Shown here: one piece after another, positions 1 to 64,000 of the stretch
How the letters are laid out: the number at the start of each line of letters is the position of its first letter
Position numbering within the stretch: position 1 is the first letter of the stretch
Translations under genes and position numbers: made by a program
Notes under the pieces: generated by a model
What the model was told of the DNA's origin: nothing
The model's database searches: none
Seen by the model: the letters and a program-made list of their open reading frames with translations, nothing else
Assembly (NCBI GenBank): GCA_947570695.1
Contig: CANOVB010000005.1
Span: 67,487-131,486, forward strand
From: an uncultured Clostridium sp.
Lineage (GTDB): Bacteria; Bacillota; Clostridia; TANB77; CAG-508
DNA length: 64,000 nucleotides
Direction: 5' to 3'

Positions 1-105
1 AGTAAACTCAAGAATTAGTTTTTGAAAGTAGAAAATATTAAAATTAAATTCTATTAAAAATAGAAATGATAGATAATTAGAGAATAAATTAAGGGAGGAA
101 TTTTT

Positions 106-2112
106 ATGAAAAAATTAAATAAGAAGATTATTTCAGCTACAGTATTACTTACATTATTAATTTATACAATGCCAATATTAGCTTTTACAAATGAAGAAAC
201 TGTTTATTCGAAATTAGATTCAAATGGTAAAAAATATAAAACAATAGTAAGTACTTTTTTAAATGAAGATGAAATCGTTCAAAATGAAGTTCAAAAGGAT
301 TTACCAGTTGATTGTAAAGTAAAATATGAATTAGATGGAAAGGAAATTTCGTCAGAAGAATTAGCAGGAAAAAATGGAAACGTAAAAATAACATTAGAGT
401 ATATTAATAAGTTAGAAAATGAAGTCGATATTAATGGAAAAAATGAAACATTGTATACACCATTTTTTGTAATTTCAGGAACAATAATTGATAATGAGAA
501 TAATAAAAATATTAAGATTTCAAATGGAAAACTCATTAATGATGGAAGCAAAACTATAGTAATGGGAATTGCAATGCCAGGAATACAAGAGAGTTTAAAT
601 ATTTCAAAAGAAGAAGTAGAGATTCCAAGTAAAATAGAAATTACTATGGATAGTACAAATTTTGAAATGGGAAACATAATGAGCTATTGCACACCCAAGA
701 TATTGGAAAATGGAGAAATAGATGATATTTTAGAAAAAACAGATGAGCTTTTTGAAAAAGTAAATGACCTTCAAGATGCAACTAACAAAATAGAAGATGG
801 AGCTATAAGATTAAATGATGGAGTTGTAGTTCTAAATGATGGAGCAAAAAAATTAAATAGTGGTGCAAATGAATTAAGTGATGGTGTTGGCACATTAAAA
901 AGTGGAACTTCTAAACTTACAACAGGTGCTAACTCTTTAAAAAACGGTGCAACAGAATATACATCCAAATCAAAAGAATTTAATGGGGCAGTAAATAGTT
1001 TAACTGGTGCAATAGGCACAATGAATTCAAGCTATGATGCTATTAATGGAGGTCTGGCAAGTTTAAATGCAAATGCTCCAACATTATCTGCTGGTGCAAA
1101 TTCTGTTAGCTCTGGTGCACAAGATTTATATAATGGACTAAATGCTCTTAATAGTACATTAAATGGAATACCAGTAACTAAAAGCACTTCAAATACAGTA
1201 TCAGTAACTCCGAACAACTCAGATAAAATATCAAAAATTCAAGGTATAACATCAAATAATGAAGATTTATTAGATACATTAAATGCAAATAATGAAGCAT
1301 TAAAAATAGTAGCAAGTACTTTAACAGATGAGAATGCTAAAGCAAGTATTGAAAGTCAAATAGCTGCAAATACAGCTACAATAGCAGCACTTAGAGGTAA
1401 TGATGCAGAACTAAATGGAGTAGCTACAAGTTTAAATGAACCAATAACTTATACTGCAAATAATACATCAGCAAATACAGATGTTATGAATACAATAAAA
1501 GGAACAATAGGAGTTCTAACAGAAGGTGCAAAAAAAGTTTCAGATGGTGCTTCGGCAGTTGCTAAAGGTGCAGGGGATGCACAAAGTGCTATATCAGCAT
1601 TAAGTGCAGGATCAAGTAATTTTAAAGGAGCATTAGATCAATTAAATTCCTCATCATCACAACTATTGTCAGCAAATAATAAATTAACAGAAGCAGCTGG
1701 AACAATAGCAAGTGGAGCAAATGAACTTGCAAATGGAGCAATAAGCTTAGACCAAGGTGCAAATAAATTATCAGACGGAACAAATAGTTTGAAAAATGGA
1801 ACTAATGATTTAGAATCAGGTACAAATACATTATTAAATGGAAGTAATGAATTAGTAGATGGAATAAAAAAATTTAATAATGAAGGAATAAAAGAAATTA
1901 ATAATTACGTAAATAAAGATTTAAAAAATACAGTAACAAGAATTGAAAAATTAGAAAACTTATCAGCAGACTTTAATAAATTTGGCTCAGAAGAGCAAAG
2001 AGAAGCTATTAAATTTATTAATATATTAGATAGTATAAAAACAAGTGCTAAAGAGGAAAAAGAGGAGGATATAATGTTAACAACTGGTGAAAAAGAAGAA
2101 AAGGAAAAATAA
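106..2112 (+). CDS. YhgE/Pip-like protein with N-terminal signal/TM segment and long X-X-X-Leu-X-X-Gly heptad-repeat region (phage-infection-protein / EsaA-like ectodomain); no C-terminal TM bundle
   Basis: RBS AAGGGAGGA 6 nt upstream of the ATG. Hydrophobic N-terminus. Many tandem LxxGxxxLxxG repeats (NDGxxxLNDGxxKLNSGxxELSDG...) typical of the YhgE/Pip N-terminal domain. Confidence 0.6.
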   Translation: MKKLNKKIISATVLLTLLIYTMPILAFTNEETVYSKLDSNGKKYKTIVSTFLNEDEIVQNEVQKDLPVDCKVKYELDGKEISSEELAGKNGNVKITLEYINKLENEVDINGKNETLYTPFFVISGTIIDNENNKNIKISNGKLINDGSKTIVMGIAMPGIQESLNISKEEVEIPSKIEITMDSTNFEMGNIMSYCTPKILENGEIDDILEKTDELFEKVNDLQDATNKIEDGAIRLNDGVVVLNDGAKKLNSGANELSDGVGTLKSGTSKLTTGANSLKNGATEYTSKSKEFNGAVNSLTGAIGTMNSSYDAINGGLASLNANAPTLSAGANSVSSGAQDLYNGLNALNSTLNGIPVTKSTSNTVSVTPNNSDKISKIQGITSNNEDLLDTLNANNEALKIVASTLTDENAKASIESQIAANTATIAALRGNDAELNGVATSLNEPITYTANNTSANTDVMNTIKGTIGVLTEGAKKVSDGASAVAKGAGDAQSAISALSAGSSNFKGALDQLNSSSSQLLSANNKLTEAAGTIASGANELANGAISLDQGANKLSDGTNSLKNGTNDLESGTNTLLNGSNELVDGIKKFNNEGIKEINNYVNKDLKNTVTRIEKLENLSADFNKFGSEEQREAIKFINILDSIKTSAKEEKEEDIMLTTGEKEEKEK

Positions 2113-2159
2113 AATATTTGTAAGTGTTTTGAAAAGATAGAATTTTAAGTTTATAATGG

Positions 2160-2200
2160 TAAATAAAAAAGTGGGTATTCAGGCTTCCCACTTTTTATTA
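2160..2200. terminator. bidirectional rho-independent terminator between convergent genes
   Basis: Hairpin AAAAGTGGG...CCCACTTTT flanked by A/T runs on both strands. Confidence 0.55.
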
Positions 2201-2218
2201 CATATTTATTTTAAAAAA

Positions 2219-4564
2219 TTAATTATTATTTGAGTTAAATGATGTTATTGCATCTTCATTATCGAACTTATAAGATAAATTTGATTCATTATTTTGAATT
2301 GGATCCATATCATTTGGATTATCTGGTTTAGCATGGAAATTAATATTTCTTAAATCAAATTTATTTTTGCTATAATCATCATTATCACTACCAGCTGTTG
2401 ATATTCCATTTGTAAATTTATTAAAATTATATTTTTTAATTTTTTGTTTTTCTTTATATCTTGATTCCAAGAAATCGATTTTTGCTTGACCAACAAGGTT
2501 TTTACCTTTTAAATCTTTTGTTTTATATATAATGAATTTAAATTTTAATGCCTGAACCTTACCAGCCTTAAAGTTTGGTATCCATTGCCACTTGATGCTC
2601 TTGTAAGTATCATCATATTTACCTTGATCTGTCTTATAATCATGAGTAAACATCCAACGTCTCTTATCTCCAAGTTCTTTTTCCCACCATTCATTATCTT
2701 CTGGGGTGTTATTACCAAATATAACTTTAGTAGTACAGTTAGCTAAAATTGTTTGTCTAAAGTTATAATCATTTTTAATACCAAATTGTGATAAGTTTTG
2801 AGATGATATAATTGTTCCAACTCTATATTTTCTATATAAAGTAAATATATCTTCTGTTGCTTTACATACAAAAGGTGGAAATTCATCAATATATAGGAAG
2901 TGGGGGATTCTAGTTTTTTCGTTTCCTGGTCTAGATAATACTGATTGTTGCATAAGTAGTATAAAGAATAGACCAAAAGCTTTGTGTATACTAGCTCCTA
3001 AATCGCCACGTCGTGTACATACTAAAGTTACATCTCCATTTACTAAAGCTTTATCATAATTTAAATTATTTGCTCTGTTACATAATATATTTCTAACACC
3101 TGGATACCTAAGTAGATTTTCAAGTTGTGAAGCAGAAGCTTGTAAGTATCTTGCTGTTTCTTCACGACCTTGAGCAGTTTTATAGAATGTTTTCTTAAAG
3201 TATCCAAGCTGAATTTTATATTCTTCAGCAAGTTCTGGATATTGCTTCATTTGTTCTGCCATTTGTTCTATTAAATCAAAATCATTTAATAGTTCTAATA
3301 AATCTTCTAAGTTTGGAAGTAAGCCTTCATGTTCTCTAGGATAAACTTCTTTTAACATTAATACTAAATTTTCAATGGCTTGAGTAACTATATTTTCCAT
3401 AAAAGCTTCATCATGATTTCCAAAATTTGGTACTTCTTCAGATGCGTACATTCTTTTTAGGATAGAAGATATAGCTATTGAAGTTTTCATAGGATCTTCA
3501 TAAGTGAATGGATTTAATCCTATAGAGCTATTGTCATTTGGGTCTATGATATGATATTTAACACCAAAGTTATTTGCAATATCCTTTACATGAGTTATTG
3601 ATTCATAATCAGGAGCCATATAAGTTATACCAAGATTTTTGTAAATTGAATTTTCACCATCATAATTATAAAGCATTTTTGCAAAATATGCTTTGAAAAC
3701 TTTTTCTTTACTTGGTACAGGTGTAATCATATTTAAATTAAAGTTTTCATTTATATAATCATTAGAAAAAGGACAAGAAAGAGTAGCTATATTAGTACGC
3801 AATGCTGTATATCCTAATTCTTTTGAAGTTTCTTTGAAAAAATATTTTTTCTCTAAATCTCTTGCAATCATTGGCTCAAACATCATTGAAGTTTTTCCTG
3901 AACCAGATACACCAACAATTAAAGTAGATTCAAAACGCCTAGATTCTGGAGTTTTGATTGTTTTTCCAGTTTCTCTGTCTCTACATAAGAACATTTCACA
4001 AGTAAATGGACCCATTCCAATAGATTTGTCTGATAAATCTATTCCGCCATAATCCCAAATTGATTCTTTAATGTATAATGTGTCATCAACTTTTGTATAT
4101 AACCATTTAAAAAATGGGAATATTGTACATACTGGAATATACCAAGCAAATGCTGAAAAAGCAGGCTTTATTAAATCCATAAAATTTGCAATAATATAAG
4201 AATAGTTTGGTACAGAGAAAAGTAATAACCATCCTAAATGGTTTATCCATTGAACAATCATTGATATTACTACTATATGTAACGCTGAAGCGTATATATA
4301 AAAGAAAGATGTTTTTGTGTATTTATCTGTAGCAAATTTTGATGAAGGAGAGAAGTAAAATGCAAATACTGGACATGCTAAAGCTAGTGTATATGTTATT
4401 GGACCCCAATAAGATACAGATAATCCAGAGAAAACTATAAATAGTACTTCTACAATTCTGTCAACACAAATATAGATAGAAATCAATGTTAAAATATAAG
4501 TAGCAAAGGTATTCCTATCAGTTTTTAATAATTTCAAAAATTTATCAATGTATTTCATAATCAT
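2219..4564 (-). CDS. membrane-anchored P-loop NTPase, TraG/TraD/VirD4 (type IV coupling protein)-like; about five N-terminal TM helices, then an ATPase domain
   Basis: RBS AAAGAGGA upstream of the ATG. Hydrophobic N-terminal ~170 aa. Walker A IVGVSGSGKTS and a Walker-B-like FLYIDEFPPF about 340 aa later; the long A-B spacing fits T4CP better than FtsK. Low-complexity C-terminal tail. Confidence 0.45.
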   Translation of the reverse strand: MIMKYIDKFLKLLKTDRNTFATYILTLISIYICVDRIVEVLFIVFSGLSVSYWGPITYTLALACPVFAFYFSPSSKFATDKYTKTSFFYIYASALHIVVISMIVQWINHLGWLLLFSVPNYSYIIANFMDLIKPAFSAFAWYIPVCTIFPFFKWLYTKVDDTLYIKESIWDYGGIDLSDKSIGMGPFTCEMFLCRDRETGKTIKTPESRRFESTLIVGVSGSGKTSMMFEPMIARDLEKKYFFKETSKELGYTALRTNIATLSCPFSNDYINENFNLNMITPVPSKEKVFKAYFAKMLYNYDGENSIYKNLGITYMAPDYESITHVKDIANNFGVKYHIIDPNDNSSIGLNPFTYEDPMKTSIAISSILKRMYASEEVPNFGNHDEAFMENIVTQAIENLVLMLKEVYPREHEGLLPNLEDLLELLNDFDLIEQMAEQMKQYPELAEEYKIQLGYFKKTFYKTAQGREETARYLQASASQLENLLRYPGVRNILCNRANNLNYDKALVNGDVTLVCTRRGDLGASIHKAFGLFFILLMQQSVLSRPGNEKTRIPHFLYIDEFPPFVCKATEDIFTLYRKYRVGTIISSQNLSQFGIKNDYNFRQTILANCTTKVIFGNNTPEDNEWWEKELGDKRRWMFTHDYKTDQGKYDDTYKSIKWQWIPNFKAGKVQALKFKFIIYKTKDLKGKNLVGQAKIDFLESRYKEKQKIKKYNFNKFTNGISTAGSDNDDYSKNKFDLRNINFHAKPDNPNDMDPIQNNESNLSYKFDNEDAITSFNSNNN

Positions 4565-4731
4565 AATTAAATTCCTCTTTATAAAAAACTATACATATAT
4601 ATTATCTTACAAAATGGGAAAAAAATCAAGCTTTTTGGCAAAAAAACCTTGATTTCCGTAAGAAAAATAAGAATAAAAATATAAATTTTTAATAAAATTT
4701 AATAAAAATTGATTTTGAGAGAGGGAAAGTC

Positions 4732-6288
4732 TTGAAAAAAATAGAAATTACCGATTTTTTTAAAGGAATAATATCATTAGTAATATCTCAAATTCTTATA
4801 AAAATTTTTGGAGTTATTTATAGTTTATATATAACAAATAAAAATGGATTTGGAGATGAAGGAAATGCTATATATATGAGCGGATATCAGATATATGCAT
4901 TATTACTTACAATATCTTCTATTGGAGTTCCGAATGCAATTTCTAAAATTATTTCGGAGAAAAAATCCATAAAAGATTACACAAATTTAGAAAGAATATT
5001 CAAAATATCAGTATTTGTTTTTGCAGTAATTGGATTTTTTGGAACAGTTACATTATTTATTTTTTCTGGTTTTATTGCTGAAAACATTTTACAAATACCA
5101 GAAACAAAATTGAGTTTAATGGTTTTATCGCCAGCAATATTTTTTGTTTCAATAAGTTCTGTTGTTAGAGGATATTGCAATGGAGAGAATAAAATATATG
5201 TTACAGCCAAATCGCAGTTTTTTGAACAAATAATCAAATCAGTATTAACAATTACACTTGTAGAAATATTATCAAGATTTCCAAATTCAAATACAGAAAT
5301 TTTAGCTGCAATCGCAAATTTTGCAACAACTTTAGCGACTTTTTGTAGCCTAATGTACATATTAAAAAAGTATAGAAAAATAAAAAAACAAAATATATAT
5401 TTAAGTAAATATAATTTTCCTAAAGAAAGAATATTTACTATAATAAGAAAAGTTTTGATAATATCAATTCCTATGACTACAAGTGCTATTTTAACATCAT
5501 TAGGAAAAAATGTTGATTCTGTTACAGTAGTTAGAATACTTAAAAATATTTTAGGAGAAGAAACTGCAATTATAAAATATGGAATATTAAGTTCTAAAGT
5601 GGATATATTAATAGCATTACCATTATCATTTAATATTGCAATTTCAACAGCGTTAATACCAGAAATATCCAGAAAGAAGGCAATTAATGATATATCAGGA
5701 ATAGTAAAAAAAATAGAAACTTCTATATTAATTACTATTATAATAGGAATACCATCTACATTTGGAATGTGTTTTTATTCTGAGCAAATTTTTGATTTAT
5801 TATATCCAAGAGCAAATGAAGGAGCAATTTTACTTAGCATAGCATCTTTTAGTATAATATTTTCATTACTTGTACAGACTATAAATGGAATCCTTCAAGG
5901 TCTGGGGAAAAATAATGTACCAGTTTTAGCATCAGTAATTGGATTATTAGTAAAAATATTTTCTAATATAATATTAATAAGAGTAGAGGGAATATATGAA
6001 AAAGGAGCAATTATAGGAAATATATTATCAAATATAGTTTCATTTATAATTGTATATATTGCATTAATAAGAAATATTGATATAAAATTAAATTTGCTTA
6101 AAAAAGGGATAAAACCTATTTTAGCAAGTGCGATTATGATATTTTTTTCATTAAAAATATATAATTTTTTAGTATTAAAAAATATAAATATTAATATTTG
6201 TACAATAAGTTCTATTTTCTTTGCTATACTAATTTATATTTTTTGCTGCTTTTTTATGAAAATTTTAAAGAAAAATGAAATCTCGTGA
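4732..6288 (+). CDS. MOP-superfamily flippase, stage V sporulation protein B (SpoVB)/MurJ-like polytopic membrane protein
   Basis: TTG start with RBS GAGAGGGAAAG. 518 aa with about 14 predicted TM segments. Size and organisation match SpoVB. Confidence 0.55.
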   Translation: MKKIEITDFFKGIISLVISQILIKIFGVIYSLYITNKNGFGDEGNAIYMSGYQIYALLLTISSIGVPNAISKIISEKKSIKDYTNLERIFKISVFVFAVIGFFGTVTLFIFSGFIAENILQIPETKLSLMVLSPAIFFVSISSVVRGYCNGENKIYVTAKSQFFEQIIKSVLTITLVEILSRFPNSNTEILAAIANFATTLATFCSLMYILKKYRKIKKQNIYLSKYNFPKERIFTIIRKVLIISIPMTTSAILTSLGKNVDSVTVVRILKNILGEETAIIKYGILSSKVDILIALPLSFNIAISTALIPEISRKKAINDISGIVKKIETSILITIIIGIPSTFGMCFYSEQIFDLLYPRANEGAILLSIASFSIIFSLLVQTINGILQGLGKNNVPVLASVIGLLVKIFSNIILIRVEGIYEKGAIIGNILSNIVSFIIVYIALIRNIDIKLNLLKKGIKPILASAIMIFFSLKIYNFLVLKNININICTISSIFFAILIYIFCCFFMKILKKNEIS

Positions 6289-6470
6289 AAGCCTTATAAA
6301 TAGCAGACAAACCGGAAAAAAATTCTTAAAAAAGCTGAAAAATAAGTAAATTTTTCAAAAAAAAATAAAAAAAAGAAGGATTTTAGCACATTTTGGCGAA
6401 TAAAAATATTGTAGAACAAATTAATAGATATTCTACATAACACTAAAATCTATTAGGAGGTAATTTTAAA

Positions 6471-6749
6471 ATGAACAAAGCTGAATTAATCGCAGCAATA
6501 GCTGCAAAAACAGGAGAAACAAAAAAATCTGCAGAAGAATCTGTAAACGCATTTGTTAGCGTAGTAACAGAATCTTTAACAAAAGGTGAGAAAGTTCAAT
6601 TAGTTGGATTTGGATCTTTTGAAGTAAGAAAAAGAGCAGCTAGAAAAGGAAGAAACCCACAAACTAAAGAAGAAATCAAAATACCTGCATCAAAAGCTCC
6701 AGTATTTAAAGCTGGAAAAGCATTAAAAGATTTAGTAAATAAAAAATAG
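6471..6749 (+). CDS. hup: DNA-binding protein HU
   Basis: 92 aa. [11 protein letters not shown]...[20 protein letters not shown] is the canonical HU/IHF fold sequence. RBS GGAGGT. Confidence 0.9.
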
Positions 6750-6789
6750 GAATTATATAAAGTTTATATGAATTCATAGGAAAGTAGTG

Positions 6790-6822
6790 CTAAGGTGGCA
6801 CTGCTTTTTTATTTAGTAGAAA
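6790..6822 (+). terminator. rho-independent terminator downstream of hup
   Basis: GTGC...GCAC hairpin followed by TGCTTTTTTATTT. Confidence 0.5.
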
Positions 6823-6839
6823 AGAGCTATGCATCATAC

Positions 6840-7040
6840 TAAATAAAAGCTTGCGCTAATTTTACACACAAATTTAATAATGCCAATATTAAAAATATTG
6901 ATATACTGATACTGTAATAGCTAAAACTTAAATAGTATTAGTAATTTTGTGTGAGCGAACATTTCTTAATTATGTGAAATGAGCTACAGATAAGTTATTG
7001 CAGAGGAAAGATGTGGACAATTTAGAAAAGTTTTATCTTT
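6840..7040. repeat. copy of a mosaic dispersed intergenic repeat family (contains the CTACAGATAAGTTATTGCAGAG and CAATATTAAAAATATTGATATACTGAT modules)
   Basis: Shares 20-70 bp blocks with 8880-9070, 13600-13930, 21225-21320, 28620-28880 and 57620-57730. Confidence 0.55.
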
Positions 7041-7212
7041 TACATATAATATTTAGGCAATTTAGAAAAAAGTTTATTTTGCATATTAAGTATTTTTAGC
7101 TTTGTTTAAAAAATAAGTTTTATAGTTTTCTTGAAAAAACATATAAGTAATGATAACATAATAAAAAACAATTTATTTGTATTTTATTAAAAATAAAGAA
7201 ATGGTGGATATT

Positions 7213-7704
7213 ATGAAAAAAACTCTAAAAGTTATTTGTATAATTTGTGTAATAAGTTTAATTATTCTATTTACAATTAAAAATTTAAAAAAGAGTAATA
7301 ATTTAGAAAGAGATTTTGAAAAAGAACAGCAGGTTTTAGCAATAATAGAGGAAGATAGAAATAATTATATGGGACAAGGTGATGAATATATATCATATTG
7401 GGCTCCTAAACAAGCTATTTTAGATGAAGAAATAGATAAGCTTTTTATAAGACATTTAGAAGAAAAATACTATGAAGAATTAATGAATAATATTTCTAGT
7501 GAAATGAAAGAAAATTCTAGTGAAATTCCAAAAAGTACAAAAAAATTAGTAAGAGAAGCAATAAATTTATATAATGGAAATAAAATTACAGATTATGAAA
7601 AAGAAGTCTTAAAATATATTTTTGAAGGAATATATTTTACAGTTTCCACTGAAGATAGTAAGCTAGCGGATGAATTAAATACAACTGGAATAGAATTTAA
7701 ATAA
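7213..7704 (+). CDS. hypothetical membrane-anchored protein (single N-terminal TM)
   Basis: ORF with an internal ATG at 7213 preceded by AAATGGTGGA. Hydrophobic N-terminus KKTLKVICIICVISLIILF. Confidence 0.45.
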   Translation: MKKTLKVICIICVISLIILFTIKNLKKSNNLERDFEKEQQVLAIIEEDRNNYMGQGDEYISYWAPKQAILDEEIDKLFIRHLEEKYYEELMNNISSEMKENSSEIPKSTKKLVREAINLYNGNKITDYEKEVLKYIFEGIYFTVSTEDSKLADELNTTGIEFK

Positions 7705-7777
7705 AAGTATTGCAAAAAGAAATTAGTAATAATATAATATAAGTGATTTTACAAAGGATAAATGGAGGTGTAGCAAA

Positions 7778-8218
7778 GTGGAACAATATGAAGTAATTTT
7801 TCTAGATGAAGATAGAAAAACAATTCTTGATCGTCAATTTATAAACAGTGGAGAAGCTGTAAAATATAATGGAAAAACACCTGTTAAAGAACCAACAAAT
7901 CAAGTAAAGTATACTTTTTCTGGTTGGACAGGCGAAGAAAAAATGAGTTCAGTTCAAGAAAAACTTGTATTAATAGCAAAATATTCAGCAGAAACAGTTA
8001 CTGCCTCAAAAGATGAAAATGCAATGTTAGAAGCTTCTTTAGCTAATGCAGAAAATACAAATTTAAATGCTACTATAGAAGCTGGTCAAAAAGTTAATGA
8101 ACAGAGTAAAGCCCTAGAAAAAGATTCAAGAACAGCAGAAGAAATAGTAAATGACGTTTTAGAAAATGGAAAAACAGAAATAGGACAAGAAGTAAATAAA
8201 GATAATATAGAAAGATAA
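7778..8218 (+). CDS. hypothetical cytoplasmic protein with one Listeria/Bacteroides (Flg_new-type) repeat
   Basis: GTG start 7 nt after GGAGGTG. YEVIFLDEDRKTILDRQFINSGEAVKYNGKTPVKEPTNQVKYTFSGWTGE fits the YxVxF...G...P..P.K.GYTFxGW repeat pattern. No signal peptide. Confidence 0.45.
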   Translation: MEQYEVIFLDEDRKTILDRQFINSGEAVKYNGKTPVKEPTNQVKYTFSGWTGEEKMSSVQEKLVLIAKYSAETVTASKDENAMLEASLANAENTNLNATIEAGQKVNEQSKALEKDSRTAEEIVNDVLENGKTEIGQEVNKDNIER

Positions 8219-8244
8219 ATACAAATGATAGTGAGGGGTTACAA

Positions 8245-8844
8245 ATGAGTGTTGTAATTACGATTGATGACATACGAGCTTATGCAGAAGTTGATTATAT
8301 TATTAATCATATGAATCAAAAATACATAGATAAAGTTCCTAAAAAAATTTTAGCTTTTTTTTCTGAGCTTAAAGATCCAAATTATTATGTAAAAGTTGAC
8401 CCTTATGTGCCACTTCAAAATCAAGGTTTAAAAAGGTATACTTTAGAAATAATTGCATTATTACATTTAAAATATTGGTGTGAAGATGAAGAAAGAAAAA
8501 AAGAATTATATGGTATAATGCTTCGTAATCAAGAAAAATTAGAAGAGCAAATGAGAGATAAATTTAGCGTAGATAAATTATTTGGAAATAATTCATCAGA
8601 TGAAAAGACTGAAGGACAAGAAAAAGAAGATTTTACGAAACCTAGAGTTGTTCAAAGATATAGCCAATATACAGAGCAAAATACTGATATACAAGATTTT
8701 ACTGATCATGTTGAAGAAACTAATATAGCACAATCAGAAAATAATTTAGTTTCAGAAACTAATATTTTAAAAGCAAAAAGTTTTTTTGAAAAAATAAAAG
8801 AAAAGATTTTATCAATTTTTAGCAAAAAAGAAAAAAGTAATTAA
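8245..8844 (+). CDS. hypothetical protein
   Basis: ORF with RBS GTGAGGGG. No recognisable motif. Confidence 0.45.
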   Translation: MSVVITIDDIRAYAEVDYIINHMNQKYIDKVPKKILAFFSELKDPNYYVKVDPYVPLQNQGLKRYTLEIIALLHLKYWCEDEERKKELYGIMLRNQEKLEEQMRDKFSVDKLFGNNSSDEKTEGQEKEDFTKPRVVQRYSQYTEQNTDIQDFTDHVEETNIAQSENNLVSETNILKAKSFFEKIKEKILSIFSKKEKSN

Positions 8845-8879
8845 ATAGTAAAAGAAGAACTTTTTAAAGTTCTTTTTTA

Positions 8880-9070
8880 TATTATAGGAAATTGCTAAAA
8901 AATTCTAAAAGCTTCGCCAAAATTTGAGCACAATTTTACTATGTAAAATTGGTGCAAAAACATTTCTTAGATGTAGCAAATGAAATGAACTACAGATAAG
9001 TTATTGCAGAGAAAAGGAGAGGACATTTGCGTTTGTTTTTTGCAATTATCATAATGTACTCTTTTGTTTT
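8880..9070. repeat. copy of the mosaic dispersed intergenic repeat family, in direct orientation relative to the 6960-7030 copy
   Basis: ACATTTCTTAGATGTAGCAAATGAAATGAACTACAGATAAGTTATTGCAGAGAAAAGGAGAGGACATTTGCG is about 85% identical to 6960-7030. The GCACAATTTTACTATGTAAAATTG block is also present at 13810-13840. Confidence 0.55.
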
Positions 9071-9150
9071 TTAGAAGAATATGCAATTAAATAAAATACA
9101 TTTTAAATATTATTTACTTTTATACTTTTGAGAAAAAATATGATAAAGTA

Positions 9151-9179
9151 TTGACAAACATTAAAAAAAGTAGTAATAT
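9151..9179 (+). promoter_or_regulatory. sigma-A-type promoter of the infC-rpmI-rplT operon
   Basis: TTGACA, 17 bp spacer, TAATAT. Followed by a hairpin-rich leader (9190-9250) that could be the L20 autoregulatory site. Confidence 0.5.
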
Positions 9180-9333
9180 ATTAATGTTTTAAGAAGAAGT
9201 ATCCACTTCTCACCTTATCTTAAGTTAAGAGCATAAGGTTAGAATTTAAATAGTTATGATTAATATAATTATTGGAATTAGTATGTGGATTTGGCTTTTT
9301 AAAATAAGTCAAATTTTTTTTTGGAGGTGTTTT

Positions 9334-9846
9334 ATTATAAAACAAGAATTGCCTATAAATAGACAAATAAGAGAAAAAGAAGTTCAAGTAATTAGTGATA
9401 CAGGAGAAAAATTAGGAGTTCTTTCTTTAGATGCAGCATTAGAGCTTGCAGAAGAAAAGAATTTAGATTTAGTATTAGTTTCACCAAATGCAAGTCCAGT
9501 AGTTTGTAAATTAATGAACTATGGAAAATACAAATTTGAACAAGCTAAGAAAGAAAAAGAGTCTAGGAAGAATCAAAAAACTGTTGAATTAAAAGAAATA
9601 AGGGTTACTCCTAATATAGGAGACCATGACTTTGGATTTAAAAGTAAAAATGCTAGAGCTTTTTTAGAGGCTGGTAATAAAGTAAAATTTACTGTTAGAT
9701 TTAGAGGAAGAGAATTAAATAATGTTAAAGCTGGTGAAACAGTTTTAAATAAATTTGTTGAAGATTTAGCTGATATTTCAACAGTAGAGAAAAAGCCATT
9801 TTTGGAAGGTAAGACAATGTTTGTAATTTTAACAAAAAAAATATAA
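9334..9846 (+). CDS. infC: translation initiation factor IF-3
   Basis: IIKQELPINRQIREKEVQVISDTGEKLGVL and the rest match IF-3. GGAGGTG lies at 9324-9330, so the likely start is non-AUG (ATT/ATA) as in other infC genes. The ATG at 9256 adds an implausible hydrophobic N-terminus. Confidence 0.8.
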   Translation: MIKQELPINRQIREKEVQVISDTGEKLGVLSLDAALELAEEKNLDLVLVSPNASPVVCKLMNYGKYKFEQAKKEKESRKNQKTVELKEIRVTPNIGDHDFGFKSKNARAFLEAGNKVKFTVRFRGRELNNVKAGETVLNKFVEDLADISTVEKKPFLEGKTMFVILTKKI

Positions 9847-9870
9847 AAAAATGTGAAGGGAGATTTCAAA

Positions 9871-10074
9871 ATGCCAAAATTAAAAACAAACAAGGCTGCA
9901 AGTAAGAGATACTCTTATACAGCTAAAGACAAAGTAAAAAGAACAAAAGCTAATAGAAGACATCGTTTAGCTACAAAAACAACAAGACAAAGAAAAACAG
10001 GAAAAATTCAAAATGCATATGCAGATAAAACTGTAGAAGCAGGAATTAAAAGATTATTACCATATGGTAACTAG
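9871..10074 (+). CDS. rpmI: 50S ribosomal protein L35
   Basis: MPKLKTNKAASKRYSYTAKDKVKRTKANRRHR is the canonical L35 sequence. RBS GAAGGGAG. Confidence 0.9.
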   Translation: MPKLKTNKAASKRYSYTAKDKVKRTKANRRHRLATKTTRQRKTGKIQNAYADKTVEAGIKRLLPYGN

Positions 10075-10107
10075 GATTAAATTTAGGATAGAAGGAGTTG
10101 AAAATAA

Positions 10108-10458
10108 ATGGCAAGAGTAAAAACAGCAAGAACAACAAGAGCAAGACATAAAAAAGTATTAAAACAAGCAAAAGGATACTATGGAGCAAAACATTATAGA
10201 TTTAGAAATGCTAAACAAGCAGTTATGAAATCTGGAATGTATGCTTATGTAGGAAGAAAAGATAAAAAATCAGATTTTAGAAAATTATGGATAGTTAGAA
10301 TTAACGCAGCAGCTAGAATGAATGGATTAACATACAGCAAAATGATAGCTGGACTTAAAAAAGCTAATGTAACAATAAATAGAAAAATGTTAGCAGAAAT
10401 AGCTGTTTCAGATAGCAAAGCCTTTGCAGAACTTGCAGAGATTGCTAAAAAAGCATAA
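10108..10458 (+). CDS. rplT: 50S ribosomal protein L20
   Basis: [29 protein letters not shown] is the canonical L20 sequence. Confidence 0.9.
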
Positions 10459-10524
10459 AATTAAAAAGTAAATTTGGTAAAAAAATCAAAGGTTATTAAA
10501 AATAATTTTTGATTTTTTTTAATA

Positions 10525-10553
10525 TTGCAAAAATGCCTAGAGTGATATATAAT
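10525..10553 (+). promoter_or_regulatory. sigma-A-type promoter upstream of leuS
   Basis: TTGCAA, 17 bp spacer, TATAAT. Preceded by an rplT terminator hairpin. No T-box leader: the gap is only ~130 bp. Confidence 0.5.
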
Positions 10554-10589
10554 AAAAAACATCATAATAAAGAAAAGGGAGAGAAAGCT

Positions 10590-13502
10590 ATGGGATATAA
10601 TTTTAAAGAAGTAGAAGAAAAATGGCAAAAAAAATGGTATGAAGAAGGAACTTTTAATGCAAAACAAGATTTTACAAATAAAAAGAAATGGTATGGATTA
10701 ATAGAATTTCCTTATCCATCAGGGCAAGGTCTACATGTAGGACATCCAAGATCTTATACAGCATTAGATATTATTGCAAGAAAGAAAAGAATGGAAGGAT
10801 ATAATGTTTTGTATCCTATTGGTTTTGATGCTTTCGGACTCCCAGCTGAAAATTATGCTATTAAAAATCATGTTCACCCAAAAATAACAACAGAAAATAA
10901 TGTAAATCATTTTAGAGAACAATTAAAATCTTTAGGATTTTCTTTTGATTGGTCAAGAGAAGTAAATACAACAGATCCAGAATATTATAAATGGACACAA
11001 TGGATTTTTATTCAATTATATAAACATGGATTAGCTTATAAAGCTACTATGCCAATTAATTTCTGTACTGGTTGTAAAGTTGGATTAGCAAATGAGGAAG
11101 TTGTTAATGGTGTTTGCGAAAGATGTGGAAGCCCAGTAGTGCAAAAAGAAAAATCACAATGGATGCTTAAAATAACAGAATATGCTCAAAGATTAATTGA
11201 TGATTTAGATGATATAGATTATTTAGATAAAATAAAAGCTCAACAAAAGAATTGGATAGGTAGAAGTGAAGGGGCAGAGGTTAATTTTAAAGTTGCCTCT
11301 GATGAAGATATTATATTTAATAAAGATTCAAAAGTAGAGAAAATTAATTCTAGTGAAAATGATTCTTTATTAATTTATACTACTAGACCAGATACAATAT
11401 TTGGAGCAACATATATGGTTGTAGCTCCAGAACATGAATTAATAAAAAAATATGCAGATAAAATTACTAATTTATCAGAAGTAGAAGAATATAAGAAAAA
11501 AGCTGCTTTAAAATCTGATTTTGAAAGATCAGAGTTAAATAAAGAAAAAACTGGTGTTGAAATTAAAGGACTTAAAGCAATTAATCCATTAACAAATGAA
11601 GCTATTCCAATTTGGATTTCTGATTATGTTTTAATTACTTATGGGACAGGTGCTATTATGGCAGTTCCTGCACATGATGATAGAGATTTTGAATTTGCAA
11701 CTAAATTTAATTTACCTATAAAACAAGTTATTGCACCAGTATTTTATGGAACAGGAGATTCAGAAGTAAGACCAGATAAGAAAAATACAGAAAGAAAAGT
11801 CATTAATGTAGTTGTAAAACATCCAACAGAAAAAAAATTCTTATGTGTAAACAATGATAAATTTGGATTTAAGAATTTTGTTATGGGTGGATTTGAAGGA
11901 GAAGAAACGCCAGTAGAAGCAGCAGCTAGAGAGCTTAGAGAAGAAACTGGTTATACTGATTTTAGAGTGGATTATGTTTTTGATTTTATTTATAAATCAA
12001 AATTTTATGCTGCACATAAAGATGTAAATAGAGATATTACTTGTTATACTGTTGCTGTAACTTTAAATTCATTAAAACAAGAAAAAGTATCAGAAGAAGA
12101 ACAAAAAATTCAATATCCAGTATGGGTAAATGCAGATAAATTAAATGAATATTTAACAACAGAAGAACATATATACACATATTCATTATATGAAAAACCT
12201 CAAGCCTTTACAGATGTTGAAAAAGGAGTTGCTATAAATTCAGATTTCCTAAATGGATTATCTTCAAAAGAAGCTATAAAAAAGGCAACAGATTATATTG
12301 AAGAAAAGAAATTAGGAGAAAGAAAAGTAAATTATAAATTACGTGATTGGGTATTTTCTCGTCAAAGATATTGGGGAGAGCCAATACCAATGGTATATTG
12401 CGAAGATTGTGGCTGGAATCCAATTAAAGAAGAAGAATTACCACTCGTACTTCCAGATATAGAAGATTATGAACCGGGAGAAAATGGAGAGTCACCTTTA
12501 GCAAAACAAACAGAATGGATAAAAACAAAATGTCCATGTTGTGGTAAGGATGCTAAAAGAGAAACAGATACAATGCCACAGTGGGCAGGTTCTTCATGGT
12601 ATTTCCTAAGATATATGGATGCTCATAATAAAGAAGCTTTGGCTTCAAAGGAAGCATTAGAATATTGGTCACCAATAGATTGGTATAATGGAGGAATGGA
12701 GCATACAACACTTCACTTATTATACTCAAGATTTTGGCATAAATTTTTATATGATATTGGTGTTGTTCCAACAAAAGAGCCATATCAAAAACGTACTTCA
12801 CATGGTATGATTTTAGGTGGAAATGGTGAAAAAATGTCTAAATCAAAAGGAAATGTTATAAATCCTGATGATATAGTTAAAGAGTTTGGTGCAGATACTT
12901 TTAGAGTATATGAAATGTTTATGGGACCTTTTGATCAAACAGCACCATGGTCTATGGAATCTATTAGAGGATGTGGCAAATTCTTAGATAGAGTATGGAA
13001 TATGCAAGATATTTTGGTAGACGGAGATGAATATTCTAAAGAGCATGAAAAAATGATGCATAAAGCTATAAAAAAAGTTACTTCAGATATTGAGGAAATG
13101 AAATTTAATACTTCAGTTGCAGAATTTATGAAAATGACAAATGAATTTTATAAGGATAAAAAGATTAATAAGGCAGAATATAAAACATTTTTACAATTAT
13201 TAAATCCATTTGCACCACATATGACAGAAGAATTATTTAATATTCTAGGAGAGACTAAGACAATAAATGAAACACCTTGGCCAAAATATGATGAAGCTAA
13301 AACTATTGATGATGAAATAGAAATACCAGTACAAGTAAATGGAAAGGTAAAAGCTGTTATTACTGCTAATAAAGAAGCTTCTCAAGAAGAAGTTAAGGCT
13401 ATAGTAGATAGTAATGAAATAATTAAAAATGCTTTGGCAGGAAAAAATGTAGTAAAAGAAATTTATGTAAAAGGAAAAATATACAATATAGTAGTTAAAT
13501 AA
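10590..13502 (+). CDS. leuS: leucyl-tRNA synthetase carrying an in-frame ~140-aa Nudix-hydrolase-like insertion
   Basis: HVGHPRSY (HIGH-like) and KMSKSKGN motifs with end-to-end LeuS similarity. Between [21 protein letters not shown] and INSDFLNGL there are ~165 aa where E. coli LeuS has ~25. The insert contains [23 protein letters not shown], which is GX5EX7REUXEEXGU. RBS AAAAGGGAGAG. Confidence 0.9.
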
Positions 13503-13599
13503 TAAAAAAGTGAATTTAAATATTTCAAAATGAACCTAATTGTTAGACGAATCTGTTTAATAAGAAGGGTTCATTTTTTATATAATAAAAGATTGCTTT

Positions 13600-13930
13600 C
13601 AGATTTCTATTATATAAAGCTTTAAGTAAAAGTTGGGCACGATTTTATAAAATAAAATCAGAATATATAGTATTTTTAGATGTAAAAAATGCGCAGATAG
13701 GTTATTGAAGAAAAAAGATGAGGATATTTGCATTTTTACAATTATTATAGTGTCCGCTTTAATCCTATAATAGGAATTTGCTTAGTAATTTCTATTATAG
13801 AATAACTTTTCTAAAATTTGTACACAATTTTACTATGCAAAATTGACACGGAAACAAATACGAGGATATTGGCATTTAGTTTTTACTTTTGCAATTATTA
13901 TAATATTCACTTTTGTTCTTATTTAAATAA
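13600..13930. repeat. cluster of mosaic intergenic repeat modules
   Basis: CTATTATATAAAGC, GCGCAGATAGGTTATTGAAGAAAAAAGATGAGGATATTTGCATTTTTACAATTATTATA and GTACACAATTTTACTATGCAAAATTG...TTTGCAATTATTATAATAT have counterparts at 8880-9070, 6960-7030 and 28620-28880. Confidence 0.5.
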
Positions 13931-13996
13931 AAATATGTTGATACTATGAAAACTGAATTTTAATAGTATAAAATGGAGAATATAAAAATTTATATT

Positions 13997-14572
13997 CTAA
14001 TATTTTAAATTAGGTATTTGCTTTGATATTGATTCAAAATTTGGTTTATATTTTTTTAACATATCATAAAATTTTTTTGAATGTGTTTTATATTTTAAAT
14101 GACAGAATTCATGGAAAATTATATATTCAATAATTTCTTTTGAATACATTACAATATATGGGTTTACAAGAATTGCTTGTAAGTCTTTATCACATGTAGC
14201 AAGATAGCCAGAAATTTTTTGAATTTCATAGTCTTCAGGCGCAAATCCAAAAGTATGTCTTGCTTTTTCCATAACATTTTCTATTTCGTTTTCAGCTATT
14301 TTTGTATACATTTTTAATAAAATGGTATTTAATAATTTTTGATTATTTCTTTTTCTATAATTCATAGGTAAATGAATATTTATAAAATTTTCTTCAAGAT
14401 TTAATTCTGGTTTTTCTATATTTAAATAATATACATTTACAGAGTAATTTAATCCGAAAATTCTAGTGAATTTTGGTAATAAAGTTTCATCTTTTCCTAA
14501 TATGAAATGTTCATTATTACTATATTCAAATTCCTTGATATTATTGCTTTTTACTCTTTTAAAAATATTCAT
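13997..14572 (-). CDS. DUF45/YgjP-SprT-like zinc metallohydrolase (HExxH)
   Basis: 191 aa with HEFCHL near the C-terminus and the overall YgjP-like size. RBS GGAGGAT. Confidence 0.5.
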   Translation of the reverse strand: MNIFKRVKSNNIKEFEYSNNEHFILGKDETLLPKFTRIFGLNYSVNVYYLNIEKPELNLEENFINIHLPMNYRKRNNQKLLNTILLKMYTKIAENEIENVMEKARHTFGFAPEDYEIQKISGYLATCDKDLQAILVNPYIVMYSKEIIEYIIFHEFCHLKYKTHSKKFYDMLKKYKPNFESISKQIPNLKY

Positions 14573-14703
14573 TTTTTTATCCTCCTACAAAATATATGTT
14601 CGGTAAAACTTTGTTTGTTTTATTTTACAATTTAAAAAATAAAATGTCAATACTTTTTCGAAAAAATGTTCGGTATTTTTAAAAAATAAAGAAACTTTAT
14701 AAA

Positions 14704-14745
14704 ATAAAAAACGCGGGGGCGGAAAACCGCCCCCAACATGGTTTG
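14704..14745 (-). terminator. GC-rich rho-independent terminator of the foreign cassette gene
   Basis: GCGGGGGCGG-AAAA-CCGCCCCC hairpin followed by a T-tract on the minus strand. It sits ~75 nt past the stop of the 14822-16099 gene. This terminator style is shared with the other GC-rich cassettes and absent from host genes. Confidence 0.7.
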
Positions 14746-14821
14746 AAGATTGCAATAGTAAGGGATTTGAAAGTGCTAATTTACCGTAATCCGAAGTGCC
14801 AGCATGTGAACATCACGAACG

Positions 14822-16099
14822 TTACGTGATATTCAATGTTTTGCCGTTGGTCAAGACCACTTGTGTTACGAGTCCCAATTTGTTGGTGTTGAAGCTCGCA
14901 GCGTCGTAACAGAACCGATAGCCGTCCTGAGGGCGGTCATAGATGGAACTGACGAACACCTGATTATCCCTGATATAGCAGAACTGCTTATCAGAGATGA
15001 AGCCGAAAGCGGTGATGTTTGACATGTACCACCCTGTATAGATTCTCGAGGCGATAATCGTCCCATTGAGATACAGGGAGCCGTCTGTAAGCATCAGAGT
15101 GTTGCTTTCAACTGTGCCCTTGGTGTACAAGGTAGCATAGGTGTCCTTTACGACAGCGTAGGTTTCCTTAGCAATCCACTTGTCGTTTGTGGAGGTGAAT
15201 TGCTTCAGGGTGTAAGTGGACTTCTCTGTAACGATTTCCGAGAGGAAACCATTGCTGTCAGTCCTGAAGGTCTTGAACTTGCTGTCCAGGGTAACCTTCT
15301 CCGCAGAGTACCAGTTTCCGAAAGTGAAACGGTACAGAGTACCATTGCTTTCGTAGAGGTACACGTTGTAGCTGGTATCGAATCCCAAGAATTTAGCACC
15401 CTTAAGGGTGTCGGACAGCCGGACGCCGTGAGTTGCATTGAGAACGCTCTTTTCGTCTTTGCTCACAATGATGGAAACCTTCAGGTTGCCAAACTCGTAA
15501 GCGTTACGAACGAACTCGCTCTCAGCGTTGGTGTACATTTCAACACGGCTGGTGTTATTTCCCGGCCTCTGAGGAACAGAAGGCTGAGAAGGCTGGCTGG
15601 GTTGAGACGGCTGGGAAGGCTGAGTCGGCGTACTGGGAACGGTGCTACCAGTAAGAGACTGGTTACCACTTGTGGTTTGCACCGAAGTTGCCAGATCGTC
15701 GCTGTTGTAAAGCAGACATGTTACGCCAGAAGCGTACCAAGTCGATTGCTTACCATCGCTTCCAACGCTAATCAGTGCACCAGCGCTGGTGACGTAGAAG
15801 AAATCGCCATTTGTGGCAAAGCCGTTGTAACGGGAACCGGAGCCAGCAGAGTTGCTCGCAAGAACGGTTCCATTGTTGTTATACACGGTGCTGCCGATGC
15901 TGTAAAAGCTTTTGCTGGGAACGTGGGCGTCCTGCCGGCGGTCATAGGTGTACAGCTTGTACCAGGTGCAGCCCGAGGAGGCGTCATCATAGGTAAAGCC
16001 GTACGGCGCTGTGTCGGCGGTCGTGGCGGCGAAAGCAGTGGGGCAGACCCCAAAGAAGCAGCACACAACCAGGAACAATGCGATCAAAGATTTTTTCAT
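14822..16099 (-). CDS. secreted two-domain protein of unknown function with a (PSQ)n linker; foreign GC-rich composition
   Basis: Start at MKKSLIALFLVVCCFFGVCPTAFAATT (signal peptide) with RBS AGAAAGG. Extended -10 promoter TGCTATAAT with -35 TTGCCT upstream. About 55-58% GC against a ~27% background, with codons such as CTG/GGC/CGC/ACC. Internal 9-bp tandem repeats encode PSQPSQPSQPSQPS. No recognisable homology. Confidence 0.7.
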   Translation of the reverse strand: MKKSLIALFLVVCCFFGVCPTAFAATTADTAPYGFTYDDASSGCTWYKLYTYDRRQDAHVPSKSFYSIGSTVYNNNGTVLASNSAGSGSRYNGFATNGDFFYVTSAGALISVGSDGKQSTWYASGVTCLLYNSDDLATSVQTTSGNQSLTGSTVPSTPTQPSQPSQPSQPSQPSVPQRPGNNTSRVEMYTNAESEFVRNAYEFGNLKVSIIVSKDEKSVLNATHGVRLSDTLKGAKFLGFDTSYNVYLYESNGTLYRFTFGNWYSAEKVTLDSKFKTFRTDSNGFLSEIVTEKSTYTLKQFTSTNDKWIAKETYAVVKDTYATLYTKGTVESNTLMLTDGSLYLNGTIIASRIYTGWYMSNITAFGFISDKQFCYIRDNQVFVSSIYDRPQDGYRFCYDAASFNTNKLGLVTQVVLTNGKTLNIT

Positions 16100-16255
16100 G
16101 TTAGTCAACCTTTCTGTGTTAAAATAAATCTTCAAAACCATGTTAGTTCAACAAATAGCCAAAAGGTCAGCTAAATAAAGTTGAACATCAAATCCCATAA
16201 AATCATTATAGCACAAACTAGTAAAAAAGGCAAATTTATGTAAAGCTATAAAAAG

Positions 16256-16290
16256 CGTGCCCCAGCTTGCACTGGGGCACATTTTTGTGA
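16256..16290. terminator. bidirectional GC-rich hairpin terminator
   Basis: GTGCCCCAG-CTTGCA-CTGGGGCAC with T-runs on both strands. It terminates the 16309-16749 gene. Confidence 0.6.
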
Positions 16291-16308
16291 ATAAGATTCA
16301 CCTAAAAA

Positions 16309-16749
16309 TTAGAAATTCGCGTTTGGATCATCTGATAATTTGTACAGTAAATAGTCTGGGTCAACCTGAACGATATAGTGACTTCCACTTTTGGTGGTGA
16401 AAAGAAACCAGTCGGGTGCAATTTCTTCAAATGACTCTACTAGAGTCGTATTGAGATATTTTACACTGGTATCTGTAACACTAACAATAACGGAAGCTCT
16501 TTTACCCTTTGTAGGGTAACATAAGCAGACTCCAACTGTGGATTTATGTTTTAACTGAAGTTCAGTTATGTTAACAAACCATTCCACAGGGAAAAAATGC
16601 TCTACGTCGTCAATCTTGACAATGTACCGTTCAAAACCACTCATGTATACTGTCCACGAGGCCTCATATGCTTCTCCAACTTCTAAAAGCCTAAAATTGC
16701 ATTTTGGACCGCCGTGGATATCAATAGAACCATTGTACACGAGTTTCAC
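16309..16749 (-). CDS. hypothetical cytoplasmic protein, GTG start, intermediate (~42%) GC, part of the foreign cassette
   Basis: GTG start 6 nt after AGAGGTGA. 146 aa with no recognisable motif. Composition departs from the host. Confidence 0.55.
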   Translation of the reverse strand: MKLVYNGSIDIHGGPKCNFRLLEVGEAYEASWTVYMSGFERYIVKIDDVEHFFPVEWFVNITELQLKHKSTVGVCLCYPTKGKRASVIVSVTDTSVKYLNTTLVESFEEIAPDWFLFTTKSGSHYIVQVDPDYLLYKLSDDPNANF

Positions 16750-16998
16750 AACACATCACCTCTAAATAATAATTTTTGAAATGCTGAGCTTTAGATTTGT
16801 AAATATGAAACTTATCCATAGTATGATAACATGTTTGCATAAAAAGGTCAAACTAGTTTTATTGAGTTTTAATCGTGTGTTTGTATTTTTATGTCACAAT
16901 CTGCATTTAATTGTACAATATTTACAATTAATTTATAAACATAAACTCAATGGTAAGTGTTTTGTATTTTATTAGAAGTTTTAATAACTTGTAAAATA

Positions 16999-17367
16999 TT
17001 ATTGTTTCTTAATCTTAGGTTTAGATACCAAAGAAGCAATATAACCAAAGAAAATTGCTGCTGCGATTCCTCCTGCTGCTGCTTTAATTCCACCAGTAAA
17101 TGCACCAATAAAACCAGAAGAACTAATTTCTGATATTGTTCCTTTAGCAAGTAGATTACCGAATCCTGTTAATGGAACTGTTGCACCACAACCAGCAAAA
17201 TCAATTAAATATTTATACCAGCCAAGACCACCTAAAATAACTCCTAATGTTACATAAGTTACAAGTATACGTGCAGGAGTTAGTTTAGTTTTATCTATCA
17301 AAATCTGTCCAATAATACAAATAACTCCTCCAACAATAAATGCTTTTAAAATCATGTACCAATCCAT
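16999..17367 (-). CDS. spoVAEb: stage V sporulation protein AE (SpoVAEb)
   Basis: Small membrane protein paralogous to SpoVAC, MDWYMILKAFIVGGVICIIGQ..., last gene of the spoVA C-D-Eb arrangement. RBS AAAGGA before the internal ATG. Confidence 0.7.
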   Translation of the reverse strand: MDWYMILKAFIVGGVICIIGQILIDKTKLTPARILVTYVTLGVILGGLGWYKYLIDFAGCGATVPLTGFGNLLAKGTISEISSSGFIGAFTGGIKAAAGGIAAAIFFGYIASLVSKPKIKKQ

Positions 17368-17437
17368 ATTGTTAAATCCTTTTATAATAAATTTAGGTTT
17401 TTTAGGATACCTAGAAACCTTTAATATAAATAATATA

Positions 17438-18451
17438 TTAAATTTCAATACTTATAGCATGAGCTATACCAGGTATTGATTCACCTTGCTGGGTACTGGT
17501 TGAATTCATTAAAGCTCCAGTTGCTATCATTAAAACTTTTTTATATTTTTTTTCTTGTAGCATTTTATAAACATATCCTGAAAATACACTTGCAATACAA
17601 CCACAGCCAGAACCACCAGAATGAGTATCTTGATTTTCTTTATCAAAAATAAGAACACCACAATCATTATAATTTGATTTTATGTTGTACCCTTTGGAAG
17701 AGGCTAAATCTATTAGAATATCTTTTCCAATATGACCTAAATCACCAGTAAATATTGCATCATAATAACTTGGATTTCTTCCTGTATCTTTAAAATGAGA
17801 GATAAGAGTATCTTCAGCAGCACCAGCCATAGCAGCTCCCATATTGTTTGCATCTTTTATACCCATATCAACAATTTTTCCAGGTGTAAAACTTGTTATA
17901 AATGGACCATTTCCATTTTTAGTAAGAACTGCACATCCAGCACCTGTGACAGTCCACTGACTTGAAGGGGGCCTTTGATTTCCTAGTTCTAGTGGAAATC
18001 TGAATTGCTTTTCAGCACTACAAAAATGACTTGATGCAGAACATATTACATTATTTGCAAAATCACCATCTATAAAACTTGAAGCAACTATTAAACTTTC
18101 AACAAAAGTTGAACATGCGCCAAATAAACCTATAAAAGGTATATTAGTTTCTCTTAATCCAAAAGAAGATGCAATACACTGATTTAATAAATCACCAGCA
18201 AAACAAAAATCTATATCACTTGAAGCAATTCCTGATTTAGATATAGCCATATTAACAGTTTCTTTAACTATTTTACTTTCAGCACTTTCCCAACTTTTTT
18301 CACCCCAAAATTCATCATCCAAACATTGATCAAAGAATTGATGAAGTGGACCTTCTTTTTCCTTAGGACCAACTATAGAAGCTGTAGTAGCAATATTTAT
18401 TGGGTTAGATAAAATATAACTTTGATTACCAACTTTTTTTATAAAAATCAC
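17438..18451 (-). CDS. spoVAD: stage V sporulation protein AD (thiolase-like fold)
   Basis: Strong similarity along the full length to SpoVAD (GPKEKEGPL, GACSTFVES, GGSGCGC, ATGALMNSTSTQQGESIPGIAHA). Apparent GTG start abuts the RBS. Confidence 0.85.
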   Translation of the reverse strand: MIFIKKVGNQSYILSNPINIATTASIVGPKEKEGPLHQFFDQCLDDEFWGEKSWESAESKIVKETVNMAISKSGIASSDIDFCFAGDLLNQCIASSFGLRETNIPFIGLFGACSTFVESLIVASSFIDGDFANNVICSASSHFCSAEKQFRFPLELGNQRPPSSQWTVTGAGCAVLTKNGNGPFITSFTPGKIVDMGIKDANNMGAAMAGAAEDTLISHFKDTGRNPSYYDAIFTGDLGHIGKDILIDLASSKGYNIKSNYNDCGVLIFDKENQDTHSGGSGCGCIASVFSGYVYKMLQEKKYKKVLMIATGALMNSTSTQQGESIPGIAHAISIEI

Positions 18452-18475
18452 TCTCCTTAAAAAATAATGACCGAT

Positions 18476-18581
18476 GGGGGACGTTTGTTAATGGACATTT
18501 TTGTCCGTTAGGGATAGATATTATTTATTTTTTAAACATCTGTAATAAAGAGGACAAAAATGTCCATTAACAAACGTCCCC
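18476..18581. mobile_element. palindromic MITE-like element inserted between spoVAC and spoVAD
   Basis: Perfect 30-bp inverted arms GGGGGACGTTTGTTAATGGACATTTTTGTCC / GGACAAAAATGTCCATTAACAAACGTCCCC around a 46-bp AT-rich loop. A second copy is at 47585-47646. Confidence 0.6.
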
Positions 18582-18590
18582 AAAAGGATA

Positions 18591-19055
18591 TCAAACTAGT
18601 GTTAAACTTTGAGTATTAAATATAATGTAAATTAAACCAACAATAATACTTGAAGAAATACCATACACAAGAACTGGTCCTGCAATAGTAAACATTTTTG
18701 CGCCAACACCCATTACATATCCTTCTGATTTATATTCCATAGCAGGTGAAACAATAGAATTTGCAAATCCAGTTATAGGTACTAAAGAACCAGCACCAGC
18801 AAATTTACCAATTTTGTTAAATATATTTAATCCTGTTAAAAAAGCACTAGCAAATACTAAAAGCATAGATACAATAGTATAAGAATTTGTTTCATCTATT
18901 CCACGGATTTTACACATTTCAAAAATGATTTGACCAATAGCACAAATTAATCCGCCAACCCAAAATGCATTAAAACAATTTTTTAATATTGGAGAATTAG
19001 GCGTTTTTTCATCTACATAGGTTTGATATTCTTCTTTACTTTGAATAGGTTTCAA
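18591..19055 (-). CDS. spoVAC: stage V sporulation protein AC
   Basis: TTG start after AGGAGA. NCFNAFWVGGLICAIGQ is the conserved SpoVAC N-terminus. Confidence 0.85.
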   Translation of the reverse strand: MKPIQSKEEYQTYVDEKTPNSPILKNCFNAFWVGGLICAIGQIIFEMCKIRGIDETNSYTIVSMLLVFASAFLTGLNIFNKIGKFAGAGSLVPITGFANSIVSPAMEYKSEGYVMGVGAKMFTIAGPVLVYGISSSIIVGLIYIIFNTQSLTLV

Positions 19056-19255
19056 AAAATCATCTCCTTTTTATAAATTTTAAACTTATATTTTCCAAAA
19101 AATACATTTGTTATTCATATAAATTTCATAAAATTTTAATAAAATCGTAAAATAGAAAAATATTTTAATATTGAAATAAATCAGAAACTTATATTTTTAC
19201 TAGATTGAAATATTTTCTATCCAAGCTTTCTAAAAAGAAAAAAGGAGATTTAAAT

Positions 19256-21205
19256 ATGGATAAATATTTAAAATTATTAAGTAAAACTTATAAAAATATT
19301 CAAGAAGTTAGTGAAGAAATTATAAATCTTCAAGCAATTTTAAACCTTCCAAAAGGAACAGAATTGTTTTTAAGTGATATTCATGGAGAATATGAAGCAT
19401 TTATACATATTCTTAATAATGGTTCAGGTATAATAAAAAGTAAAATCGAAGATATATATGAAAAAACATTGGATGAAGAAAGTAGAAAAGATTTAGCAAC
19501 TTTAATTTATTATCCAGAAGAAAAACTTAATATGATAAAAAAAGAAAAAAGTAATTTAAATGAATGGTATAAAATTACTTTATATAGATTAATTGAGGTA
19601 ACTAAGGCTGTGAGCTCAAAATATACTCGTTCAAAGGTAAGAAAGGCAATGCCTAAGGGGTTTGATTATATAATAGATGAACTTTTACATCTTCAAGGAG
19701 AAGATGCAAACAAAGAAAAATATTATAAACAGATTGTTGAAAGTATTATTGATTTAAATAGAGCAGATAATTTTATTGTAGCAATTTCTGAATTAATTAA
19801 AAGAATGGCAATAGATCATTTGCATATAGTTGGAGATATTTATGATAGGGGACCAGGAGCCCCGATTATAATGGATAAATTAATGGATTTCCACAGTTTG
19901 GATATAGAATGGGGAAATCATGACATACTTTGGATGGGAGCTGCTACTGGAAATGAAGCATGTATTAGTAATGTTGTAAGAATTTGTAGTAGATATGATA
20001 ATTTAGCAACATTAGAAGAAGGGTATGGAATTAATATTAGACCATTATCAATTTTTGCAACTGAAATGTACAAAGATGATGAATGCAAAGCATTTCTTCC
20101 AAGAAATAAGGAAATGTCTAAATATAGTAATACTGATAAAATTGTTTTATCAAAAATTCAAAAAGCAATATCAGTAATTCAATTTAAAGTAGAAGGACAG
20201 CTTATAAAGAAACATCCAGAATATAAAATGAAAGATAGATTACTACTTGACAAGATTGATTTTGAAAAAGGAGTAGTAAAAATAGATGGTAAAGAATATA
20301 AATTAAATGATATTAATTTTCCTACTATAGATATAAAAAATCCATATAAACTAACAAAAGAAGAAAAAGAAATTATGGAAAGATTAAAAAATTCTTTTAT
20401 GCATAGTGAAAAATTAAATGCTCATGTTAATTTTCTATATTCTAAAGGGCATGTTTATAAAAAATTTAATTCTAATATATTATTTCATGGTTGCATACCA
20501 ATGAAGGAAAATGGAGAATTTGATAAAGTAGAAATTTTAGGCAAATCACTAAAAGGCAAAGAACTATTAGATCATATAGAAAATGTTGCACATAAAGCTT
20601 ATTTTGGAGAGCCAAATGAGGCAAATCAAGAAGCAATAGATTTAATGTGGTATTTTTGGTGCGGTCCAAAATCACCATTATTTGGTAAAGACAAAGCCGC
20701 TACTTTTGAGAGATATTTCCTTGATGAAAAAGAGCTACATAAAGAGCATAAAAATCCTTATTATAGTTTAATAAATAGCGAAGAAATTTGTGATAAAATA
20801 TTAGAAAACTTTGAAACAAGTATTGAAGAGGGACATATAATAAATGGGCATGTACCAGTAAAAGCGAAAGATGGAGAAAGTCCTGTAAAAGCTGGTGGAA
20901 AAATGATAGTTATTGATGGTGGTTTTGCAAAAGCATATCAACCAACCACTGGAATTGCTGGTTATACATTGACTTATAATTCACACGGATTGGTTTTAGC
21001 AATGAATGAACCTTTTGAATCAAAAGCAAAAGCTATAAAAGAAGGATTAGATATTAGAACTCAAACAGTTTTAAAAGAAGATGTTGTAAGTAGAAAAAGT
21101 GTTGCTGATACAGATATAGGAAAAAAATTGCAAGAAGAGATTTCAGATTTAAAACAATTATTAATTGCATATAGAGAAGGTGTTTTAAAAGAAAATTTAC
21201 AATAA
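19256..21205 (+). CDS. fbp: fructose-1,6-bisphosphatase class 3
   Basis: ~650 aa metallophosphoesterase with DIHGEYEAF and GNHD motifs and overall Fbp(YydE) similarity. RBS AAAAAGGAGA before the internal ATG at 19256. Confidence 0.85.
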   Translation: MDKYLKLLSKTYKNIQEVSEEIINLQAILNLPKGTELFLSDIHGEYEAFIHILNNGSGIIKSKIEDIYEKTLDEESRKDLATLIYYPEEKLNMIKKEKSNLNEWYKITLYRLIEVTKAVSSKYTRSKVRKAMPKGFDYIIDELLHLQGEDANKEKYYKQIVESIIDLNRADNFIVAISELIKRMAIDHLHIVGDIYDRGPGAPIIMDKLMDFHSLDIEWGNHDILWMGAATGNEACISNVVRICSRYDNLATLEEGYGINIRPLSIFATEMYKDDECKAFLPRNKEMSKYSNTDKIVLSKIQKAISVIQFKVEGQLIKKHPEYKMKDRLLLDKIDFEKGVVKIDGKEYKLNDINFPTIDIKNPYKLTKEEKEIMERLKNSFMHSEKLNAHVNFLYSKGHVYKKFNSNILFHGCIPMKENGEFDKVEILGKSLKGKELLDHIENVAHKAYFGEPNEANQEAIDLMWYFWCGPKSPLFGKDKAATFERYFLDEKELHKEHKNPYYSLINSEEICDKILENFETSIEEGHIINGHVPVKAKDGESPVKAGGKMIVIDGGFAKAYQPTTGIAGYTLTYNSHGLVLAMNEPFESKAKAIKEGLDIRTQTVLKEDVVSRKSVADTDIGKKLQEEISDLKQLLIAYREGVLKENLQ

Positions 21206-21475
21206 ATGTTATATAAAAGATTCAACAAATATTATATGCAAATTAAATGATGTCAATATTAAAATGTTGATATACTGATGCAGGAAAAGTTAAAACTTAA
21301 CAGTATTAGTAACTTGATATACAAACAAATTTTGAAGGAGAATAAAATAAATTATAAATAAATTATGGAAACACAAGTAAATTAATTAAATAAAGCTCAT
21401 ATAAACATAAAATTAATTAGTTAAATAAATTATGGAAAAAAGTAAAATAAAATTGAATGTATAGAAAAATTATTA

Positions 21476-21522
21476 GAAAAGAGAAAAACCCATAAAATAA
21501 GCGAGTTTTTCTCTTTTTTTCT
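21476..21522 (+). terminator. rho-independent terminator after fbp
   Basis: AGAGAAAAAC...GTTTTTCTCT hairpin followed by TTTTTTTC. Confidence 0.55.
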
Positions 21523-21533
21523 AAGTCAAACTA

Positions 21534-21562
21534 TTGACATTTTTTGTAAAAAAAGATATAAA
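21534..21562 (+). promoter_or_regulatory. sigma-A-type promoter of the pil-like cluster
   Basis: TTGACA, 17 bp spacer, TATAAA. Confidence 0.4.
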
Positions 21563-21648
21563 TATACATATAAAAGTGAAATAAAATGTGATATTATATG
21601 TTTATGTAAAAAAATGTGTTTTTTTACTGTAAACAAAGGAGAAATGTA

Positions 21649-23262
21649 ATGTTAAGCTGTTTGGGAATTTATGTAGATAAAAACTTAATAAAATACGCAA
21701 AATTAAAAAAGAACAAAGATACATTAAAAGTTGAAGCTTTTAATGTTGAAGCTTTTGAGAATTTAGATGTTGCATTAAAAAAAGTTATAAATGAAACAAA
21801 CAGTTCAAGAATTCCAATAAGTATAAATATATCAGATGAGCTTTACAATTATTTTGAAGTATTCTCAGTTTTAGAAAAAAAGGATATTACAAAATCTTTA
21901 GATATAGAATTTGAAATGTTATGTGATTCAAGAGGATATGATAAAAGTTTGCTTGAATCAAGATATATTTTAATGGAAAACAAAAATAATTATGATAAAT
22001 ATAAATCATTATATATATCTGCAAATAAAAATGAAATAGATAGAAAATTGAGTATTCTTTCAGAGTATAAATTAGCTTCAATGACACCAGTTTCAACAAG
22101 TATAACAAATCTTATTGAACCAAAACAGGGCGAAAATATTGCAATTATTAATATAGAAAATGAAACAAAAATTACAACTATAATAGATGGTCAAATTAGT
22201 AGAGTTGATGTTTTAAATTCAGGAATGGATGAGATATCACAAAAAATAAATAAAATAGAATTATCATGGAAAAAAGCTTATGATGTGTATAAAAATATTA
22301 CAATTTATGCTCATGAAGTTTTAAGCTTAGAAGAAGATGAGAATGAATATATAGATATTGTAATGCCAGTTTTATATAAAATAGCAAATGAATCAAAAAA
22401 AATAATTAATACTTCTAAAGATAGAATAGACAAAGTTTATATAACAGGTACAGGTGCAACAATTAATAATGTTGATTTATATTTCCAAGAGTTTTTTAAA
22501 AAAGCAAAATGTGAAATATTAAAACCATTTTTTATTGATTCTAGTTCTTTAAAAGTACCAGCAAAAGAATATATAGAAGTAAATTCTGCTATTGCACTTG
22601 CCTTAGATGGATTAGGGTATGTAAATAAAGATTTAAATTTTGCACCAGTATCCAAATTTGATAATATAGATATTGAAACAATAATGAATTCTAAAGATAA
22701 TATAGATTTTAAAAATTGGAAAAATTCATTTAAATCACCTTTTGATATACAAGAAAAAATGATAGCAAGAGGAATTGCAGTATTTTTAATAGCAACTATT
22801 GGTTTTTCTGTAATGGGAACTAGTATTATGAATCAAATAAGTTTGCAAAAAGATGAAGCAAAAGAACAGCTAACTCAAACTATTGCTCAAATATCAACAA
22901 TGGAGAGTGAACTTTCAAGAATAGAAAGTCAGACCAATCAATATGCTACTTTGATTAATAGCGTAGATTCTTTAAATGAAGCAAATGCTAGTGTTCAAAA
23001 TAGTAGAATAATATCTAAAGGTGCTATACCAAATTTATTAACAAGAATAATGTTTATAATACCGCAACAAGTACAAGTTATTTCAATAGAAAATAAAGAA
23101 GGTAAACATATTATTATAGAGGCTGTATCAGAAAAATATGAACAATTAGGTTACTTTTCAGCTGCAATAAAAAATGATGGTATGCTTCAAAATATTCAAT
23201 CAACAAGTGCTACAAAAAGTGATTCACTTGTTCAAATTACAATAGAAGGAGATTTACCATGA
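21649..23262 (+). CDS. type IV pilus assembly PilM-like ATPase-fold domain fused to a PilN-like TM/coiled-coil domain
   Basis: N-terminus LGIYVDKNLIKYAKLKK resembles PilM GIDIGS..IK.VEL. C-terminal ~170 aa carries one TM plus a coiled coil, as in PilN. RBS AAAGGAGAAATG. Cluster context with pilO and pilC. Confidence 0.55.
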   Translation: MLSCLGIYVDKNLIKYAKLKKNKDTLKVEAFNVEAFENLDVALKKVINETNSSRIPISINISDELYNYFEVFSVLEKKDITKSLDIEFEMLCDSRGYDKSLLESRYILMENKNNYDKYKSLYISANKNEIDRKLSILSEYKLASMTPVSTSITNLIEPKQGENIAIINIENETKITTIIDGQISRVDVLNSGMDEISQKINKIELSWKKAYDVYKNITIYAHEVLSLEEDENEYIDIVMPVLYKIANESKKIINTSKDRIDKVYITGTGATINNVDLYFQEFFKKAKCEILKPFFIDSSSLKVPAKEYIEVNSAIALALDGLGYVNKDLNFAPVSKFDNIDIETIMNSKDNIDFKNWKNSFKSPFDIQEKMIARGIAVFLIATIGFSVMGTSIMNQISLQKDEAKEQLTQTIAQISTMESELSRIESQTNQYATLINSVDSLNEANASVQNSRIISKGAIPNLLTRIMFIIPQQVQVISIENKEGKHIIIEAVSEKYEQLGYFSAAIKNDGMLQNIQSTSATKSDSLVQITIEGDLP

Positions 23263-23927
23263 GAAAATTAGTATTAATTGTTGTACTTATATTAACAGGA
23301 ATATTGTGTTTTTCAGTAATATTTTTTGGAATTAAAATTGGAAATTTTAAAATAAGTAGTTATAGTGAAATTGAAGCTGAAAATGGATTAAGAAAAACAT
23401 TATTAGTAGATTTAAATGAAAAAAATTCAGTTGAATTTACATCTAAACAATCTTCTTTAGACACAGCTGTTAACCAATATGAAACTAAAAAAGCAGAGTA
23501 TGAAGAATTAGTAGCAAAAGGTGAAATAGCAGATATATCAACATATAATTCAGTAGATTTATATGATTTAGATTTTCTATATACAGTAATAGGAAATTAT
23601 GCTACAGAAAAAGGTGTTGCTTTATCATTAGATATTTTTAGAAGTTCTAATGCAACATCAAAATCTGAAGAATATACAATTTGTGATTTGAATTTTACAA
23701 TAACAGGAGACTATATATCAATAACAGAATTTATTTCTAGTTTAGAAGATAATGATCAACTAAGTTTTGAGATAAGGGATTTTATGTTAGAAAAAGGTGG
23801 GGAAAACTTGCAAGCTACTTTTGTAGTAAAAGAAGTCCCTATTAATAGTAAAGACTTATTATCTGTGCCAACATCTGCACAGTCAACTTATGATGAAATG
23901 TTAAATTCAAATGGTTCAAATAATTAA
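23259..23927 (+). CDS. PilO-like bitopic membrane protein
   Basis: N-terminal TM, coiled coil and a C-terminal globular domain. Translationally coupled to the upstream gene (overlap ATGA). Confidence 0.45.
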   Translation: MRKLVLIVVLILTGILCFSVIFFGIKIGNFKISSYSEIEAENGLRKTLLVDLNEKNSVEFTSKQSSLDTAVNQYETKKAEYEELVAKGEIADISTYNSVDLYDLDFLYTVIGNYATEKGVALSLDIFRSSNATSKSEEYTICDLNFTITGDYISITEFISSLEDNDQLSFEIRDFMLEKGGENLQATFVVKEVPINSKDLLSVPTSAQSTYDEMLNSNGSNN

Positions 23928-23960
23928 AATTAGATTTGATTTAGAAGGAATGGTAAGAAA

Positions 23961-24563
23961 ATGGGTAGTAAAATAGCAAAAGAGATATTTATAATTGTGT
24001 TACTTCTTATAGTAGTACTTTTTACGATAGGAATTTTATTTTATGAATTTATACCTTCAAAAAATGAAAATATAAGTTCTTCAAAATATACACCAACAGA
24101 TAAGGTTGTTGCAACACTTGCCGAAATACAAGAAAATGGCGGCATCGATTATTCTAAAGGTGATAATACAAATTCATTATTAAAATCTTATAGTATAAAT
24201 AAAAGTGATTTAAGTGGATATCAATCTGAAAATTATTATGAGAGTGGAAAAAAAGATCCTTTTGCAGAATATTCAGAATCAGTTGCAGAAGAAGTAATAA
24301 AAGAACCTAAAGTAAATACAGTAGATAATAATAAAGTAAAAGATAAAAATACAGTTAGTAATACGGTAACAAAAAAAGAACCAAATACTACTAATACAGT
24401 AACAAATACTACCCCAAATAATACTACAAATACTTCTTCAAGCAGTTCAGAATCATTAACAGAATATTTAAAAAATAAAAATAAAAATACAACAAAAGAT
24501 CAAAATAAAACAGACAATAATTCATCTACAGGAATATATTTTGAAAAGAAAGATTCAAAATAA
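23961..24563 (+). CDS. membrane-anchored protein with T/N-rich low-complexity C-terminus
   Basis: N-terminal TM IFIIVLLLIVVLFTIGILFY. RBS GAAGGAATGG. Confidence 0.45.
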   Translation: MGSKIAKEIFIIVLLLIVVLFTIGILFYEFIPSKNENISSSKYTPTDKVVATLAEIQENGGIDYSKGDNTNSLLKSYSINKSDLSGYQSENYYESGKKDPFAEYSESVAEEVIKEPKVNTVDNNKVKDKNTVSNTVTKKEPNTTNTVTNTTPNNTTNTSSSSSESLTEYLKNKNKNTTKDQNKTDNNSSTGIYFEKKDSK

Positions 24564-24581
24564 AATTTAAGGAGAATAGTT

Positions 24582-24752
24582 ATGAAATCACAAAAAGGAA
24601 TGGGCAGAGTACAATTTTTAGTAGCAGTAGTGGCATTAATATTAATAGCTGGAGCAGCGACTTATACACTTATAGATAGTTATAATTCTTCAAAAGAAAA
24701 CAGAAAAGTTATACCAAATACAAATACCAGTAATACCAACACATTAAATTAG
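24582..24752 (+). CDS. small (56 aa) secreted/TM peptide, possible non-canonical pilin-like subunit
   Basis: Strong RBS TAAGGAGAATAGTT-ATG. MKSQKGMGRVQFLVAVVALILIAG is a hydrophobic helix following a basic leader. Lacks the canonical G/FTLIE motif. Confidence 0.4.
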   Translation: MKSQKGMGRVQFLVAVVALILIAGAATYTLIDSYNSSKENRKVIPNTNTSNTNTLN

Positions 24753-24830
24753 ATTTTATATTTAAAACTTATAGGCATGTACATTTGAATATTAATGTAT
24801 ATGCCTATTTATGTAATTAGGTTAAAAAGT

Positions 24831-25856
24831 ATGGAAGAAAAAAATAAGTTTGTTAAAAATAATTTTATATCATTTGATGTTATTTTTTCAATTTTTGTAA
24901 TTTTATCAATAATAGCGATTATTACAATAGTATGTACTAAAATAAATTTGGAACTTCAAATAGTGAGGAAAAAAGCACGAGCTATAATAATAATTACAAA
25001 CATAGTAGAAAATATAAATTCTAGGAATTATACAGAGTTTGAAAAATATATTCAAGAAATTTCTATGATAGGAATTTCTAAAAAGATGGAAACTAATTTT
25101 CAAAATATAATTGTTGATGGAAATGAATGTAATGAAACATTTCTAGGGACACAGATTCCTAATGGCTATGTGCTTGAACTTGAAATTGATGGTTCAAAAG
25201 ATATATTTTCATTAGAAAAACAAATAAAAATAAATATAAAATTTTTAGTAGGTTCTTCAGAATATAATCAGAAAATTACTACAAGTATTGAGAGCGAGAA
25301 AATAAGTGAATGTAATAGCCCAATTATTTCAGATGAGTATTTTGAGCCTTTAGGGATAAGTACATATTATTATAATATTATACCTATTAAATATTCGAAT
25401 GAGGAAAAAGCTTATGTAAAAACAACAATAGGGGATAAAGAGTGGTATAACTATTCCGCAAAAGAATGGGCAAGAGTTTTAGTGTTTTTGAAAGATGGAG
25501 AAGATATAGAGGGAAGATTTATTAATTCTAATGGAGTGGTAAAAAATATAGCAGAATTTGATGGATATAGTATTGACGTAAATAACTATATGTATGTATG
25601 GATACCTAATTTTTCAATAAAGGAAAATACTTCTTATTTTAGATATAAAACAGGAAAAAATGTTATAAAAATGGATTTATCTCATGCTAATGATAAAATA
25701 TTAAATATAAATACAGTAGGAGAAAATGTTGAAGATGTCTCAAAAACTTGTAGTTTTGAAGGAATATATGGAGTTTGGAAAAAGCTTGGAGATGAAACAG
25801 ACGAGTATTATAGTTATTTTAATCTTACAAAATATGCTCCTATAAATATGCATTAA
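24831..25856 (+). CDS. pseudopilin-like membrane-anchored protein (degenerate prepilin N-terminus)
   Basis: KNNFISFDVIFSIFVILSIIAIITIV resembles a prepilin leader plus F-x-x-x-D/E hydrophobic helix, followed by a ~300 aa extracellular domain. Start is uncertain (24795 or 24831). Confidence 0.35.
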   Translation: MEEKNKFVKNNFISFDVIFSIFVILSIIAIITIVCTKINLELQIVRKKARAIIIITNIVENINSRNYTEFEKYIQEISMIGISKKMETNFQNIIVDGNECNETFLGTQIPNGYVLELEIDGSKDIFSLEKQIKINIKFLVGSSEYNQKITTSIESEKISECNSPIISDEYFEPLGISTYYYNIIPIKYSNEEKAYVKTTIGDKEWYNYSAKEWARVLVFLKDGEDIEGRFINSNGVVKNIAEFDGYSIDVNNYMYVWIPNFSIKENTSYFRYKTGKNVIKMDLSHANDKILNINTVGENVEDVSKTCSFEGIYGVWKKLGDETDEYYSYFNLTKYAPINMH

Positions 25857-25889
25857 TAAAATAATAAAAAATTAAAGAAAGGAGGAAAT

Positions 25890-27161
25890 ATGGCTAATAG
25901 TTTTATATGTAAAGTTCTTACTCCACAAGGACAAGTAGTAAAAATTAAAATGACTGAAAATGATAAAATTGAATGTTTAAAGAAACTAAAAAGAAATGGA
26001 ATGACACCAATTAGTATAAAGCATTCATTAAGCAAATTTAAAAGTTTAGAAAAAGGAACCGCAAAGATATATTCAAAAAGAAAAAATGTGAAAAAAAATA
26101 ACATAATAATTCAATTATCTAATAGAGTATCTACACAAGAAATAAAAGTATTTACACAAGATTTTTATATGTTAAAGAAATCTAATTTTACTAGTGAACA
26201 TGCATTAAAAACAATTATAAGTAATACCAAAAACCTAGAACTAAAAAGAGTTCTAAATATAATGCTAAAAAGTATACAAAAAGGAATACCTCTGTATAAA
26301 ACTATGGAAGAATATAAAAACATATTTCCTTTAGAATATACGTATTTAATAAAAATGGGAGAGTTAACAGGAAAATTAGAAGTTTCTTTAGAATATGTTA
26401 TTAAATATTTAGATAATGAAGAAAAATTAAAATCAAGAATTAACAAGATTTTAATTCCTAATATTATAATGTTCTTATGCATAATAATACTTACGTTTTC
26501 AGCTATTTTAATAGGAATACCATTACTTAAGAATATATTTATGATAAATGGCAGTATTAATATACCAAAAGGTATTTTAGTGATATCAAATATTTTATCT
26601 AAAGTTTTTAAATACTGGTATATTATAGTATTGCTTATAGCAAGCATAATAGTAATTTTTATTAAATTTATAAATTCAGATGAAGGAAAATATAGGTTTG
26701 ATAAATTTATTTGTACTAATATATTATTTGGGAAGATTATATATTTTTTAAATTTTTCTAGGATATTAAGTTCTTTAGAAATTAACTTAAAAAATAAAAT
26801 GAGGCTTCAAGATGCTTTAGATATTAGTAAGAATGTTATAAAAAATACATATATTTTAAATACACTTGAGAAATCGGCCAATAATATTTATATTGGTAAA
26901 TCTTGGATAGAACCTTTGGAGGAAAATTTAAGTCCAATAATAATTGAATTATTAAAAAAAGGATCAAAAAATAATTTAATTGAAGTTATTGAGAAAGTAA
27001 TTGAATATATAAATATTGAGATTGAAAATGAAATGAATAGATTATTAAAAATTTTGCCAGAAATTTCTTATGGAATAGTGGGAATTTCAATATTGATATT
27101 TGTTATTACAGTTTTATTACCTTGTATACAAATATATTTAAGTGGATTTTTATTTAGTTAA
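25890..27161 (+). CDS. type IV pilus/T2SS platform protein PilC/GspF-like
   Basis: N-terminus FICKVLTPQGQVVKIKMTENDKIECLKKLKRNGMTPISI matches the PilC F-x-Y-x-A-x-d-x-G...L...G-l-x-p-i pattern. Two cytoplasmic domains are each followed by TM segments. RBS AAAGGAGGAAAT. Confidence 0.65.
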   Translation: MANSFICKVLTPQGQVVKIKMTENDKIECLKKLKRNGMTPISIKHSLSKFKSLEKGTAKIYSKRKNVKKNNIIIQLSNRVSTQEIKVFTQDFYMLKKSNFTSEHALKTIISNTKNLELKRVLNIMLKSIQKGIPLYKTMEEYKNIFPLEYTYLIKMGELTGKLEVSLEYVIKYLDNEEKLKSRINKILIPNIIMFLCIIILTFSAILIGIPLLKNIFMINGSINIPKGILVISNILSKVFKYWYIIVLLIASIIVIFIKFINSDEGKYRFDKFICTNILFGKIIYFLNFSRILSSLEINLKNKMRLQDALDISKNVIKNTYILNTLEKSANNIYIGKSWIEPLEENLSPIIIELLKKGSKNNLIEVIEKVIEYINIEIENEMNRLLKILPEISYGIVGISILIFVITVLLPCIQIYLSGFLFS

Positions 27162-27189
27162 AAAATATTTAAAAGGAGTACAAAAGAAA

Positions 27190-28095
27190 ATGGATATAGG
27201 AATTGATTTAGGTGGAAGTCATATAGGAGTAGGAATAATAGAAGATGGAAATTTGATTTCTACAGTAGATAAGTTTTTTTCTAAAGAAGATAGAGAAAAT
27301 ATAGAAGTTGCAATATTAAAAAATATAGAAGAATTAATTAATAGGATATCATTTGAAAATAATTTATCTTTAGATAAGATAAATAAAATAGGAGTGGCAT
27401 CACCAGGAACGATTACAAATGGACACATAATTTCTTGGAATTTGAACTTAAAAAATTTTGATTTACAATCTAAGCTAATAGAAAAATATAATAAACCTGT
27501 TAAAATAAGAAATGATGGAAAATGTGCAGCATTAGCAGAAAAAAAGTATGGATCAATGAAAAATTATAATGATTGTGTATTTATAAATATTGGAACCGGA
27601 ATAGGTGGAGCGGCATTTATTGGTGGAAAACTTTTAGAACCTAAAAGATATTCTGGTTTTGAATTTGGACATATAACACTTGTAAAAGATGGAATACAAT
27701 GTACTTGTGGAAAAAAAGGATGTTTTGAGAGATATGCATCAATAAAAGCTTTAAAAGACAAAATAACTAATACATTAAATATAGATGGAACAGACATTTC
27801 AGGACAATATTTAAGAGAAGAGATAATGGTAAAATATCATAAACAATTAGAAAAGGATATTAACGAATTTATTGATTATTTAAGAATTGGTGTATGTAAT
27901 TTAATAGATATATTTGAACCAGAAGTAGTTTGTTTTGGAGGTAGTTTTTCGTATTATGAAGGACATCCAGTACTAAATAATTTAATTGAAGAAATAGATA
28001 AAAAAGGCTCAAGGTTTAATGAAGGAAAAACTGAAATTGTAACAGCAAATTTAAAAAATGATGCAGGGATAATCGGTTCAGTAATTGATTTTTAG
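27190..28095 (+). CDS. ROK-family glucokinase
   Basis: MDIGIDLGGSHIGVGII N-terminus and the CxCGxxGCxE zinc motif (CTCGKKGCFE). Confidence 0.8.
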   Translation: MDIGIDLGGSHIGVGIIEDGNLISTVDKFFSKEDRENIEVAILKNIEELINRISFENNLSLDKINKIGVASPGTITNGHIISWNLNLKNFDLQSKLIEKYNKPVKIRNDGKCAALAEKKYGSMKNYNDCVFINIGTGIGGAAFIGGKLLEPKRYSGFEFGHITLVKDGIQCTCGKKGCFERYASIKALKDKITNTLNIDGTDISGQYLREEIMVKYHKQLEKDINEFIDYLRIGVCNLIDIFEPEVVCFGGSFSYYEGHPVLNNLIEEIDKKGSRFNEGKTEIVTANLKNDAGIIGSVIDF

Positions 28096-28115
28096 TGCTT
28101 AAGTTAGCTTAAAGG

Positions 28116-28144
28116 TTGACATAATTTGAACAGAATGGTATAAT
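28116..28144 (+). promoter_or_regulatory. perfect-consensus sigma-70/sigma-A promoter driving the GC-rich cassette gene
   Basis: TTGACA, exactly 17 bp, TATAAT. Followed ~20 nt later by AGGAGG and the start codon. Confidence 0.6.
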
Positions 28145-28177
28145 AAATATTGACCCAAAAACTTTTAGGAGGAAATT

Positions 28178-28528
28178 GTGATGAACGGTAGCAACAATCG
28201 CACTATGGAGTTGACGGCAATGAACGAGCAAGGCGTTTTCACCCTGATTTTCCGGGATGACGAGCTGCTGAGAGAGTTCGAGAACATGGTTTCCATGTTC
28301 AACCGGAAGCAGGAAGAGCTGATCGTCACCGAGATCGGCGAAAGCAACGGCAGAATCTTTGAGGTCAAGCGCGTCGAGGGACGCCCCACTTGTTGGGAGC
28401 TGGCTCTGCACAAGTATATGAGCCTGTCCAACACCACAAAGACCAACAAGATTACCGGAAAGAAGTACGAGCCTGTACTGTTTACGCCGCTGCGCTTCGT
28501 GAGTCAGACAGAAGAAGCGGCCTGCTAA
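28178..28528 (+). CDS. hypothetical small cytoplasmic protein (116 aa) with foreign GC-rich composition
   Basis: GTG/ATG start after AGGAGG. About 55% GC with CTG/GGC/CGC codons. No recognisable homology. Confidence 0.65.
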   Translation: MMNGSNNRTMELTAMNEQGVFTLIFRDDELLREFENMVSMFNRKQEELIVTEIGESNGRIFEVKRVEGRPTCWELALHKYMSLSNTTKTNKITGKKYEPVLFTPLRFVSQTEEAAC

Positions 28529-28586
28529 TCACAAACCATTGCTGGAGCCAAACAAAAAAGGAGTTTTTAAGGAGATGGCACCAGCA

Positions 28587-28614
28587 GCCCCGCCACTATG
28601 GCGGGGTTTTATTT
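28587..28614 (+). terminator. GC-rich rho-independent terminator of the cassette
   Basis: GCCCCGCC-ACTAT-GGCGGGG followed by TTTTATTT. Confidence 0.7.
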
Positions 28615-28619
28615 ATATA

Positions 28620-28880
28620 ATAGGAAATTCCTATAGAATTCCTATTATATAAAGCCTTCGGCAACATTTCACAGAAAAATTGCTATGCAATTTTTTGCGG
28701 GCGAACAAAGACGAGCCACTTAAATACACTAAAATGTTTGAGAATTTTAAAAGTGGCTCTTTTGTTCTTTAATAGAAAAGTGCTCTGTACTTTTATTAGA
28801 TAAAGCTTTCATCGACTTTATACAGAAAAACGATAAAGCAATTTTTTATAATATAAAGAAGTTGCCAAAATTTACAGGAA
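28620..28880. repeat. cluster of mosaic intergenic repeat modules
   Basis: CTATTATATAAAGCCTTCGGCAACATTTCACAGAAAAATTGC...GCGGGCGAACAAAGACGAG aligns with 57631-57700. A second sub-copy AAAGCTTTCATCGACTTTATACAGAAAAAC follows. Abuts the foreign cassette. Confidence 0.55.
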
Positions 28881-28924
28881 TCCCCAAAATAATACATGAA
28901 ATATAAAAAAATAGAAAAAATATG

Positions 28925-28977
28925 TTGACAATTATTTTTTTTATAACTATAATGAATATATGAACAAATATTCATAT
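28925..28977 (+). promoter_or_regulatory. cadC/arsR promoter with overlapping palindromic operator
   Basis: TTGACA, 17 bp, TATAAT. Then ATATGAA-CAAATA-TTCATAT (7-bp inverted repeat), a typical ArsR/SmtB-family operator. Confidence 0.55.
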
Positions 28978-29035
28978 ATTCACATATGATAAATTAATAA
29001 AAATCAATAGTTCAAAAAGAGGGGGAAATTTTGCA

Positions 29036-29395
29036 ATGAATGAAGAATTAATTAATGAAGATATTCAGATAGTCGATGAAAGAAAAGTAAAAAAGGTAAA
29101 AGAAACACTACCATCTGATGAATTAATTTTTGATTTAGCTGAATTATTTAAAGTTTTTGGAGATTCAACAAGAATGAAAATAATATGTGCTTTATTAGAA
29201 GAAGAACTTTGTGTAGGGGATATAGCAAGTATAACAAATTCAACACCATCTGCAATTTCACATCAATTAAGAGTGTTAAAACAGTCAAAGCTTGTTAAAT
29301 ATAGAAAAGAAGGAAAAATAGTTTATTATTCACTTGATGATGATCATGTAAAACAAATCTTTGAGAAAGGTCGTGAACACATTGAAGAAGTATAA
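29036..29395 (+). CDS. cadC: ArsR/SmtB-family metalloregulator (CadC-like)
   Basis: HTH region ELCVGDIASITNSTPSAISHQLRVLK. Genetic context with a P1B-ATPase. Confidence 0.8.
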   Translation: MNEELINEDIQIVDERKVKKVKETLPSDELIFDLAELFKVFGDSTRMKIICALLEEELCVGDIASITNSTPSAISHQLRVLKQSKLVKYRKEGKIVYYSLDDDHVKQIFEKGREHIEEV

Positions 29396-31457
29396 TTTTT
29401 TACTTAAAAATTTAGATTGTGCTAATTGTGCAAATAAAATTCAAAATAAATTAGCAGAAAATAAAGACTACAAAAATGTTAATGTTAATTTTAGTACATT
29501 AAAATTAACATTAGAAAGCGAACTAGAGAATATAAAACAAGATATTGTAAAAATTGTTTCTGAATTAGAACCAGGAGTAGAAGTAATAGATATGCATAAT
29601 CATATTCATGCTAATAAAGAAGATAAAAAAAAGCCAAAAATAAACAAGAATTTTGTAAGATTAATGGTTGGAATAATTTTCATGATATTTGGGCTATTTA
29701 TTAACCTTCCAAGAAATTATAATTTAATATGTACAGTTTTTGCTTATGCAATCTTATTATATAGAACAACAAAAAATGCATTGAAACTATTAAAAAATAA
29801 GGTAATAGATGAAAATTTTTTAGTAACGATTTCTTGTATTGGAGCTTTTTTTATAGGAGAACAAAAAGAAGGACTAATGGTTATAGTTTTATATGAAATA
29901 GGAAAATTATTAGAGGATAAAGCTGTTAATAATACGAGAAAATCAATTACGAATTTAATGGATATAAAGCCAGAGTATGCAAATTTGAAACATGAACATC
30001 ATGAGCATAGGGTAAACCCAGAGGAAGTAAATGTAGGAGACATTATAATTGTAAAACAAGGGGAAAAAGTAGCGTTAGATGGGATAGTAATTTCAGGAGA
30101 AGCTTCATTAAATACAGCATCATTAACAGGAGAAAGTAAACTTTTAAAAGTAAAAGAAAATGATAATATAATTTCAGGTAGTATAAACGAAAAAGGATTA
30201 ATTGAAGTAAAAGTAACAGAAAAATATGAAAATAGTACAGTAAAGAGAATACTAGAATTAGTTGAAAATGCTACTGATAAAAAAGCAAAAACTGAAACTT
30301 TTGTAAATAAAGCTTCAAGAATTTATACTCCAATAGTAGTAGCTTTAGCATTAGCTGTTGCAATATTTTTACCATTAATATTAAATATACAATATTCAGA
30401 AAGTATATACAGAGCTTTAATATTTTTAGTAGTTTCTTGCCCTTGTGCTATTGTTATATCAGTTCCTTTAAGTTATTTTACAGGAATAGGAAAAGCCTCA
30501 AAATCTGGAATATTAATAAAAGGAAGTAATTACTTAGATAGTTTAAAAAATATTGGGGAAATTGTATTTGACAAAACAGGAACTCTTACAAAAGGAGAAT
30601 TTGGAGTAGAAGAAATAAAACCATATTCAAGCAAATATACTGAAAATGAAATATTAGAATATGCAGCATTAGGAGAAAGTCTATCTAATCATCCTATTGC
30701 TATAGCAATATTAAAAGAATATGGAAAAGTTATAGAAAAAGATAAAATAATAAATTTTGAAGAGGTTTCTGGGAAGGGAATAAAATATAAAATTGAAAAT
30801 AAAGAAGTTAAAATAGGAAATTCTGACTTTACGGGAGCTAAAAATGAAGATAAAATTGGAACAGTTATTTATGTAAAAATAGATGATGAAATTGCTGGAG
30901 ATATAGTATTAAATGATATTTTAAAACCAGAGACAAAAGAAGCAATAGGTAAATTAAAATCTTTAGGAATTAAAACAAAAATGTTTACAGGAGACAATAA
31001 AGATATAGCAAAAAAGATTGGGAATGAAATCGAAATAGATGAAATAAGATCAGAAATGCTACCACAAGATAAATATAATGAAGTAGAAAAAATAATAAAT
31101 AAAAAAAGAGAAACAAAAGAAAAAGTAGCATTTGTAGGAGATGGAATTAATGATTCTCCAGTTTTAGCACTATCTGATATAGGAATTTCAATGGGAGGAA
31201 TTGGTGCAAGTTCAGCTATTGAAGCATCAGATGTTGTTATTATGACAGATGATTTAATAAAAATCGAAGAAGCAATCAATATATCTAAAAAAACAAATAA
31301 AATAATAATGCAAAACTTATTGTTTGCTTTATTAATAAAGGTTTTAGTACTAATTTTGAGTATGTTTGGAATAGCACAAATGTGGCAAGCAGTTTTTGCA
31401 GATGTTGGAGTAACACTAATTACAATATTAAATACAATGAGAATATTAAAAAATTAA
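29361..31457 (+). CDS. cadA: heavy-metal (Cd/Zn-type) translocating P1B-type ATPase
   Basis: N-terminal CANCANK metal-binding motif, CPC in TM6 (SCPCAIV), DKTGTLT phosphorylation site, GDGINDSP. The start overlaps the cadC end; exact start (TTG/GTG) is uncertain. Confidence 0.85.
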   Translation: MRKVVNTLKKYNFLLKNLDCANCANKIQNKLAENKDYKNVNVNFSTLKLTLESELENIKQDIVKIVSELEPGVEVIDMHNHIHANKEDKKKPKINKNFVRLMVGIIFMIFGLFINLPRNYNLICTVFAYAILLYRTTKNALKLLKNKVIDENFLVTISCIGAFFIGEQKEGLMVIVLYEIGKLLEDKAVNNTRKSITNLMDIKPEYANLKHEHHEHRVNPEEVNVGDIIIVKQGEKVALDGIVISGEASLNTASLTGESKLLKVKENDNIISGSINEKGLIEVKVTEKYENSTVKRILELVENATDKKAKTETFVNKASRIYTPIVVALALAVAIFLPLILNIQYSESIYRALIFLVVSCPCAIVISVPLSYFTGIGKASKSGILIKGSNYLDSLKNIGEIVFDKTGTLTKGEFGVEEIKPYSSKYTENEILEYAALGESLSNHPIAIAILKEYGKVIEKDKIINFEEVSGKGIKYKIENKEVKIGNSDFTGAKNEDKIGTVIYVKIDDEIAGDIVLNDILKPETKEAIGKLKSLGIKTKMFTGDNKDIAKKIGNEIEIDEIRSEMLPQDKYNEVEKIINKKRETKEKVAFVGDGINDSPVLALSDIGISMGGIGASSAIEASDVVIMTDDLIKIEEAINISKKTNKIIMQNLLFALLIKVLVLILSMFGIAQMWQAVFADVGVTLITILNTMRILKN

Positions 31458-31473
31458 ATATAAAAAATCAAGG

Positions 31474-31517
31474 GGACCCGTTTTGTGATTAGCTCACAAA
31501 CGGGTCCCTCTTTTTGG
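31474..31517. terminator. bidirectional GC-rich hairpin terminator (serves cadA on + and the GC-rich gene on -)
   Basis: GGGACCCGTTTTGTGA-TTAGC-TCACAAACGGGTCCC flanked by A-run and T-run. Confidence 0.7.
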
Positions 31518-31527
31518 AAAAGTTTGC

Positions 31528-32037
31528 TTACAGCAGACTGAGAAACTCAGGGGGACAAAACAGAGGTCTGTAGTCCGTGAAGTCCTTAATCAGCTGTTTC
31601 AGGTTTTCTTGACTGATATTATCAGCCACATAGGCAACCAAAGGCTTGAGTAGATGCTTGCCGGGGGCGTTCTGAACAAGAGCGATTCCGTAAACATCTT
31701 TTTTTACAGTCAGAATCACATCTTTGGAGGTCTTTTCCTTGTAATCACGGATTGCTTTCCAAAACTCATCAAAAGAGGTAACATTGGAAGCTTTGGTGCT
31801 GAAGGAAAGAGACCAAGCGATTTTCTGACCGCGGCTTTTCGGCATTTCAGCCCTGATGACAGAGGGAGCTTTGTTCATTCCGTTGTGCGAAATGTAGAAA
31901 CATTCCCCAATGCTTGCTTGGCAGTTAGTGGATGGGTATCCACATAAAGATGTCCGCAACTCATGACCATCAAATGAAGCTCTAACAGATTCAGAGATTG
32001 TGATGGACATAGGAGATTTCCACAAAAAAACCTGCAT
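31528..32037 (-). CDS. hypothetical cytoplasmic protein (169 aa), foreign GC-rich composition
   Basis: RBS GGAAAGG 5 nt before the first ATG. About 48% GC. No recognisable homology. Confidence 0.6.
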   Translation of the reverse strand: MQVFLWKSPMSITISESVRASFDGHELRTSLCGYPSTNCQASIGECFYISHNGMNKAPSVIRAEMPKSRGQKIAWSLSFSTKASNVTSFDEFWKAIRDYKEKTSKDVILTVKKDVYGIALVQNAPGKHLLKPLVAYVADNISQENLKQLIKDFTDYRPLFCPPEFLSLL

Positions 32038-32336
32038 TCTTACCTTTCCCTACGGTAGCAAAAGGCTACTTTCGTTCCCAAAATTTGGTATAGTAGTATG
32101 TTTTGGGCTAACATTTTGTTGAATTTTTGCCTGAATTGACTTTAAAACATAGGCAGATATATAGTTTCAACATTCCTATTATAACATAGATTAACATAAA
32201 TTTCAATTTTAATATTTAATAGTTTTATACTTTACTATAAAATTGCATATTATATATGTTATAATAAATATAATGTCCCAGAGAGGAACGTATTGCATGC
32301 CTGTAATTAGGCATATGACAACAGGAGGAGATCGCA

Positions 32337-32747
32337 ATGAAAAGACGGAGAAAAAAGCCTAGTCCTATGAGTAAAATTTTGGTATTCGTGGCAGGGGTAC
32401 TTTTGGGAGTATCAGCTACACTGAGCTATTTTACATTTTCTGAGTACCAAAATAGTCCCCCTAAACCCGCCAACCCAAGAATGAACATAGTTGCACACGG
32501 CTCATGGATTCATTCTAATGATGGTGGCAGTTATACTATTTCAGCTTTAGGTTATGGAAAACTGTACTCTAATGTCGCGTTCAGTAATGAGGTTTCAGCA
32601 ACTGAGCACCCTGTCGAGGTTCGTAGTGAGGGATATACGATACAAATCGACATTGTAGGATGGTATAAAAAAACAGTAACTATGACTGCTGGAGAGTCAC
32701 TGCTAATAGGTGTACCTGAGGCTTATCTTTATGTAATTGTTGTCTAA
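32337..32747 (+). CDS. hypothetical membrane-anchored/secreted protein (136 aa), foreign GC-rich composition
   Basis: RBS AGGAGG. N-terminus MKRRRKKPSPMSKILVFVAGVLLGVSATLSYF is a signal anchor. About 45% GC. Divergent from the 31528-32037 gene across a 300-bp shared promoter region. Confidence 0.6.
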   Translation: MKRRRKKPSPMSKILVFVAGVLLGVSATLSYFTFSEYQNSPPKPANPRMNIVAHGSWIHSNDGGSYTISALGYGKLYSNVAFSNEVSATEHPVEVRSEGYTIQIDIVGWYKKTVTMTAGESLLIGVPEAYLYVIVV

Positions 32748-32753
32748 GGCAAA

Positions 32754-32806
32754 AGAGCCGGAGTGAATGAGAATTCAAATTCACTCCGGCTCTAGACGCT
32801 TTATTA
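32754..32806 (+). terminator. GC-rich hairpin terminator of the cassette
   Basis: AGAGCCGGAGTGAAT...ATTCACTCCGGCTCT 15-bp perfect stem, followed by a T-rich run. Confidence 0.6.
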
Positions 32807-32983
32807 TCAAGAGCGACTGATATATTATTATAAAAAATTGTAATTAGTTAGATACCAGAATTTCTAAAAAGATTGATTTTTAACCAAAAGAAGAGTATAA
32901 TGTATAAGTATTTTATATAAGTATAAATAAAATTACATAAACTTGATTTATATAATTTTTTAGCTAAAGATGGAGGAAGTATT

Positions 32984-33979
32984 ATGAAAAAAACAATATT
33001 AAGTGGAATTCAAGCCACAGGCAGTTTAACTTTAGGAAATTATTTAGGAGCATTAAATAATTGGGTAGAAATGCAAGATGAATATGATTGTTATTATATG
33101 ATTGCAGATTTACATACTTTAACAATTAGAAATGATCCAGAAAAATTAAGAGAAAATACTTTAAATTTAATTGCATTATACATTGCAGCAGGATTAGATC
33201 CAGATAAAAATACTATATTTATTCAATCACATATTCCTGCACATACACAACTATCTTGGGTTCTAAATTGTTATACTTATATGGGTGAACTAAATAGAAT
33301 GACACAATTTAAAGATAAGAGTGCAAAACATGCAGATAATATAAATAGCGGATTATATACATATCCAGTATTAATGGCTGCTGATATATTAATATATAAT
33401 GCTGATTTAGTACCAGTTGGAGAGGATCAAAAACAACATTTAGAAATAGCAAGAGATATAGCAGATAGATTTAATTCTTTATATGGAGAAACTTTTAAAA
33501 TGCCAGAGCCTTATATAGGAAAAGTAGGTGCAAGAATAATGGGATTACAAAATCCAACAGCCAAAATGAGCAAAAGTGCGGTAGACCCAATGGATAAAAT
33601 TCTTTTAACAGATGAACCAGATGAAATTAGAAAAAAATTTAAAAAAGCAGTTACAGATTCTGAAAATTGTGTAAGATATAATAGAGAAACAAAACCAGGT
33701 GTAAGTAATTTAATGGCTATCTATGGAATAATAAAAAATAAAACAATGGAGGATATTGAAAAAGAATTTGAAGGTCAAGGCTATGGAGTATTTAAAACAG
33801 CTGTAGCAGAAGCTGTAGTTGAAAGATTAGAACCACTACAAAAAAGATATAATGAGTTATTAGAAAACAAAGAGGAATTAATGGCAATTTGTGAAAAAGG
33901 TGCTAAAAAAGCAACTGAAAAAGCAAATAAATTAGTTAAAGATGTTTATAAGAAAGTAGGATTAGTGGTTAATGAATAA
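32984..33979 (+). CDS. trpS: tryptophanyl-tRNA synthetase
   Basis: SGIQATGSLTLGNYLGA (HIGH-equivalent) and KMSKS with full-length TrpS similarity. No T-box leader upstream. Confidence 0.9.
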   Translation: MKKTILSGIQATGSLTLGNYLGALNNWVEMQDEYDCYYMIADLHTLTIRNDPEKLRENTLNLIALYIAAGLDPDKNTIFIQSHIPAHTQLSWVLNCYTYMGELNRMTQFKDKSAKHADNINSGLYTYPVLMAADILIYNADLVPVGEDQKQHLEIARDIADRFNSLYGETFKMPEPYIGKVGARIMGLQNPTAKMSKSAVDPMDKILLTDEPDEIRKKFKKAVTDSENCVRYNRETKPGVSNLMAIYGIIKNKTMEDIEKEFEGQGYGVFKTAVAEAVVERLEPLQKRYNELLENKEELMAICEKGAKKATEKANKLVKDVYKKVGLVVNE

Positions 33980-34325
33980 TTATGTAAAAGAATTTTCAAA
34001 TGAACCAAGCTTTACAAGAGATGGATTTGATGGATATATATTAGATATAAAAAATGAAAATATTGTTATAACTTATGAAAAAGTTTATAAAGGGCATGAT
34101 AAATATTGTACAAATACAAAAATTACACACATATATTATGTTTTATCAGGAAATGGAAAATTTAAAATAAAAAATGATATATATGAAGTAAAAAAAGGAA
34201 ATATTATTGAAATCCCACCTAATACAAAATTTATATTTGCAGGTGAAATGGAATTGTTATTAATAATGAATCCTAAATTTAAAGCTGAATATGAAATTGT
34301 AGGAGAGGGTAACGATTTGTATTAA
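33972..34325 (+). CDS. hypothetical small protein (possible cupin-like)
   Basis: ORF overlapping the trpS stop by 8 nt. No strong motif. Confidence 0.35.
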   Translation: MNNYVKEFSNEPSFTRDGFDGYILDIKNENIVITYEKVYKGHDKYCTNTKITHIYYVLSGNGKFKIKNDIYEVKKGNIIEIPPNTKFIFAGEMELLLIMNPKFKAEYEIVGEGNDLY

Positions 34326-34367
34326 GGTTTATAGGTACCTATTTAAAAATCTAAATATATTAATTAA

Positions 34368-35654
<1,287 letters not shown>

Positions 35655-35716
35655 AAATTAAAAAAATGGTTTCATAATTTATTTAAAATTCATATTATAC
35701 TTCTAGGAGGTGTAGT

Positions 35717-36238
35717 ATGAATTTTGAAGTTTTATACAATAATTTTGATGAAATAGATAATGAACCATATCCTAAAATTCGTGATATAAAACCAGATTAT
35801 AGATTTGGAAAAATGCTATATAATTCATATGCTGGTTCTTATGGAGAACTAACAGCAATAACACAATATGTTTATGAGGATATGACAAATGAAGAAACAA
35901 AAGAATTAAGAAATGTTTTGATGAGAGTATCAATAGATGAAATGCATCATTTAAAAATATTAGGAGAGTTATTAAGTGCACTTGGATTTATACCATATTA
36001 TATGGGAAGTAGAAATAATAAATGGTGCTCAGATAGAGTAAAATATAGATTTAATTCAGTAGAAGAAATGATGAAATATAATATACAGCTTGAAAAGATG
36101 GCAATAAAAGAATATGAGAGATTAATAGAAAATACAGAAGATACATGTATAAAAGAAATACTATCAAGAATTATTAAAGATGAAGAAAATCACATAAGGA
36201 TATTTAAAGTAGTAGGAGGAATAAAAGACAACTGCTAG
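35717..36238 (+). CDS. CotJC-like spore coat protein (manganese-catalase/ferritin-like family)
   Basis: YGELTAITQYVYEDM...VSIDEMHHLKILGELL matches the CotJC di-metal motif region. RBS AGGAGGTG. Confidence 0.6.
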   Translation: MNFEVLYNNFDEIDNEPYPKIRDIKPDYRFGKMLYNSYAGSYGELTAITQYVYEDMTNEETKELRNVLMRVSIDEMHHLKILGELLSALGFIPYYMGSRNNKWCSDRVKYRFNSVEEMMKYNIQLEKMAIKEYERLIENTEDTCIKEILSRIIKDEENHIRIFKVVGGIKDNC

Positions 36239-36359
36239 GGAGTATGTAAAATATAGAAAAACTATAATAATAAAATTATATTAAAATTTTGCGTTTAAAC
36301 ACATAATAAATAAAAAAATAATAAACGCTTGCAAAAATAAGAAGCATTTATTATAATAA

Positions 36360-36500
36360 AAATGTATTAATAAAAAGAAAAGGAAAAATAAAAATGCATA
36401 AACTTAAAACCATTGCAAGAGTACACACACACACACACACACACACACAAGTAGAATTTTAAAAGAAGAAAAAAGAGTAGATAACATCTACTCTAAAAGC
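36360..36500 (+). repeat. leader-like module copy 1: micro-ORF with an (AC)13 microsatellite plus a 9-bp-stem hairpin
   Basis: ATG CAT AAA CTT AAA ACC ATT GCA AGA GTA (CAC ACA)n CAA GTA GAA TTT TAA encodes MHKLKTIARV(HT)n.. . AGAGTAGAT-AAC-ATCTACTCT hairpin. A second copy is at 36770-36900. Confidence 0.6.
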
Positions 36501-36630
36501 AATGTAAAAAATAGGTCTTTCCTAAGCAAATATAGAAATATGTTTGTTTAGAAGTGACCTATTTTTTATTTTGAATTTAATTATAAAAAATTAAAGAGTA
36601 GGAAAATAAAAAAGAAAGGAGATAAAATAT

Positions 36631-36735
36631 ATGGAAAATAGCAAAATGCATTATCAAACGCCAGAATTTACATATGGAGTGATGGTGGATATTTATAAAG
36701 AAATAGGAAAAGATAGCCCTTCTATCATAGAATAA
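36631..36735 (+). CDS. small peptide (34 aa), paralogue of the 37024-37128 peptide
   Basis: Strong RBS AAAGGAGATAAAATAT-ATG. MENSKMHYQTPEFTYGVMVDIYKEIGKDSPSIIE shares the Y-x-TPE-[FL]-x-x-G motif with its paralogue. Preceded by a terminator-like hairpin. Confidence 0.4.
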   Translation: MENSKMHYQTPEFTYGVMVDIYKEIGKDSPSIIE

Positions 36736-36769
36736 ATATTGAAAAAACGAAATAAAGTATAAAAGTATA

Positions 36770-36900
36770 ATAACAAAAGAAAAGGAAAAATGAAACATGC
36801 ATAAACTTAAAAACGTTGCAAGAGTACATACACACACAAGTAGAAATTTAAAAGAAGAAAAAGAGTAGATAATATCTACTCTAGAGCTGTTGTAAATCAA
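36770..36900 (+). repeat. leader-like module copy 2 with a shorter (AC) tract
   Basis: AAAAGGAAAAATGAAACATGCATAAACTTAAAAACGTTGCAAGAGTACATACACACACAAGTAG...AGAGTAGATAATATCTACTCT is about 85% identical to copy 1. The AC tract is ~5 units versus 13. Confidence 0.6.
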
Positions 36901-37023
36901 ATAATATTAAGAATAAAGTCTTTAATTAGAAAAAGGTTTTCTAATTGGAGGCTTTTTTTTGCGTGAAAATATATTATTTTGCAATTTAAAAAAGCTTATT
37001 AAATAAAAAGGAGATTATTGATA

Positions 37024-37128
37024 ATGAATGATAAATTTAAAATAGAATATAAAACTCCAGAATTAAAATTGGGAGAAATAACGGATTTATTTATTGCAAC
37101 AGCATGGAAAAGTGAAGATTATATGTAA
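37024..37128 (+). CDS. small peptide (34 aa), paralogue of the 36631-36735 peptide
   Basis: Strong RBS AAAGGAGATTATTGATA-ATG. MNDKFKIEYKTPELKLGEITDLFIATAWKSEDYM. Preceded by a hairpin plus T-run. Confidence 0.4.
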   Translation: MNDKFKIEYKTPELKLGEITDLFIATAWKSEDYM

Positions 37129-37239
37129 AAAAGAGAGATAGAAAATAATCTATTATAAGTATTTACATTTTTTAATTTTATGATATAATATGTAACATAG
37201 TAAAAAAGGCGTTTGATTAAGAATTAAGTAGTAAATAAA

Positions 37240-37442
37240 CTTTTTAAAAGAGAGCTTATGGTTGGTGAGAATAAGTAAAAGAATTTACGAAATCTACTCT
37301 TAAGAGTTTCTAGAAAACTAGACCGAGTTATTGCAGGTTATAGCAATTTGAAAGATGGATTAGATTAATCTAAAAAAGGTGGTACCGCGATATATTCGCC
37401 CTTATGTATTTTTTACATGGGGGCGTTTTTGTTTAAAATATT
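37240..37442 (+). promoter_or_regulatory. T-box riboswitch leader, probable Ser (UCU) specifier
   Basis: Conserved T-box core AAAAGGTGGTACCGCG at 37375-37390. It is followed by the terminator GCCCTTATGTA-TTTTT-TACATGGGGGC plus a T-run. A stem I candidate has AAAUCUAC in the specifier-loop position. Confidence 0.75.
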
Positions 37443-37483
37443 ATATTTTACGAAAGATAAATAGAAAAATTAGGAGGTAAATT

Positions 37484-38284
37484 ATGATATTTAATGGAAA
37501 TGATATTAAAAAATTAATTGATGAAGAAAAGATAATTGATAATTGTGATAAGGAATATATTGCTTCAGGTTCGTGTGATATATCAATGAGCAAGGAAATC
37601 TTAAAAATAAAGAAGACTTTTAAACCAATAGATTTATCAAGTCCTGAAAATATAGAAAATATGTATGAAAAAATAGAAATTAAAGAAAGCTACAATTTTA
37701 AACCTAATGAAGTTATTTTTGTAAAATTAAACGAAAAAATAAATTTACCATCAAATATTGTAGCACATATAAGACCTAGAACTTCATTAAGTAGATTAGG
37801 TATAATAATAAATTTTCAACATATTAATGCAGGATATAGTGGTACTTTAAATATAGCAATGTATAATCTATCTCCTAATACTTATAAAATACAGCCAGGA
37901 ATGAGAATAGGGCAGATTGTATTTGAGGAGTTAACAGATGGAATTACTGATGATTTAATATATGGAAACGAAAAGAATCCAAGCTACCAAAACGAAGATG
38001 GGTTAACTGGCTCAAAGATATATGGTGATTTTGTAGGAAAAGTATTTAGACATTTTAAGGGAAACTATTATTTTATAGAAGATGTTAGCACAGATTCTGA
38101 AACTAAAGAAGATATAATAGTTTATAGACCCTTGTATGAGAGACAAGATTCTATGCTTTGGACAAGACCAGCAAAAATGTTTTTTGAGGAAATTGATGAA
38201 AATAGAAAAGATAATGTAACTGGTCAAAAACACAGGTTTGAACTGGTTGAAGATTTAAGTAAAGATTATATAAGTGAAAAATAA
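37484..38284 (+). CDS. dCTP deaminase-like (dUTPase-fold) domain fused to a C-terminal DUF1653-like domain
   Basis: N-terminal ~150 aa show RPRTSLSRLGII...GYSG...RIGQIVFEEL, the Dcd signature. The C-terminus repeats the YRHFKGNYY...VYRPLYE...WTRP...MFFEE...RFELV pattern of the next gene. Confidence 0.65.
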   Translation: MIFNGNDIKKLIDEEKIIDNCDKEYIASGSCDISMSKEILKIKKTFKPIDLSSPENIENMYEKIEIKESYNFKPNEVIFVKLNEKINLPSNIVAHIRPRTSLSRLGIIINFQHINAGYSGTLNIAMYNLSPNTYKIQPGMRIGQIVFEELTDGITDDLIYGNEKNPSYQNEDGLTGSKIYGDFVGKVFRHFKGNYYFIEDVSTDSETKEDIIVYRPLYERQDSMLWTRPAKMFFEEIDENRKDNVTGQKHRFELVEDLSKDYISEK

Positions 38285-38296
38285 GGAGGAAGCATT

Positions 38297-38530
38297 ATGG
38301 AAAAAGTAGAAGTAGGAAGAAAATATAGACATTTTAAAGGAATTGAAATTGAAGTTTTAGGTATTGCAAAGCACTCCGAGACCTTAGAAAATTTAGTAAT
38401 TTATACTCATTTAGGAACAGGTGATATGTGGGCAAGACCAGAAGAAATGTTTTTATCAGATGAAGATGTAACTAAAAAAGCAGGAAATACAACAGGACAA
38501 AAATATAGATTTGAACTTATAGATGAATAA
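38297..38530 (+). CDS. DUF1653-like small protein
   Basis: YRHFKGIEIEVLGIAKHSETLENLVIYTHLGTGDMWARPEEMFL...QKYRFELIDE. RBS AAGGAGGAAG. Confidence 0.6.
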   Translation: MEKVEVGRKYRHFKGIEIEVLGIAKHSETLENLVIYTHLGTGDMWARPEEMFLSDEDVTKKAGNTTGQKYRFELIDE

Positions 38531-38598
38531 AATTAATATACATAAAATAGTAAATTTTACTAAAAGAAAATTACATATATTAAAATTGGAGGATAAAA

Positions 38599-39882
38599 AT
38601 GATAGATATTAAAATTTTAAGAGAAAATCCAGAAATGGTAAAAGAAAATATAAGAAAAAAATTTCAAGATCATAAATTAGTTTTAGTAGATGAAGTTTTA
38701 GAATTAGATAAAGAAAGCAGAGAGCTAACATTAGTGTGTGATGAGCTTCGTATGAAAAGAAATTCTACTAGTAAAGAAATAGGAAATTTAATGGCAAATG
38801 GGAATAAGGAAGAAGCTGAAAACAAAAAGAAAGAAGTGCAAGAAATTAATGAGAAATTAGAAGCAAATGAGGGCAGAGAAGCAGAATTAAAGGAAGAAAT
38901 AAAATCAAGAATGATGAAAATACCAAATATAATGGATGCATCAGTTCCTATAGGTAAAGATGATAGTGAAAACGTAGAAAATGAAAAATTTGGAGATCCA
39001 GTTGTTCCAGATTATGAAATTCCATATCATGCAGATATAATTGAAAGTTTTAATGGATTGGATAAAGAAAGCGCTGGTAGAACAAGTGGAAATGGATTTT
39101 ATTATTTATTAGGTGATGTAGCAAGACTTCATGAAGCAATGATTGCTTATGCTAGAGATTTTATGATAGATAAAGGATTTACTTATTGTATACCTCCTTT
39201 TATGATTAGAAGTGATGTTGTAAATGGAGTTATGAGCTTTGAAGAATTAGAAGCAATGATGTATAAAATAGAGGGAGAAGATTTATATTTAATTGGAACA
39301 AGTGAACATTCAATGATTGGAAAATTTAAAGGTCAAATTGTAAAAGAAGAAGAATTACCTATTGCTATAACAGGATATTCTCCTTGCTTTAGAAAAGAAG
39401 TTGGATCTCATGGATTAGAAGAGAGAGGCTTGTATAGAGTTCATCAATTTGAAAAACAAGAAATGATTGTTCTTTGTAAACCAGAGGATCAAATGGATTG
39501 GTATAATAAAATGTGGAGTTATACAGTAGAATTTTTTAGAAGTTTAGATGTACCAGTAAGAACTTTAGAATGTTGCAGTGGAGATTTAGCAGACTTAAAA
39601 GTTAAATCTTGTGATGTTGAGGCATGGAGCCCACGTCAAAAGAAGTATTTTGAGGTAGGTAGTTGTTCTACGTTAGGAGATGCACAAGCAAGAAGATTAG
39701 GAATTAGAGCAAAAGGAGATAAAGGAAATTATTTAGTAGCTACTTTAAATAATACTGTAGTAGCAAGTCCAAGAGGTCTAATCGCAGTTTTAGAAAATAA
39801 TTATCAAGCAGATGGAAGCGTATTAGTACCAAAAGCTTTACAAAAATATATGGGTGGAAAAGAAAAAATAATGACCAAATAG
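38599..39882 (+). CDS. serS: seryl-tRNA synthetase
   Basis: N-terminal coiled-coil arm plus class II core (motif-2-like FRKEVGSHGLEERGLYRVHQFEKQE). Full-length SerS similarity. Confidence 0.9.
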   Translation: MIDIKILRENPEMVKENIRKKFQDHKLVLVDEVLELDKESRELTLVCDELRMKRNSTSKEIGNLMANGNKEEAENKKKEVQEINEKLEANEGREAELKEEIKSRMMKIPNIMDASVPIGKDDSENVENEKFGDPVVPDYEIPYHADIIESFNGLDKESAGRTSGNGFYYLLGDVARLHEAMIAYARDFMIDKGFTYCIPPFMIRSDVVNGVMSFEELEAMMYKIEGEDLYLIGTSEHSMIGKFKGQIVKEEELPIAITGYSPCFRKEVGSHGLEERGLYRVHQFEKQEMIVLCKPEDQMDWYNKMWSYTVEFFRSLDVPVRTLECCSGDLADLKVKSCDVEAWSPRQKKYFEVGSCSTLGDAQARRLGIRAKGDKGNYLVATLNNTVVASPRGLIAVLENNYQADGSVLVPKALQKYMGGKEKIMTK

Positions 39883-39897
39883 GGACAAGGAGAAATT

Positions 39898-40488
39898 ATG
39901 ATAGTAAAAAATCCTAGATTTGAAATATCAGCGGTAAGCAAAAAACAATATCCTAATGGAAACTTGCCAGAAATTGTACTTGTTGGTAAATCTAATGTTG
40001 GTAAATCATCTTTTGTAAATACTATGATTAATAGAAAAAAATTAGCAAGAACAAGTAATGTTCCTGGAAAAACTAGGCAAATAAATTTTTATAATATTGA
40101 TGAAAAGTTTTATTTTGTTGATTTGCCTGGATATGGTTTTAGTAAGATGTCTAAAAAAGAGCAGATTATATCTGGTAAATATATTGAAGAGTATTTAGAA
40201 GAAGGAAAAAATATCGCTTTAATAGTATTTCTATTAGATATAAGACATAAACCAACAGAAGATGATATGCTTATGTATGATTATATTTTAAGAAGTAATT
40301 TACCATTTATAGTTGTTACTAATAAAGCAGACAAAATTGCAATAACAAAAGTAGATGGAGAGGTAGAACGAATAAAAGAAGTTTTAGGAATATCATATAG
40401 TACAATATTGCCATTTTCGGCTGAAAGAAAAATATATTCTGATTATGTTTGGAAAGAAATTGAAAAATTTCTTCCAAAATATGAATAA
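39898..40488 (+). CDS. engB: ribosome biogenesis GTPase YsxC/EngB
   Basis: G1 GKSNVGKSS, G3 DLPGYG and overall EngB size (196 aa). Confidence 0.85.
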   Translation: MIVKNPRFEISAVSKKQYPNGNLPEIVLVGKSNVGKSSFVNTMINRKKLARTSNVPGKTRQINFYNIDEKFYFVDLPGYGFSKMSKKEQIISGKYIEEYLEEGKNIALIVFLLDIRHKPTEDDMLMYDYILRSNLPFIVVTNKADKIAITKVDGEVERIKEVLGISYSTILPFSAERKIYSDYVWKEIEKFLPKYE

Positions 40489-40576
40489 AATTTTAAATTA
40501 TGCATAAAATTATATAAAACTTAAAAAGAGTGTTAGCAAAATTTCTAACATTCTTTTTTGTAAATAAGGAGATTTT

Positions 40577-40813
40577 ATGTATAATGAGTATGTTAGAGAA
40601 GTTAAAATAAATGAGAAAAATGATGAAGAAAAAAATGTAGAACTTTTAAATAATATACATGTAGTAAAAAATGCTTTAACTAATATGTATAATAATTTAC
40701 AGTTTGCTGATAGTGACTTAATTGATTATTATACCTATCAGATAAAAGCAGAAGAAGCAAAGTATAATTATTTAATAAAACAAGCCAAAAAAAGAAATCT
40801 AAATATAATTTAG
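40577..40813 (+). CDS. hypothetical small protein
   Basis: RBS AAGGAGATTTT-ATG. 78 aa with no motif. Confidence 0.35.
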   Translation: MYNEYVREVKINEKNDEEKNVELLNNIHVVKNALTNMYNNLQFADSDLIDYYTYQIKAEEAKYNYLIKQAKKRNLNII

Positions 40814-40964
40814 ATTATCAAAATACCGTATAGACAATAATTGTTTTTTGCTTATATATAAGTAAATGTTAAATTCAAGTTACAAATTGATATAAAAAAG
40901 TGATAGCCAAAATTTAAAATATAATAGTATAATAATTATATAAATAAATTTTGGAGAAAATGTT

Positions 40965-41654
40965 ATGAAATTTAATGAAAAAATTTTAGAATTAAGAAAA
41001 GGAAAAGGATATTCACAAGAAGAATTAAGTTTTAAATTAAATGTAGCAAGACAAACTATTTCCAAATGGGAAAGTGGAAGTACAACACCTGATATGGATA
41101 ATCTTATAAAATTATCTAAAATATTTGATATTAGTGTAGATGAACTTATAGGAAAAGAAATTTCAAAAGAAGATAGAACTAATGAAGAATTAGTAAGAAT
41201 AGAATATAGAGACAATGACACATATTATGATATAAATATTACAGATAAAACTTATACAAAAGCAAAATGTGAGTTAGGAAAAGAACTAATTTGCAGTCCG
41301 ACAATATTAAAGATGGAACAAAAACTAGATTATAAATTAAAATTATCAAGTGGGTGGGGAAGATTATTTTTAGCAAGTAATTATTTTTACAAAATATATG
41401 TAAGAGAAATTAATAAAGAACAAAATATTATAGTAGAGCCAAGATATATGGACAGATATAATGATATGCTACAGATAAATGCTTCGTATTTATGTAATTC
41501 AGAACCTCATTTATCTTATTCTATGGACACTTACACATCAGACAATAGATATATTAGAGAAAATTATGATTGGACACAATGGGAAGAAAAGTATGCAAAA
41601 GATTGGCAAATTGAATTACCAGATTTAACTGAATATACTTTAATAGAAAAATAA
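40965..41654 (+). CDS. XRE-family HTH transcriptional regulator with uncharacterised C-terminal domain
   Basis: ILELRKGKGYSQEELSFKLNVARQTISKWESG is a classic Cro/C1 HTH. Confidence 0.7.
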   Translation: MKFNEKILELRKGKGYSQEELSFKLNVARQTISKWESGSTTPDMDNLIKLSKIFDISVDELIGKEISKEDRTNEELVRIEYRDNDTYYDINITDKTYTKAKCELGKELICSPTILKMEQKLDYKLKLSSGWGRLFLASNYFYKIYVREINKEQNIIVEPRYMDRYNDMLQINASYLCNSEPHLSYSMDTYTSDNRYIRENYDWTQWEEKYAKDWQIELPDLTEYTLIEK

Positions 41655-41655
41655 A

Positions 41656-41694
41656 ATAGAGCCCAATTCAAAATGAATTGGGCTCTATTTTTTA
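41656..41694. terminator. bidirectional terminator shared by the XRE gene (+) and glmS (-)
   Basis: ATAGAGCCCAATTC-AAAAT-GAATTGGGCTCTAT flanked by A- and T-runs. Confidence 0.65.
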
Positions 41695-43527
41695 TTCAAC
41701 AGTAACTGATTTTGCTAAATTTCTTGGCTTATCAACATCTAATCCTTTTTCTTTAGAAATATAATATGCTAAAATTTGAAGTGGCACAACTGAAAGAACA
41801 GGAGAGATAAGTATATTAGTTTTTGGTATTCTAATTACTTCATCAAAATCATGATTTAATTCTTGATTTGTAACTATAAAAGTTTTAGCTCCACGAGTTA
41901 CAACTTCTTGAATATTACTAACTGATTTTTCAACTAAAAGCCTATTAGTTAATACAGAAACAACAGTTACTCCATTTTCAATTAAAGCGATTGCACCATG
42001 TTTTAATTCTCCAGAAGGATAAGCTTCTGAATGAATATAAGAAATTTCTTTAAGTTTTAAAGAACCTTCTAATGCAACTGTATGGTCAACTCCTCTACCA
42101 ATAAAAAATACATCTTTTTCTTTATATATTTTCTGAGCAAAAGCTTTTATTTTATCTGTATTTTTCAAAACTTCTTCAAGTTGTGTAGGAAGAAGTAGTA
42201 TGTCTTTTTTTAGTTCTTCTAATTTTTCTTTATTTAAACCTAATTTTTCCGCAAAATTAATTGCAAGTATTGTAAGCAATACAATTTGAGAAGTATAAGC
42301 TTTAGTAGATGCAACAGCTATTTCTGGACCTGCATGTGTATAAAGAGTATAATCTGCTTCTCTTGAAATTGATGATCCTATTACATTTGATATTGCAATA
42401 GTTTTGGAATTATGAGCTTTAGCAAGTTTTAAAGCTGCGATTGTGTCAGCTGTTTCTCCAGATTGAGTTATAAATAAGCATAAAGTTTTCTCATTTATAA
42501 TAGGGTTTCTATATCTAAATTCAGAAGCAGCTTCAACCTCAACTGGAATTTCACATAAACTTTCAAAAGTAGTTTTGCAGGCCATACCAGCATGCATAGC
42601 TGTACCACAAGCTACTATGAATATTTTATTAATTGATTGTAAGAATTTTTTATCTAAATCTATTTCTGGAAGAACAGAAGCAGATTTTTCTGGAAGTCTA
42701 GAACCTATAGTTTCTCTAATTGATTTTGGTTGTTCATTAATTTCTTTTAACATGAAATCAGGATATCCATCTTTTTCAGCGGCTCCAGCATCCCAAGTGA
42801 TATTTTTCAATTCTTTATCTATTTTATTTAAATTTTCATCATAAAATGTTACATTATTTTTATCTATAAATGCAAATTCTTTATCATTTAATAAATAAAA
42901 ATCTTTTGTAAATGATAATATTGCAGGAATATCAGAGCTTATATAACATTCTCCAGTTCCTTTTCCTATAACTAATGGACTATCTTTACGAACTACAACC
43001 ATATTTTTAGGAAAATCTGAACATAAAATTTCTAATGCGTAACTTCCTTTTAACATTTTACAAGCATCTGTAACTGCATGCATAAATCTTTTTTCATTTT
43101 TTTCTTTTGATGATTCATAATAAAAATGTATTAAATTAGGTATAACCTCAGTATCTGTTTCAGATAGAAAATGATATTTATGAGATTTTAAAAATTCTTT
43201 TAAATCGGCATAATTTTCAATAATACCATTATGAACTACAGCAAATTTTTCTGAGTTATCTAAATGAGGGTGAGAATTAGTGCTAGATGGCTTACCATGT
43301 GTTGCCCATCTAGTATGACCAATTCCTAGCGTTCCTTCTAGTTTTTCTATTCCGTCTATTTTTTCAAGTTCACTAACACGACCTTTATTTTTTATATTTC
43401 TAATACCACTATTTTCCATAGTAGCTATTCCAGCAGAGTCATATCCTCTGTATTCTAGTCTTAAAAGACCATTAATTAATATTGGCTTTGCTTTTTTTTC
43501 TCCTATATAACCAACTATTCCACACAT
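41692..43527 (-). CDS. glmS: glutamine--fructose-6-phosphate aminotransferase
   Basis: MCGIVGYIG N-terminal nucleophile, then a glutaminase domain and two SIS domains. 611 aa. Confidence 0.9.
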   Translation of the reverse strand: MCGIVGYIGEKKAKPILINGLLRLEYRGYDSAGIATMENSGIRNIKNKGRVSELEKIDGIEKLEGTLGIGHTRWATHGKPSSTNSHPHLDNSEKFAVVHNGIIENYADLKEFLKSHKYHFLSETDTEVIPNLIHFYYESSKEKNEKRFMHAVTDACKMLKGSYALEILCSDFPKNMVVVRKDSPLVIGKGTGECYISSDIPAILSFTKDFYLLNDKEFAFIDKNNVTFYDENLNKIDKELKNITWDAGAAEKDGYPDFMLKEINEQPKSIRETIGSRLPEKSASVLPEIDLDKKFLQSINKIFIVACGTAMHAGMACKTTFESLCEIPVEVEAASEFRYRNPIINEKTLCLFITQSGETADTIAALKLAKAHNSKTIAISNVIGSSISREADYTLYTHAGPEIAVASTKAYTSQIVLLTILAINFAEKLGLNKEKLEELKKDILLLPTQLEEVLKNTDKIKAFAQKIYKEKDVFFIGRGVDHTVALEGSLKLKEISYIHSEAYPSGELKHGAIALIENGVTVVSVLTNRLLVEKSVSNIQEVVTRGAKTFIVTNQELNHDFDEVIRIPKTNILISPVLSVVPLQILAYYISKEKGLDVDKPRNLAKSVTVE

Positions 43528-43574
43528 AAAAAATCCACCTTTCTAATTAAATTAGGGTATGTTTTTTAAAGGCA

Positions 43575-43795
43575 ATATATTGCCCCTAAACCTAATTTAA
43601 GAATAGGGTGTAAGCTAACTTAATATGATTACTGGTTAAAAATCTGTTATAGTATTGCTACTATTTTTTTTCTTAACCTATGGTAGTAATTACCACTAGA
43701 GCATCCGCCGAATCTTTCGATAACTCTAGACCTCGTCAACTATTTTTAAAATTTATATGTATAAAAATTTTAAAGTAGTCCTGGCGCTAACCTTT
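43575..43795 (-). ncRNA. glmS ribozyme (GlcN6P-responsive self-cleaving riboswitch) in the glmS 5' UTR
   Basis: The minus strand reads ...GTTAGCGCCAGGACT... (cleavage-site/P1 region) and ...TTGACGAGGTCTAGAGTTATCGAAAGATTCGGCGGATGCTCTAG..., matching the conserved GACGAGG and UUCGGCGGAUGC core elements. Confidence 0.75.
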
Positions 43796-44072
43796 GTTTT
43801 AAATAATATACTCCTTTCTAAACTTTTGCTTACAAACTAGAAATTAAAAATTTTTTCTAGTAACCTATTTCTTTTATATAATATTCGAATTTTTTTAAAA
43901 TGTCAATATTATTTTTTGGATGTTAATGAATGTATATATATAAATGCATTCTAAATATTGAGGCTCTAAGAATTAAAATTTAAATAATTCTGGTAAAACA
44001 TTGCTAAAAGGAAATAAATATTCTTTACATGAAAAAGTAATTATAATATAATAGCTATGTATTAAAAATAGA

Positions 44073-44606
44073 TTGGAATTGGTATGTATGGAAGAAAACT
44101 TAAAAGTTATGTATGAGGAAGATGAAATTCAAAAAAGAATTAAAGAAGTAGCTGAAGAGATTGATAGAGATTATGAAGGCAAAGAAGTTGTTGTAGTTTC
44201 AGTCCTTAAAGGAGCAATATTTTTTACTGTTGATTTGGTAAAAAAAATGAAAACTCCAATAGAACTAGAAACAGTACAAATTTCAAGTTATTCTGGAACT
44301 GAAAGTACTGGAAAAATTACTTTAAAAAAAGATTTAGATAGAAGTATAGACTCAAAAGATGTTTTAATAGTTGAAGATATTGTAGACACAGGTCATACTT
44401 TAAAATTCTTAAAAGAATATTTACTTTCTAAAAATCCAAATAGTGTAAAAATAGCTGTTTTTATGGACAAAAAAGAAAGAAGACAAGTAGATATTGATAT
44501 AGATTATACAGGATTTGTAATTCCAAATAAATTTGTTGTTGGTTATGGATTTGACGTAGATGAAAAAGGAAGAAATATTCCTTATGTAGGCTATATAGAT
44601 AATTAA
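44073..44606 (+). CDS. hpt: hypoxanthine-guanine phosphoribosyltransferase
   Basis: PRPP-binding motif LIVEDIVDTGHTL. Size ~175 aa. Start is uncertain (TTG 44073 or ATG 44088). Confidence 0.85.
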   Translation: MELVCMEENLKVMYEEDEIQKRIKEVAEEIDRDYEGKEVVVVSVLKGAIFFTVDLVKKMKTPIELETVQISSYSGTESTGKITLKKDLDRSIDSKDVLIVEDIVDTGHTLKFLKEYLLSKNPNSVKIAVFMDKKERRQVDIDIDYTGFVIPNKFVVGYGFDVDEKGRNIPYVGYIDN

Positions 44607-44627
44607 ACAAGAAATCAAGGTGAGAAA

Positions 44628-46415
44628 ATGTTTGATATTGAAGAAGAATTAAAAAAGCTTCCAGATAAACCAGGTGTTTATTTAATGCACGATAAAGAAG
44701 ATACTGTTATATACGTGGGAAAAGCTGTTGTTTTAAAAAATAGAGTTAGACAGTATTTTAGAAAAAATAATAAAACACCAAGAATAGAAAAAATGGTTTC
44801 TTTAATAGATCATTTTGAATATATTGTTGTTGGTAGTGAAGATGAAGCTTTAATTTTAGAATGTAATTTGATAAAAAAGTACAGACCAAAATTTAATGTA
44901 TTACTTAAAGACGATAAAACATATCCATATATAAAAATAGATATGAAATCAGATTATCCAAGTGTTTTTATAACTAGAAGGATACAAAACGATGGGGCTA
45001 AATATTTTGGTCCTTATGCAAATGCAGGTGCAGCAAAAGAAATGGTTAATTTTATAAAAGAGAAATTCCAAATAAGACAATGTAAAAATTTTAAAAATCA
45101 AGATAGAGCTTGTTTAAATTACCATATAAAAAAATGTTTAGCACCATGTATGGGATATGTTTCAAAAGAAGAATATAGAAATCAAATTAATCAGATTGCA
45201 TTACTCCTTGATGGAAAAATTGATACTATAATTAAAAATTTACAAGTTGAAATGAATGAAGCATCAAAAAAATTAGAATTTGAAAAAGCAGCTACTATTC
45301 GAGATAGAATTATGGCAATAGAAAGGGTATCTGAAAAACAAAAAGTATCAAATATTTCTGAAAATAATATTGATGTAATTGGATTATTTAAAAACGAAGT
45401 TACAGTATGCATAGAAATGTTTTTTATTAGAAATAGTAAAATGATAGGCAGAGAGCACTATTTTTTTGATGAACTTAAAGATATGGAAGAAAGTGAAATT
45501 GTATCAGGTTTTATAAAACAGTATTATATGGATAAAAAAGATTTTCCAAGTAAGATCATGCTTAGATATAATTTAGAAGAAAAAGAAGTCTTAGAAAATT
45601 GGCTTTCAAATAAGGGAAATAGGAAAGTTGAACTTAAAAGTCCACAAAAAGGTGAAAAATTACGCTTTGTTGAAATGGCAGAATTAAATAGTAGAATTAC
45701 ATTAGAAAATAAAGTAAAAGATAAAACAGATATTTTAATTGAATTAAGAGATGTATTAGATTTAGATTATTTGCCATATAAAATTGAGAGTTTTGATATA
45801 TCAAATATTTCTGGCAATTTTATTGTTGCAGGAATGTGTGTTGCACAAAATGGAGTAATAAAAAGAAATTTATCAAGAAGGTTTAAAATAAAAACTGTTT
45901 TTGGACAAGATGATCCTAGATGTATGCAAGAAGTAGTAACAAGAAGATTAAAACATTCAGTAGGAGAAAATCAAGATGAAGGGTTTGGAAGTTTACCTGA
46001 TTTAATTTTGGCGGATGGCGGTATTACTCAAATTAGAGCAATAAAAAATGCTATGGATGAGGTAGGAGTTAATCTTCCAGTTTATGGAATGGTAAAAGAT
46101 GATAAACATTCTACGAGAGCTTTAATTGATGAAGATAAAACTGAATATAAAATTTCTGAAAATTTATTTAACTTTATTACAAATTTGCAAGATGAGGTTC
46201 ATAAAACGGCTATTGAATATCATAGAAAAGTACGTGACAAAGAAATGACAAAATCAAAGCTAGACTATATTGAAGGAATAGGTGAAAAGAAAAGAACAGA
46301 ATTATTAAAAAAATTTGGTAGTGTTAAAAAAATTAAAGAAGCGTCTATAGAAGAAATTTCTAGCATTAAAGGAATAAATAAAGCTTTAGCAGAGAAAATC
46401 AAAAAGGAATTGTAA
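44628..46415 (+). CDS. uvrC: excinuclease ABC subunit C
   Basis: N-terminal GIY-YIG (PGVYLMHDKEDTVIYVGKA), UvrBC-interaction region and C-terminal endonuclease/HhH. 595 aa. Confidence 0.9.
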   Translation: MFDIEEELKKLPDKPGVYLMHDKEDTVIYVGKAVVLKNRVRQYFRKNNKTPRIEKMVSLIDHFEYIVVGSEDEALILECNLIKKYRPKFNVLLKDDKTYPYIKIDMKSDYPSVFITRRIQNDGAKYFGPYANAGAAKEMVNFIKEKFQIRQCKNFKNQDRACLNYHIKKCLAPCMGYVSKEEYRNQINQIALLLDGKIDTIIKNLQVEMNEASKKLEFEKAATIRDRIMAIERVSEKQKVSNISENNIDVIGLFKNEVTVCIEMFFIRNSKMIGREHYFFDELKDMEESEIVSGFIKQYYMDKKDFPSKIMLRYNLEEKEVLENWLSNKGNRKVELKSPQKGEKLRFVEMAELNSRITLENKVKDKTDILIELRDVLDLDYLPYKIESFDISNISGNFIVAGMCVAQNGVIKRNLSRRFKIKTVFGQDDPRCMQEVVTRRLKHSVGENQDEGFGSLPDLILADGGITQIRAIKNAMDEVGVNLPVYGMVKDDKHSTRALIDEDKTEYKISENLFNFITNLQDEVHKTAIEYHRKVRDKEMTKSKLDYIEGIGEKKRTELLKKFGSVKKIKEASIEEISSIKGINKALAEKIKKEL

Positions 46416-46542
46416 TTTCTTATAAACATAAAAAATATTTTATAAATTTTATAAAAAATAGTAATAAAAATAAATTCTTTGAATATATATTATAATAACT
46501 AGTTTTTAGTTAAAATTTAATTTTACGAAAGAAGGTATTTTT

Positions 46543-46647
46543 ATGAAGAAAATTTGGTTAGGGATATTATTAATTAGTACAAGCTTAAGTTTTATTATTT
46601 TAGGATATTTATTATATAATTTTGTAGCAACATTACAGATTTTATAA
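46543..46647 (+). CDS. possible small hydrophobic membrane peptide (34 aa)
   Basis: RBS GAAAGAAGG. MKKIWLGILLISTSLSFIILGYLLYNFVATLQIL forms a single TM helix. Confidence 0.3.
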   Translation: MKKIWLGILLISTSLSFIILGYLLYNFVATLQIL

Positions 46648-46722
46648 AACAGTTTCAAACTTGCTATTTATAAGAAAAAAGTGGTATAATAAATACGTTA
46701 AAAAATTAAAGGATTAGAAAAT

Positions 46723-47586
46723 ATGGAAATAGCAAGTAATTGGAAAGATTATGAAATTTTAGATATGTCTGATGGTGAAAAGCTTGAAAAATGGAATAAT
46801 ATTATTTTAATAAGGCCAGATCCTCAGATAATTTGGAAAGAAAAAACTTTCCCTGAAAAATGGAAAAGTGCTGATGCTAGATATAGCAGAAGTAATACTG
46901 GTGGTGGAGCTTGGCAATATCATAAGAATTTGCCAAAAGCTTGGCAAGTTCATTATAAAGATTTAACTTTTAATATAAAACCAATGGGGTTTAAACACAC
47001 AGGTCTTTTCCCAGAACAGGCAGTTAATTGGGATTGGATGATAAATAAAATAAAAACAGATGGTAGAAAAGATATAAAAGTATTAAATCTTTTTGCATAT
47101 ACAGGAGGAGCAACAGTAGCTTGTAGCTATGCTGGTGCTTCTGTTTGTCATGTTGATAGTTCAAAAGGTATGGTATCATGGGCAAAAGAAAATATTGCAT
47201 CATCAGGACTTAGTGACAGACCAGTTAGATTTATAATTGATGATGTTACAAAGTTTGTTAATAGAGAAATAAGAAGAGGAAATAAATATGATGCAATAAT
47301 AATGGATCCGCCTTCTTATGGAAGAGGAAAAAATGGAGAAGTATGGCAATTTGAAAACAATATATCTGATTTAGTAGAATTATGTGCAAATGTTTTATCA
47401 AATGAACCATTATTCTTTTTGATAAATTCTTATACAACAGGGATTTCATCAAAAGTTTTAGAAAATATTTTAAGTTTAAAATTAAAAATGAAAAACGGTA
47501 AATTATCATCAGGAGAAATTGGTTTACCTATGAAAAATTCAAAATTAGTGCTTCCATGTGGAATATATGGAAGATGGGAGAGATGA
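46723..47586 (+). CDS. class I SAM-dependent RNA methyltransferase (RlmI/YccW-like family, no PUA domain)
   Basis: Rossmann motif I LNLFAYTGGATVA and motif IV MDPPSYG. Confidence 0.55.
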   Translation: MEIASNWKDYEILDMSDGEKLEKWNNIILIRPDPQIIWKEKTFPEKWKSADARYSRSNTGGGAWQYHKNLPKAWQVHYKDLTFNIKPMGFKHTGLFPEQAVNWDWMINKIKTDGRKDIKVLNLFAYTGGATVACSYAGASVCHVDSSKGMVSWAKENIASSGLSDRPVRFIIDDVTKFVNREIRRGNKYDAIIMDPPSYGRGKNGEVWQFENNISDLVELCANVLSNEPLFFLINSYTTGISSKVLENILSLKLKMKNGKLSSGEIGLPMKNSKLVLPCGIYGRWER

Positions 47587-47646
47587 CCCTTAGGGGACGT
47601 TTGTTAATGGACATTTTTGTCCATTAACAAACGTCCCCTAAGGGTC
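47585..47646. mobile_element. second copy of the palindromic MITE-like element (compact form)
   Basis: GACCCTTAGGGGACGTTTGTTAATGGACATTTTTGTCCATTAACAAACGTCCCCTAAGGGTC shares the GGGGACGTTTGTTAATGGACATTTTTGTCC core with 18476-18506. It overlaps the stop codon of the methyltransferase gene. Confidence 0.6.
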
Positions 47647-47659
47647 AAAAGGAGATATA

Positions 47660-48337
47660 ATGAAAGATTTAAAAGTACTATATGAAGATAATCATATAAT
47701 AGTGGTAGAGAAACCTGTGAATATTCCATCACAAGGGGATAAAACTGGTGATGAAGATATGCTTTCTATTATAAAAAAATATTTGAAAGAAAAATATAAT
47801 AAACCAGGAGAAGTGTATTTAGGTCTAGTTCATAGATTAGACAGACCAACAGGTGGTGTAATGGTTTTTGCAAGAACCTCAAAAGCCGCTTCCAGACTTA
47901 GTGAGCAAATAAGAGAAAAACAAATGCATAAAAAGTATTTGTGTATAGTTGATGGGAAAATGGAAAATACAAAAGGAAGTATGAAAGATTTTCTTTTGAA
48001 AAATGAAAAAACAAATACAAGTAAAGTTGTTAAAGAAGGAACTAAAAATGCAAAAGAAGCAATTTTAGATTATGAAGTAGTAAAATATAATGAAGAAATA
48101 AATATGTCAGTTGTAAAGGTTGATTTACATACAGGAAGGCATCATCAAATAAGAGTTCAATTTTCATCAAGAGGTCATAGTTTATCTGGAGATCAAAAAT
48201 ATGGAACAAGGGGGCGAGGAAAAGGACTTGCTCTTTGGGCATATAGTTTAAGCTTTTTACATCCAATAACAAAGGAAAGAATAGAATTTGAAGATTATCC
48301 AGAAGTTACAGGAAGCTGGAAAATTTTAGAAAGTTAA
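47660..48337 (+). CDS. RluA-family pseudouridine synthase
   Basis: Catalytic motif HRLDRPTGGVMVFART. Confidence 0.8.
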   Translation: MKDLKVLYEDNHIIVVEKPVNIPSQGDKTGDEDMLSIIKKYLKEKYNKPGEVYLGLVHRLDRPTGGVMVFARTSKAASRLSEQIREKQMHKKYLCIVDGKMENTKGSMKDFLLKNEKTNTSKVVKEGTKNAKEAILDYEVVKYNEEINMSVVKVDLHTGRHHQIRVQFSSRGHSLSGDQKYGTRGRGKGLALWAYSLSFLHPITKERIEFEDYPEVTGSWKILES

Positions 48338-48486
48338 AGTACATAATAGAAAGTGCTTTGCACCAATGTAAAATAAAGTTTTAGTGATAATGAAAGTTTA
48401 GAAAAAGTTATTAATTTATTAAAGGTATATTTTTTAAAAATTAGAATACCCTTTACTAAATAAATTTTAGTGGAGGGGATTTTTTT

Positions 48487-49266
48487 ATGGATAAAATAAT
48501 GAGATACAGTTTTGTTGTAGGACTTTTAATAGTTTGCATTTTACAATTCGCATTGTCTTCACAAGCAAATACCTTAAGTAATGAACTTTTGGCTTGGGGA
48601 TTTAGAAGAGGTGAAAATCATAAACAGGCAAGCTTAGATACTGCAAGTGAGAAAGTTATAAGAGAATTTGAAGGAATTTCAATGGGAAATCCAAATAGTC
48701 AAAAAATTTATTTAACTTTTGATTGTGGATATGAAGCAGGATATACAGAAGCAATTTTAGATGCACTTGCTGAAAATGATGTTAAAGCAAGTTTTTTTAT
48801 TACAGCACATTATTTAAATACAGCAGGTGATATTGTAAAAAGAATGATTGAAGAAGGTCATATCGTAGGAAATCATACTGTTAATCATAAATGCTTACCT
48901 AATATTAGTGATGATGAAATAAAAAAGGAAGTTATGGATTTGCATAATAGTTTATATGAAAAATTTGGATATGAGATGACATATTTTAGACCACCAAAAG
49001 GTGAATTTAGTGAGAGAGTTATAAGTGTAGTAAAAGACTTAGGATATACCACAGTTATGTGGTCTTCTGCATATGATGACTGGGATAAAGAAAAACAAGG
49101 AAGAGAAGAATATGGAAAAAAGAAAATAGTAGATAATGTACATAATGGCTGTGTATTATTATTACATGCAACTTCAAGTGATAATAGTAAAATTTTATCT
49201 GATGTAATAAAAGATATAAAAAATATGGGATATGAATTTAAAAATATAAATGAATTTGAATGGTAG
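48487..49266 (+). CDS. polysaccharide deacetylase (NodB-fold), PdaA-like sporulation-associated
   Basis: Signal peptide. TFDCGYE (TFDDG-like motif 1) and HTVNH (motif 2). 259 aa. Confidence 0.75.
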   Translation: MDKIMRYSFVVGLLIVCILQFALSSQANTLSNELLAWGFRRGENHKQASLDTASEKVIREFEGISMGNPNSQKIYLTFDCGYEAGYTEAILDALAENDVKASFFITAHYLNTAGDIVKRMIEEGHIVGNHTVNHKCLPNISDDEIKKEVMDLHNSLYEKFGYEMTYFRPPKGEFSERVISVVKDLGYTTVMWSSAYDDWDKEKQGREEYGKKKIVDNVHNGCVLLLHATSSDNSKILSDVIKDIKNMGYEFKNINEFEW

Positions 49267-49404
49267 AATAAAAGTAAATAATTAAGAAATAGTAGATAAT
49301 AGATAATTTAATTTTTTTTAAGTTATCTATTTTATTATTTTTAAAAAGATGATATAATGCAAATGAAAATTTAATATGAAATAAAAGGGGTTTTCACAAT
49401 ATAA

Positions 49405-51147
49405 ATGGAAGAAAACGAAAGCAAAAATATATTAAAAAAAATATTCAAAAATGAAAACTTTACTAATTATATAATAATATTAATAGTTAGTATCATAATA
49501 AGTATACCTTTAACAAAAGGATATATTATAGGACATGATTCGGATGCACATATATCAAGAGTTATGAGTACTGTAATTAGTTTAAAGTCACATCAAATTT
49601 TGCCTATGATATCATCAAATTATGTAAATGGATTGGGATATTCTTGGAATTTATTTTATCCACCACTTACAAATTATTTAGCAGTTATTTTAAGGGTGGT
49701 TTGTCAGTCATATACTCAAAGTTTAAATTTATTAGTGTTTTTTAGTATTATAATATCTGGAATATTTATGTATAATTTTGCACAAAAAGTAAGTAAATCT
49801 AAAAAAGTTGGACTACTTTCTGCAGTATTTTATATAACAATTCCATACAGAATATCTGATATTTATGTTAGATATGCAATGGGAGAAATTGTTTCTTTTG
49901 CATTTTTACCACTAGTATTTAATGGATTATATAGTATTTTGGAGGAGAATGGAAAAAGAAATTATTTGCTTACAATAGGTGCAGTAGGACTTTTATTAAC
50001 ACATAATATTACAACACTATTAGTAATTATAGTATGTAACATATTTGTTATTTTACATATAGATAGATTTAAAAAACTTCAAGTTATTAGAGACTTACTT
50101 ATAAATGCGATTTTTATTTTACTTATAGTAGCATGTTTTTATGGACCATTTGTTGAAAGTAAAAATGCGACAGACTATGCTGTATTTGGAGGTTTTACAA
50201 ATGAAGAAACTTTAAGTAAAAATGCAGTAAGTTTATGGGAAATTTTGATTGGAAAATTGTATTTTAAAGATGAGGTAGAAGTAGGATTTAGAATTTCAGT
50301 TGCGATTGGATTAGTAACAATTATTCCATTAGTTTTAACTCCATTTATATATAAAAAGATTGAAAAAAGTAAAAGAAGAATGTATATAATTTCAATAGTT
50401 TTAATTTTACTAACTATATTTGCTTCAAGTAAATATATGGTATGGAACTTTATGCCTGAAATATTTAAGTTTATACAGTTTCCATATAGACTATTAATTA
50501 TAACTAGCTTTTTAATAAGCATTATATCAGCAATTAATTTAGAAAAGATATTTGAAAAATTCACATATAGAAAAATATTAATAATTACTATTATAGCTTT
50601 AGTATATATTACACCATTATTAATTTGTACAAAAGTTGATCAAAATTATGATGAGAATAAATATTATGAAATAGAAAAAAATGAGAATCCTTATCCAGGT
50701 TCAAAATCGGATTTTTCTTCAACTTATGAATATTTACCAAGTAATGGATATAATAATTTGGTTTATTTATTTGAAAGATCAAGAAATCCAGAATTTTTAA
50801 TAGGACCAGGGGCTATTACAGAAGTACAAATTGATAGATTTAATAATTATATTTTCCATGTTGAAAATTTTGGAACTAATATATTAAAAATAGAAATGCC
50901 AATGGTATATTATTTAGGTTATGAAGTTACTTTTGAAGGAGAAAATTTAGGATATGAAGAATCAGATTTAGGTTTAATAATGATAACTACTCCTGATGGA
51001 AAAAGTGGAACAATGACAGTTAAATATACTGGTACAGAACTTGCTAAAAAATGTTTAATAACATCAGTAATCTCAGGTTTTGTATTTGTAATATATATTT
51101 TAATTTCAGAAATTATAATTTATAAAAAACGAAAAAGGAATATTTAA
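49405..51147 (+). CDS. polytopic membrane protein, GT-C-fold glycosyltransferase-like (YfhO-type)
   Basis: About 12 TM segments with an extracytoplasmic loop carrying GHDSDAHISR near the N-terminus. Confidence 0.35.
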   Translation: MEENESKNILKKIFKNENFTNYIIILIVSIIISIPLTKGYIIGHDSDAHISRVMSTVISLKSHQILPMISSNYVNGLGYSWNLFYPPLTNYLAVILRVVCQSYTQSLNLLVFFSIIISGIFMYNFAQKVSKSKKVGLLSAVFYITIPYRISDIYVRYAMGEIVSFAFLPLVFNGLYSILEENGKRNYLLTIGAVGLLLTHNITTLLVIIVCNIFVILHIDRFKKLQVIRDLLINAIFILLIVACFYGPFVESKNATDYAVFGGFTNEETLSKNAVSLWEILIGKLYFKDEVEVGFRISVAIGLVTIIPLVLTPFIYKKIEKSKRRMYIISIVLILLTIFASSKYMVWNFMPEIFKFIQFPYRLLIITSFLISIISAINLEKIFEKFTYRKILIITIIALVYITPLLICTKVDQNYDENKYYEIEKNENPYPGSKSDFSSTYEYLPSNGYNNLVYLFERSRNPEFLIGPGAITEVQIDRFNNYIFHVENFGTNILKIEMPMVYYLGYEVTFEGENLGYEESDLGLIMITTPDGKSGTMTVKYTGTELAKKCLITSVISGFVFVIYILISEIIIYKKRKRNI

Positions 51148-51170
51148 AATTATAGTAGAAGGGGAAAAAG

Positions 51171-52841
51171 ATGGAAACAAATTCTGAAAAAGAGGAACTT
51201 CAAAATAGTAATGAAGAAATCGAAAATAGCAAACAAGAAGAAACTAAGGATTTAAAGAAAACAGAAGAAAAAAAAGAAAGAAAAAAGATTAGTTTTAAAA
51301 ACATTAATTGGATGACTGTTTTTAAAGAAATTGCTTATTGGGTGTTTGTAGGAATTTTAATATTATTTTTTGATTATTTAGAATTTAAAACTCCAGAAAA
51401 ATTGAGTGCTACAAATTATTTAAGTATGGATCCTAAAAGAGCACAAGCATTTATAGTATTATTTATATTTGCGCTAGTACTGGATATTGCTTTACATATT
51501 ACAAAAATCAAGAAGTTACAAATATATCAAAAATTTATAATATTAGCTGTTTCAATAGGAGTTTGTTATTGGGTAGCAGTTCCTTTTGGACAAGGAACTG
51601 ATGAAGTATCACATTTTTTGAGAGTATATGAAATTTCAAAAAAATATACTACTTTAAATTATCAAGATACAACTGAATTTCCAACAGAATTCGAAAAATT
51701 AGCTGTATTCCAACAAAGTAGAGAGATTTCTTATGATACATATAAAGAACATTTTGGAAGTTTTAATGTAATTTCAACAGAAAAAGCTGATATGGGATAT
51801 GCATATTGGAATATGAGATTATATTCACCAATTCAATATTTTCCACAAGCTGTGGCTCTTACGGTAGGAAGAATAGTAAGTAATAATATTTTAGTAATTG
51901 GAACTTTTGCAAGAGTAGGAGGATTTTTAGCTTGGGTATTACTTTGTGCTTATGCTATAAAAATTGTTCCAAATAGAAAAACTTTATTTATGATATTATG
52001 TTTATTACCAGTTAATATTTTTTCAGCAGTATGTATTTCAGGAGATACATTAACAAATGCAGCTTGTATGGTTTTCGTAGCAATGATTTATAGAAAAGTT
52101 TATTTAAAAGAAAAAATAGAATTAAAAGATAAAATTGTTTTAATTTTATCTGGATGCTTAATGGCACTTTGTAAAATTGTTTATTTACCATTTGTCTTTT
52201 TAGCACTGCTTCTAAAAAAAGAAAACTTTGATAGCAAAAAAGCTTGTATAGTATTTATAATTATTCTTATTGCTCTATCTTGTATAGTTGGAATTGGATG
52301 GTTAAAAATAGGAAATCAAAATTTGGTAGAATCTAATGCTGCTTCTAAAGATCAAGTTAAATTTATATTGCAAGATCCATTACATTATTTTTTAATAATG
52401 TTACATACTTTTGAAGAAAAAGGAACAGATTATATTTATCAATTAACAACAGGATTAGAGTTGATTTGTCATGGAAAAACAACAATATATCCAATAATTG
52501 GATATATAATTAGTATCGTAGTTGTTTTAGGAATATTTGTAAATGAAGATGATAAAGACACAAAAATAAATATTATTAGAAAAGTACTAGTATGGCTTAT
52601 TATATTAGGAGTTTCAGCACTAATTGCTACAGCAATATATGTACAATGGACATCGTTAATGGAAATTGGAAGATATATGATAGCAGGAATTCAAGGAAGA
52701 TATTTTATACCTGTTGTTTTATTATTAATATTTACAATAGATTCAGCAAGATTAAGTATAAAAAATAGAAATTTAATTTCATTTTTAACTATTATGCAAT
52801 TACCAGTTTTAGCGTTAATTATAAATACATTTGTAAAATAG
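51171..52841 (+). CDS. polytopic membrane protein (DUF2142/GT-C-like)
   Basis: Acidic/basic N-terminal tail, then ~12 TM segments. GQGTDEVSHFLRVYEIS loop motif. Confidence 0.35.
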   Translation: METNSEKEELQNSNEEIENSKQEETKDLKKTEEKKERKKISFKNINWMTVFKEIAYWVFVGILILFFDYLEFKTPEKLSATNYLSMDPKRAQAFIVLFIFALVLDIALHITKIKKLQIYQKFIILAVSIGVCYWVAVPFGQGTDEVSHFLRVYEISKKYTTLNYQDTTEFPTEFEKLAVFQQSREISYDTYKEHFGSFNVISTEKADMGYAYWNMRLYSPIQYFPQAVALTVGRIVSNNILVIGTFARVGGFLAWVLLCAYAIKIVPNRKTLFMILCLLPVNIFSAVCISGDTLTNAACMVFVAMIYRKVYLKEKIELKDKIVLILSGCLMALCKIVYLPFVFLALLLKKENFDSKKACIVFIIILIALSCIVGIGWLKIGNQNLVESNAASKDQVKFILQDPLHYFLIMLHTFEEKGTDYIYQLTTGLELICHGKTTIYPIIGYIISIVVVLGIFVNEDDKDTKINIIRKVLVWLIILGVSALIATAIYVQWTSLMEIGRYMIAGIQGRYFIPVVLLLIFTIDSARLSIKNRNLISFLTIMQLPVLALIINTFVK

Positions 52842-52861
52842 TTTAGTTTAGGAGAGTTTAT

Positions 52862-53338
52862 ATGAATTTTTTGGATATAGAAATAGATGAAGCATTATTT
52901 AAAAAATTAGTTATAGCTTCATTAGTTCTAATATGTATATATATGGCATTTACAATGAGTTCTATGCTAGTATTTAAAACATATACATTAGGAGCAAACA
53001 CTTCTGCAAATGATGAAAGCATCAATACACATATTGATTTATTGTCAATAGACGGAAAAAAGATTGAAATAACAGGATGGGCTTATGATAAGGATCAACC
53101 TATAAAAAAAGTTAATAGTAGTTTTGTTTTAAAAAATCAAGAAACAGATAAAATGTATTTAATGAGAACTGTTATGGAAAAAAATGAAGGACTAGAACAG
53201 ATAGGATATGCAAATGCTGGAATGCATGCACAATGTTTACGTTTAGGATTACCAAAAGGAAAATATCAAATTTATGTTCTTTATAAAAATGATGGACAAG
53301 ATATTTTGGCAGATACATTAATACCTTTTGAAATATAA
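52862..53338 (+). CDS. hypothetical membrane-anchored protein
   Basis: N-terminal TM, then an extracytoplasmic domain. RBS TAGGAGAG. Confidence 0.4.
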   Translation: MNFLDIEIDEALFKKLVIASLVLICIYMAFTMSSMLVFKTYTLGANTSANDESINTHIDLLSIDGKKIEITGWAYDKDQPIKKVNSSFVLKNQETDKMYLMRTVMEKNEGLEQIGYANAGMHAQCLRLGLPKGKYQIYVLYKNDGQDILADTLIPFEI

Positions 53339-53365
53339 TAAATTGTAAAGGTGGAAGTTTAAGTA

Positions 53366-54742
53366 ATGAAAGAAAATTTTAAAAAATTCATAAGTGATGG
53401 TAGAGGTGTTATTTTAACAATATTTATTTTGCAATTAATATTAGTTATTTTTGTAACACCAAATAGATTTGATGATGAAAGATTCTTAGGGTGGATAAGC
53501 CAAAGACCTATATTTGACGTTCTTGTAGATAGATATACTAATTGGACATCAAGAGTAATTATTGATGGAACAATATTTACTTTACTAAAAATATCAAAAT
53601 ATGCTTGGATGCTAGTTCATGCTGGAATGATGGCTTTAATAGGATATTCAATATTAAAATTATTTTTAAAAAAGGAAAATAGAACTCAGATGAGTTCTAT
53701 GGTATTAATCCTGATTTTAATATATCCTATAAATCTTATGGCAGAAACAGGTTGGGGAGCAACCACTTCAAATTATATGTGGCCACTGGCAACGGCACTT
53801 TTTGCTTTAATTCCAATAAAAAAAGCATGGGATAAAGAAAAATTTAGATGGTTTCAATTTCCACTTTATGCAATAGCTTTAATTTATGCATGTAATCAAG
53901 AACAAACATGTGCAATATTATTTGGAACATATACTTTATTTACAATATTACTTATTATAAAAGATAAGAAGATTCATCCAATGGTTGTAATTCAACTTTT
54001 ATTAACAGTTTTGAGCTTAGTTTTTATATTTACAACACCAGGAAACTATATTAGGCAAAATACAGAGATGGAGATGAATTTTCCAAATTTTGAAATGTTA
54101 ACTTTCCAAGATAAATTATCACTTGGATTTACATCTACAGCTAATGTAATATTTAATAATTATAGCATACCATTTGGAGCATTAAGTTTGTGTATTTTAG
54201 TATATATTTGTATTACATACAAAGAAAGAATATATAAAATAATAGCAGCAATACCATTTGTATCTATTTGTGTGTTAAGTTATTTTAGAGATATTGTTTT
54301 TAATGTATTTCCATATTTTAGAGAATTTATAAAAGTATTTACAACTAGTGATGGAACAATTTTAACAGTAGCAAATAGTAATAATTTATTTAATGTTTTT
54401 CCAATAATTTTTTCATTAATTATATTTATTTGTTTACTACTTAGCATATTAATAATTTTTAAAAATATAAAAAATAATCTTGCTGCTTTAGTATTTTTAG
54501 TTGGACTTGCTTCAAGAGTTATGATGGGATTTTCTCCAACTATATTTGCCTCAGGAGTAAGAACTACAATATTTTTTGATTTTTCTATGTTAATTGTAAT
54601 ATTGTTAATTTGGCAAGAGTTTTCTAAAAAAACAGAAAAAAATGATATAAAAACTCAAAAAAAATTAGGCATAGTACTTGAATGTACGGGAATATTACAA
54701 TATATAAATGCATTATTATATATTTTAATTTCACAAAAATAG
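53366..54742 (+). CDS. polytopic membrane protein (GT-C/O-antigen-polymerase-like)
   Basis: About 12 TM helices. RBS AAAGGTGGAAG. Confidence 0.35.
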   Translation: MKENFKKFISDGRGVILTIFILQLILVIFVTPNRFDDERFLGWISQRPIFDVLVDRYTNWTSRVIIDGTIFTLLKISKYAWMLVHAGMMALIGYSILKLFLKKENRTQMSSMVLILILIYPINLMAETGWGATTSNYMWPLATALFALIPIKKAWDKEKFRWFQFPLYAIALIYACNQEQTCAILFGTYTLFTILLIIKDKKIHPMVVIQLLLTVLSLVFIFTTPGNYIRQNTEMEMNFPNFEMLTFQDKLSLGFTSTANVIFNNYSIPFGALSLCILVYICITYKERIYKIIAAIPFVSICVLSYFRDIVFNVFPYFREFIKVFTTSDGTILTVANSNNLFNVFPIIFSLIIFICLLLSILIIFKNIKNNLAALVFLVGLASRVMMGFSPTIFASGVRTTIFFDFSMLIVILLIWQEFSKKTEKNDIKTQKKLGIVLECTGILQYINALLYILISQK

Positions 54743-54826
54743 GAACAAAAAAATTGAAGGTACATAACGAAGTAAAAATATATAAAAAATAAAATAATGT
54801 TCCTAAATTACGAAGGAGGGTAAAAG

Positions 54827-57511
54827 ATGAATGTTTCAAATTTTACAGAAAAATCTAAAGAGGCAATAACTGCTGCAAGTAATATTACAACAAGAAATAA
54901 TAATCCAGAAATTACAGAATTTCATTTATTAGCAGCGTTTTTAGAAGATAGAGAAAGTTTAATAACTTTATTATTTAAAAAGATGGATGTTGATGTAAAT
55001 TCTTTAAATACATTAATTCAATCAGAAATAGATAAGATGCCTAAAGTTACAGGATCAGTAGCTCTTCGATTTTCTGCTGAAGTTGAAAAAGCACTAGATG
55101 AGGCAGAAAAACAAGCAAGAAATATGAAAGATGATTTTATTTCTGTAGAGCATTTAATGCTAGGAATTTTTGAGTGTGCAACTGAAAATTTAAAAAGAAT
55201 TTTAAAAAACTATAAAGTTGATAAACATAAATTTTTAGTGGCATTAAAAGATATTAGAGGAAATGTATCAGTAAATTCTGATACACCTGAGAATTCTTAT
55301 GATGTATTAGGAAGATTTGGCAAAAATGTAACAGAACTAGCAAAACAGAATAAATTAAATCCTGTTATTGGTAGAGATGATGAAATTAGGAATGTAATAA
55401 GAATTCTATCACGTAAAACAAAAAATAACCCAGTATTAATAGGAGAGCCTGGTGTTGGTAAAACAGCAATAGTTGAAGGATTAGCACAAAGAATTGTTAG
55501 AGGAGATGTGCCAACAAGTTTAAAAGGGAAAACAATTTTTGAATTGGATTTAGGATTATTAATAGCAGGAGCAAAGTATAAAGGAGAATTTGAAGAAAGA
55601 TTAACAAGTGTTTTAAAAGAAATAGATAAAAGTGAAGGAAATATTATATTATTTATAGATGAAATTCACAATTTAGTTGGAGCTGGTAAATCAGATGGAG
55701 CAATGGATGCAAGTAATCTTTTAAAACCACGTTTAGCTAGAGGAGAACTTCACTGTGTTGGTGCTACAACTTTAGATGAATATAGGGAATATATAGAAAA
55801 AGATCCAGCACTTACAAGACGTTTTCAACAAGTGCTAGTTCAAGAGCCAACAGTAGAAGATGCAATTACAATTTTACGTGGAATTCAAGAAAAATTTGAG
55901 ATTTTCCATGGAGTAAAAATACAAGATTCAGCATTGATTGCTGCGGCAACATTATCAAATAGGTATATTTCAGATAGGTTTCTTCCAGATAAAGCAATAG
56001 ACTTAATAGATGAAGCATGTAGTATGATAAGAACAGAAGTGGAATCAATGCCAACAGAGTTAGATGTAATTTCTAGAAAAATAATGCAATATGAAATAGA
56101 AGAAAAATCATTAGAAAAAGAGGACCCAGAGGATGTTAGAGTACAAAAGCAGCTAACAACAATAAGAGGTGAGCTTTCAAAATTAAGAGAAAAATTTCAA
56201 GATATGAAAGCAAAATGGGAAAATGAAAAGAAAAATATATCAAGAATTCAAAAATTGAAAGAGAAAATAGATGATGTAAATGCACAAATTGAAAAAGCAG
56301 AAAGAAATTATGATTTAAACAAAGCAGCTGAATTAAAATATTCAACTTTACCAAATTTAAAAAAGGTTTTAGAGCAAGAAGAAAAAGAAGTAGAAAAAAC
56401 TCAAGGCAAAAATACTTTATTAAGAAATAAAGTTACAGAAGAGGAAATTGCAACAGTTGTTTCAAAATGGACAGGAATTCCAGTATCAAAACTTGCAGAA
56501 GCAGAAAAAGCAAAATTACTTAATTTAGAAAATATATTACATGAGAGAGTTATAGGGCAAGATGAGGCAGTAAAAAAAGTAAGTGAAGCAATAATAAGAG
56601 CAAGAGCTGGGATTGCTAATCCTAATAGACCAATAGGTTCATTCTTGTTCTTAGGTCCTACAGGTGTTGGAAAAACAGAACTTGGAAAAACTTTAGCAGC
56701 AACACTTTTTGATGATGAAAAAAATATGATAAGAATAGATATGTCTGAATATATGGAAAAATTTAGTGTTACAAGATTAATTGGTGCACCTCCTGGATAT
56801 ATTGGATATGAAGAAGGAGGACAGTTAACAGAAGCTGTTAGAAGAAAACCATATTCAGTTGTTTTATTTGATGAGGTTGAAAAGGCACATCCAGATGTAT
56901 TTAATATTTTTTTACAAATACTTGATGATGGAAGAGTAACAGATTCACAGGGGAGATTAATAGATTTTAAAAATACAGTAATTATATTAACTTCAAATTT
57001 AGGTTCTCAATATATATTAAATAGTATTGCAGAACATAAAGAAATTACAGAAGAGGCAAGAGATGCTGTAGATAAAATTTTAAAACAGCATTTTAGGCCA
57101 GAATTTTTAAATAGATTAGATGAAATAATTTGTTTTAAAGCTTTAGATAAAGAAGCAGTATATAATATAGTTGAACTTATATTAAAAGGTGTTATAAATA
57201 GAATAAAAGAAAAGGGAATAGAGCTTTCATTTACTAAAAATTCAATAAGATGGTTAGTAGAAGAAGGATATGATATGGAATTTGGTGCAAGACCATTAAA
57301 AAGAATTGTGCAATCTCAAGTAGAAACTCTTATAGCTAAAAAGCTTATAGCAAATGAAATTGTTGATGGAGATAAAATTGAAGTTTATTATGATAAACGA
57401 ATTGCAGGGCTTAATATTAGACCAAAACAAGAAATTGTCTCTAATGGTAATACGATTAGTAACAAACAAGAAGAAACTTCTAGTAATCAAGGAGATAATA
57501 ATCCAGAATAA
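54827..57511 (+). CDS. clpB: ATP-dependent chaperone ClpB
   Basis: Two AAA+ modules (GEPGVGKTA and GPTGVGKTE Walker A), a long coiled-coil M-domain between them, and a Clp N-domain. 894 aa. Confidence 0.9.
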   Translation: MNVSNFTEKSKEAITAASNITTRNNNPEITEFHLLAAFLEDRESLITLLFKKMDVDVNSLNTLIQSEIDKMPKVTGSVALRFSAEVEKALDEAEKQARNMKDDFISVEHLMLGIFECATENLKRILKNYKVDKHKFLVALKDIRGNVSVNSDTPENSYDVLGRFGKNVTELAKQNKLNPVIGRDDEIRNVIRILSRKTKNNPVLIGEPGVGKTAIVEGLAQRIVRGDVPTSLKGKTIFELDLGLLIAGAKYKGEFEERLTSVLKEIDKSEGNIILFIDEIHNLVGAGKSDGAMDASNLLKPRLARGELHCVGATTLDEYREYIEKDPALTRRFQQVLVQEPTVEDAITILRGIQEKFEIFHGVKIQDSALIAAATLSNRYISDRFLPDKAIDLIDEACSMIRTEVESMPTELDVISRKIMQYEIEEKSLEKEDPEDVRVQKQLTTIRGELSKLREKFQDMKAKWENEKKNISRIQKLKEKIDDVNAQIEKAERNYDLNKAAELKYSTLPNLKKVLEQEEKEVEKTQGKNTLLRNKVTEEEIATVVSKWTGIPVSKLAEAEKAKLLNLENILHERVIGQDEAVKKVSEAIIRARAGIANPNRPIGSFLFLGPTGVGKTELGKTLAATLFDDEKNMIRIDMSEYMEKFSVTRLIGAPPGYIGYEEGGQLTEAVRRKPYSVVLFDEVEKAHPDVFNIFLQILDDGRVTDSQGRLIDFKNTVIILTSNLGSQYILNSIAEHKEITEEARDAVDKILKQHFRPEFLNRLDEIICFKALDKEAVYNIVELILKGVINRIKEKGIELSFTKNSIRWLVEEGYDMEFGARPLKRIVQSQVETLIAKKLIANEIVDGDKIEVYYDKRIAGLNIRPKQEIVSNGNTISNKQEETSSNQGDNNPE

Positions 57512-57564
57512 AAAAGAAAATTAAAAGATTACTAAACAAAGGAATTGGGAAGATGAGAATAAAA

Positions 57565-57600
57565 AAGATATTTACATTTTTGTAAATATCTTTTTTATTT
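57565..57600 (+). terminator. rho-independent terminator after clpB
   Basis: AAGATATTTACA-TTTT-TGTAAATATCTT followed by a T-run. Confidence 0.6.
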
Positions 57601-57619
57601 AATAGGGAAGTGCTTTGCA

Positions 57620-57730
57620 CTTCCCTATTAAATAAAGCTTTCAGCAACTTTGTGCAGAAAAAATTCAAAGAAATTTTTCGCACATCGAACAAAGACGAGG
57701 GCATTTGCAATAAATTTTGTCTTTTTCAAT
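57620..57730. repeat. copy of the mosaic intergenic repeat family
   Basis: AAAGCTTTCAGCAACTTTGTGCAGAAAAA...CGCACATCGAACAAAGACGAGGGCATTTGCAATAAATTTTGTCTTTTTC aligns with 28650-28720 and partially with 8895-8960. Confidence 0.55.
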
Positions 57731-57825
57731 TTTCATAATGCCTTCTTTTGTTCTTATATGACATTTGCTTTTATATTTTTCAATTATAATAATGTCCTTT
57801 TGAGTTCTAATTTAAACATATTTAA

Positions 57826-60800
57826 TTAGTTTCCATCTGAAATTTTATAAACAATATTAAAATATTCAAATTTATCTGTTTCATTATTATATAGACAATC
57901 TAAATAAGAATTTAATTCTACAATATTTTTACAAGCTGTTATTATTGCTGGATTTAGATTAGAAGTAAACATTAAATCTAATCCTAAGTCTATAGCTGCA
58001 CGAATTGATGATTTTTCTTTTACTCTCATAAGAGTATAAGCCTCTTTGAAACGGGCAGATATAGGATTTTTATATACAGAAAGTGGAACAGTATATTCAT
58101 TTTCTATAACATCATCTACTGTTTTATATTTTTCAGAACCATTAAGTTTTTCACCAATTTCTTCTGAAGTATAAGGTAAGTACACTTTTTGAGTTTCTTC
58201 TGAAATTAGAAGAGTATTGCAATCATAAATTGATGAGACTAAAGCTTCTTCTTCATTTTCTAATTTTGAAATTATATCAGATAAAGAATCCATCATTTTA
58301 AATAAATCACTAGCAGGATCATTATCTATATCTATTTCAGAACTAATATCATTTTGGATATCTATTCTGTTTAAAGTATCAATATTATCGAAATTATTTC
58401 CTTCATTAAAGAATTCAGCAACATCAGTATGTTGAACATTAGTTTCTTTATCAATTTCAATATCAATATTTTCTTCACTAAATTCTTCACTAATACCAAA
58501 ATCTTCTTTATTTAAATTTTCACTACAATAGGTGATTTCTTCATTAGCATTGTAAATATCTTCTGAAGAATTATTTTGAATTTTACCATTTTCTTCATTA
58601 ATATTTTTTTCAACTGGTGCTCCAACTGTTAAAATTTCATTTTCAACATCTGATTCAAGCTCTATTTTTTCTGAAGTATTATCTAAGTCAAAAGAAACAT
58701 TTAATGTATTAGAAGACTCAAAAGATAAAACTTCTGTTAATAATTCCTCTTTCATCTTTTCATCAATATCACATTCAGATGAAGAAAGTTTTTCTTCAAA
58801 AATACTTTCTATGCTAGAAGCCTCATCATTAACTATATCTGATTCAGCAATAGTTTCTATATCTTTAATGTAATTTACATTTTCGGCTTCATTATCTAAA
58901 CTAGAGATATCATCATTTATATTGTCTATTTTAGTTGGAACTACGATGTTGTTATAGTAAGTAGCTTCATCATTAAGTGATAAATCATCAGAAATAGGGG
59001 AAGGAGCTACCTGAACTTCTGGTACAGCAACAGTATTAGCTGCAGCTACTTCTTGAATGGCTTCTAATGGTTTGGCAGTTGGTTCAAAATTATTTAAAAC
59101 ATTATGAATATCATTTTTCAATGAATTAACATCTGTTTGTAAGAAACTGTTTCCAAATGGTGTATTTAAGTTTGAATTTATAAAATTAGTTTCATCAAAA
59201 CTGAATTTTTTAAATATATTTGAAAATGCAGGAGTTGAAGATTTAGAACTTTCAGGTTTTGAAAAGCCTATTACATCCGTATTAATACTGCCAGCTACTT
59301 CAAAGGATAATTTATTTGTTAAATTAGTAGATGTTTCATCAATATTATTAAATGGAATAATGTTATCTGCTGCTTCATCTAAAACTACTCCATTTGTATA
59401 GTCATCATTTTCTATAGATGAATTTTCTTTTTCATAAAAATTTTCAGAAGGTAGTATATCATAATTATTAAAGTATATATTTAAATCTATATCTTTATCT
59501 TGAACTTCAACTTTATCTGAAGTTTCAGTTACTTCATCAATATTATCAATAACTTCTTCTTGTGTATCGCTTAAAATTTCATTTGCTTCATAACTAGTTT
59601 CAGAATCGTTTTGTATATCGCCTAAAGTTTTATCTACTTCATAGTTAGTTTTAGAATCTTCTTGTGTATTATCTGAAATTTCATTTGATTCATAATTAGT
59701 TTCATCTTGAATATTATTTGAAACTTCATTTATTTCGGAAATATTTTGTATATAATCATTAACATCATTTATAACTTCATCTTCAGAATTAATAGAATAG
59801 TCGTCAATTTTGTTAGTAATTTCAGCACAATCAGAGCTATTTAAATTGTCTACTTCCTCATCAATAATTTCAACTTCTGAATTAGTTTCAATTAAAGAGT
59901 CATATTCTTTTTCAATTTCTAATTCAGTATCAACATCAGCTTCAGAAACAACAATATCAAGTCCATTATCTATATCTCCAAGTAGAGGAGAATAATCGTT
60001 TCCTATTGAAGTTTTCACTTTACTAATATCAATAATTTTATCTGAATTTATATTTCCATCATTAATAGAATTTTCATTTTCTTCAACAATTTCTCCAGTA
60101 ATGTTGAATATATCTGAAATTTCTGTATCTATAATATTTGTAACATCATCTGAATTTGTTTCATTAATAATAGAATTATCAGAGATTTCTGCTTGATCAT
60201 TTGTTATATCATCAAAAGAGCAAATATCTTCAATTAAATCAGAAGAGTTATCTTCGATTTCTGTAATTACATTATTAATAGCAGATGCAATTTCTGATTC
60301 AATATCATAAGTTTCATCTGTTTTTATATTATCAACTTCTTCGATAGTAGAGGTATAGATATCATCAGTTTCGTTTTCTGAGTCTGTAACTGTAATATCA
60401 AATTTTTTAAATACAGAAGGTTCATAGAAAAATGTTGCATTTTGATTTATAGAAGAATCCTTTTTTGTGGATGCGCTAGAAACAACAGGTGTAACAACTA
60501 GAAGTGGCACATCTTGTAGTGGAACTTCTTTTTTTTCATTTGCAACTCCATTAACAGGTTCTTTAAATTCTTCTTTAACTGTTTCTTTATTTTTCCCTAA
60601 ATTTAAACAAAGATTTCTTTTTCTAGAATTGCCTTTTTTTACTATATCTGGTCTTATAATACTATGCTTAATTGCAGAATTTATAGAGACTGTAGGCAAT
60701 ACTTCAGGCTCTATTTTTACATTTTCTTTTTTTGGTTTAGAGACTTTTTCTGTAGTTTTTTTCTTAGTGTCTACAGTTGTTTTTTTGGCAGTAGTTTTTT

Positions 60801-60891
60801 TACTAATTTTTAATGTTGGTTTTGATTTTGATTTTGCTTTAGATTTTGATCCTGCTTTTTTTTCAACTGCTTTTGCGGATTTTGTTACCAT
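57826..60891 (-). CDS. giant (1021 aa) protein: lysine-rich basic N-terminus, ~700-aa hyper-acidic low-complexity (D/E/N/S/I) region, conserved-looking ~180-aa C-terminal globular domain
   Basis: Single long ORF with no internal stops. N-terminus KKAGSKSKAKSKSKPTLKISKKTTAKKTT. C-terminal domain ...ISARFKEAYTLMRVKEKSSIRAAIDLGLDLMFTSNLNPAIITACKNIVELNSYLDCLY. Confidence 0.55.
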   Translation of the reverse strand: MVTKSAKAVEKKAGSKSKAKSKSKPTLKISKKTTAKKTTVDTKKKTTEKVSKPKKENVKIEPEVLPTVSINSAIKHSIIRPDIVKKGNSRKRNLCLNLGKNKETVKEEFKEPVNGVANEKKEVPLQDVPLLVVTPVVSSASTKKDSSINQNATFFYEPSVFKKFDITVTDSENETDDIYTSTIEEVDNIKTDETYDIESEIASAINNVITEIEDNSSDLIEDICSFDDITNDQAEISDNSIINETNSDDVTNIIDTEISDIFNITGEIVEENENSINDGNINSDKIIDISKVKTSIGNDYSPLLGDIDNGLDIVVSEADVDTELEIEKEYDSLIETNSEVEIIDEEVDNLNSSDCAEITNKIDDYSINSEDEVINDVNDYIQNISEINEVSNNIQDETNYESNEISDNTQEDSKTNYEVDKTLGDIQNDSETSYEANEILSDTQEEVIDNIDEVTETSDKVEVQDKDIDLNIYFNNYDILPSENFYEKENSSIENDDYTNGVVLDEAADNIIPFNNIDETSTNLTNKLSFEVAGSINTDVIGFSKPESSKSSTPAFSNIFKKFSFDETNFINSNLNTPFGNSFLQTDVNSLKNDIHNVLNNFEPTAKPLEAIQEVAAANTVAVPEVQVAPSPISDDLSLNDEATYYNNIVVPTKIDNINDDISSLDNEAENVNYIKDIETIAESDIVNDEASSIESIFEEKLSSSECDIDEKMKEELLTEVLSFESSNTLNVSFDLDNTSEKIELESDVENEILTVGAPVEKNINEENGKIQNNSSEDIYNANEEITYCSENLNKEDFGISEEFSEENIDIEIDKETNVQHTDVAEFFNEGNNFDNIDTLNRIDIQNDISSEIDIDNDPASDLFKMMDSLSDIISKLENEEEALVSSIYDCNTLLISEETQKVYLPYTSEEIGEKLNGSEKYKTVDDVIENEYTVPLSVYKNPISARFKEAYTLMRVKEKSSIRAAIDLGLDLMFTSNLNPAIITACKNIVELNSYLDCLYNNETDKFEYFNIVYKISDGN

Positions 60892-61126
60892 TTCATAACC
60901 TCCATATCGACAAAATAATTCAACTTATCTTATGTTTATACAAGACATTATAATATAAGAAGAAAAAAATGTAAATGCATTTTCGAGTAAAAAATATTAA
61001 ATTGTGTTACATTTTTGTTACAAAAATATTAATAAAATTTATACAAAATGTAACATAAAATTTATTGAATGGGCAAATTTACAATGTTATACTCAAACTG
61101 TCAAGTAAGATAAGCAAAAGGAGCGA

Positions 61127-61663
61127 TTGATTATGGCAGATAGTCCAGAAGTAATAGAGGCAAGAGAGAAAAGGGATGATAGAGATTTTTTCTTAAGTAG
61201 AGTTGAAGAAATGCCAAATTTAATTGAGTGGGCAAATGATCAAATACGTGATGATAAAGAAGTTATTATGAAGGCAATTAAATCTGATGGTGGGGCATTG
61301 GAGTTTGCAAGTAATAGGCTTAAAGATGATAAAGAAGTTTTATTAGAAGCAGTTAGCCAGTCAGGATGGACTTGCTGTTATGCTAGTGAAAAGTTGAAGA
61401 CTGATAAAGATGTTCTTTTAACAGCTTCAAAAAATGATGGACAAGTTTTATATTTTGCAAGCAAAGAACTTAGAGATGATAAAGATGTAGTACTTGCTGC
61501 AGTAGAAAATAAACCTATTATTTTAAAATATGCAAGTTTTAGATTAAGAAATGATAAAGAAGTAGCTATAAAAGCTGTTAGTAAAGCTAAGAAAAAAGTT
61601 TGGGATTATATTTCTCCTGAACTTAGAGAAGACGAAGAGATAAAGAAATTGTTAGAAGAATAG
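61127..61663 (+). CDS. DUF4116 repeat protein
   Basis: Five or more tandem ~30-aa repeats of the type DKEV(L/I)LxAVxxxGxxLxYASxxLRDDKEV. Confidence 0.65.
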   Translation: MIMADSPEVIEAREKRDDRDFFLSRVEEMPNLIEWANDQIRDDKEVIMKAIKSDGGALEFASNRLKDDKEVLLEAVSQSGWTCCYASEKLKTDKDVLLTASKNDGQVLYFASKELRDDKDVVLAAVENKPIILKYASFRLRNDKEVAIKAVSKAKKKVWDYISPELREDEEIKKLLEE

Positions 61664-61874
61664 AATAAAAGAGGATATTATAATAATTGTAAAAACAAAA
61701 CTAAATGATAATGATGTCATCTTTGTTGTGTGTGCTGATTTTATTTTATAAAATTGTATACAAATTTTGATGAAGCTTTTTTATAGAAATTGCAGAGCAA
61801 TTTACTATAATATAAAAAAATAGAATAAACCTTTCTTTTTAGAATATATAATTAAAAAGAGAGGTTTTATTTTT

Positions 61875-62144
61875 ATGAGAGATTATAGTAAAGTTAGTAA
61901 GTTTTTAGAAATACCAAGAGAGGTTATAAGTAATATTCCTAAAATTACTATAACTGGTTTTGATGAAATTTTAATAGAAAATTTTAAAGGAATATTAGAA
62001 TATGAAGATTTTTTTGCTAGAATAAGTACAGAAATTGGAAATATAAACATAAATGGGTTCAATTTAAAATTAAATCAAATGACTGATAATGATATTTTAG
62101 TTAGTGGAAAAATTGAAAATATAGATTTTGAAAATGGAAAATAA
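61875..62144 (+). CDS. yqfC: sporulation protein YqfC
   Basis: 89 aa. ITITGFDEILIENFKGILEYED...ILVSGKIENIDF matches YqfC. Followed by yqfD as in Bacillus/Clostridium. Confidence 0.75.
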   Translation: MRDYSKVSKFLEIPREVISNIPKITITGFDEILIENFKGILEYEDFFARISTEIGNININGFNLKLNQMTDNDILVSGKIENIDFENGK

Positions 62145-62154
62145 GGAGTAAATT

Positions 62155-63340
62155 ATGATATTCAAAGTTATATATATGTTTTTTGCTGGCTATGTTAATT
62201 TAGCGATTGAAGGATTTTTTATTGAACGATTTATAAATATTTGTAGAAGCAAAAACATTATTCTTCAAGATTTACATAGAGAAAATAATAGTTACATAAA
62301 GGCTAAAATTTTAAAATCTGATTTTAAAGAGATTAGACATATTGCCAAAAGAACAAAATGTAAAGTAAAAATAGAGAGGAAATTAGGGATCCCATTTTTG
62401 ATTAATAAATATAGAAAAAGAAAGATATTTGCAGTTGCGTTTTTGGTGATTGCAATTTCTATTTTTGCTCTTACAAAGTTTATTTGGAATATAGAAGTTG
62501 TTGGAAATGAAAATATTTCAAGAGAAGAAATCATAAATTTAGTTAGTGAATATGGCATCAAGGTTCGGAAAATTAAAGTCTAATATTAATATAGAAAAAG
62601 CTAGTAATTTAATTAGAATGGAAAGAGATGATTTATCTTGGATAGGAATTAATATAAAAGGGACAAATGCTATAATAACTATTAAAGAATCAATTAAAAT
62701 GCCAGAAATAATAGACAAAAATGAAATTTGCAATATTGTAGCTACAAAAGATGCTTGTATATCAAAATTAGTTGTACAAAATGGTACAGCAAGAGTTAAT
62801 GTTGGAGATGAAGTAAAAAAAGGTGATTTATTAGTGGAAGGAGTTATGGAAAGCGAACTTACAGGAAATAGATTTGTTCATGCAGAAGCTGATGTTTTTG
62901 GAAAAATATATTATCAAAAAGAAAAAAAAGAAACTTTTGTGCAAAATGAAAAAATAAAAACAGGAAATGAGGAACAAAAAAATGAAATTTGTATAAATAA
63001 TTTTAAAATAAATTTTAATAAAGGGGTTTCAAAATTCGAAAATTATGATACAATAACTTCAAGTAAAAAAATCAAGTTATTTTCTAATTTTTATATACCA
63101 ATAGAAATAAAACATATCACTAATGTCGAAATAGAAAATAGAATGAAAACATACTCTGAAGAGGAACTGAAGGAAAAAATACAAAAAGAATTAGAAGAGG
63201 AGTTAGAAAAGGAATATAAAATTTCAGAAATTGATGAGAAAAACAAGAAAAGAGAAGTAATTACAAATACAGAAGATGACGGAATTACTTTAACTTTAAT
63301 GTATGAAATACAAGAAGAAATTGGTATAAAGGCAAATTAG
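62155..63340 (+). pseudogene. yqfD: sporulation protein YqfD interrupted by a +1 frameshift near 62560-62566
   Basis: Two overlapping ORFs in different frames (62155-62583 and 62546-63340) that together equal the ~395-aa YqfD. Frame 1 ends ...VSEYGIK then VRKIKV-stop, while frame 2 continues GKLKSNINIEKASNLIRMERDDLSWIGINIKGTNAIITIKE, which is YqfD-like. Confidence 0.55.
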
Positions 63341-63363
63341 ATTATAGAGGGGATGAGTAAATA

Positions 63364-64000
63364 ATGGTAGAGGAAAGAAGTTTAAAAGTACTTTCAAATG
63401 ATACAACGTTTTTTAATAAGGTTTCAAGAACATTAACAAAACTATTAACACCTACTAAAATAGGTATTAATGGAATGATGATTAATATAAAAAGAAGTTC
63501 TACAATTAAATCATATGAACAATTTAAAAATGCAGAATTAGTAAATGATCTTTCTAAAAAAGAACAATATCAAAATAGATATGAAGAAAGTTATACTTTA
63601 TATTTAGAGGCAATAGATAAACATATTATGGATTCTATTTATAAAAAGGTAAAAAATGATACGGCTTCAAATTTTGAAAAAGAAGCTCTTTCAAATTATT
63701 ATACAATAGTTCATTTAAAGGATAATGAGTATTTAGAATACAAATATAGGAAACAAAAATTTTTATTAGATTTAGATTATGATAGCTTAGTTGCAACTAA
63801 AAAAGAAAAAATATTAAATAAATATACTCCAATATATATTGAAAAATTAGATGTAATTTATAAAGGCTTATTAAAAAATTATTCAGTAAAATTGGCTGAT
63901 GGAATTAAGGCAAAAGTTGTAAATCAACTTGAAATTTATAAAAAAATATTTGAAACTCTTGAAGATTATATAAAAAATATATTACCAATAAAATTAAAAA
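63364..64000 (+). CDS. hypothetical protein, 3' end beyond the window
   Basis: RBS AGAGGGGATGAG. Open frame to the window end. Confidence 0.35.
   Translation, partial: MVEERSLKVLSNDTTFFNKVSRTLTKLLTPTKIGINGMMINIKRSSTIKSYEQFKNAELVNDLSKKEQYQNRYEESYTLYLEAIDKHIMDSIYKKVKNDTASNFEKEALSNYYTIVHLKDNEYLEYKYRKQKFLLDLDYDSLVATKKEKILNKYTPIYIEKLDVIYKGLLKNYSVKLADGIKAKVVNQLEIYKKIFETLEDYIKNILPIKLK

What the first reader, a model, noticed from the sequence alone, without database searches (positions are those of the whole stretch)
11700..12260. Leucyl-tRNA synthetase carries an in-frame Nudix-hydrolase domain insertion
The LeuS reading frame is intact and canonical on both sides. Between the conserved [21 protein letters not shown] and [10 protein letters not shown]...[23 protein letters not shown] segments there are ~165 residues where E. 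coli LeuS has ~25. The extra segment contains [23 protein letters not shown], a perfect match to the Nudix box GX5EX7REUXEEXGU, embedded in a domain-sized (~140 aa) block. There are no intein junction residues, so it is a domain insertion, not a self-splicing element. A Nudix pyrophosphohydrolase fused inside an aminoacyl-tRNA synthetase could act on Ap4A-type dinucleotides that aaRSs make, or on a mis-activated adenylate. I am not aware of this architecture being described.
Basis: partly seen in the sequence, partly recalled or inferred. Interest (0 to 1): 0.7.

Follow-up and report, generated by a model that had tools for sequence, protein, structure and literature searches.

The report
Leucyl-tRNA synthetase with embedded Nudix enzyme
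The cell's ordinary leucine-charging enzyme carries a complete, apparently active Nudix pyrophosphatase inside its proofreading domain; hundreds of uncultured gut bacteria share this design, and no paper found here describes it.

Summary
leuS (ATG 10590 to stop 13502, 970 aa) is intact, with HIGH, KMSKS and both editing motifs. A 156-aa block (nt 11733-12200) sits in a loop of the CP1 editing domain where T. thermophilus LeuRS has 14 residues.

The design is widespread. About 56 species-level genomes of gut Bacilli and Clostridia carry it, and 106 of the best 149 family clusters are LeuRS. Some LeuRS carry the module at two CP1 sites, in up to three copies.

The module also sits inside a ProRS, and stands alone beside thrS in Saccharibacteria. 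It is under purifying selection (dN/dS about 0.1), is swapped between leuS alleles, and is absent from near-identical orthologues.

The substrate is unknown. My best guess, at about 35%, is dinucleoside polyphosphates such as Ap4A. No paper found describes the architecture, and NCBI names it only 'class I tRNA ligase family protein'.

The parts
10590..13502 (+). leuS coding sequence (970 aa plus stop): bacterial-type leucyl-tRNA synthetase with the embedded Nudix domain
   Evidence: ORF. TIGR00396 scores 994.8 bits against a cutoff of 548.4. P0059 is 100% identical over 970 aa. Synteny infC-rpmI-rplT-leuS-ygjP is the same as for the Nudix-less orthologue.
10525..10553 (+). Promoter-like site TTGCAA-17-TATAAT between rplT and leuS; a GGAG ribosome-binding site lies about 9 nt before the ATG
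   Evidence: 10 of 12 matches. The number of such sites in the region is not above shuffled expectation, so this is only a candidate. No T-box leader was found upstream of leuS.
10734..10745 (+). HIGH signature (HVGH) of the class I catalytic core
   Evidence: Read from the sequence. Conserved as HxGH in all 184 aligned LeuRS.
11247..11732 (+). CP1 editing domain, part before the insert
   Evidence: PF13603 scores 191.6 bits, profile positions 1-143 of 185. AF2 pLDDT is 81-92 here.
11289..11360 (+). Small clade-variable insertion (~24 aa, [24 protein letters not shown]) in the first CP1 hairpin. This is 'site 1', where other LeuRS carry Nudix copies.
   Evidence: DNA alignment with the Nudix-less orthologue L087. 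Protein comparisons. Site-1 Nudix copies in P0220, P0214, P0217 and P0250.
11379..11396 (+). Threonine-rich editing motif TTRPDT
   Evidence: Read from the sequence. Conserved (TTRxDT) across fusion and non-fusion LeuRS.
11643..11687 (+). Editing-site motif [15 protein letters not shown], which contains the universally conserved editing aspartate
   Evidence: Read from the sequence. Conserved in all aligned LeuRS. Aligns to T. thermophilus AVPAHDQRD.
11733..12200 (+). Inserted Nudix hydrolase domain (156 aa) at CP1 'site 2', apparently the tip of a beta-hairpin
11886..11954 (+). Nudix box [23 protein letters not shown] (catalytic, metal-binding helix)
   Evidence: Exact match to GX5EX7REUXEEXGU. 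It is the only match in the window. The box is intact in 38 of 39 species-representative fusions.
12003..12032 (+). Family-specific motif [10 protein letters not shown], 17-26 residues after the box. It holds the near-invariant Tyr at +18 and basic residues H, K and R.
   Evidence: Near-invariant in 84 fused and free-standing members. The Tyr position corresponds to the ApnA-hydrolase marker in the X-loop (PMC5389931).
12201..12335 (+). CP1 editing domain, part after the insert ([16 protein letters not shown]... to KVNYKLRDW)
   Evidence: Aligns to T. thermophilus LeuRS residues 378-417. Present in insert-less relatives.
12831..12845 (+). KMSKS signature of the class I catalytic core
   Evidence: Read from the sequence. 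KMSKS occurs in 172 of 184 aligned LeuRS.
13053..13382 (+). Anticodon-binding domain
   Evidence: PF08264 scores 66.3 bits.

Best explanation
Shown (confidence about 0.9): this is the organism's ordinary leucyl-tRNA synthetase, and both its synthetic and editing sites look intact. A complete, monomer-type Nudix pyrophosphohydrolase is built into a surface hairpin of the CP1 editing domain, about 16 residues after the catalytic aspartate motif. The module is kept by selection and keeps its catalytic glutamates. It belongs to a compact Nudix family found almost only in or next to aminoacyl-tRNA synthetases.

Inferred mechanism (confidence about 0.35): the Nudix domain uses its box glutamates and Mg2+/Mn2+ to cleave a nucleotide carrying a polyphosphate chain. 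The most likely substrates are dinucleoside polyphosphates (Ap4A, Ap3A, ApnN, p4A), which synthetases make when an enzyme-bound aminoacyl-adenylate is attacked by ATP or another nucleotide. Tethering the hydrolase to the synthetase would destroy these by-products or alarmones where they arise. This may matter in small-genome gut bacteria that could lack other Ap4A hydrolases.

Charging and proofreading of tRNA-Leu are expected to proceed as in other bacterial LeuRS.
For: LeuRS identity and integrity:
- TIGR00396 scores 994.8 bits against a cutoff of 548.4.
- HIGH, KMSKS, TTRPDT and AHDxRD are conserved in the window and in all fusions.
- The gene sits at the same infC-rpmI-rplT-leuS-ygjP locus as the Nudix-less orthologue.

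Nudix identity and competence:
- Pfam scores 43 bits, and the box is perfect.
- The box is intact in 38 of 39 species representatives and in both copies of the tandem form L069.
- dN/dS is 0.02-0.24 for the insert, against 0.035-0.17 for the backbone (10 close pairs of 13).

Specific coupling to synthetases:
- Of the best 149 family clusters among 1.84 billion representatives, 106 are LeuRS and 3 are ProRS-related. One of those is a complete ProRS with the module.
- Insertions occur at two different CP1 loops, in up to three copies.
- In 14 of 24 Saccharibacteria species the free-standing form lies directly upstream of thrS.

Polyphosphate-nucleotide substrate:
- A lupin Ap4A hydrolase is among the top HMM hits.
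- A near-invariant Tyr lies 18 residues after the box, in the position that marks ApnA hydrolases (PMC5389931).
- Conserved H, K and R residues could bind a phosphate chain.
- The module is acidic (median pI 5.0, net charge about -10), which fits a small-molecule substrate better than RNA.
Against: - No substrate was tested, and the Tyr marker is only a correlation.
- The family fails every curated NCBIfam Nudix model by a wide margin, for example RppH at 22 bits against 118 and YtkD at 25.8 against 154.4.
- CP1 lies far from the synthetic site where Ap4A would form, and I could not obtain model coordinates to measure geometry.
- Very close relatives do well without the module, so it is dispensable.
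- I could not check whether these genomes lack YqeK, ApaH or RppH, or whether they hold a second leuS.
- Free-standing forms that retain tRNA-binding fragments (CP1 piece, anticodon-binding-like domain) could instead point to a tRNA-linked substrate.
Confidence: 0.4

Rival explanations
1. The Nudix acts on an RNA or tRNA end. The synthetase domains (CP1, anticodon-binding domain) would deliver tRNA to a Nudix that removes a 5' triphosphate or cap, or trims a pyrophosphorylated or otherwise nucleotide-modified 3' CCA end, restoring chargeable tRNA.
For: - The module is always attached to or beside tRNA-binding parts: CP1, which binds the CCA end, and the ProRS anticodon-binding domain.
- Free-standing derivatives keep exactly those fragments: a ~280-aa mini-CP1 plus Nudix, and a ~250-aa anticodon-binding-like domain plus Nudix.
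- Weak sequence or fold similarity exists to RppH, YtkD and the decapping effector AvrM14.
- In one Saccharibacteria locus, a RelA/SpoT-domain ORF lies between the Nudix gene and thrS. From my own knowledge, that family includes toxins that pyrophosphorylate tRNA 3' ends.
Against: - The module is strongly acidic (median charge about -10), unlike RNA-binding Nudix enzymes.
- Scores against RppH and YtkD models are far below their cutoffs.
- Mature tRNA has a 5' monophosphate.
- A Nudix would leave a 3' phosphate, not a chargeable end.
- The RelA/SpoT neighbour is a single case.
- The mini-CP1 form sits in a small-molecule nucleotide-enzyme cluster with CYTH, a deoxyribosyltransferase-like protein and a kinase.
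Confidence: 0.18
2. The Nudix is an adenylate proofreader. It would hydrolyse released non-cognate aminoacyl-adenylates (such as norvalyl-AMP), adding a pre-transfer editing step.
For: - The module lies within the editing domain, close in sequence to the editing motifs.
- All three associated synthetases (LeuRS, ProRS, ThrRS) misactivate near-cognate amino acids. This rests on established knowledge.
Against: - Aminoacyl-AMP is an acyl-phosphate of a nucleoside monophosphate, not a nucleoside diphosphate-X. To my knowledge no Nudix enzyme hydrolyses it; HIT-family enzymes do.
- About half of all synthetases edit, so three of three is not significant.
- The ProRS host is the type without a cis-editing domain.
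Confidence: 0.08
3. The Nudix is a house-cleaning enzyme that merely rides on a permissive loop. An ordinary sanitising Nudix (NTP, oxidised nucleotide, ADP-ribose) would have landed in a tolerant, hypervariable CP1 loop. It would persist for co-expression or by chance and spread by recombination between leuS alleles, with no chemical link to aminoacylation.
For: - Both CP1 sites are insertion and deletion hot spots, with 7-45-aa variants in close relatives.
- Presence and absence alternate among near-identical orthologues: 42 of 120 and about 65 of 120 nearest LeuRS carry the module.
- Cassette histories disagree with backbone histories. L081 has 85% backbone and 41% insert identity to the window; L047 has 57% and 76%.
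- Structural neighbours include NudI, MutT-like and ADP-ribose enzymes.
Against: - The same narrow Nudix family recurs at two LeuRS sites, in a class II ProRS and beside thrS, and is hardly seen in any other host protein among 1.84 billion representatives. That is not expected for an unlinked passenger.
- Purifying selection is nearly as strong as on LeuRS itself.
Confidence: 0.15
4. The feature is an artefact or a selfish element: an assembly chimera, an intein-like element removed after translation, or a degenerate non-catalytic spacer.
For: - Two short database fragments (P0056, P0058) lie on ~820-bp contigs that look chimeric.
- The patchy distribution and cassette exchange resemble mobile elements.
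Against: - The identical 970-aa gene lies on at least 21 contigs from different samples with the same neighbours.
- About 56 species-level genomes carry the fusion.
- There is no Hint or endonuclease domain and no intein junction residues.
- Catalytic residues are conserved and dN/dS is about 0.1.
- GC content of the insert matches its flanks.
Confidence: 0.02

Closest known systems
Canonical bacterial leucyl-tRNA synthetase (T. thermophilus 1H3N/2BYT, E. coli 4AQ7)
   Same: Same domain order and signatures: HIGH, CP1 editing domain with T-rich and Asp motifs, KMSKS, anticodon-binding and C-terminal domains. E-value is 1e-214 to the T. thermophilus enzyme, and TIGR00396 is passed.
   Different: It carries 156 extra residues forming a second enzyme where the T. 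thermophilus enzyme has a 14-residue loop (364-377). It has a further ~24-aa insertion in the first CP1 hairpin and lacks the leucine-specific domain. NCBI's pipeline no longer names such proteins leucine--tRNA ligase.
Small monomeric Nudix hydrolases acting on polyphosphate nucleotides: T. thermophilus Ndx1 (Ap6A), M. tuberculosis Rv2985, C. trachomatis CT771, A. aeolicus Ap4A hydrolase; also the uncharacterised E. faecalis 2AZW
   Different: Only 13-19% sequence identity. It has its own conserved motifs (N-terminal GDSxVRxDKxxTxR, [10 protein letters not shown]). It fails all curated subfamily models. It is embedded inside another enzyme instead of standing free.
Synthetases that carry an extra enzyme: IleRS with an N-acetyltransferase domain (NCBIfam NF040702) and Mycoplasma penetrans MetRS with an appended aminotransferase (PMC7694997)
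   Same: A housekeeping aminoacyl-tRNA synthetase that has acquired a second catalytic domain in reduced-genome or host-associated bacteria.
   Different: Different synthetase and different added enzyme. Here the domain is inserted inside CP1 rather than appended, occurs at two sites and in up to three copies, is polymorphic among close relatives, and has no curated model or publication that I could find.
Inteins in essential genes
   Same: A domain-sized in-frame insertion in a conserved housekeeping protein, with patchy distribution and a history independent of the host gene.
   Different: No Hint fold, no splice-junction residues and no homing endonuclease. The insert is a conserved enzyme fold under purifying selection and is expected to stay in the mature protein.
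Double-Nudix proteins from gene duplication and fusion (Lin et al. 2009, cited in PMC5389931)
   Same: Tandem Nudix copies occur in some LeuRS (L019, L020, L069), and the one copy checked (L069) has an intact box.
   Different: The duplication happened inside a synthetase loop. The second copies are very divergent from the first.

Membership tests
Bacterial leucyl-tRNA synthetase (TIGR00396 leuS_bact) | Whole-protein HMM score above the curated cutoff | tested here: met
   994.8 bits against a cutoff of 548.4, matched in two stretches split by the insert.
Bacterial leucyl-tRNA synthetase (TIGR00396 leuS_bact) | Class I signatures HIGH and KMSKS | tested here: met
   HVGH at nt 10734-10745 and KMSKS at nt 12831-12845. 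Both are conserved across fusions.
Bacterial leucyl-tRNA synthetase (TIGR00396 leuS_bact) | CP1 editing domain with the T-rich motif and the conserved aspartate motif | tested here: met
   PF13603 scores 191.6 bits. TTRPDT and AHDDRD are present and conserved.
Bacterial leucyl-tRNA synthetase (TIGR00396 leuS_bact) | It is the housekeeping copy (orthologous locus, only leuS in the genome) | tested here: inconclusive
   The locus infC-rpmI-rplT-leuS-ygjP is the same as for the Nudix-less orthologue. The rest of the genome could not be searched for a second leuS.
Bacterial leucyl-tRNA synthetase (TIGR00396 leuS_bact) | Leucylation of tRNA-Leu and deacylation of mischarged tRNA-Leu | not testable with these tools
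   Needs enzyme assays.
Nudix hydrolase superfamily (PF00293) | Pfam score above the gathering threshold | tested here: met
   43.0 bits on the insert and 38.8 bits in the whole protein, against a cutoff of 21.1.
Nudix hydrolase superfamily (PF00293) | Nudix box GX5EX7REUXEEXGU with the catalytic glutamates | tested here: met
   [23 protein letters not shown]. Intact in 38 of 39 species representatives. R66, E67, E70 and E71 are invariant in 84 members.
Nudix hydrolase superfamily (PF00293) | Alpha/beta/alpha Nudix fold | tested here: met
Nudix hydrolase superfamily (PF00293) | Pyrophosphohydrolase activity | not testable with these tools
   Needs enzyme assays.
Nudix dinucleoside-polyphosphate (ApnA) hydrolases | Conserved tyrosine in the X-loop downstream of the box | tested here: met
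   Near-invariant F91-Y92 lie 17 and 18 residues after the box. The marker is described in PMC5389931. It is a correlate, not proof.
Nudix dinucleoside-polyphosphate (ApnA) hydrolases | Closest characterised structural relatives are ApnA hydrolases | tested here: inconclusive
RNA pyrophosphohydrolase RppH (NCBIfam PRK00714 models; B. subtilis type TIGR02705 YtkD) | HMM score above the curated cutoff | tested here: not met
   RppH models score 17-22 bits against cutoffs of 116-139. YtkD scores 25.8 bits against 154.4.
Inteins | Hint domain, N-terminal Cys/Ser, C-terminal His-Asn followed by Cys/Ser/Thr | tested here: not met
   The insert starts APVFYG and ends ...YEKP followed by Q. The only Pfam hit is NUDIX, and the fold is Nudix.

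The most novel reading that the evidence does not exclude
This Nudix family may be a dedicated partner of aminoacyl-tRNA synthetases that performs an undescribed step coupled to aminoacylation. Candidates are in-place destruction of synthetase-made Ap4A/Np4N alarmones, or repair of nucleotide-modified tRNA ends. That would explain why the family has been captured repeatedly: two CP1 loops of LeuRS, up to three copies, a class II ProRS, and the thrS neighbourhood in Saccharibacteria. The presence/absence polymorphism and cassette swapping between leuS alleles would then reflect changing selection, for instance from toxins or phages that target tRNA or alarmone signalling.
Probability: 0.3. Interest if true: 0.85.

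Novelty: new variant of a known kind. Interest (0 to 1): 0.68.

Why it matters
Aminoacyl-tRNA synthetases are the main cellular source of Ap4A-type dinucleotides, and the physiological role of those molecules is still debated. A natural synthetase with a pyrophosphatase built in gives a direct experimental handle: wild type, box mutant and natural Nudix-less orthologues at about 92% backbone identity can all be compared.

The finding also shows that the CP1 editing domain of an essential enzyme tolerates, and repeatedly acquires, a 156-aa enzyme at two loops. That is useful for synthetase engineering and for understanding how housekeeping proteins gain domains.

There is a practical point too. 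NCBI's pipeline labels the named examples only 'class I tRNA ligase family protein', so leuS may appear missing in annotations of many gut Bacilli and Clostridia genomes.

Tried and rejected
- The first exact look-up of the window protein failed because I started one codon too early, at 10587 instead of ATG 10590.
- The word-indexed search with the insert alone returned almost only free-standing Saccharibacteria proteins and wrongly suggested that the fusion is very rare. The full-length search, the genome scan and the exhaustive representative search corrected this.
- The full-length AF2 model was poor in the catalytic core (mean pLDDT 66.7). No coordinates are returned, so I could not measure the distance or orientation of the Nudix site relative to the editing and synthetic sites.
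- The afdb50 fold library was unavailable.
- PADLOC and PHROGs gave only generic Nudix matches.
- The Rfam scan found no T-box or other leader upstream of leuS.
- The promoter and terminator scan was not above background.
- No direct repeats or microhomology were evident at the insert borders in the DNA alignment with the Nudix-less orthologue.
- Intein, assembly chimera and pseudogene readings were considered and rejected.
- Neighbours of free-standing genes other than thrS-miaA (GH25, ABC-F, YebC, HAD) showed no consistent theme.
Full report
**What is there.**
The ORF 10509..13502 on the + strand is open throughout. The biological start is ATG 10590, preceded by a GGAG ribosome-binding site. 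It gives a 970-aa protein that matches database protein P0059 in length and start and differs at one residue. Residue numbers from my 10587-based translation are +1, so I give nucleotide coordinates where it matters.

The protein is a bacterial-type leucyl-tRNA synthetase:
- TIGR00396 scores 994.8 bits against a cutoff of 548.4.
- Pfam finds the class I core, the LeuRS editing domain (191.6 bits) and the anticodon-binding domain.
- HIGH (nt 10734-10745), KMSKS (12831-12845) and the two editing signatures TTRPDT (11379-11396) and [15 protein letters not shown] (11643-11687) are all present.

**The insert.**
Alignment to T. thermophilus LeuRS places window residues 384-543 opposite only residues 364-377 of that enzyme. 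This is a loop of the CP1 editing domain about 16 residues after the catalytic aspartate motif. The same alignment shows that the leucine-specific domain is absent.

Comparison with insert-less relatives shows that the backbone resumes at [14 protein letters not shown]. The true insert is therefore 156 aa, nt 11733-12200.
- Alone it scores 43.0 bits on Pfam NUDIX, against a cutoff of 21.1.
- It contains [23 protein letters not shown] (nt 11886-11954), an exact Nudix box. This is the only such pattern in all six frames of the window.
- It models with pLDDT 94.7 as a Nudix fold.
- In the full-length model, the CP1-plus-Nudix region and both junctions are confident (pLDDT 82-96), although the catalytic core is poor.

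There is no Hint domain and there are no intein junction residues. GC content of the insert equals that of its flanks.

**It is real and it is the ordinary leuS.**
- The identical 970-aa gene lies on at least 21 independently assembled contigs from different samples, always in the order infC-rpmI-rplT-leuS-ygjP.
- A Nudix-less orthologue with 92% backbone identity (P0109) occupies the same locus in a related genome.
- I could not search whole genomes for a second leuS.

**How widespread.**
A scan of one genome per species with a profile of the domain confirmed 139 loci. Of the 80 retained:
- About 56 have the domain inside a 941-984-aa LeuRS ORF. These are MAGs labelled uncultured Bacilli, Tenericutes or Mollicutes, Clostridia, Clostridium and Firmicutes.
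- The other 24 have a free-standing ~160-aa gene. The titles I read label these Candidatus Saccharibacteria.

Two searches ranked mainly on LeuRS backbone similarity, and so less biased toward Nudix carriers, gave similar pictures:
- 42 of the 120 LeuRS nearest the window carry the domain.
- About 65 of the 120 nearest a Bacilli-type LeuRS carry it.

An exhaustive HMM search of 1.84 billion representative proteins found 313 clusters at E <= 1e-10. Of the best 149, 106 are LeuRS, 33 are short free-standing proteins, 3 are ProRS-related and 7 match none of my reference proteins.

NCBI names the two examples I saw 'class I tRNA ligase family protein'. NCBIfam holds a special model for IleRS with a GNAT domain but none for this architecture. 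Six full-text literature searches found nothing on a LeuRS-Nudix or aaRS-Nudix fusion. A 2017 survey of the Nudix clan does not contain the words tRNA or synthetase.

**More than one way of being attached.**
- Some LeuRS carry the same Nudix family at a second place, the first CP1 hairpin just before TTRPDT. The window itself has only a 24-aa variable insertion there (nt 11289-11360).
- P0220 reads core-Nudix-CP1-Nudix-core-anticodon domain.
- P0214, P0215 and P0250 have three copies by profile matches or Nudix boxes. L019, L020 and L069 have two tandem copies at the window's site.
- P0280 is a complete archaeal-type ProRS with the module between the anticodon-binding and C-terminal domains. 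P0231 and P0241 are ~250-aa proteins made of an anticodon-binding-like domain plus the module.
- Seven ~280-aa proteins consist of a truncated CP1 piece, the module and the CP1 tail. One of them lies in a cluster with two CYTH enzymes, a deoxyribosyltransferase-like protein and a kinase.
- In 14 of the 24 Saccharibacteria species, the free-standing gene lies directly upstream of thrS-miaA on the same strand. Conserved synteny within that lineage may contribute to this.

**Selection and history.**
- The Nudix box is intact in 38 of 39 full-length species representatives.
- R66, E67, E70, E71, G73, Y74, K96 and W131 are invariant in 84 members. F91, Y92, H95, N99, R100 and E123 are nearly so.
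- dN/dS for the insert is 0.02-0.24, against 0.035-0.17 for the LeuRS backbone over the same 10 close pairs.
- Insert and backbone histories disagree. L081 shares 85% backbone but 41% insert identity with the window. L047 shares 57% backbone but 76% insert identity, and the shift sits at the insert borders.
- In neighbour-joining trees, the Nudix-less LeuRS form a shallow group intermingled with the window and P0060. The Saccharibacteria free-standing clade is nested among fused inserts.
- The trees are simple distance trees and the deeper sample was chosen for having the domain. The direction of gain and loss is therefore suggestive only.
- The simplest reading is an old insertion, repeated loss or replacement of the cassette by recombination between leuS alleles, and occasional escape to free-standing genes.

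**What it most likely does.**
Shown: a LeuRS with intact active-site motifs, carrying a constrained Nudix domain whose catalytic motif is intact.

Inferred: the substrate. Several points favour a nucleotide with a polyphosphate chain, most simply the Ap4A-type dinucleotides that synthetases themselves generate:
- A lupin Ap4A hydrolase is among the top HMM hits.
- The near-invariant Tyr 18 residues after the box sits where ApnA hydrolases have their marker tyrosine (PMC5389931).
- Conserved H, K and R residues could hold a phosphate chain.
- The module is acidic (median pI 5.0, charge about -10), which argues against direct RNA binding.
- The only Nudix-type chemistry common to LeuRS, ProRS and ThrRS is adenylate-derived dinucleotide formation.

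I put this at about 35%. The rivals are:
- An RNA- or tRNA-end activity, suggested by the retained tRNA-binding fragments in free-standing forms, at about 18%.
- A passenger house-cleaning enzyme in a permissive loop, at about 15%.
- Adenylate proofreading, at about 8%.
- An artefact or intein, at about 2%.

The family fails every curated Nudix subfamily model. I therefore do not file it as an ApnA hydrolase or as RppH.

**Verdict.**
This is a genuine, selected and widely distributed domain architecture that I could not find described in the literature. I class it as a new variant of a known kind, namely synthetases with an added enzyme. What makes it unusual is that the added domain lies inside the editing domain, recurs at several sites and in several hosts, and varies among close relatives.

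Noticed in passing
window 11289-11360; compare P0068, P0109 and L087: The first CP1 hairpin ('site 1') and the Nudix site ('site 2') are both length-hypervariable among LeuRS that are about 90% identical elsewhere. Site 1 varies from 7 to about 45 aa. Site 2 varies from 10 to 41 aa, or holds the 156-aa Nudix.
   Followed up: partly
L098 3843-7163 (P0220); P0214, P0215, P0217, P0250; L019, L020, L069: Some LeuRS carry the same Nudix family at two different CP1 sites or as tandem copies. Each protein holds up to three copies by profile matches or Nudix boxes, and most boxes are intact.
   Followed up: partly
L092 2906-4837 (P0280); L097 197-952 (P0231): A complete archaeal-type prolyl-tRNA synthetase has the same Nudix module between its anticodon-binding and C-terminal domains. 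Its box is slightly altered (D for E, K for R). Related ~250-aa proteins consist of an anticodon-binding-like domain plus the module.
   Followed up: partly
L094 2459-6438 (P0228 at 3063-3884); also L095, L096, L093: Free-standing ~280-aa proteins are made of a truncated CP1 fragment, the Nudix module and the CP1 tail. One sits in a conserved cluster with two CYTH-domain proteins, a nucleoside deoxyribosyltransferase-like protein and a cytidylate-kinase-like protein.
   Followed up: partly
L002-L006, L028, L039, L041, L054, L057, L058, L063, L066, L068, L072, L073 and others: In Candidatus Saccharibacteria the free-standing Nudix gene lies directly upstream of thrS and miaA on the same strand, in 14 of 24 species loci.
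   Followed up: yes
L062, ORF between the Nudix gene (179-649) and thrS (from ~1961): A 366-aa RelA/SpoT-domain protein (PF04607, 65 bits) is inserted between the free-standing Nudix gene and thrS in one Saccharibacteria genome.
   Followed up: no
window 37203-37406 (+) and ORF 37484-38284: A T-box leader barely above threshold (93.8 bits against 93) precedes a dCTP-deaminase-like gene fused to DUF1653. That is an unusual gene for T-box control.
   Followed up: no
window 43624-43799 (-): A glmS ribozyme (77 bits) lies upstream of the 611-aa ORF 41692-43527 on the minus strand. I presume the ORF is glmS but did not check it.
   Followed up: no
window 14822-16141 (-): A 439-aa ORF has a hydrophobic N-terminal segment that looks like a signal peptide, a PSQ repeat run and no Pfam hit. 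GC rises to about 0.46 at its 3' end (14700-14999), against about 0.2-0.3 nearby.
   Followed up: no
window 2219-4564 (-): A TraG/TrwB-like type IV coupling protein lies a few kb upstream of the leuS locus. The same gene, next to a relaxase-like gene, is present in the related genome L087, so it looks like a conserved conjugative-element remnant.
   Followed up: no
L001 (821-bp ENA contig); P0058: Two short metagenome contigs carrying parts of a related LeuRS-Nudix gene look chimeric or error-laden. One has an in-frame stop. One ends in unrelated sequence, and P0058 joins Nudix sequence to a biotin-synthase-like C-terminus.
   Followed up: partly
window 57826-60891 (-) and 21616-23262 (+): Two large ORFs, of 1021 aa and 548 aa, have no Pfam match at E <= 1e-5.
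   Followed up: no

Follow-up and report, generated by a model that had tools for sequence, protein, structure and literature searches.

In Clostridioides difficile, the S-layer (slpA) cassette exemplifies the switching of a surface-protein cassette by homologous recombination. In Streptomyces, the bldA/TTA regulon is a small gene set marked by codons that are rare in the genome. Horizontally acquired islets of atypical composition, and their amelioration, are the subject of the Lawrence and Ochman model (as cited in PMC11293555). In a survey of gut-bacterial orphan genes, GC and GC3 followed those of the host genome nearly 1:1 (rho 0.96, PMC11293555). At the RNA level, a 14-bp interaction that joins the 5' with the 3' untranslated region (UTR) of the Bacillus subtilis hbs mRNA modulates RNase Y cleavage (PMC5737220), and long-range RNase III duplexes are found in B. 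subtilis mRNAs (PMC11780869). Here, we compare these systems with a GC-rich gene in a 64,000-nucleotide stretch of DNA from an uncultured Clostridium species (the window). On balance, we favor the view that the gene marks a native hypervariable locus of sporulating, uncultured gut Clostridia with about 27% GC, at which the allele has been swapped and the coding GC is maintained, rather than a GC-rich import.

A GC-rich gene for a secreted two-domain protein

In 200-bp windows, GC content rises to 44-56.5% over positions 14700-16100 and to 36-39% over 16300-16750, between flanks of about 18-30%. The two genes in this region, encoding proteins of 425 and 146 residues, have mean GC contents of 50.9% and 38.8%. 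A sequence-only reading of the window had singled out 14700-16780 as a compositional anomaly with 55-58% and ~42% GC; sliding-window GC, GC3 and an inverted codon table confirm the GC-richness, although these figures were somewhat high. Composition and codon usage are thus atypical for the host, with GC3 values of 0.65 (425-aa gene; 0.64 for a longer, 439-aa version of the reading frame) and 0.36 (146-aa gene) compared to 0.07-0.16 in about 45 other open reading frames of the window, including rplT, the HU gene and infC. The 425-aa gene uses CTG 12 times and has no TTA, ATA, CTA, CCA or CGA codon, whilst a sample of ~2,400 host codons contains no CTG, 145 TTA, 136 ATA and 60 CCA. The frequency of A at third positions (A3) is 0.11, against 0.37-0.57 in host genes. 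The shift towards C in pyrimidine-ending codons equals the shift towards G in purine-ending codons, at ~63-66% each. Three further GC3 outliers lie in the window, at 28181-28528 (0.75), 31528-32037 (0.48) and 32337-32747 (0.32). The window also carries T2SSF/T2SSE genes of a type IV pilus or competence-like kind.

The 425-aa coding sequence (14822-16099, minus strand) begins with MKKS, and its product is predicted to be a Sec-exported protein with a disordered linker between two all-beta domains. A signal peptide, as surmised in the sequence-only reading, is predicted for residues 1-24 (16028-16099, minus strand; MKK, hydrophobic core, AFA|A). Its n-h-c regions and A-x-A site are conserved on inspection in 27 of 27 aligned family sequences, and residues 1-28 have AlphaFold2 (AF2) pLDDT values below 50. 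The AF2 model (mean pLDDT 77.8) contains two beta domains. The N-terminal domain (residues 33-148; 15656-16003, minus strand) consists of strands only, with pLDDT values of 72-93. It is followed by a Pro/Ser/Gln linker (PSQ x4; 15578-15629, minus strand), disordered in the model, which is indeed encoded by 9-bp tandem repeats (5.2 copies, 15578-15624) and which differs in length and sequence among family members. The C-terminal all-beta domain (residues 185-423; 14831-15547, minus strand), delineated from the alignment and the model, is the best-conserved part of the protein and bears a weak likeness to beta-propeller blades.

This gene belongs to a small, unnamed, clade-restricted family of secreted, all-beta proteins. 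We found at least 120 homologs with 32-99% identity, mostly at one locus; the 122 collected are about 400-420 residues long and lack Pfam domains. A profile HMM search recovered just 66 clusters (50% identity) among 1.84 billion representatives. The earlier statement that no family could be recognized is therefore correct as to named families, but the gene has many relatives in the same place. None of the proteins from the five GC-rich genes of the window matched Pfam, PHROGs, NCBIfam or PADLOC, the last giving zero anti-phage defense matches for all five. Searches of Pfam and NCBIfam at E values up to 1 gave no wall-anchoring module (CWB2, SLH or LPXTG), and these domains were also absent from 10 distant family members. 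The family protein is under purifying selection (dN/dS 0.12-0.15), yet it evolves far faster than its neighbors. We consider it most likely to be an abundant extracellular or surface binding protein that would experience diversifying pressure from host or phage.

Allele classes and the variable segment

The gene order spoVA-X-ygjP-leuS, in which X is the family gene, is present at most of about 25 loci examined, recurring in L016, L018, L119 and most of L022-L033. Every relative checked at the locus has a homolog of the 425-aa gene in this slot. Flanks are 25-29% GC at all ~25 loci, family gene GC3 ranges from 0.23 to 0.65, and the family gene ranks first or close to first among the GC3 outliers at nearly all loci checked. 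The sequence-only reading had asked for comparison with relatives, where the same genes at the same loci with annotated functions would have spoken against foreignness; homologs do occupy the locus, without an annotated function, so that this objection applies in part.

Paralog or allele classes can be distinguished within the family, and one of them, type A, is GC-rich in all AT-rich genomes in which it occurs. In eight AT-rich lineages, type A GC3 is 0.65, 0.63, 0.55, 0.52, 0.50, 0.43, 0.35 and 0.33 (L119, 0.63; L022, 0.52; L120, 0.33), and TTA and ATA are absent or nearly so in the six type A alleles tallied. GC3 also differs between tandem paralogs of a single genome (0.43 in L018a versus 0.28 in L018b). 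Type A lies at the identical locus in every lineage carrying it. The type A and species trees agree within clade 2, both having the groupings (L018,L024) and (L022,L023).

The window species departs from this agreement. By its flanks it groups with L030 and L031, with 92.7% amino acid identity over four genes (96% for spoVAD) and 84-90% nucleotide identity. This places it in a clade with AT-richer type C alleles, but its own allele is type A. The family gene of L030/L031 has a GC3 of 0.23 and is only 41-42% identical to that of the window. Bootstrap support was 95% for type A including the window sequence, 100% for the window with L016 and 95% for type C without the window; the grouping of the window with L030/L031 received 0%. 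In blastn comparisons, nucleotide homology to these nearest species stops at 16995 and resumes at 14702, delimiting a variable segment (14703-16994) that holds the type A gene and the 146-aa gene. We propose that a native allele was swapped for type A by homologous recombination in the conserved flanks, with break points at 14702 and 16995, and that the unrelated 146-aa gene came to adjoin the incoming allele. The segment may thus be called foreign, as the sequence-only reading had it, in the narrow sense that it is unlike the nearest relatives and its allele groups with distant lineages; a GC-rich donor, in contrast, is not indicated by the 25-29% GC flanks.

In these respects, the locus resembles the slpA cassette: a secreted-protein gene with a predicted Sec signal peptide sits at a fixed position, with deeply divergent alleles between conserved flanks, conflict between gene tree and species tree, and exchange without mobility genes. 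It differs in that the protein has no CWB2, SLH or other wall anchor and its surface location is only predicted, that its alleles are GC-richer than the genome instead of similar or AT-richer, and that some species have tandem paralogs.

The 146-aa coding sequence (16309-16749, minus strand) has a GTG start and no signal peptide. It is absent from the loci of relatives and has no homolog outside the species. The other GC-rich reading frames encode a 115-residue protein (28181-28528, plus strand), preceded by a TTGACA-17-TATAAT consensus promoter and AGGAGG, a 169-residue protein (31528-32037, minus strand; 160 residues in an alternative call) and a 136-residue protein whose N-terminus carries a membrane anchor or signal sequence (32337-32747, plus strand). 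The 115-aa gene sits in a variable slot downstream of a ROK kinase gene, where different species have different GC-elevated orphans. All four small genes are species-specific orphans. Like the surveyed gut orphans (PMC11293555), they are short, lack annotation, are confined to a species and occur in every strain sampled; they differ from those in a GC3 of 0.32-0.75 against a host value of about 0.10.

The transcription unit and its predicted UTR pairing

Syntenic members of the family appear to share one transcription unit, composed of a TG-extended -10 promoter, a covarying leader hairpin, two UTR complementarities, a strong terminator and a good Shine-Dalgarno sequence. Pattern searches placed a sigma-A-type promoter of the 425-aa gene (TTGCCT-17-TATAAT with a TG extension) at 16205-16233 on the minus strand, and TG-n-TATAAT is invariant in 16 of 16 aligned upstream regions. 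The predicted 5' leader contains a two-part hairpin (16142-16189, minus strand), with an outer stem GUUCAAC/GUUGAAC, a U-rich internal loop and an inner stem of 7 bp. Both stems covary between lineages, with compensatory changes in six of the seven pairs of the inner stem, and all 16 family leaders took the same shape when folded independently. The matches of a covariance model of the leader all lay upstream of family genes, and 6 of the matching sequences were not part of the seed. Rfam gave no leader family match, just two sub-threshold ones, both over the terminator region. The terminator consists of a 9-bp stem, in which 8 pairs are G-C, and a T-run after it (14714-14735, minus strand). 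For the 146-aa gene, a promoter-like site (TTGACC-17-TATCAT with a TG extension) was matched at 16823-16851 and a terminator hairpin at 16256-16281 (both on the minus strand, the terminator pattern matching on both strands). Both genes are therefore self-contained units with TG-extended promoters and GC hairpin terminators, in agreement with the sequence-only reading.

The UTRs of the 425-aa gene contain two predicted long-range helices, with all four strands read on the minus strand. In H1, UAUGGGAUUUG (16189-16199), at or near the predicted mRNA 5' end, is complementary to CAAAUCCC in the 3'UTR (14762-14769). In H2, CUAACAUGGUUUUGAAGAUU (16127-16146), immediately 3' of the leader hairpin, is complementary to AAUCUUCAAACCAUGUUGG (14733-14751), which lies in the 3'UTR and abuts the terminator. 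H1 crosses H2, giving a pseudoknot-like topology. In 19 of 19 family genes, the best helix between 5'UTR and 3'UTR lies at an equal relative position, with 12-24 aligned pairs. Cognate UTRs scored higher than non-cognate ones (35.3 versus 25.3, p = 4e-7). Non-Watson-Crick pairs comprise 15 G.U against 2 A.C (p = 0.0012), which points to pairing of the sense-strand RNA. Close relatives show compensatory changes in the helix, and outgroup helices have wholly different sequences. A conserved 5'UTR-3'UTR pairing is thus predicted, with support from evolutionary covariation.

As in hbs, a monocistronic Firmicute mRNA with a structured leader and a strong Shine-Dalgarno sequence would have its 5' leader tied to its 3'UTR by a helix of 12-21 bp. 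By analogy with hbs (PMC5737220) and the RNase III duplexes (PMC11780869), the arrangement is compatible with control of RNase access. Sequence similarity to hbs is nil. Unlike hbs, the family has two crossing helices and a separate leader hairpin, and the predicted architecture is kept family-wide with full covariation even where UTR sequences are unrelated.

Origin of the GC-richness

Several observations suggest that type A is kept GC-rich within AT-rich hosts. Silent sites of the flanking genes are randomized between species (G/C-state correlation 0.07-0.19), and the type A genes of the window and L016 are saturated (pS 0.79), yet both are GC3-rich. Neutral decay from a shared clade 2 ancestor would need an ancestral GC3 of ~0.9 to more than 1. 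Non-coding DNA of the cassette is 0.23-0.33 GC, compared to a host intergenic mean of 0.22 +/- 0.06, and types B and C have a promoter and leader homologous to the AT-rich ones of the window gene. With silent sites saturated and non-coding DNA AT-rich, we therefore interpret the GC as maintained and not as the relic of a donor, an argument that presupposes vertical descent of type A within clade 2. The GC enrichment would be restricted to coding sequence and actively maintained against strong AT mutation pressure. Most speculatively, the force would be selection on the transcript, for an mRNA that is highly expressed and long-lived, with an A/U-poor body and protected ends. High expression alone does not raise GC3 here, as the ribosomal-protein, HU and IF3 genes of the window have ordinary values (0.09-0.13). 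The wide spread of type A GC3 (0.33-0.65) speaks against maintenance, since constant selection does not predict it. Furthermore, GC1, GC2 and amino acid composition move with GC3 (FYMINK rho -0.92; lysine is halved in type A), which fits general GC pressure at least as well as silent-site selection. Polarization of substitutions with an outgroup gave no usable direction for the GC change, and type A shows as many G/C-to-A/T differences in total as the flank rates predict.

Recent, possibly repeated horizontal import from unsampled GC-richer bacteria or mobile elements is a possible, though unlikely, origin. Type A and the orphans would have acquired their codon usage in hosts of 40-55% GC. Transformation and homology-assisted recombination would then have brought them at various times into several AT-rich lineages, leaving alleles at different stages of decay. 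The wide GC3 range is as expected for imports of unequal age, the parallel shift of GC1, GC2 and amino acids is as expected after long GC pressure, and the number of G/C-to-A/T differences matches neutral flank rates. The phylogenetically misplaced window allele within a swapped segment, the four orphans without any relatives, the ROK slot with its differing GC-elevated occupants and the type IV pilus or competence-like genes also favor import. However, no GC-rich carrier of the family was found among ~25 contexts, 185,579 GTDB species, 5.8 billion proteins and 1.84 billion representatives. In the swapped unit, the promoter, leader and other non-coding DNA are AT-rich and share homology with their counterparts in AT-rich alleles, and type A follows the species tree within clade 2 and keeps one locus in every lineage carrying it. 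The hallmarks of an island are likewise incomplete. The locus is empty in sisters for the 146-aa gene alone, and a donor lineage of matching composition is missing, the homologous loci all having 25-29% GC flanks. As the sequence-only reading had noted, mobility genes and scars are absent: there is no tRNA gene in the window, there is no Pfam match to an integrase or transposase in gene tables covering +/-10 kb, and none of the listed repeat families is a flanking direct repeat. The locus shares with ameliorating islets the host-deviant GC and codon usage, the self-contained genes and, after ROK, a slot variably occupied between species. It differs from them in deviating towards higher GC in an extremely AT-rich genome, with no donor, integrase, tRNA or repeat scar, and the deviation of the 425-aa family persists over saturated divergence in coding sequence only.

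A bolder form of maintenance, which we regard as rather improbable, is a class of recoded transcripts in extremely AT-rich bacteria, whose mRNA bodies selection would keep GC-rich and nearly without A-ending codons, in combination with a closed-loop architecture made up of the pairing between 5' end and 3'UTR, the leader hairpin and the strong terminator. If true, this would mean an exceptionally stable mRNA or translation by a distinct tRNA set, and a new way to set one gene apart from a genome with GC3 of ~0.10; the GC-rich orphans of the window would be further members.

We see only a small chance that GC-biased gene conversion at a recombination hot spot, without selection on product or mRNA, raised the GC. 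Frequent exchange between alleles and lineages would then have coupled with a G/C preference in heteroduplex repair. Allele replacement did occur at the locus, and strains are clonal except for imported patches, indicating that recombination occurs in the window's species. All three codon positions are GC-shifted, and a selection or selection-like process holds bacterial GC content above mutational equilibrium (PMC2936529), which we count for gene conversion. Against this, ygjP and spoVAEB, inside any plausible tract, have an ordinary GC3 of 0.12, UTRs and spacers are still AT-rich, and type B, the tandem partner of type A in one genome and at one locus, falls well below it in GC.

The chance is slim that codon-partitioned translational control accounts for the data, with the five GC-rich genes forming one regulon read by G34/C34 tRNAs when U34 tRNAs are depleted, unmodified or cleaved, for instance in stress, sporulation or phage attack. 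Such control would explain the avoidance of A-ending codons (A3 0.11 versus 0.37-0.57), the near-absence of TTA and ATA from the six tallied type A alleles and the presence within 18 kb of five such genes, each with its own strong promoter. The equal shifts towards C and G (~63-66%), however, resemble general GC pressure and not tRNA-specific selection, amino acid composition is also shifted, and the orphans have no leader, promoter motif or distribution in common with the family gene. The likeness to the bldA/TTA regulon, a small gene set held apart from the bulk by using or avoiding genome-rare codons, is a resemblance only. The polarity is opposite, the shift involves the whole gene instead of a single codon, and no dedicated tRNA is known.

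That the five genes form one dispersed functional system, as the sequence-only reading had envisaged and as their proximity and common atypical composition might suggest, is highly improbable. More than 20 other loci carry the family gene but none of the four small genes, which gave no tblastn match in any relative's locus and have no homologs beyond the species. The idea of a conserved two-gene cassette fails likewise, with relatives carrying the family gene without the 146-aa gene. The four orphans and the family gene share no regulatory element, neither leader nor promoter motif, nor a phylogenetic distribution, and no PADLOC, Pfam, PHROGs or NCBIfam model was matched.

The stretch itself is authentic. 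The window is 100% identical to ENA contig L001, and about 13 further assemblies from ENA and JGI carry the region at 98.6-100% identity; for about ten contigs besides L001, a JGI sample included, the identity is 98.6-99.96%. Its exact proteins occur in 117 and 182 indexed blocks of public assemblies. An assembly chimera, contaminant or engineered insert, suggested by the compositional contrast alone, can be dismissed, as at least 20 contigs, assembled independently in several ENA studies and from the JGI sample, have the same junctions, with one single context in every contig read, orthologs occupy the same locus in other species, and relatives have a homologous promoter and leader.

Returning to a native locus with maintained coding GC, the gene illustrates that a foreign-looking island can be a long-term resident, which composition alone would misclassify as a recent import or contaminant. 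If its GC is maintained, it would be a clean natural case of gene-specific composition pressure against one of the strongest known AT biases. Paralogs in the same genome and locus provide built-in controls, opening the old debate on selection, biased conversion and mutation in bacterial GC content to a direct test. The promoter, leader hairpin and predicted 5'/3'-UTR pairing constitute an undescribed cis-regulatory RNA architecture with strong covariation, a candidate for a general mRNA-protection device in Firmicutes. The protein itself would be a fast-evolving, recombination-swapped secreted antigen of uncultured Clostridia from the mouse, rabbit and human gut, and may matter for their interactions with host or phage.

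Composition and authenticity of the GC-rich stretch

The compositional anomaly in the window is real. In 200-bp windows, GC content is 44-56.5% over 14700-16100 and 36-39% over 16300-16750, compared to ~18-30% in the flanks; the contrast described in the sequence-only reading is genuine, although its percentages (55-58% and ~42%) were slightly too high. The stretch encodes, on the minus strand, a secreted protein of 425 aa (14822-16099, starting MKKS, with GAAAGG ahead of the start) and an ORF of 146 aa with a GTG start (16309-16749). The main seat of the anomaly is the third codon position, with GC3 values of 0.65 and 0.36, respectively, relative to 0.07-0.16 in ~45 other window ORFs, which include rplT, HU and infC. 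The 425-aa gene contains 12 CTG codons and no TTA, ATA or CCA, whereas a host sample of ~2,400 codons contains no CTG, 145 TTA, 136 ATA and 60 CCA, so that codon choice is indeed opposite to that of the host. The 9-bp repeat encoding the PSQ linker, two TG-extended -10 promoters and two GC hairpin terminators were also recovered, and the window is free of tRNA genes. Three more GC3 outliers, at 28181-28528 (0.75), 31528-32037 (0.48) and 32337-32747 (0.32), match the further GC-rich genes that had been placed at ~28 and ~31-32 kb. A 324-aa ORF lies antisense to the 425-aa gene (15200-16174, plus strand); we do not count it as a gene, since the scarcity of stop codons in GC-rich sequence probably accounts for it. 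Thus, the anatomy first read from the sequence was correct and its interpretation right only in part.

The exact 425-aa protein is indexed in 117 blocks of public assemblies, and the exact 146-aa protein in 182. Every contig that we read has the gene order spoVAC-spoVAD-spoVAEB-146-425-ygjP-leuS. ENA contig ERZ14864678 NODE_73 matches the window at 100% identity, and around ten other assemblies, including one JGI sample, do so at 98.6-99.96%, with both cassette junctions unchanged throughout. Three other small GC-rich ORFs of the window (115, 169/160 and 136 aa) are likewise present in all contigs read for this species. This constancy of gene order and junctions across public assemblies rules out an engineered, contaminant or chimeric insert. 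Strains of the species do not differ over most of a 22-kb stretch; their differences (17-89 mismatches per kb) fall in two discrete blocks, 8500-11500 and 18500-19500, apparently brought in by recombination against a background that is clonal elsewhere. SNP density was dropped as a sign of a recent sweep or acquisition; it is uninformative because the strains are clonal outside the imported patches (8.5-11.5 and 18.5-19.5 kb).

The small ORFs have narrow distributions. The 146-aa gene is missing at every other locus and has no homologue beyond the species, which removes the idea of a conserved two-gene cassette with the 425-aa gene. The 115-aa ORF has three database matches, namely one protein of 72% identity on short contigs and two shorter ones at 94% and 100%, and matches to the 169/160- and 136-aa ORFs are confined to small clusters of near-identical sequences. 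No tblastn matches to these three ORFs were found at the loci of relatives. Comparison of empty sites was limited to the slot after the ROK kinase gene (28096-29035 in the window), as a metagenome scan anchored on TrpRS for empty 28 kb and 31-32 kb sites returned only distant relatives (≤79% identity) without synteny. The cargo of this slot differs by species: an unrelated 145-aa ORF in relative L029 (4130-4567, minus strand, GC3 0.41), a 103-aa ORF in L025 (3160-3471, minus strand, GC3 0.25) and nothing in L032 (1111-1148). The slot thus looks like a second variable islet with unrelated small GC-elevated orphans. Typical gut orphan genes have a GC content that tracks the host genome (PMC11293555), unlike the GC-rich orphans of the window. 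A palindromic intergenic repeat of ~60 nt (TATAATAGGAA...TTCCTATTATA followed by AAAGC; 13574-13634, 13759-13819 and 28609-28669) recurs at the edges of variable slots; in L030 and L029, similar sequences follow the family gene. Its core 13-mer, allowing up to two mismatches, occurs 32 times, compared with 15.5 +/- 3.6 in shuffled sequences.

A native protein family and its allele classes

The 425-aa gene belongs to a small family that is native here and keeps a fixed chromosomal position. Among 5.8 billion proteins searched, 122 homologues had 32-99% identity, most of them ~400-420 aa long; only one has a recorded Pfam domain (PF00664), and the few that are named are all labelled 'hypothetical protein'. 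Only 66 clusters emerged when 1.84 billion cluster representatives were searched with a profile. Pfam scans found no known domains in distant members, and no function could be assigned by homology from Pfam, PHROGs, NCBIfam, PADLOC or PDB sequence profiles. The earlier statement that the protein belongs to no recognized family therefore holds for annotated function and known domains, but not for the existence of homologues, most of which occupy one locus. The family shares a signal peptide with an A-x-A site, an N-terminal beta domain (residues 33-148 in the 425-aa protein), a disordered Pro/Ser/Thr-rich linker of variable length and a better conserved C-terminal beta domain (residues 185-423).

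Family loci, collected from GTDB species and assemblies, derive from gut MAGs of uncultured Clostridia, with mouse, rabbit and human as hosts. Most recovered loci have the gene between the spoVA operon and ygjP/leuS, the flanks have 25-29% GC at all of them, and the family gene is the highest or near-highest GC3 outlier within its 20-kb neighbourhood at nearly all loci checked. In L120 (1-4557), the gene instead adjoins two very large SpaA/Flg_new-domain surface proteins, a neighbourhood that fits a surface-associated role.

The flanking genes show changes of their own. Window leuS (10590-13502, plus strand) encodes a LeuRS with a NUDIX hydrolase domain (residues 407-525, E = 1e-9; ~11808-12164) inserted just past the editing domain. 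This insertion appears lineage-specific, since nucleotide homology to every relative checked is broken from 11732 to ~12200 and LeuRS is 811-865 aa in relatives compared to 970 aa in the window. The 139-bp spoVAC-spoVAD gap is occupied by a perfect 30-bp inverted repeat (GGGGACGTTTGTTAATGGACATTTTTGTCC and its complement, 45-nt spacer, 18477-18581). The two genes abut in several relatives, such as L018, which suggests that the element is a MITE-like insertion or a large hairpin; strain L003 has a divergent patch at this site. On the minus strand of the ygjP-leuS gap (L022 12136-13258, L023 12369-13259, L018 14260-15403), some relatives contain a gene for a 296-aa radical-SAM enzyme. A 79-aa ORF lies just downstream in L018, and its 72-aa counterpart in L022 has repeated CGGS motifs; the enzyme gene and small ORF look like a RiPP-type pair, which is absent from the window.

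The family tree resolves type A, type B, type C and a non-syntenic outgroup (L020 and L034, GC3 0.29-0.31). Type A comprises the GC-rich alleles of the window (0.65), L119 (0.63), L016 (0.55), L022 (0.52) and L023 (0.50), as well as those of L018 and L026 (0.43), L024 (0.35) and L120 (0.33). Its sister, type B (L018, L024, L025/L121), has GC3 of 0.25-0.28, and type C (L027-L033) 0.23-0.32. Type B follows directly downstream of type A in L018 (10001-12713), L024 (9616-12333) and L026 (9974-12686), where promoter, leader hairpin and 3'UTR motifs are duplicated, one set per gene. Within one genome, GC3 is 0.43 in the type A copy versus 0.28 in type B (L018), or 0.35 versus 0.25 (L024).

A tree of four flanking genes puts the window in the type C-bearing clade, together with L030/L031 and L033, whereas types A and B are those of a second clade and the deep lineage L016 combined. 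In the family tree, a type A group that includes the window has 95% bootstrap support, the window with L016 100%, a type C group that excludes the window 95%, and the window with L030/L031 0%. The flanks are 84-90% identical to L030/L031 at the nucleotide level; this homology ends at 16995 (the end of spoVAEB) and restarts at 14702, just beyond the terminator. The simplest reading is that a native type C allele was swapped for a type A allele, probably by recombination in the conserved flanks. The donor is unsampled, since the nearest allele (L016) is only 64% identical.

Promoter, leader hairpin and complementary UTRs

The family gene is framed by an expression module (16100-16233 and 14714-14821, minus strand), also found around the family gene in L016, L018, L022-L034, L119 and L120. 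TG-n-TATAAT is invariant in all 16 aligned upstream regions, and the 14 from syntenic loci share a leader start, UAUGGGAUUU or UAUAGGGAU. All 16 leaders, folded singly, give one common shape, a two-part hairpin. Its inner stem has compensatory changes at 6 of 7 pairs, and its outer stem, GUUCAAC/GUUGAAC, becomes AGCUUAAU/AUUAAGCU, GUUUACCA/UGGUAAAC or GCUCACCA/UGGUAGAGC among lineages. A covariance model built from 7 leaders and scanned over 344 kb matched only directly upstream of family genes, including 6 non-seed sequences, and the rest of the window and loci gave no significant match. Rfam contained no match for the leader or module. The model also found no hairpin upstream of the four orphans, and there is therefore no shared regulon signal. 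Without this hairpin or any functional link found between the small ORFs and the family gene, the suggested five-gene dispersed system falls away.

The leader is complementary to the 3'UTR in two places. H1 would pair the extreme 5' end (16189-16199) with 14762-14769, and H2 would pair 16127-16146, just past the hairpin, with 14733-14751, abutting the terminator; the predicted helices cross. Under a score that penalizes all non-Watson-Crick pairs alike, the best 5'UTR/3'UTR helix coincides with H2 in every one of the 19 genes, and its sequence varies widely across lineages, for example UAUGCUUUUGGGAUUUAUCAU/AUGAUGAAUCCUAAGAGCAUA in L030, AGAUGGAUUGGA/UCCAAUCCAUCU in the type A copy of L018 and GCUCGAGAAGUGCAC/GUGCACUUCUCGGGC in the outgroup. 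Judged by this covariation, the putative H1 and H2 helices are conserved in all 19 family genes. Cognate UTR pairs score higher than non-cognate pairs (35.3 versus 25.3, p = 4e-7). With the equal-penalty score, internal non-Watson-Crick pairs comprise 15 G.U and 2 A.C (p = 0.0012), an excess that argues for sense-RNA pairing over DNA inverted repeats; under a permissive score, whose alignments extended into random sequence, the counts were 63 and 52 (not significant). RNAduplex energies of whole UTRs were rejected in favour of alignment-type helix scoring, as their z-scores were confounded by GC-rich terminators and automatic trimming. The nearest precedent is the B. subtilis hbs mRNA, in which a 14-bp 5'/3'-UTR interaction modulates RNase Y cleavage (PMC5737220). 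In the same organism, RNase III commonly acts on long-range duplexes formed within one RNA (PMC11780869).

Probable maintenance of the GC excess and possible working of the locus

We consider it fairly probable that the GC of type A is maintained, which is better supported than a relic. G/C states at four-fold-type sites of the flanking genes are essentially uncorrelated between species (0.07-0.19), and over these splits each lineage would therefore retain no more than 0.26-0.43 of a neutral GC excess. Both sub-lineages of the second clade carry type A, with a topology that agrees with the species tree, so that the present GC3 of 0.43-0.52 would need an ancestral GC3 of ~0.9 to >1. Silent sites have reached saturation between the alleles of the window and L016 (pS 0.79), and both are nonetheless GC3-rich. 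The tandem type A and type B copies of a single genome also diverge in GC3 (0.43 versus 0.28). Non-coding DNA within the cassettes has 0.23-0.33 GC, compared with a host intergenic mean of 0.22 +/- 0.06, and the promoter and leader, themselves AT-rich, have homologues in front of AT-richer alleles. Several observations count against maintenance or are left unexplained by it: GC3 is labile inside type A (0.33 in L120 versus 0.63 in L119), and GC1, GC2 and amino-acid composition shift together with GC3, Lys going from 11-14% to 5-8%. The shift towards C in pyrimidine-ending codons equals that towards G in purine-ending codons (~63-66% each), which points to general GC pressure over tRNA matching.

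A hidden reservoir of GC-richer carriers as the source of type A GC is unlikely; no GC-rich carrier of the family gene was found among the loci, species and protein databases searched. Expression level as the sole cause is ruled out, since the ribosomal-protein gene rplT and the HU and infC genes show no GC3 shift (0.09-0.13). The total of G/C-to-A/T differences equals that expected from flank rates, and this count therefore cannot tell decay from equilibrium turnover. Polarization of silent substitutions was discarded because its outcome followed the GC3 of whichever outgroup was chosen, from which we judged the outgroups to be saturated.

The 425-aa gene is a monocistronic unit that combines a strong promoter and terminator with a structured leader and complementary ends, and this secreted-protein unit sits at a locus with allele exchange. 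The paired ends and hairpin may shield the mRNA from attack that needs free 5' or 3' ends. Tentatively, selection for a stable or high-yielding transcript could keep the coding body of type A GC-rich and A-poor. A similarly tentative view of the product is that of a binding protein, abundant on the surface or outside the cell and subject to diversifying pressure. The locus combines known kinds, a secreted-protein locus swapped by recombination and an mRNA with interacting UTRs. The gene-specific GC enrichment, which is apparently maintained, deserves follow-up.

Follow-up and report, generated by a model that had tools for sequence, protein, structure and literature searches.

Intercistronic hairpins in a clostridial genome as probable miniature derivatives of a TIRtron bearing a RAYT-like Y1 transposase gene

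The closest described relatives of the elements reported here are the TIRtrons, whose TIR repeat families and associated TIRYT genes were introduced by Di Nocera et al. in 2013 (PMC3733652). TIRYT genes are flanked by terminal inverted repeats (TIRs) with the motif GGGGWSAS, which is shared by "some" TIRs, and the TIRs can also be scattered as moderately abundant repeat families in which singles, dimers and clusters occur (PMC3733652). Quentin et al. (2018; PMC6006769) equated the TIRYTs with TnpA-Y1 subclass 2.1 and with the Group 1 RAYTs of Bertels, which are "also found in the Clostridia" (Bertels et al. 2017; PMC5581495). Proteins of subclass 2.1 have a median length of ~238 aa, a C-terminal HTH (Bac_DnaA_C, HTH_23 or HTH_28) and a characteristic set of motifs: an HUH motif of the NH[VYF]H type, FQ or W[EQ], and Y[IV]-x-x-NP (PMC6006769). 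Subclass 2.1, or Group 1, is the largest RAYT-like group, and its link to repeats is disputed. Unlike Di Nocera et al., who reported TIR families, Quentin et al. found no REP-like sequence in the vicinity of subclass 2.1 genes (PMC6006769), and Bertels et al. described only modest flanking repeats for Group 1 (PMC5581495). No biochemical action of a subclass-2.1 enzyme on its own TIRs is reported in PMC3733652 or PMC6006769, and Firmicutes and Clostridia go unmentioned by Di Nocera et al. (PMC3733652).

The stretch of DNA analysed here, called the window throughout and 64 kb in full length, carries two hairpin-forming elements at unrelated loci that nevertheless have identical arms. The first, copy 1, lies in the 139-nt spacer between spoVAC (18591..19055, minus strand) and spoVAD (17438..18451, minus strand); spoVAE is the next gene beyond spoVAD. 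The original prediction of a perfect 30-bp inverted repeat at this junction was borne out. The two arms (18477-18506 and 18552-18581, 30 nt each) are 100% complementary, with the plus strand of 18477-18506 reading GGGGACGTTTGTTAATGGACATTTTTGTCC, and the gap between them measures 45 nt instead of the 46 bp first given for the loop. A 31-mer with five Gs that had earlier been taken as the perfect repeat has one mismatch on the second arm of copy 1. When up to three mismatches were allowed, the 31-mer gave three matches in the window, compared with none in 100 shuffles.

An arm profile matches both arms of copy 1. On the strand of the spoVA mRNA, the promoter-proximal arm (18552..18590, minus strand) reads TATCC-TTTT-GGGGAC-GTTTGTTAAT-GGACATTTTTGTCC and begins 0 nt after the stop codon of spoVAC, a TGA (18591..18593, minus strand) that directly abuts the element. 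The interior (18507..18551, minus strand) is 45 nt long, AT-rich and homologous to the subterminal sequence (tatacRtatgtt...) that is found just inside the Y1-flanking arms of relatives. The distal arm (18468..18506, plus strand) reads TGACC-GATG-GGGGAC-GTTTGTTAAT-GGACATTTTTGTCC when written 5' to 3' on the plus strand; as mRNA it is ...GTCCCC-CATC-GGTCA, followed by TTATTTTTTAAGGAGA and then by the start of spoVAD. The Shine-Dalgarno (SD) sequence of spoVAD, AAGGAG (18453..18458, minus strand), is native, being common to a sister lineage that lacks the element (L019-21, where ...ATTTTAAGGA is followed directly by gtgatt).

Copy 2 is a compact "double-foot" palindrome (47584..47647, plus strand) in which the two arms share a central GGACATTTTTGTCC. 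Its sequence is TGACC-CTTA-GGGGAC-GTTTGTTAAT-GGACATTTTTGTCC-ATTAACAAAC-GTCCCC-TAAG-GGTCA; the palindrome is perfect, its 30-nt arms (47584-47613 and 47618-47647) flanking a 4-nt centre. A second hairpin of 62 bp had been predicted at 47585-47646; the hairpin is present, although its size is 64 bp (47584-47647). It also overlaps the methyltransferase stop codon as anticipated: the SAM-methyltransferase ORF (46723..47586, plus strand) ends inside the palindrome, and its TGA (47584..47586, plus strand) is formed by the first three bases of copy 2, the TGA of TGACC. The SD of the RluA gene, AAGGAG (47649..47654, plus strand), comes right after the palindrome, with the RluA ATG at 47660. Where a stop codon overlaps TGACC in this way, the element limits are uncertain by ~3 nt. 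An nhmmer search with the arm profile detected no further copies in the 64-kb window, diverged ones included, beyond these four arms.

Arms from the window and from related genomes share a common 39-nt module, which reads TGWCC-N4-GGGGAC-N10-GGACATTTTTGTCC from the outside inwards. The GGACATTTTTGTCC region forms a mini-hairpin, GGACA-TTTT-TGTCC, and the N10 linker of the window arms is GTTTGTTAAT. This linker varies by lineage (GTTTGTTAAT, GTTAGTTTTT, GCAGGTTTTT or GTTTCTATAT), while the flanking motifs TGWCC-N4-GGGGAC and GGACATTTTTGTCC are conserved. The terminal inverted repeats of the element begin with 5'-TG and end with CA-3', and GGAC/GTCC half-sites are regularly spaced along the arms. 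The variable N4 is the same in both arms of L007, L006 and window copy 2. Arms in related genomes are separated by 6, 65, 78, 90 or 262 nt, and single arms occur as well; several of these loci lie near contig ends. Longer relatives (L005, L007, L006, L003 and L009) have a conserved interior starting with tatacatatgttgtttt, often with a degenerate third arm fragment beside one arm, and partial, nested and tandem arm fragments are present in L001, L002 and L008. Since the arm contains CGTC, a CGTC-tagged family of REPs described by Di Nocera et al. was considered as a possible match and rejected: members of that family have an unpaired tag and no transposase.

The family has a narrow distribution among the genomes searched. 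An exact 20-mer core occurs in two of 185,579 GTDB species genomes, at nine loci: two contigs of Clostridiales bacterium UBA7001 and seven contigs of the mouse-gut MAG iMGMC-941. Arm-profile matches in these iMGMC-941 and UBA7001 loci add further arms. A slightly degenerate core was found on seven metagenome contigs, five of them from low-GC, Clostridia-like relatives. L015 (57% GC) and L018 (43% GC) were not retained as family members, since the arm profile has no match in either and their 20-mer matches are probably due to chance. Viral contigs gave 0 matches to the core and thus no sign of a phage vector.

Copy 1 is found at the same spoVA site in L010, an assembly made independently from another metagenome for the same species, and it is therefore not an assembly artefact. 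L010 is the one other same-species assembly in which the junction was read, and 17 further contigs share its neighbouring genes. It differs from the window at four positions, all of them within the element. Copy 1 is present in this sole comparison, and no strain-level presence/absence polymorphism, transposition or excision of the family was observed. These data lend no support to the recent activity that the original prediction read from the identical arms. L011 diverges inside an arm 187 nt before the end of its contig and was treated as a repeat-induced assembly break instead of a variant. One protein in the 90% cluster of the window SpoVAD is annotated as coming from Candidatus Scatovivens faecipullorum (Clostridia).

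Comparison of the spoVAC-spoVAD junction with that of relatives, as the original prediction had proposed, found the element absent in all four lineages sampled. The two genes are separated by 1 nt in the lineage with 86% SpoVAD identity, by 10 nt (AGGAGAACAT) in the 82% lineage and by an unrelated 96-nt spacer in the 94% lineage. In the 91% lineage the spacer is an unrelated 71 nt; insertion of a distinct inverted-repeat element of 208 bp at this junction lengthens it to 279 nt in L023. The end of spoVAC is GTT TAA in three of the four related lineages and TAG in the 86% lineage (L024-26); in the window it is TGA. Copy 2 is absent from the methyltransferase-RluA junction of three related lineages, in which the two genes overlap by 4 nt (ATGA; 87% RluA identity), adjoin with 0 nt between them (91%) or are separated by 18 nt containing an SD of their own (95%). 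The same junction in the window is 73 nt long and consists of the palindrome followed by AAAGGAGATATA. At the level of sequence comparison, these junctions show both window copies to be lineage-specific insertions, each located exactly after the stop codon of the upstream cistron and before the SD of the downstream one.

The empty junctions bear directly on the alternative that each hairpin is an ancestral, locally evolved regulatory structure of its own operon (an attenuator, a terminator or an operator) and not a repeat element at all. In favour of this alternative, the two hairpins lie inside operons and have extreme predicted stability as RNA, and copy 1 recurs in another sample of the species. 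The original prediction had associated an ancestral hairpin with two copies only and with conservation in all relatives; instead, copies were found elsewhere, and the empty junctions of the relatives effectively refute this alternative. It is further contradicted by the identical arms at two unrelated loci, by the same sequence at other loci in other genomes, and by the lack of a U-tract or an Rfam family. We regard it as very improbable.

The position of the insertions relative to coding sequence is precise. We scored 15 arm ends (14 distinct loci) that are entered by the reading frame of an upstream ORF with a minimum length of 80 codons. This ORF stops exactly at the first base of TGWCC at nine of the 15 and inside the arm at the remaining six, where the stop codon is either the TGA of TGACC (4/15) or a TAG from N4+GGGG (2/15); a gap was never seen. 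Downstream starts are 11-16 nt from the arm at 10 arm ends, a distance that accommodates an SD with its spacer and nothing more. All resolved copies occupy exactly the interval that separates a stop codon from the following SD, with the two genes co-directional. Much of this placement can be accounted for by selection acting where operon junctions are very compact. A stronger reading is that the element has a true target specificity for the stop-SD boundary, that its ends can supply the stop codon, and that it constitutes a vertically inherited, REPIN-like Group 1 RAYT partner in Firmicutes that systematically re-tunes operon expression, including that of spoVA. We think this stronger reading unlikely, if still worth stating. 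If it were true, the REPIN-RAYT concept of a "domesticated replicator" would reach the RAYT group that is largest and has until now been deemed repeat-poor.

In related genomes, inverted arms bracket a gene encoding a Y1_Tnp protein (L002, L012, L030-32, L033-35 and L036-37). L002 has a complete ORF of 262 aa (4526..5314, minus strand) between inverted arm doublets, with an inverted sequence, tatacgtatgtttaat, just inside each doublet. The UBA7001 orthologue is complete in L012 and is also found in L004, which shows only the arm on the 5' side and ends inside the gene. Y1 homologues at 83% (L033-35) and 76% (L030-32) identity are similarly bracketed. Many other Y1 homologues are on ~910-bp contigs that start and end inside arms, a pattern typical of genes bounded by a multi-copy repeat. 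The original prediction had suggested searching for a cognate IS200/IS605 TnpA or TnpB. The first part of that suggestion was close, as the arm-bracketed gene in relatives belongs to the IS200 superfamily of Y1 (HUH) genes; TnpB is not involved, and the class is nearer to RAYT/TIRYT.

Similarity between the dispersed copies and the gene-bearing units is not confined to the arms. Positions 3-58 of window copy 1 match the end of the L012 unit with 87.5% identity over 56 nt, and L005, in its right part, is 93% identical to the right end of L002 over 57 nt. Because the dispersed copies match the ends of gene-bearing units beyond the arm itself, these alignments show them to be miniature derivatives of the transposase-bearing unit. 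A tblastn search with the Y1 protein found no Y1 transposase gene in the 64-kb window, and the link to the transposase therefore rests on related genomes. The window genome's own Y1 copy was not found, and the short-contig homologues P0124 and P0126 carry arms with a different linker. In the two best-sampled lineages, the arms that flank the transposase gene also have another 10-nt linker than the window arms; the exact window-type linker is found beside a Y1 gene only in iMGMC-941 and UBA7001.

The same loci allow the class of mobile element to be considered. A conventional MITE that a DDE-type insertion sequence mobilises in trans, and that flanks the Y1 gene through chance insertions, would share the long terminal inverted repeats, the 5'-TG ... 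CA-3' ends and the variable interior seen here, and the other 208-bp inverted-repeat insertion in L023 suggests that the spoVA junction is struck by MITE-like elements. We nevertheless consider this origin quite improbable. There are no direct repeats flanking any complete copy, and hence no target-site duplication, which is what HUH single-strand transposition predicts and DDE-type MITEs do not. Comparison with the L040-type empty site suggested that copy 2 had duplicated a 4-nt target, ATGA; this was rejected because the closest relative, L044, has the 18-nt spacer with its own SD and because the other copies are without duplication. In addition, the arms bracket the Y1 gene in all lineages examined, their distance from it is constant and the subterminal sequence is common to them, and linker type and transposase lineage co-vary. 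None of the ~45 loci examined had a DDE transposase gene next to an arm.

The Y1 protein is 254 aa long and matches Pfam Y1_Tnp at 52.5 bits (cutoff 23). All 31 homologues, which range from 249 to 278 aa, have this Pfam match. The only NCBIfam match is to the equivalog REP_Tyr_transpos (NF047646), at 53.3 bits, which is below its cutoff of 80. The motifs NH[IV]H and Y[IV]H[RQFK]NP are present in all 31 aligned homologues, and hLFQxR[YF] is present in 27 of them. The variable residue of the HUH motif is I or V, where the published table has V, Y or F, and the fourth residue of the Y motif is R/Q, not L. Among the 31 homologues, the C-terminal HTH gave weak matches to HTH_23 in eight and to HTH_28 in four, with no match to Bac_DnaA_C. 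Motifs, length and C-terminal HTH match TnpA-Y1 subclass 2.1 (equivalent to Group 1 RAYT and to TIRYT), to which the protein is predicted to belong.

The AF2 model of the protein has a pLDDT of 92, and its C-terminal domain is all-helical with a pLDDT of at least 89. The best fold match in the PDB is 4ER8, E. coli TnpA_REP bound to a REP hairpin (E = 3e-6; TM 0.67 on target), and the next matches are the TnpA proteins of IS608, ISDra2 and IS200. A phmmer search of the Y1 protein against PDB sequences returned no match, and a profile built from the 31 homologues matched only 4ER8 among PDB sequences, weakly (E = 0.52). It was the fold search that settled the structural relationship.

The gene order GH15 glycosidase - Y1 - radA is the same in four lineages. 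Divergence ranks alike for the three genes, with identities of 83/76/56% for Y1, 88/74/66% for GH15 and 98/88% for RadA. Shared synteny and parallel divergence suggest that the Y1 gene occupies a fixed, vertically inherited locus. A fixed locus would also suit a domesticated Y1/HTH protein that does not mobilise the arms but uses them as dispersed binding or processing sites, the arms themselves spreading mainly by recombination, gene conversion or fold-back (template-switch) duplication. Several features of the arms fit this alternative too: the regular spacing of the GGAC/GTCC half-sites would suit a dimeric HTH protein, an N4 that is identical in both arms of an element is what inverted duplication gives, partial, nested and tandem fragments occur, and the confinement of all four L010-window differences to the element fits gene conversion. 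However, the arms occupy many unrelated loci with clean boundaries while the corresponding junctions of relatives are empty, and for this recombination alone is insufficient. The HUH and catalytic Tyr motifs are intact across 31 diverse homologues, and the closest solved structure is that of a REP-cleaving nuclease. On balance, we consider this alternative unlikely.

Our preferred explanation, which we hold to be likely, is that both window hairpins are non-autonomous miniatures (REPIN/MITE-like inverted doublets) of a TIRtron and that they were mobilised by a Y1 protein. The TIRtron itself would consist of a single-copy, RAYT-like Y1/HUH gene of subclass 2.1 bracketed by terminal inverted repeats of ~39-55 nt. 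Copy 1 would have kept two full arms together with 45 nt of the subterminal sequence of the unit, and copy 2 would represent a form reduced to the minimum, with one central mini-hairpin common to both arms. A transposase encoded elsewhere in the genome would recognise the arms, perhaps as single-strand hairpins, and its C-terminal HTH may read the repeated GGAC/GTCC half-sites. The doublets would then be excised and integrated by HUH single-strand cleavage and ligation, a reaction that would leave no target-site duplication.

Folded as RNA, copy 1 has a predicted free energy of -58.5 kcal/mol (z = -9.2) and copy 2 one of -57.1 kcal/mol (z = -12.1). Terminator scans found no U-tract at either long hairpin, their sole match being the 5-bp inner mini-hairpin, and the long hairpins do not qualify as intrinsic (Rho-independent) terminators. 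Promoter scans yielded nothing convincing. A search of the whole window against Rfam returned a T-box and a glmS ribozyme only, with no match at the elements. By analogy with E. coli REPs, hairpins of about -58 kcal/mol probably alter intercistronic expression. When transcribed, they would be expected not to terminate transcription but to uncouple translation of the adjacent cistrons, and by blocking 3'->5' exonucleases they could leave the upstream segment of the message differentially stable. Terminating ribosomes may be impeded as well. We propose such hindrance because the hairpins start at or inside the stop codon; the precedent is that of E. coli REPs, which lower translation when <16 nt separate them from a stop (Liang et al. 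2015, cited after PMC12306157).

For the host, a hairpin of about -58 kcal/mol now parts spoVAC from spoVAD in the operon for the spore DPA channel, and copy 2 has replaced an ancestrally tight junction between the methyltransferase gene and that of an RluA-type pseudouridine synthase. Either insertion could shift the relative expression of its two cistrons. The repeats also matter for annotation, as they break metagenome assemblies and can extend or truncate called ORFs, an example being the C-terminus of GH15 in L002 and L035.

Elements of this kind (TIRtron/TIRYT, or more broadly REPIN-RAYT) are known, if little studied; the novelty lies in this particular family and in the quality of the example. 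Empty sites, miniatures derived from the unit, co-variation of arm and transposase, a fixed locus and exact stop-SD placement are here united in a single Firmicute example. Compared with TIRtrons and TIRYTs, the resemblance is close. A Y1 gene is accompanied by long inverted repeats starting with GGGG[AT][CG], and the protein is ~240-260 aa long with NHxH, FQ, Y[IV]HxNP and a C-terminal HTH. In both systems the TIRs are also dispersed, often as dimers or clusters, and are partly self-complementary. The differences are the modular TGWCC-N4-GGGGAC-N10-GGACATTTTTGTCC arm of the present family and its imperfect agreement with GGGGWSAS, which is matched at only 6/8 positions by the corresponding stretch of the arm, GGGGACGT (AGGGACGC in the L033 lineage). 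The present case adds occupied and empty sites, subterminal homology to the unit and strict stop-SD placement, and the literature that we compared (PMC3733652, PMC6006769 and PMC5581495) contains no Clostridia or Firmicutes example.

The REPIN-RAYT systems, or REPtrons, of Gammaproteobacteria such as E. coli (TnpA_REP) and Pseudomonas (Bertels & Rainey 2011, PMC3116915; PMC6006769) likewise have inverted doublets of a short palindromic repeat that form long hairpins and are dispersed in extragenic space after coding regions. They also have a single-copy Y1 gene that is flanked by its own repeats, vertically inherited and co-varying with them, as the Y1 gene of the present family may be, and it is from this group that the best fold match, 4ER8, comes. 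Unlike those repeats, the present arms lack a GT[AG]G tetranucleotide at the hairpin foot: neither GTAG nor GTGG was found at either foot in any of 32 distinct arms, whose feet are TGWCC-N4-GGGGAC. The transposase here belongs to another subclass, is longer, has an HTH tail and scores below the NCBIfam RAYT cutoff, and the copy number is so far modest. Copy 2 additionally resembles the "double-foot" REPs of subclass 2.4 (PMC6006769) in being a long palindrome with a terminal motif and its reverse complement at the feet. According to Quentin et al. (PMC6006769), the double-foot form may arise by central deletion in an inverted REP dimer. The terminal motif and the transposase subclass differ between those REPs and copy 2.

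Two more distant groups complete the comparison. Members of the IS200/IS605 family share the HUH/Y1 fold, hairpin-forming ends and insertion without target-site duplication with the elements described here. However, their catalytic motif is Y-x-x-x-Q, whereas it is Y-x-x-x-N-P here, and the present protein is ~100 aa longer (254 aa versus ~150 aa). Their left and right ends are asymmetric and they occur in multiple near-identical copies, whereas the present units have true inverted repeats, one syntenic locus and no tnpB. The MITEs Correia/NEMIS, RUP and ERIC (PMC3733652) are, like copies 1 and 2, small non-coding inverted-repeat elements; they are co-transcribed with their neighbours and can change mRNA stability. 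Those MITEs are mobilised by DDE enzymes and flanked by target-site duplications, in contrast to the duplication-free insertions of the present family.

Small elements seem to have landed repeatedly at the spoVAC-spoVAD junction. The window carries copy 1 of the inverted-repeat family there, within a 139-nt spacer. At the same junction of a sister lineage, one assembly (L023, about 945-1155) has a different element of 208 bp, bounded by terminal inverted repeats of about 25 bp (TTATAAGATGAATTAAATAATATAT...). This 208-bp element is absent from another assembly of that lineage (L022), and the encoded SpoVAD is identical in the two. The spoVAD start in the window is only a tentative call: the called GTG is just 1 nt past the AAGGAG Shine-Dalgarno sequence (18440-18460), and the position of the ATG used in a sister lineage (ATG AAG AAA GTT...) reads ATA. 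Since the sister lineage that is without the copy 1 element has this start feature too, it was not caused by the insertion.

When the window was compared with a same-species assembly derived from a different sample (L010), only 4 of 6,465 positions differed. All four (L010 3539, 3542, 3543 and 3563, corresponding to about 18493-18517 in window copy 1) fall within the 139-nt element, a clustering expected by chance with a probability of about 2e-7. These differences could have arisen by gene conversion from one copy to another or by mutation associated with the hairpin, or repeat copies may have been mixed when the metagenome was assembled. Another same-species assembly (L011, 3485-3652) departs from the window midway through the first arm and continues as unrelated AT-rich sequence to the contig end. 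This divergence within the arm is probably a mis-join induced by the repeat, but the same pattern may instead reflect a larger insertion into the arm.

At the methyltransferase-RluA junction, which holds copy 2 (47584-47647), the closest relative (L044) was aligned with window positions 46716-49260. DNA identity is 95% from RluA onward and 80% over the methyltransferase gene. Because the level of divergence shifts at the junction that holds copy 2, this may be a recombination boundary.

Arms of the family can also contribute coding sequence to a neighboring gene. In two lineages, the GH15 open reading frame runs into an arm at its 3' end (L002 5414-5423 and L035 2391-2401) and stops at a TAG made by the four variable bases and GGGG of the repeat, so the repeat provides the host protein's final 2-3 codons together with its stop.

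Several other features of the window were recorded. Intergenic direct repeats of about 100 nt, unrelated to the hairpin family, lie on the + strand at 21195-21330 and 6825-6962 (79% identity over a 108-nt BLAST match; 84% mean column identity over a 138-column alignment), with + strand ORFs downstream at 21616..23262 and 7177..7704, respectively. Rfam matches neither copy, so the sequence may be a leader common to both ORFs, a promoter region, or a further small repeat. An ORF at 14822..16141 (- strand) encodes a secreted-looking protein with PSQ repeats. Long ORFs overlap on both strands across 14822-16174, which suggests a local G+C content much higher than the 27% of the window; this segment is possibly foreign DNA. 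Rfam also identified a T-box leader at 37203-37406 (+ strand), whose 93.8 bits are barely over the gathering score of 93, together with a glmS ribozyme at 43624-43799 (- strand; 77 bits). Both are ordinary cis-regulatory RNAs with no relation to the hairpin elements.

Follow-up and report, generated by a model that had tools for sequence, protein, structure and literature searches.

Among translational riboswitches, the preQ1, SAM-II/SAM-V and guanidine-III classes contain a pseudoknot and fold beside the Shine-Dalgarno sequence. Variable gene slots, a described system of another kind, carry divergent alleles at conserved chromosomal positions between conserved flanks. In three reports (PMC6429828, PMC11109978, PMC8723152), the Breaker-laboratory pipeline is described as detecting orphan structured-RNA motifs as GC-rich intergenic regions of AT-rich genomes.

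Within the 64-kb stretch of DNA analysed here (the window), the region between cadA and trpS contains two divergent ORFs, here termed gene A and gene B, whose start codons lie 299 bp apart (Table 1). Like the riboswitches named above, the gene A leader belongs to the 5' UTR, with a conserved promoter on one side and the start codon on the other, and its hairpin-loop-to-downstream pseudoknot abuts the ribosome-binding site; unlike them, it is a larger element of about 140 nt and four helices, has no match in Rfam 15 and occurs in two architectural types, with helix P3 absent from some lineages. It resembles the Breaker-laboratory motifs in being structured and comparatively GC-rich within a 25%-GC genome, in association with one gene family and in having been found by covariation; it differs from them, in a comparison made only through their representation in Rfam, in that the coding sequence downstream is also GC-rich. 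Gene A itself recalls the variable gene slots through its conserved flanks, sharp drop in identity, raised dS and dN and atypical composition, as does the adjacent spacer, which gains lineage-specific genes. Unlike those slots, gene A is a single small gene for a cytoplasmic protein; its copies belong to one homologous family and evolve under purifying selection, and it shows no mobility or defence signature.

The initial annotation had correctly recognized the two divergent ORFs and their localizations, gene B encoding one strong hydrophobic segment (residues ~14-32, after a KRRRKK stretch) and gene A none, and it had treated them as one inserted GC-rich cassette. The region instead consists of two unrelated units, which form neither a single inserted cassette nor a functional pair. 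The reading that we prefer, at a probability of roughly 70%, is that of two independent units: an ancestral gene A with its promoter and regulatory leader, and a recently acquired orphan gene B module. It builds on observations of synteny, family membership, predicted fold, selection, composition, promoter, RNA covariation and the limits of the insertion. The aberrant composition holds for both genes, with a GC3 of 0.476 in gene A and 0.314 in gene B versus 0.119 +/- 0.034 in the host-like ORFs of the window (n=47), although their overall GC contents of 43.9% and 40.4% fall below the 45-48% previously given. As for occupancy of the site, the gene B module is absent from it in relatives and gene A is present in all of them.

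Table 1. Features of the cadA-trpS region in window coordinates
Feature	Position	Strand	Description
Bidirectional intrinsic terminator	31472..31509	both	common to cadA (+) and gene A (-)
Gene A	31528..32037	-	169-aa cytoplasmic protein, pI about 9, mildly basic
Gene A 5' leader	32038..32177 (plus-strand coordinates)	-	about 140 nt, four helices and a pseudoknot
Leader P4	32069-32065 with 32059-32055	-	extended by ACG/CGU
Leader pseudoknot	P3 loop 32107-32103 with 32081-32077	-	CCCAG-like loop and CUGGG-like stretch just upstream of P4
Leader P3	32114-32110 with 32102-32098	-	
Leader P2	32155-32151 with 32132-32128	-	TGCCT-N18-AGGCA
Leader P1	32171-32166 with 32123-32118	-	encloses P2
Gene A promoter	32178..32206	-	TTGAAA-17 nt-TATAAT with TG extension
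Gene B module	32208..32864	+	about 657 bp, between the -35 boxes of gene A and trpS
Inverted repeat CATGCCT-GTAATT-AGGCATATG	32296..32317	+	gene B 5' UTR
Gene B	32337..32747	+	136-aa orphan, predicted N-terminal signal peptide or signal anchor
Gene B terminator hairpin	32754..32793	+	15-bp perfect stem, then weak U-tract
trpS promoter	32873..32901	+	TTGATT-17 nt-TATAAT, ancestral, right-hand limit of the gene B insertion

Gene A starts at the ATG of the motif MQ(V/I)FLW, and its Shine-Dalgarno sequence, GGGAAAGG, lies upstream of this ATG at 32050-32043. Its homologues, all of about 170 aa, form ~53 clusters at 50% identity, and gene A founds an uncharacterised family confined to one clade. 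In the ~20 distinct related loci recovered (designated by L numbers), gene A adjoins trpS, cadA or both, and the full order trpS<- ->A-> <-cadA-arsR is found in all those that extend far enough; it is present alone or as tandem A-A copies (L018-L022), and gene B accompanies it in none. Across these loci, identity to the window amounts to 82-86% for Obg and 56-76% for CadA, and to only 24-70% for gene A. Every family member recovered sits at this one locus. Because homologues fill the same slot in relatives, gene A is, as judged from synteny, an ancestral resident gene rather than an insertion, and it would represent a single-gene unit of a clade of uncultured Clostridia with about 25% GC.

As the initial annotation had stated, neither product carries a recognizable motif. 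Searches of Pfam, PHROGs, PADLOC and NCBIfam with gene A, gene B, the proteins of the other GC-rich cassettes noted in the window (three proteins) and members of the gene A family returned nothing significant, the best sub-threshold match being a chance one of family member P0018 to PADLOC E1-E2 (E 0.0021); no toxin, antitoxin, immunity, defence or regulator family matched either product. The AlphaFold analysis of gene A that had been recommended yielded a confident AF2 model from a 44-sequence alignment (pLDDT 96.7, pTM 0.89), three sequences alone having given a useless one (pLDDT 33). The predicted fold has no match in PDB or BFVD, and the paired beta-alpha-beta-beta-beta modules of the VOC/glyoxalase-bleomycin-resistance fold show no significant structural or sequence likeness to gene A. 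Comparison with phages and plasmids revealed zero DNA similarity over the whole region and no protein similarity for genes A and B apart from a chance 29-residue match, and a scan of viral contigs with the gene A family alignment found no match. A confidently predicted structure without detectable relatives makes this family a clean target for the discovery of new function.

Gene A evolves under purifying selection (dN/dS 0.08-0.22), and its turnover, at synonymous as well as non-synonymous positions, exceeds that of the flanks several-fold, with a dS 2-7 times theirs. The pair L033 and L034 illustrates this pattern: CadA retains 95% identity at a dS of 0.24, and gene A has 60% identity at a dS of 1.7. 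At the nucleotide level these two loci form a mosaic in which the flanks are 87-100% and gene A is 40-78% identical, with a sharp fall at the 3' end of gene A. Furthermore, gene A is a GC3 outlier in every lineage, ranging from 0.27 to 0.51 against 0.05-0.15 in other genes of the same genomes, and the excess persists across lineages whose synonymous sites are saturated. At its third positions A declines from 0.55 to 0.18-0.35, C rises from 0.03 to 0.13-0.31 and T is unchanged. Orthologues in AT-rich relatives, which had been proposed as evidence against a foreign origin if their composition matched, do exist, but they are GC-rich there too, and this is the real puzzle of the locus. A recent foreign origin of gene A is unlikely. 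The most likely cause of both its fast turnover and its GC3 excess would be frequent allelic exchange at the locus, possibly assisted by GC-biased conversion or by selection on the mRNA. GC-biased conversion in bacteria reportedly moves GC3 by only a few points, and the excess of 20-40 points in gene A lies far above such effects, which counts against this contribution. Adenine mutagenesis resembling that of DGRs was considered because third-position A is depleted, and it was set aside: the whole gene is affected rather than a variable repeat, dN/dS is low, and no hint of a reverse transcriptase or of a template repeat was noticed in the window. It is unusual for a resident gene under purifying selection to keep a GC3 three to four times that of the remaining genome. 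This pattern warns against taking composition outliers for recent horizontal transfer, and it provides a natural case in which to test, in bacteria, GC-biased conversion against selection at synonymous sites. Other small GC-rich genes are scattered through these genomes.

The same observations could be read as those of a hypervariable conflict locus, in which gene A serves immunity, anti-phage defence or self/non-self recognition, its alleles are repeatedly swapped through homologous recombination in the conserved trpS and cadA flanks, and the GC excess stems from recombination (GC-biased conversion) or from a GC-richer pool of alleles. This proposal overlaps with the preferred one, the main difference being the conflict function assigned. 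The sharp break in the L033/L034 mosaic, the elevation of both dS and dN over the flanks, the tandem duplications, the repeated gain of genes by the neighbouring spacer (L024, L026/L028 and gene B of the window) and the link between recombination and GC content documented in bacteria (PMC4450053) all agree with it. Nevertheless, dN/dS stays low throughout, with no sign of diversifying selection at the whole-gene level, PADLOC finds no defence family, and phages, plasmids and viral contigs provide no outside reservoir of alleles; the confinement of every recovered family member to one locus and a complex conserved leader, unusual for defence genes, weigh in the same direction. We therefore consider a conflict function possible but doubtful.

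Returning to gene A as a resident unit with a regulatory leader, its promoter matches 11/12 consensus positions and is the top-scoring one in the region. The sigma-A-type arrangement TTGAAA-17-TGnTATAAT, including the spacer, is kept upstream of the leader in 12 lineages, and the leader occupies a fixed position between promoter and start codon across lineages. Its structure is likewise conserved: the stems covary with compensatory substitutions, and the loop and junction nucleotides CCCAG, CUGGGAACGAAAG and CCGUAGGGAAAGG are retained. In alignment A6, made with MAFFT only, 97.5% of cells are paired versus 19-58% in slid controls, with compensatory pairs at 8/27, two of them in the pseudoknot, a level reached by none of 500 shuffles. 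Another MAFFT-only alignment, that of the core (A7), gave 92.6% pairing. The model-fitted alignment A12 (95.9% paired, slid controls 28-45%, compensatory pairs 16/24, a level reached by 0/500 shuffles) and an alignment of 18 sequences made by hand with the structure as guide (96.9% paired versus 69% in shuffles) agree, both being biased toward pairing by the way they were built.

A leader model seeded on three sequences matched nine further lineages upstream of gene A (E 1e-11 to 0.01). The 12 matches in all lie directly upstream of gene A except in L018, where the match ends ~120 nt before the tblastn match of the first copy, whose N-terminus was not located. Leader model R2 scored 154.8 bits at the window leader, its sole match in the 64 kb, and the leader motifs are unique within the window. 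Scanning the window against Rfam 15 at gathering thresholds returned only T-box and glmS elements located elsewhere and none at the leader, and a permissive scan (E<=10) of 31400-32900 gave chance matches only, far below gathering scores. Since the window leader folded alone does no better than shuffles (z -0.44), the RNA assignment relies on covariation across 18 sequences of one clade. Few independent events (L013, L017 and the window) back the pseudoknot, and P3 is missing in three lineages (L016, L017 and L025). The purine-rich Shine-Dalgarno-like tract is placed differently in the two leader types, which gives no evidence of one common expression-platform mechanism. Moreover, a type-2 model recovered type-1 leaders weakly (L003 at E 0.004) and did not match the window leader at E<=10; homology of the two types thus rests on shared architecture and position.

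From these comparisons we infer that the gene A leader is probably a cis-regulatory RNA that acts as a riboswitch or else through binding of a protein. Transcription from the sigma-A-type promoter would produce the ~140-nt leader, which would fold into P1 (enclosing P2), P3 and P4; the P3 loop would pair with the stretch upstream of P4 to form the pseudoknot, with the Shine-Dalgarno sequence and AUG directly after. The forming or melting of P3, the pseudoknot and P4 beside the Shine-Dalgarno sequence would then control ribosome access to gene A. Two other kinds of element were considered here. A leader peptide, suggested by an ATG-YTT-TAR in the P2 loop and by an ORF starting in P3, both in the closest relatives only, was rejected because these ORFs are not conserved across the gene A family. 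A T-box or attenuator was likewise discarded, given the lack of an Rfam T-box match here and of a U-run after P4. The leader constitutes a well-defined, testable orphan RNA and, in uncultured Clostridia that are abundant in the gut, a candidate for a new riboswitch or for a new leader that binds protein.

A bolder proposal, which we advance tentatively and regard as rather unlikely, is that the leader represents a new riboswitch class or autoregulatory RNA for an unknown signal and controls a protein of new fold, and that a gene-specific process not yet described in AT-rich Firmicutes lies behind the sustained GC3 excess and accelerated turnover of a gene whose locus is inherited vertically. 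Very strong recombination-driven GC-biased conversion and selection for A-poor mRNA would be candidates for such a process, which may also explain the other scattered GC-rich genes.

The paired elements upstream of gene A might alternatively be DNA operators, with the similar repeat of gene B placing both genes under one repressor. P2 and the gene B repeat (TGCCT-N6-AGGCA) do share the half-sites TGCCT and AGGCA, and the missing thermodynamic signal of the window leader alone would fit this proposal. However, every paired element is situated downstream of the -10 box, which is conserved, the stems turn into unrelated sequences while complementarity is kept, G-U pairs included, and the pseudoknot joins non-palindromic segments 20-40 nt apart that show compensatory changes. 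In addition, one dimeric binder could not fit half-sites spaced 6 nt apart in one repeat and 18 nt apart in the other. The inverted repeat itself is present as initially described, but it does not exceed chance expectation as an operator, and the fold of the gene B 5' UTR is no more stable than chance would give (z -1.07, 32/200 shuffles as good). DNA operators, whether shared or of gene A only, are therefore improbable. Likewise, the supposed 300-bp shared control region resolves into two separate back-to-back promoters and consists mostly of the transcribed leader of gene A.

The second unit of the preferred reading, the gene B module, comprises its own AT-rich promoter region, 5' UTR, coding sequence and terminator. 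A candidate promoter, TGtTATAAT, is located at 32257-32265, and the Shine-Dalgarno sequence AGGAGGAG at 32323-32330. Alignment with the closest relatives, L003 and L004, shows that some 9 nt in them correspond to about 657 bp of the window, and the block 'AAAAATCAA...ATTATAC' at the trpS promoter is kept in relatives. Gene B is absent from these two and from every other related locus, and a search of 5.8 billion proteins found no homologue, only a 99% variant. The spacer next to gene A repeatedly gains other genes, as noted above, and the module would have landed in this variable interval, which separates the divergent promoters of gene A and trpS. On this comparison gene B appears as a recently acquired, lineage-specific orphan module inserted beside gene A. 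The proposed insertion between cadA and trpS thus applies to the gene B module, not to gene A.

These limits bear on the original interpretation of a single foreign two-gene cassette, of the toxin/immunity or regulator/effector kind, recently inserted with its own terminators. Both genes are GC-rich, divergent, flanked by strong hairpins and without a known family, which agrees with such a cassette. Against it, gene A is syntenic without gene B in ~20 distinct related loci, gene B lacks a homologue anywhere searched, and the insertion spans only about 32208-32864. The two genes never occur together in relatives' loci, and with gene B lacking homologues no co-inheritance was found; they are divergent, with separate promoters and terminators, and no family homology to toxin-antitoxin or immunity systems was detected in Pfam, PHROGs, PADLOC or NCBIfam. 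The boundary hairpins are real and stable, a level of stability reached by 0/200 shuffles for either. The left one, GC-rich with a U-run on both strands, folds at -27.8 kcal/mol on the minus strand and -26.4 on the plus strand (z about -5), and the right one at -32.5 kcal/mol (z -7.5), with a weak U-tract despite its very stable stem. Both are ordinary intrinsic terminators. The left hairpin also terminates cadA, and its stems covary in relatives: L003 and L009 have a different stem sequence with pairing kept, together with the apical GTGAGCTA(A)TCAC. The search for shared or flanking repeats was negative, reading of the hairpins revealed no GTTRRRY-type core, and the insertion style said to unite three GC-rich cassettes finds no counterpart in shared boundary repeats. 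A single foreign cassette is accordingly very improbable.

An assembly chimera or contamination, which the abrupt composition change at the segment edges might suggest, has a negligible probability, given that the exact gene A and gene B proteins occur in the same context on 117-132 independent metagenome contigs (ENA, JGI, NCBI, Logan; the longest of 234 kb), that two independent assemblies match the window at 99.93-99.98% identity across 12.5 kb including both junctions, and that orthologous GC-rich genes occupy the same site in many other assemblies. A scan of GTDB genomes recovered a single distant locus, and the window's own species was not among its matches. L001 and L002 share 99.9% identity with the window and have zero differences inside the cassettes.

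The two divergent open reading frames between cadA and trpS, gene A and gene B, were recovered as described in the initial annotation. Its observations were largely right, but the two genes do not constitute a single foreign functional cassette. Gene B encodes a KRRRKK stretch and, after it, a single strongly hydrophobic segment (residues ~14–32); gene A lacks such a segment, in agreement with the proposed signal-anchored and cytoplasmic products. In a window of about 25% GC and Firmicute-like character, the GC3 values of 0.476 (gene A) and 0.314 (gene B), compared with 0.119 ± 0.034 in 47 host-like ORFs, bear out the foreign-looking composition. The boundary hairpins are likewise much more stable than their shuffles (z −5 to −7.5) and are terminators, the left one being common to cadA and gene A. 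The apical mini-hairpin of the gene A terminator, GTGAGCTA(A)TCAC, is identical in three species (the window, L003 at ~1125–1165 and L009 at ~640–680), with the lower stem wholly rewritten among them and its pairing kept, an unusual conservation for a terminator loop.

Features of the gene A/gene B region and of the other segments discussed (window positions)
Feature	Position	Strand	Remarks
439-aa secreted protein	14822–16141	−	PSQPSQ linker; GC3 0.64
146-aa protein	16309–16749	−	GC3 0.36
30-nt inverted repeat	18477–18581		45-nt spacer
116-aa protein	28178–28528	+	GC3 0.74
cadA	29361–31457	+	
Left boundary hairpin	31472–31509		−27.8 and −26.4 kcal/mol on its two strands
gene A	31528–32037	−	169 aa; divergent from gene B
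gene A promoter	32206–32178	−	TTGAAA-17-TGtTATAAT; near-consensus, best in region
Replaced segment	~32208–32864		gene B module
Short inverted repeat	32296–32317		
gene B	32337–32747	+	136 aa; divergent from gene A
Right boundary hairpin	32754–32793		−32.5 kcal/mol
trpS	32984–33979	+	
T-box leader	37203–37406	+	93.8 bits
glmS ribozyme	43624–43799	−	77 bits

A word-index search yielded only two close clusters for gene A (64–70% identity), and a full profile search with HMMER against 1.84 billion representatives yielded 53, nearly all of about 170 aa. DNA context was recovered for about 20 distinct related loci (L003–L035), in which neighbours were placed by tblastn with those of the window. Every locus extending far enough shows the order trpS–gene A–cadA–arsR, with trpS and cadA–arsR oriented opposite to gene A and obg often lying beyond trpS; identity to the window is 82–86% for Obg, 56–76% for CadA and only 24–70% for gene A. 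Conservation of the gene A promoter extends, with its spacer, to 12 lineages. Gene A is a resident gene confined to the clade, equipped with a conserved promoter, a structured leader and a terminator of its own. At five loci of one sub-lineage (L018–L022) it occurs in two tandem copies (e.g. L021 532–1080 and 1100–1636). These copies are only ~31% identical to each other; the second, which has a Shine-Dalgarno sequence of its own, starts ~20 nt after the first, and only the first is preceded by the leader. The adjacent trpS exists in two forms, ~35% (L011, L013, L017, L023) or 83–87% (L010, L025) identical to the window TrpS, with the Obg adjoining either form staying 82–86% identical, a pattern suggestive of trpS replacement in part of the lineages with gene order kept.

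Members of the gene A family match nothing in Pfam, PHROGs, PADLOC or NCBIfam. AlphaFold modelling with a 44-sequence alignment gave a seven-stranded N-terminal part and an alpha/beta C-terminal part (pLDDT 96.7, pTM 0.89). The family is mildly basic (median pI 8.8), and dN/dS is 0.08–0.22 across eleven comparisons; gene A is a real, constrained protein. Its dS is 2–7 times that of the flanks in the same lineage pairs, and dN is likewise higher: between the window and L003, dS is 2.2 in gene A and 0.36 in TrpS, and between L033 and L034 gene A shows 60% identity (dS 1.7) and CadA 95% (dS 0.24), sliding identity falling from 87–100% in cadA to 40–78% in gene A with a sharp break at the gene A 3′ end. 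This mosaic divergence, together with the duplications and the variable neighbourhood, may mark gene A alone as a conflict locus, but the locus carries neither a defence-family signal nor a sign of diversifying selection.

The GC excess of the resident gene is a maintained state and not the fading trace of a recent import, because its GC3 stays at 0.27–0.51 in every lineage despite saturated synonymous sites, with neighbours at 0.05–0.15. The excess may best be explained by frequent allelic exchange at the locus combined with GC-biased conversion; recombination and GC are documented to be linked across bacteria (PMC4450053). At third positions of gene A the shift is strand-specific, A going from ~0.55 to 0.18–0.35 and C from 0.03 to 0.13–0.31, with G modestly up and T the same, and amino-acid usage remains host-like. 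Effect sizes for the link in bacteria are reportedly much smaller than this shift, and the explanation is accordingly tentative. Small ORFs with GC3 of 0.31–0.34 among neighbours at 0.07–0.15 also occur at L010 (330–653), L017 (3777–4013) and L025 (187–456); GC3-rich small genes may form a wider class, perhaps general in the clade.

Gene B is an orphan that was inserted separately and recently. Alignment with the closest relatives, L003 and L004, places ~657 bp in the window where these have ~9 nt, bounded by the −35 boxes of gene A and trpS and comprising an AT-rich promoter region, 5′ UTR, Shine-Dalgarno sequence AGGAGGAG, ORF and terminator. Insertion thus holds for the gene B module and not for gene A, which is resident in the related loci. 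Among 5.8 billion proteins gene B has no homologue other than a 99% variant, and none was found in phages or plasmids. The inverted repeat put forward as an operator is present, yet the folding of the gene B 5′ UTR does not exceed chance expectation (z −1.07). The spacer that separates trpS from the gene A promoter is a recurrent landing site, since different genes occupy it in other lineages: L024 has one of 351 aa (462–1517) and L026/L028 one of 361–364 aa (382–1467 and 868–1962), all of host-like composition and lacking a Pfam match. Gene A occurs throughout the related loci. Neither gene B nor any protein of the two further cassettes turned up in them. A toxin/immunity or regulator/effector pair fails on co-occurrence of genes A and B, on gene organisation and on homology. 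The region is not a chimera: the exact gene A and gene B proteins are present on 117–132 contigs from several sources, and two independent assemblies agree with the window at 99.93–99.98% identity across 12.5 kb including both junctions.

The ~140 nt between the gene A promoter and its AUG form a leader with helices P1–P4 and a pseudoknot, in two types.

Pairings of the gene A leader among lineages
Element	Pairings
P1	GUUGAA/UUCAAC; other lineages GUUUAAG/CUUAAAC
P2	UGCCU/AGGCA, UGUCU/AGACA, ACUGG/CCAGU, ACCGA/UUGGU
P3	AUGUU/AACAU, AUGUC/GACAU, UCAAG/CUUGA, UUAAG/CUUAA, AAGC/GCUU, UAAGG/CCUUA
Pseudoknot (P3 loop with downstream stretch)	CCCAG/CUGGG; L013 CCUGG/CCAGG; L017 CUCAG/CUGAG; window CCCAAAA/UUUUGGG
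P4	GUAGC/GCUAC, AUGG/CCAU, CUGCA/UGCAG, CUGUG/CACAG, GCAUA/UAUGC, GUAUA/UAUAC, CGGU/ACCG

Support for the leader structure in four alignments
Alignment	Basis	Cells paired	Compensatory	Shuffles as high	Slid
A6	type 2, MAFFT only	97.5%	8/27 (2 in pseudoknot)	0/500	19–58%
A7	type 1 core, MAFFT only	92.6%	3/13		22–38%
A12	type 1, fitted to model R2; biased toward structure	95.9%	16/24	0/500	28–45%
Hand	18 sequences, structure-guided; biased toward structure	96.9%	20/26	(shuffled mean 69%)	

The P2 loop holds a conserved UCAAAYUC-like motif, and P3 is absent from three lineages. Type 1 leaders, including that of the window, run CUGGGAACGAAAG, P4, CCGUAGGGAAAGG, AUG; in type 2, the pseudoknot strand comes immediately after GGAAGGAG, and ~12 nt separate P4 from the AUG. 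Model R2, seeded with three close sequences only, recovers the leader in nine more lineages (E 1e-11 to 0.01), each time upstream of gene A and, except in L018, directly so, and matches the 64-kb window exactly once; CCGTAGGGAAAGG and GGGAACGAAAG are each unique there. The type-2 model detects type-1 leaders only weakly, no Rfam 15 family matches the leader even at E ≤ 10, and the folding energy of the window leader alone is unremarkable (z −0.44). Since the pseudoknot/P4 fold lies directly against the Shine-Dalgarno sequence, and P4 has no terminator-like U-run behind it, we infer that the leader RNA regulates in cis, at the level of translation initiation. Its partner would be a metabolite or a protein, possibly the basic product of gene A itself. 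As an arrangement, a structured 5′ leader ahead of the gene that it would regulate is of a known kind, here joined to an unusual composition. Three features meet at the locus, which is arguably more interesting for them than the cassette reading made it: a structured leader RNA that is an orphan, a family of proteins for which no structural relatives were detected, and a resident gene whose high GC and fast evolution persist inside extremely AT-rich genomes.

The 439-, 146- and 116-aa proteins, which the two further GC-rich cassettes encode, gave no PADLOC or NCBIfam match (the Pfam scan covered the 116-aa protein only), and no boundary repeats are common to these cassettes and the gene A/gene B region. 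The T-box leader and the glmS ribozyme are the only Rfam families reaching gathering score in the window, a scan that returned no T-box for trpS itself. Just past spoVA-like genes lies a perfect inverted repeat (GGGGACGTTTGTTAATGGACATTTTTGTCC and its complement), far longer than an ordinary terminator stem.
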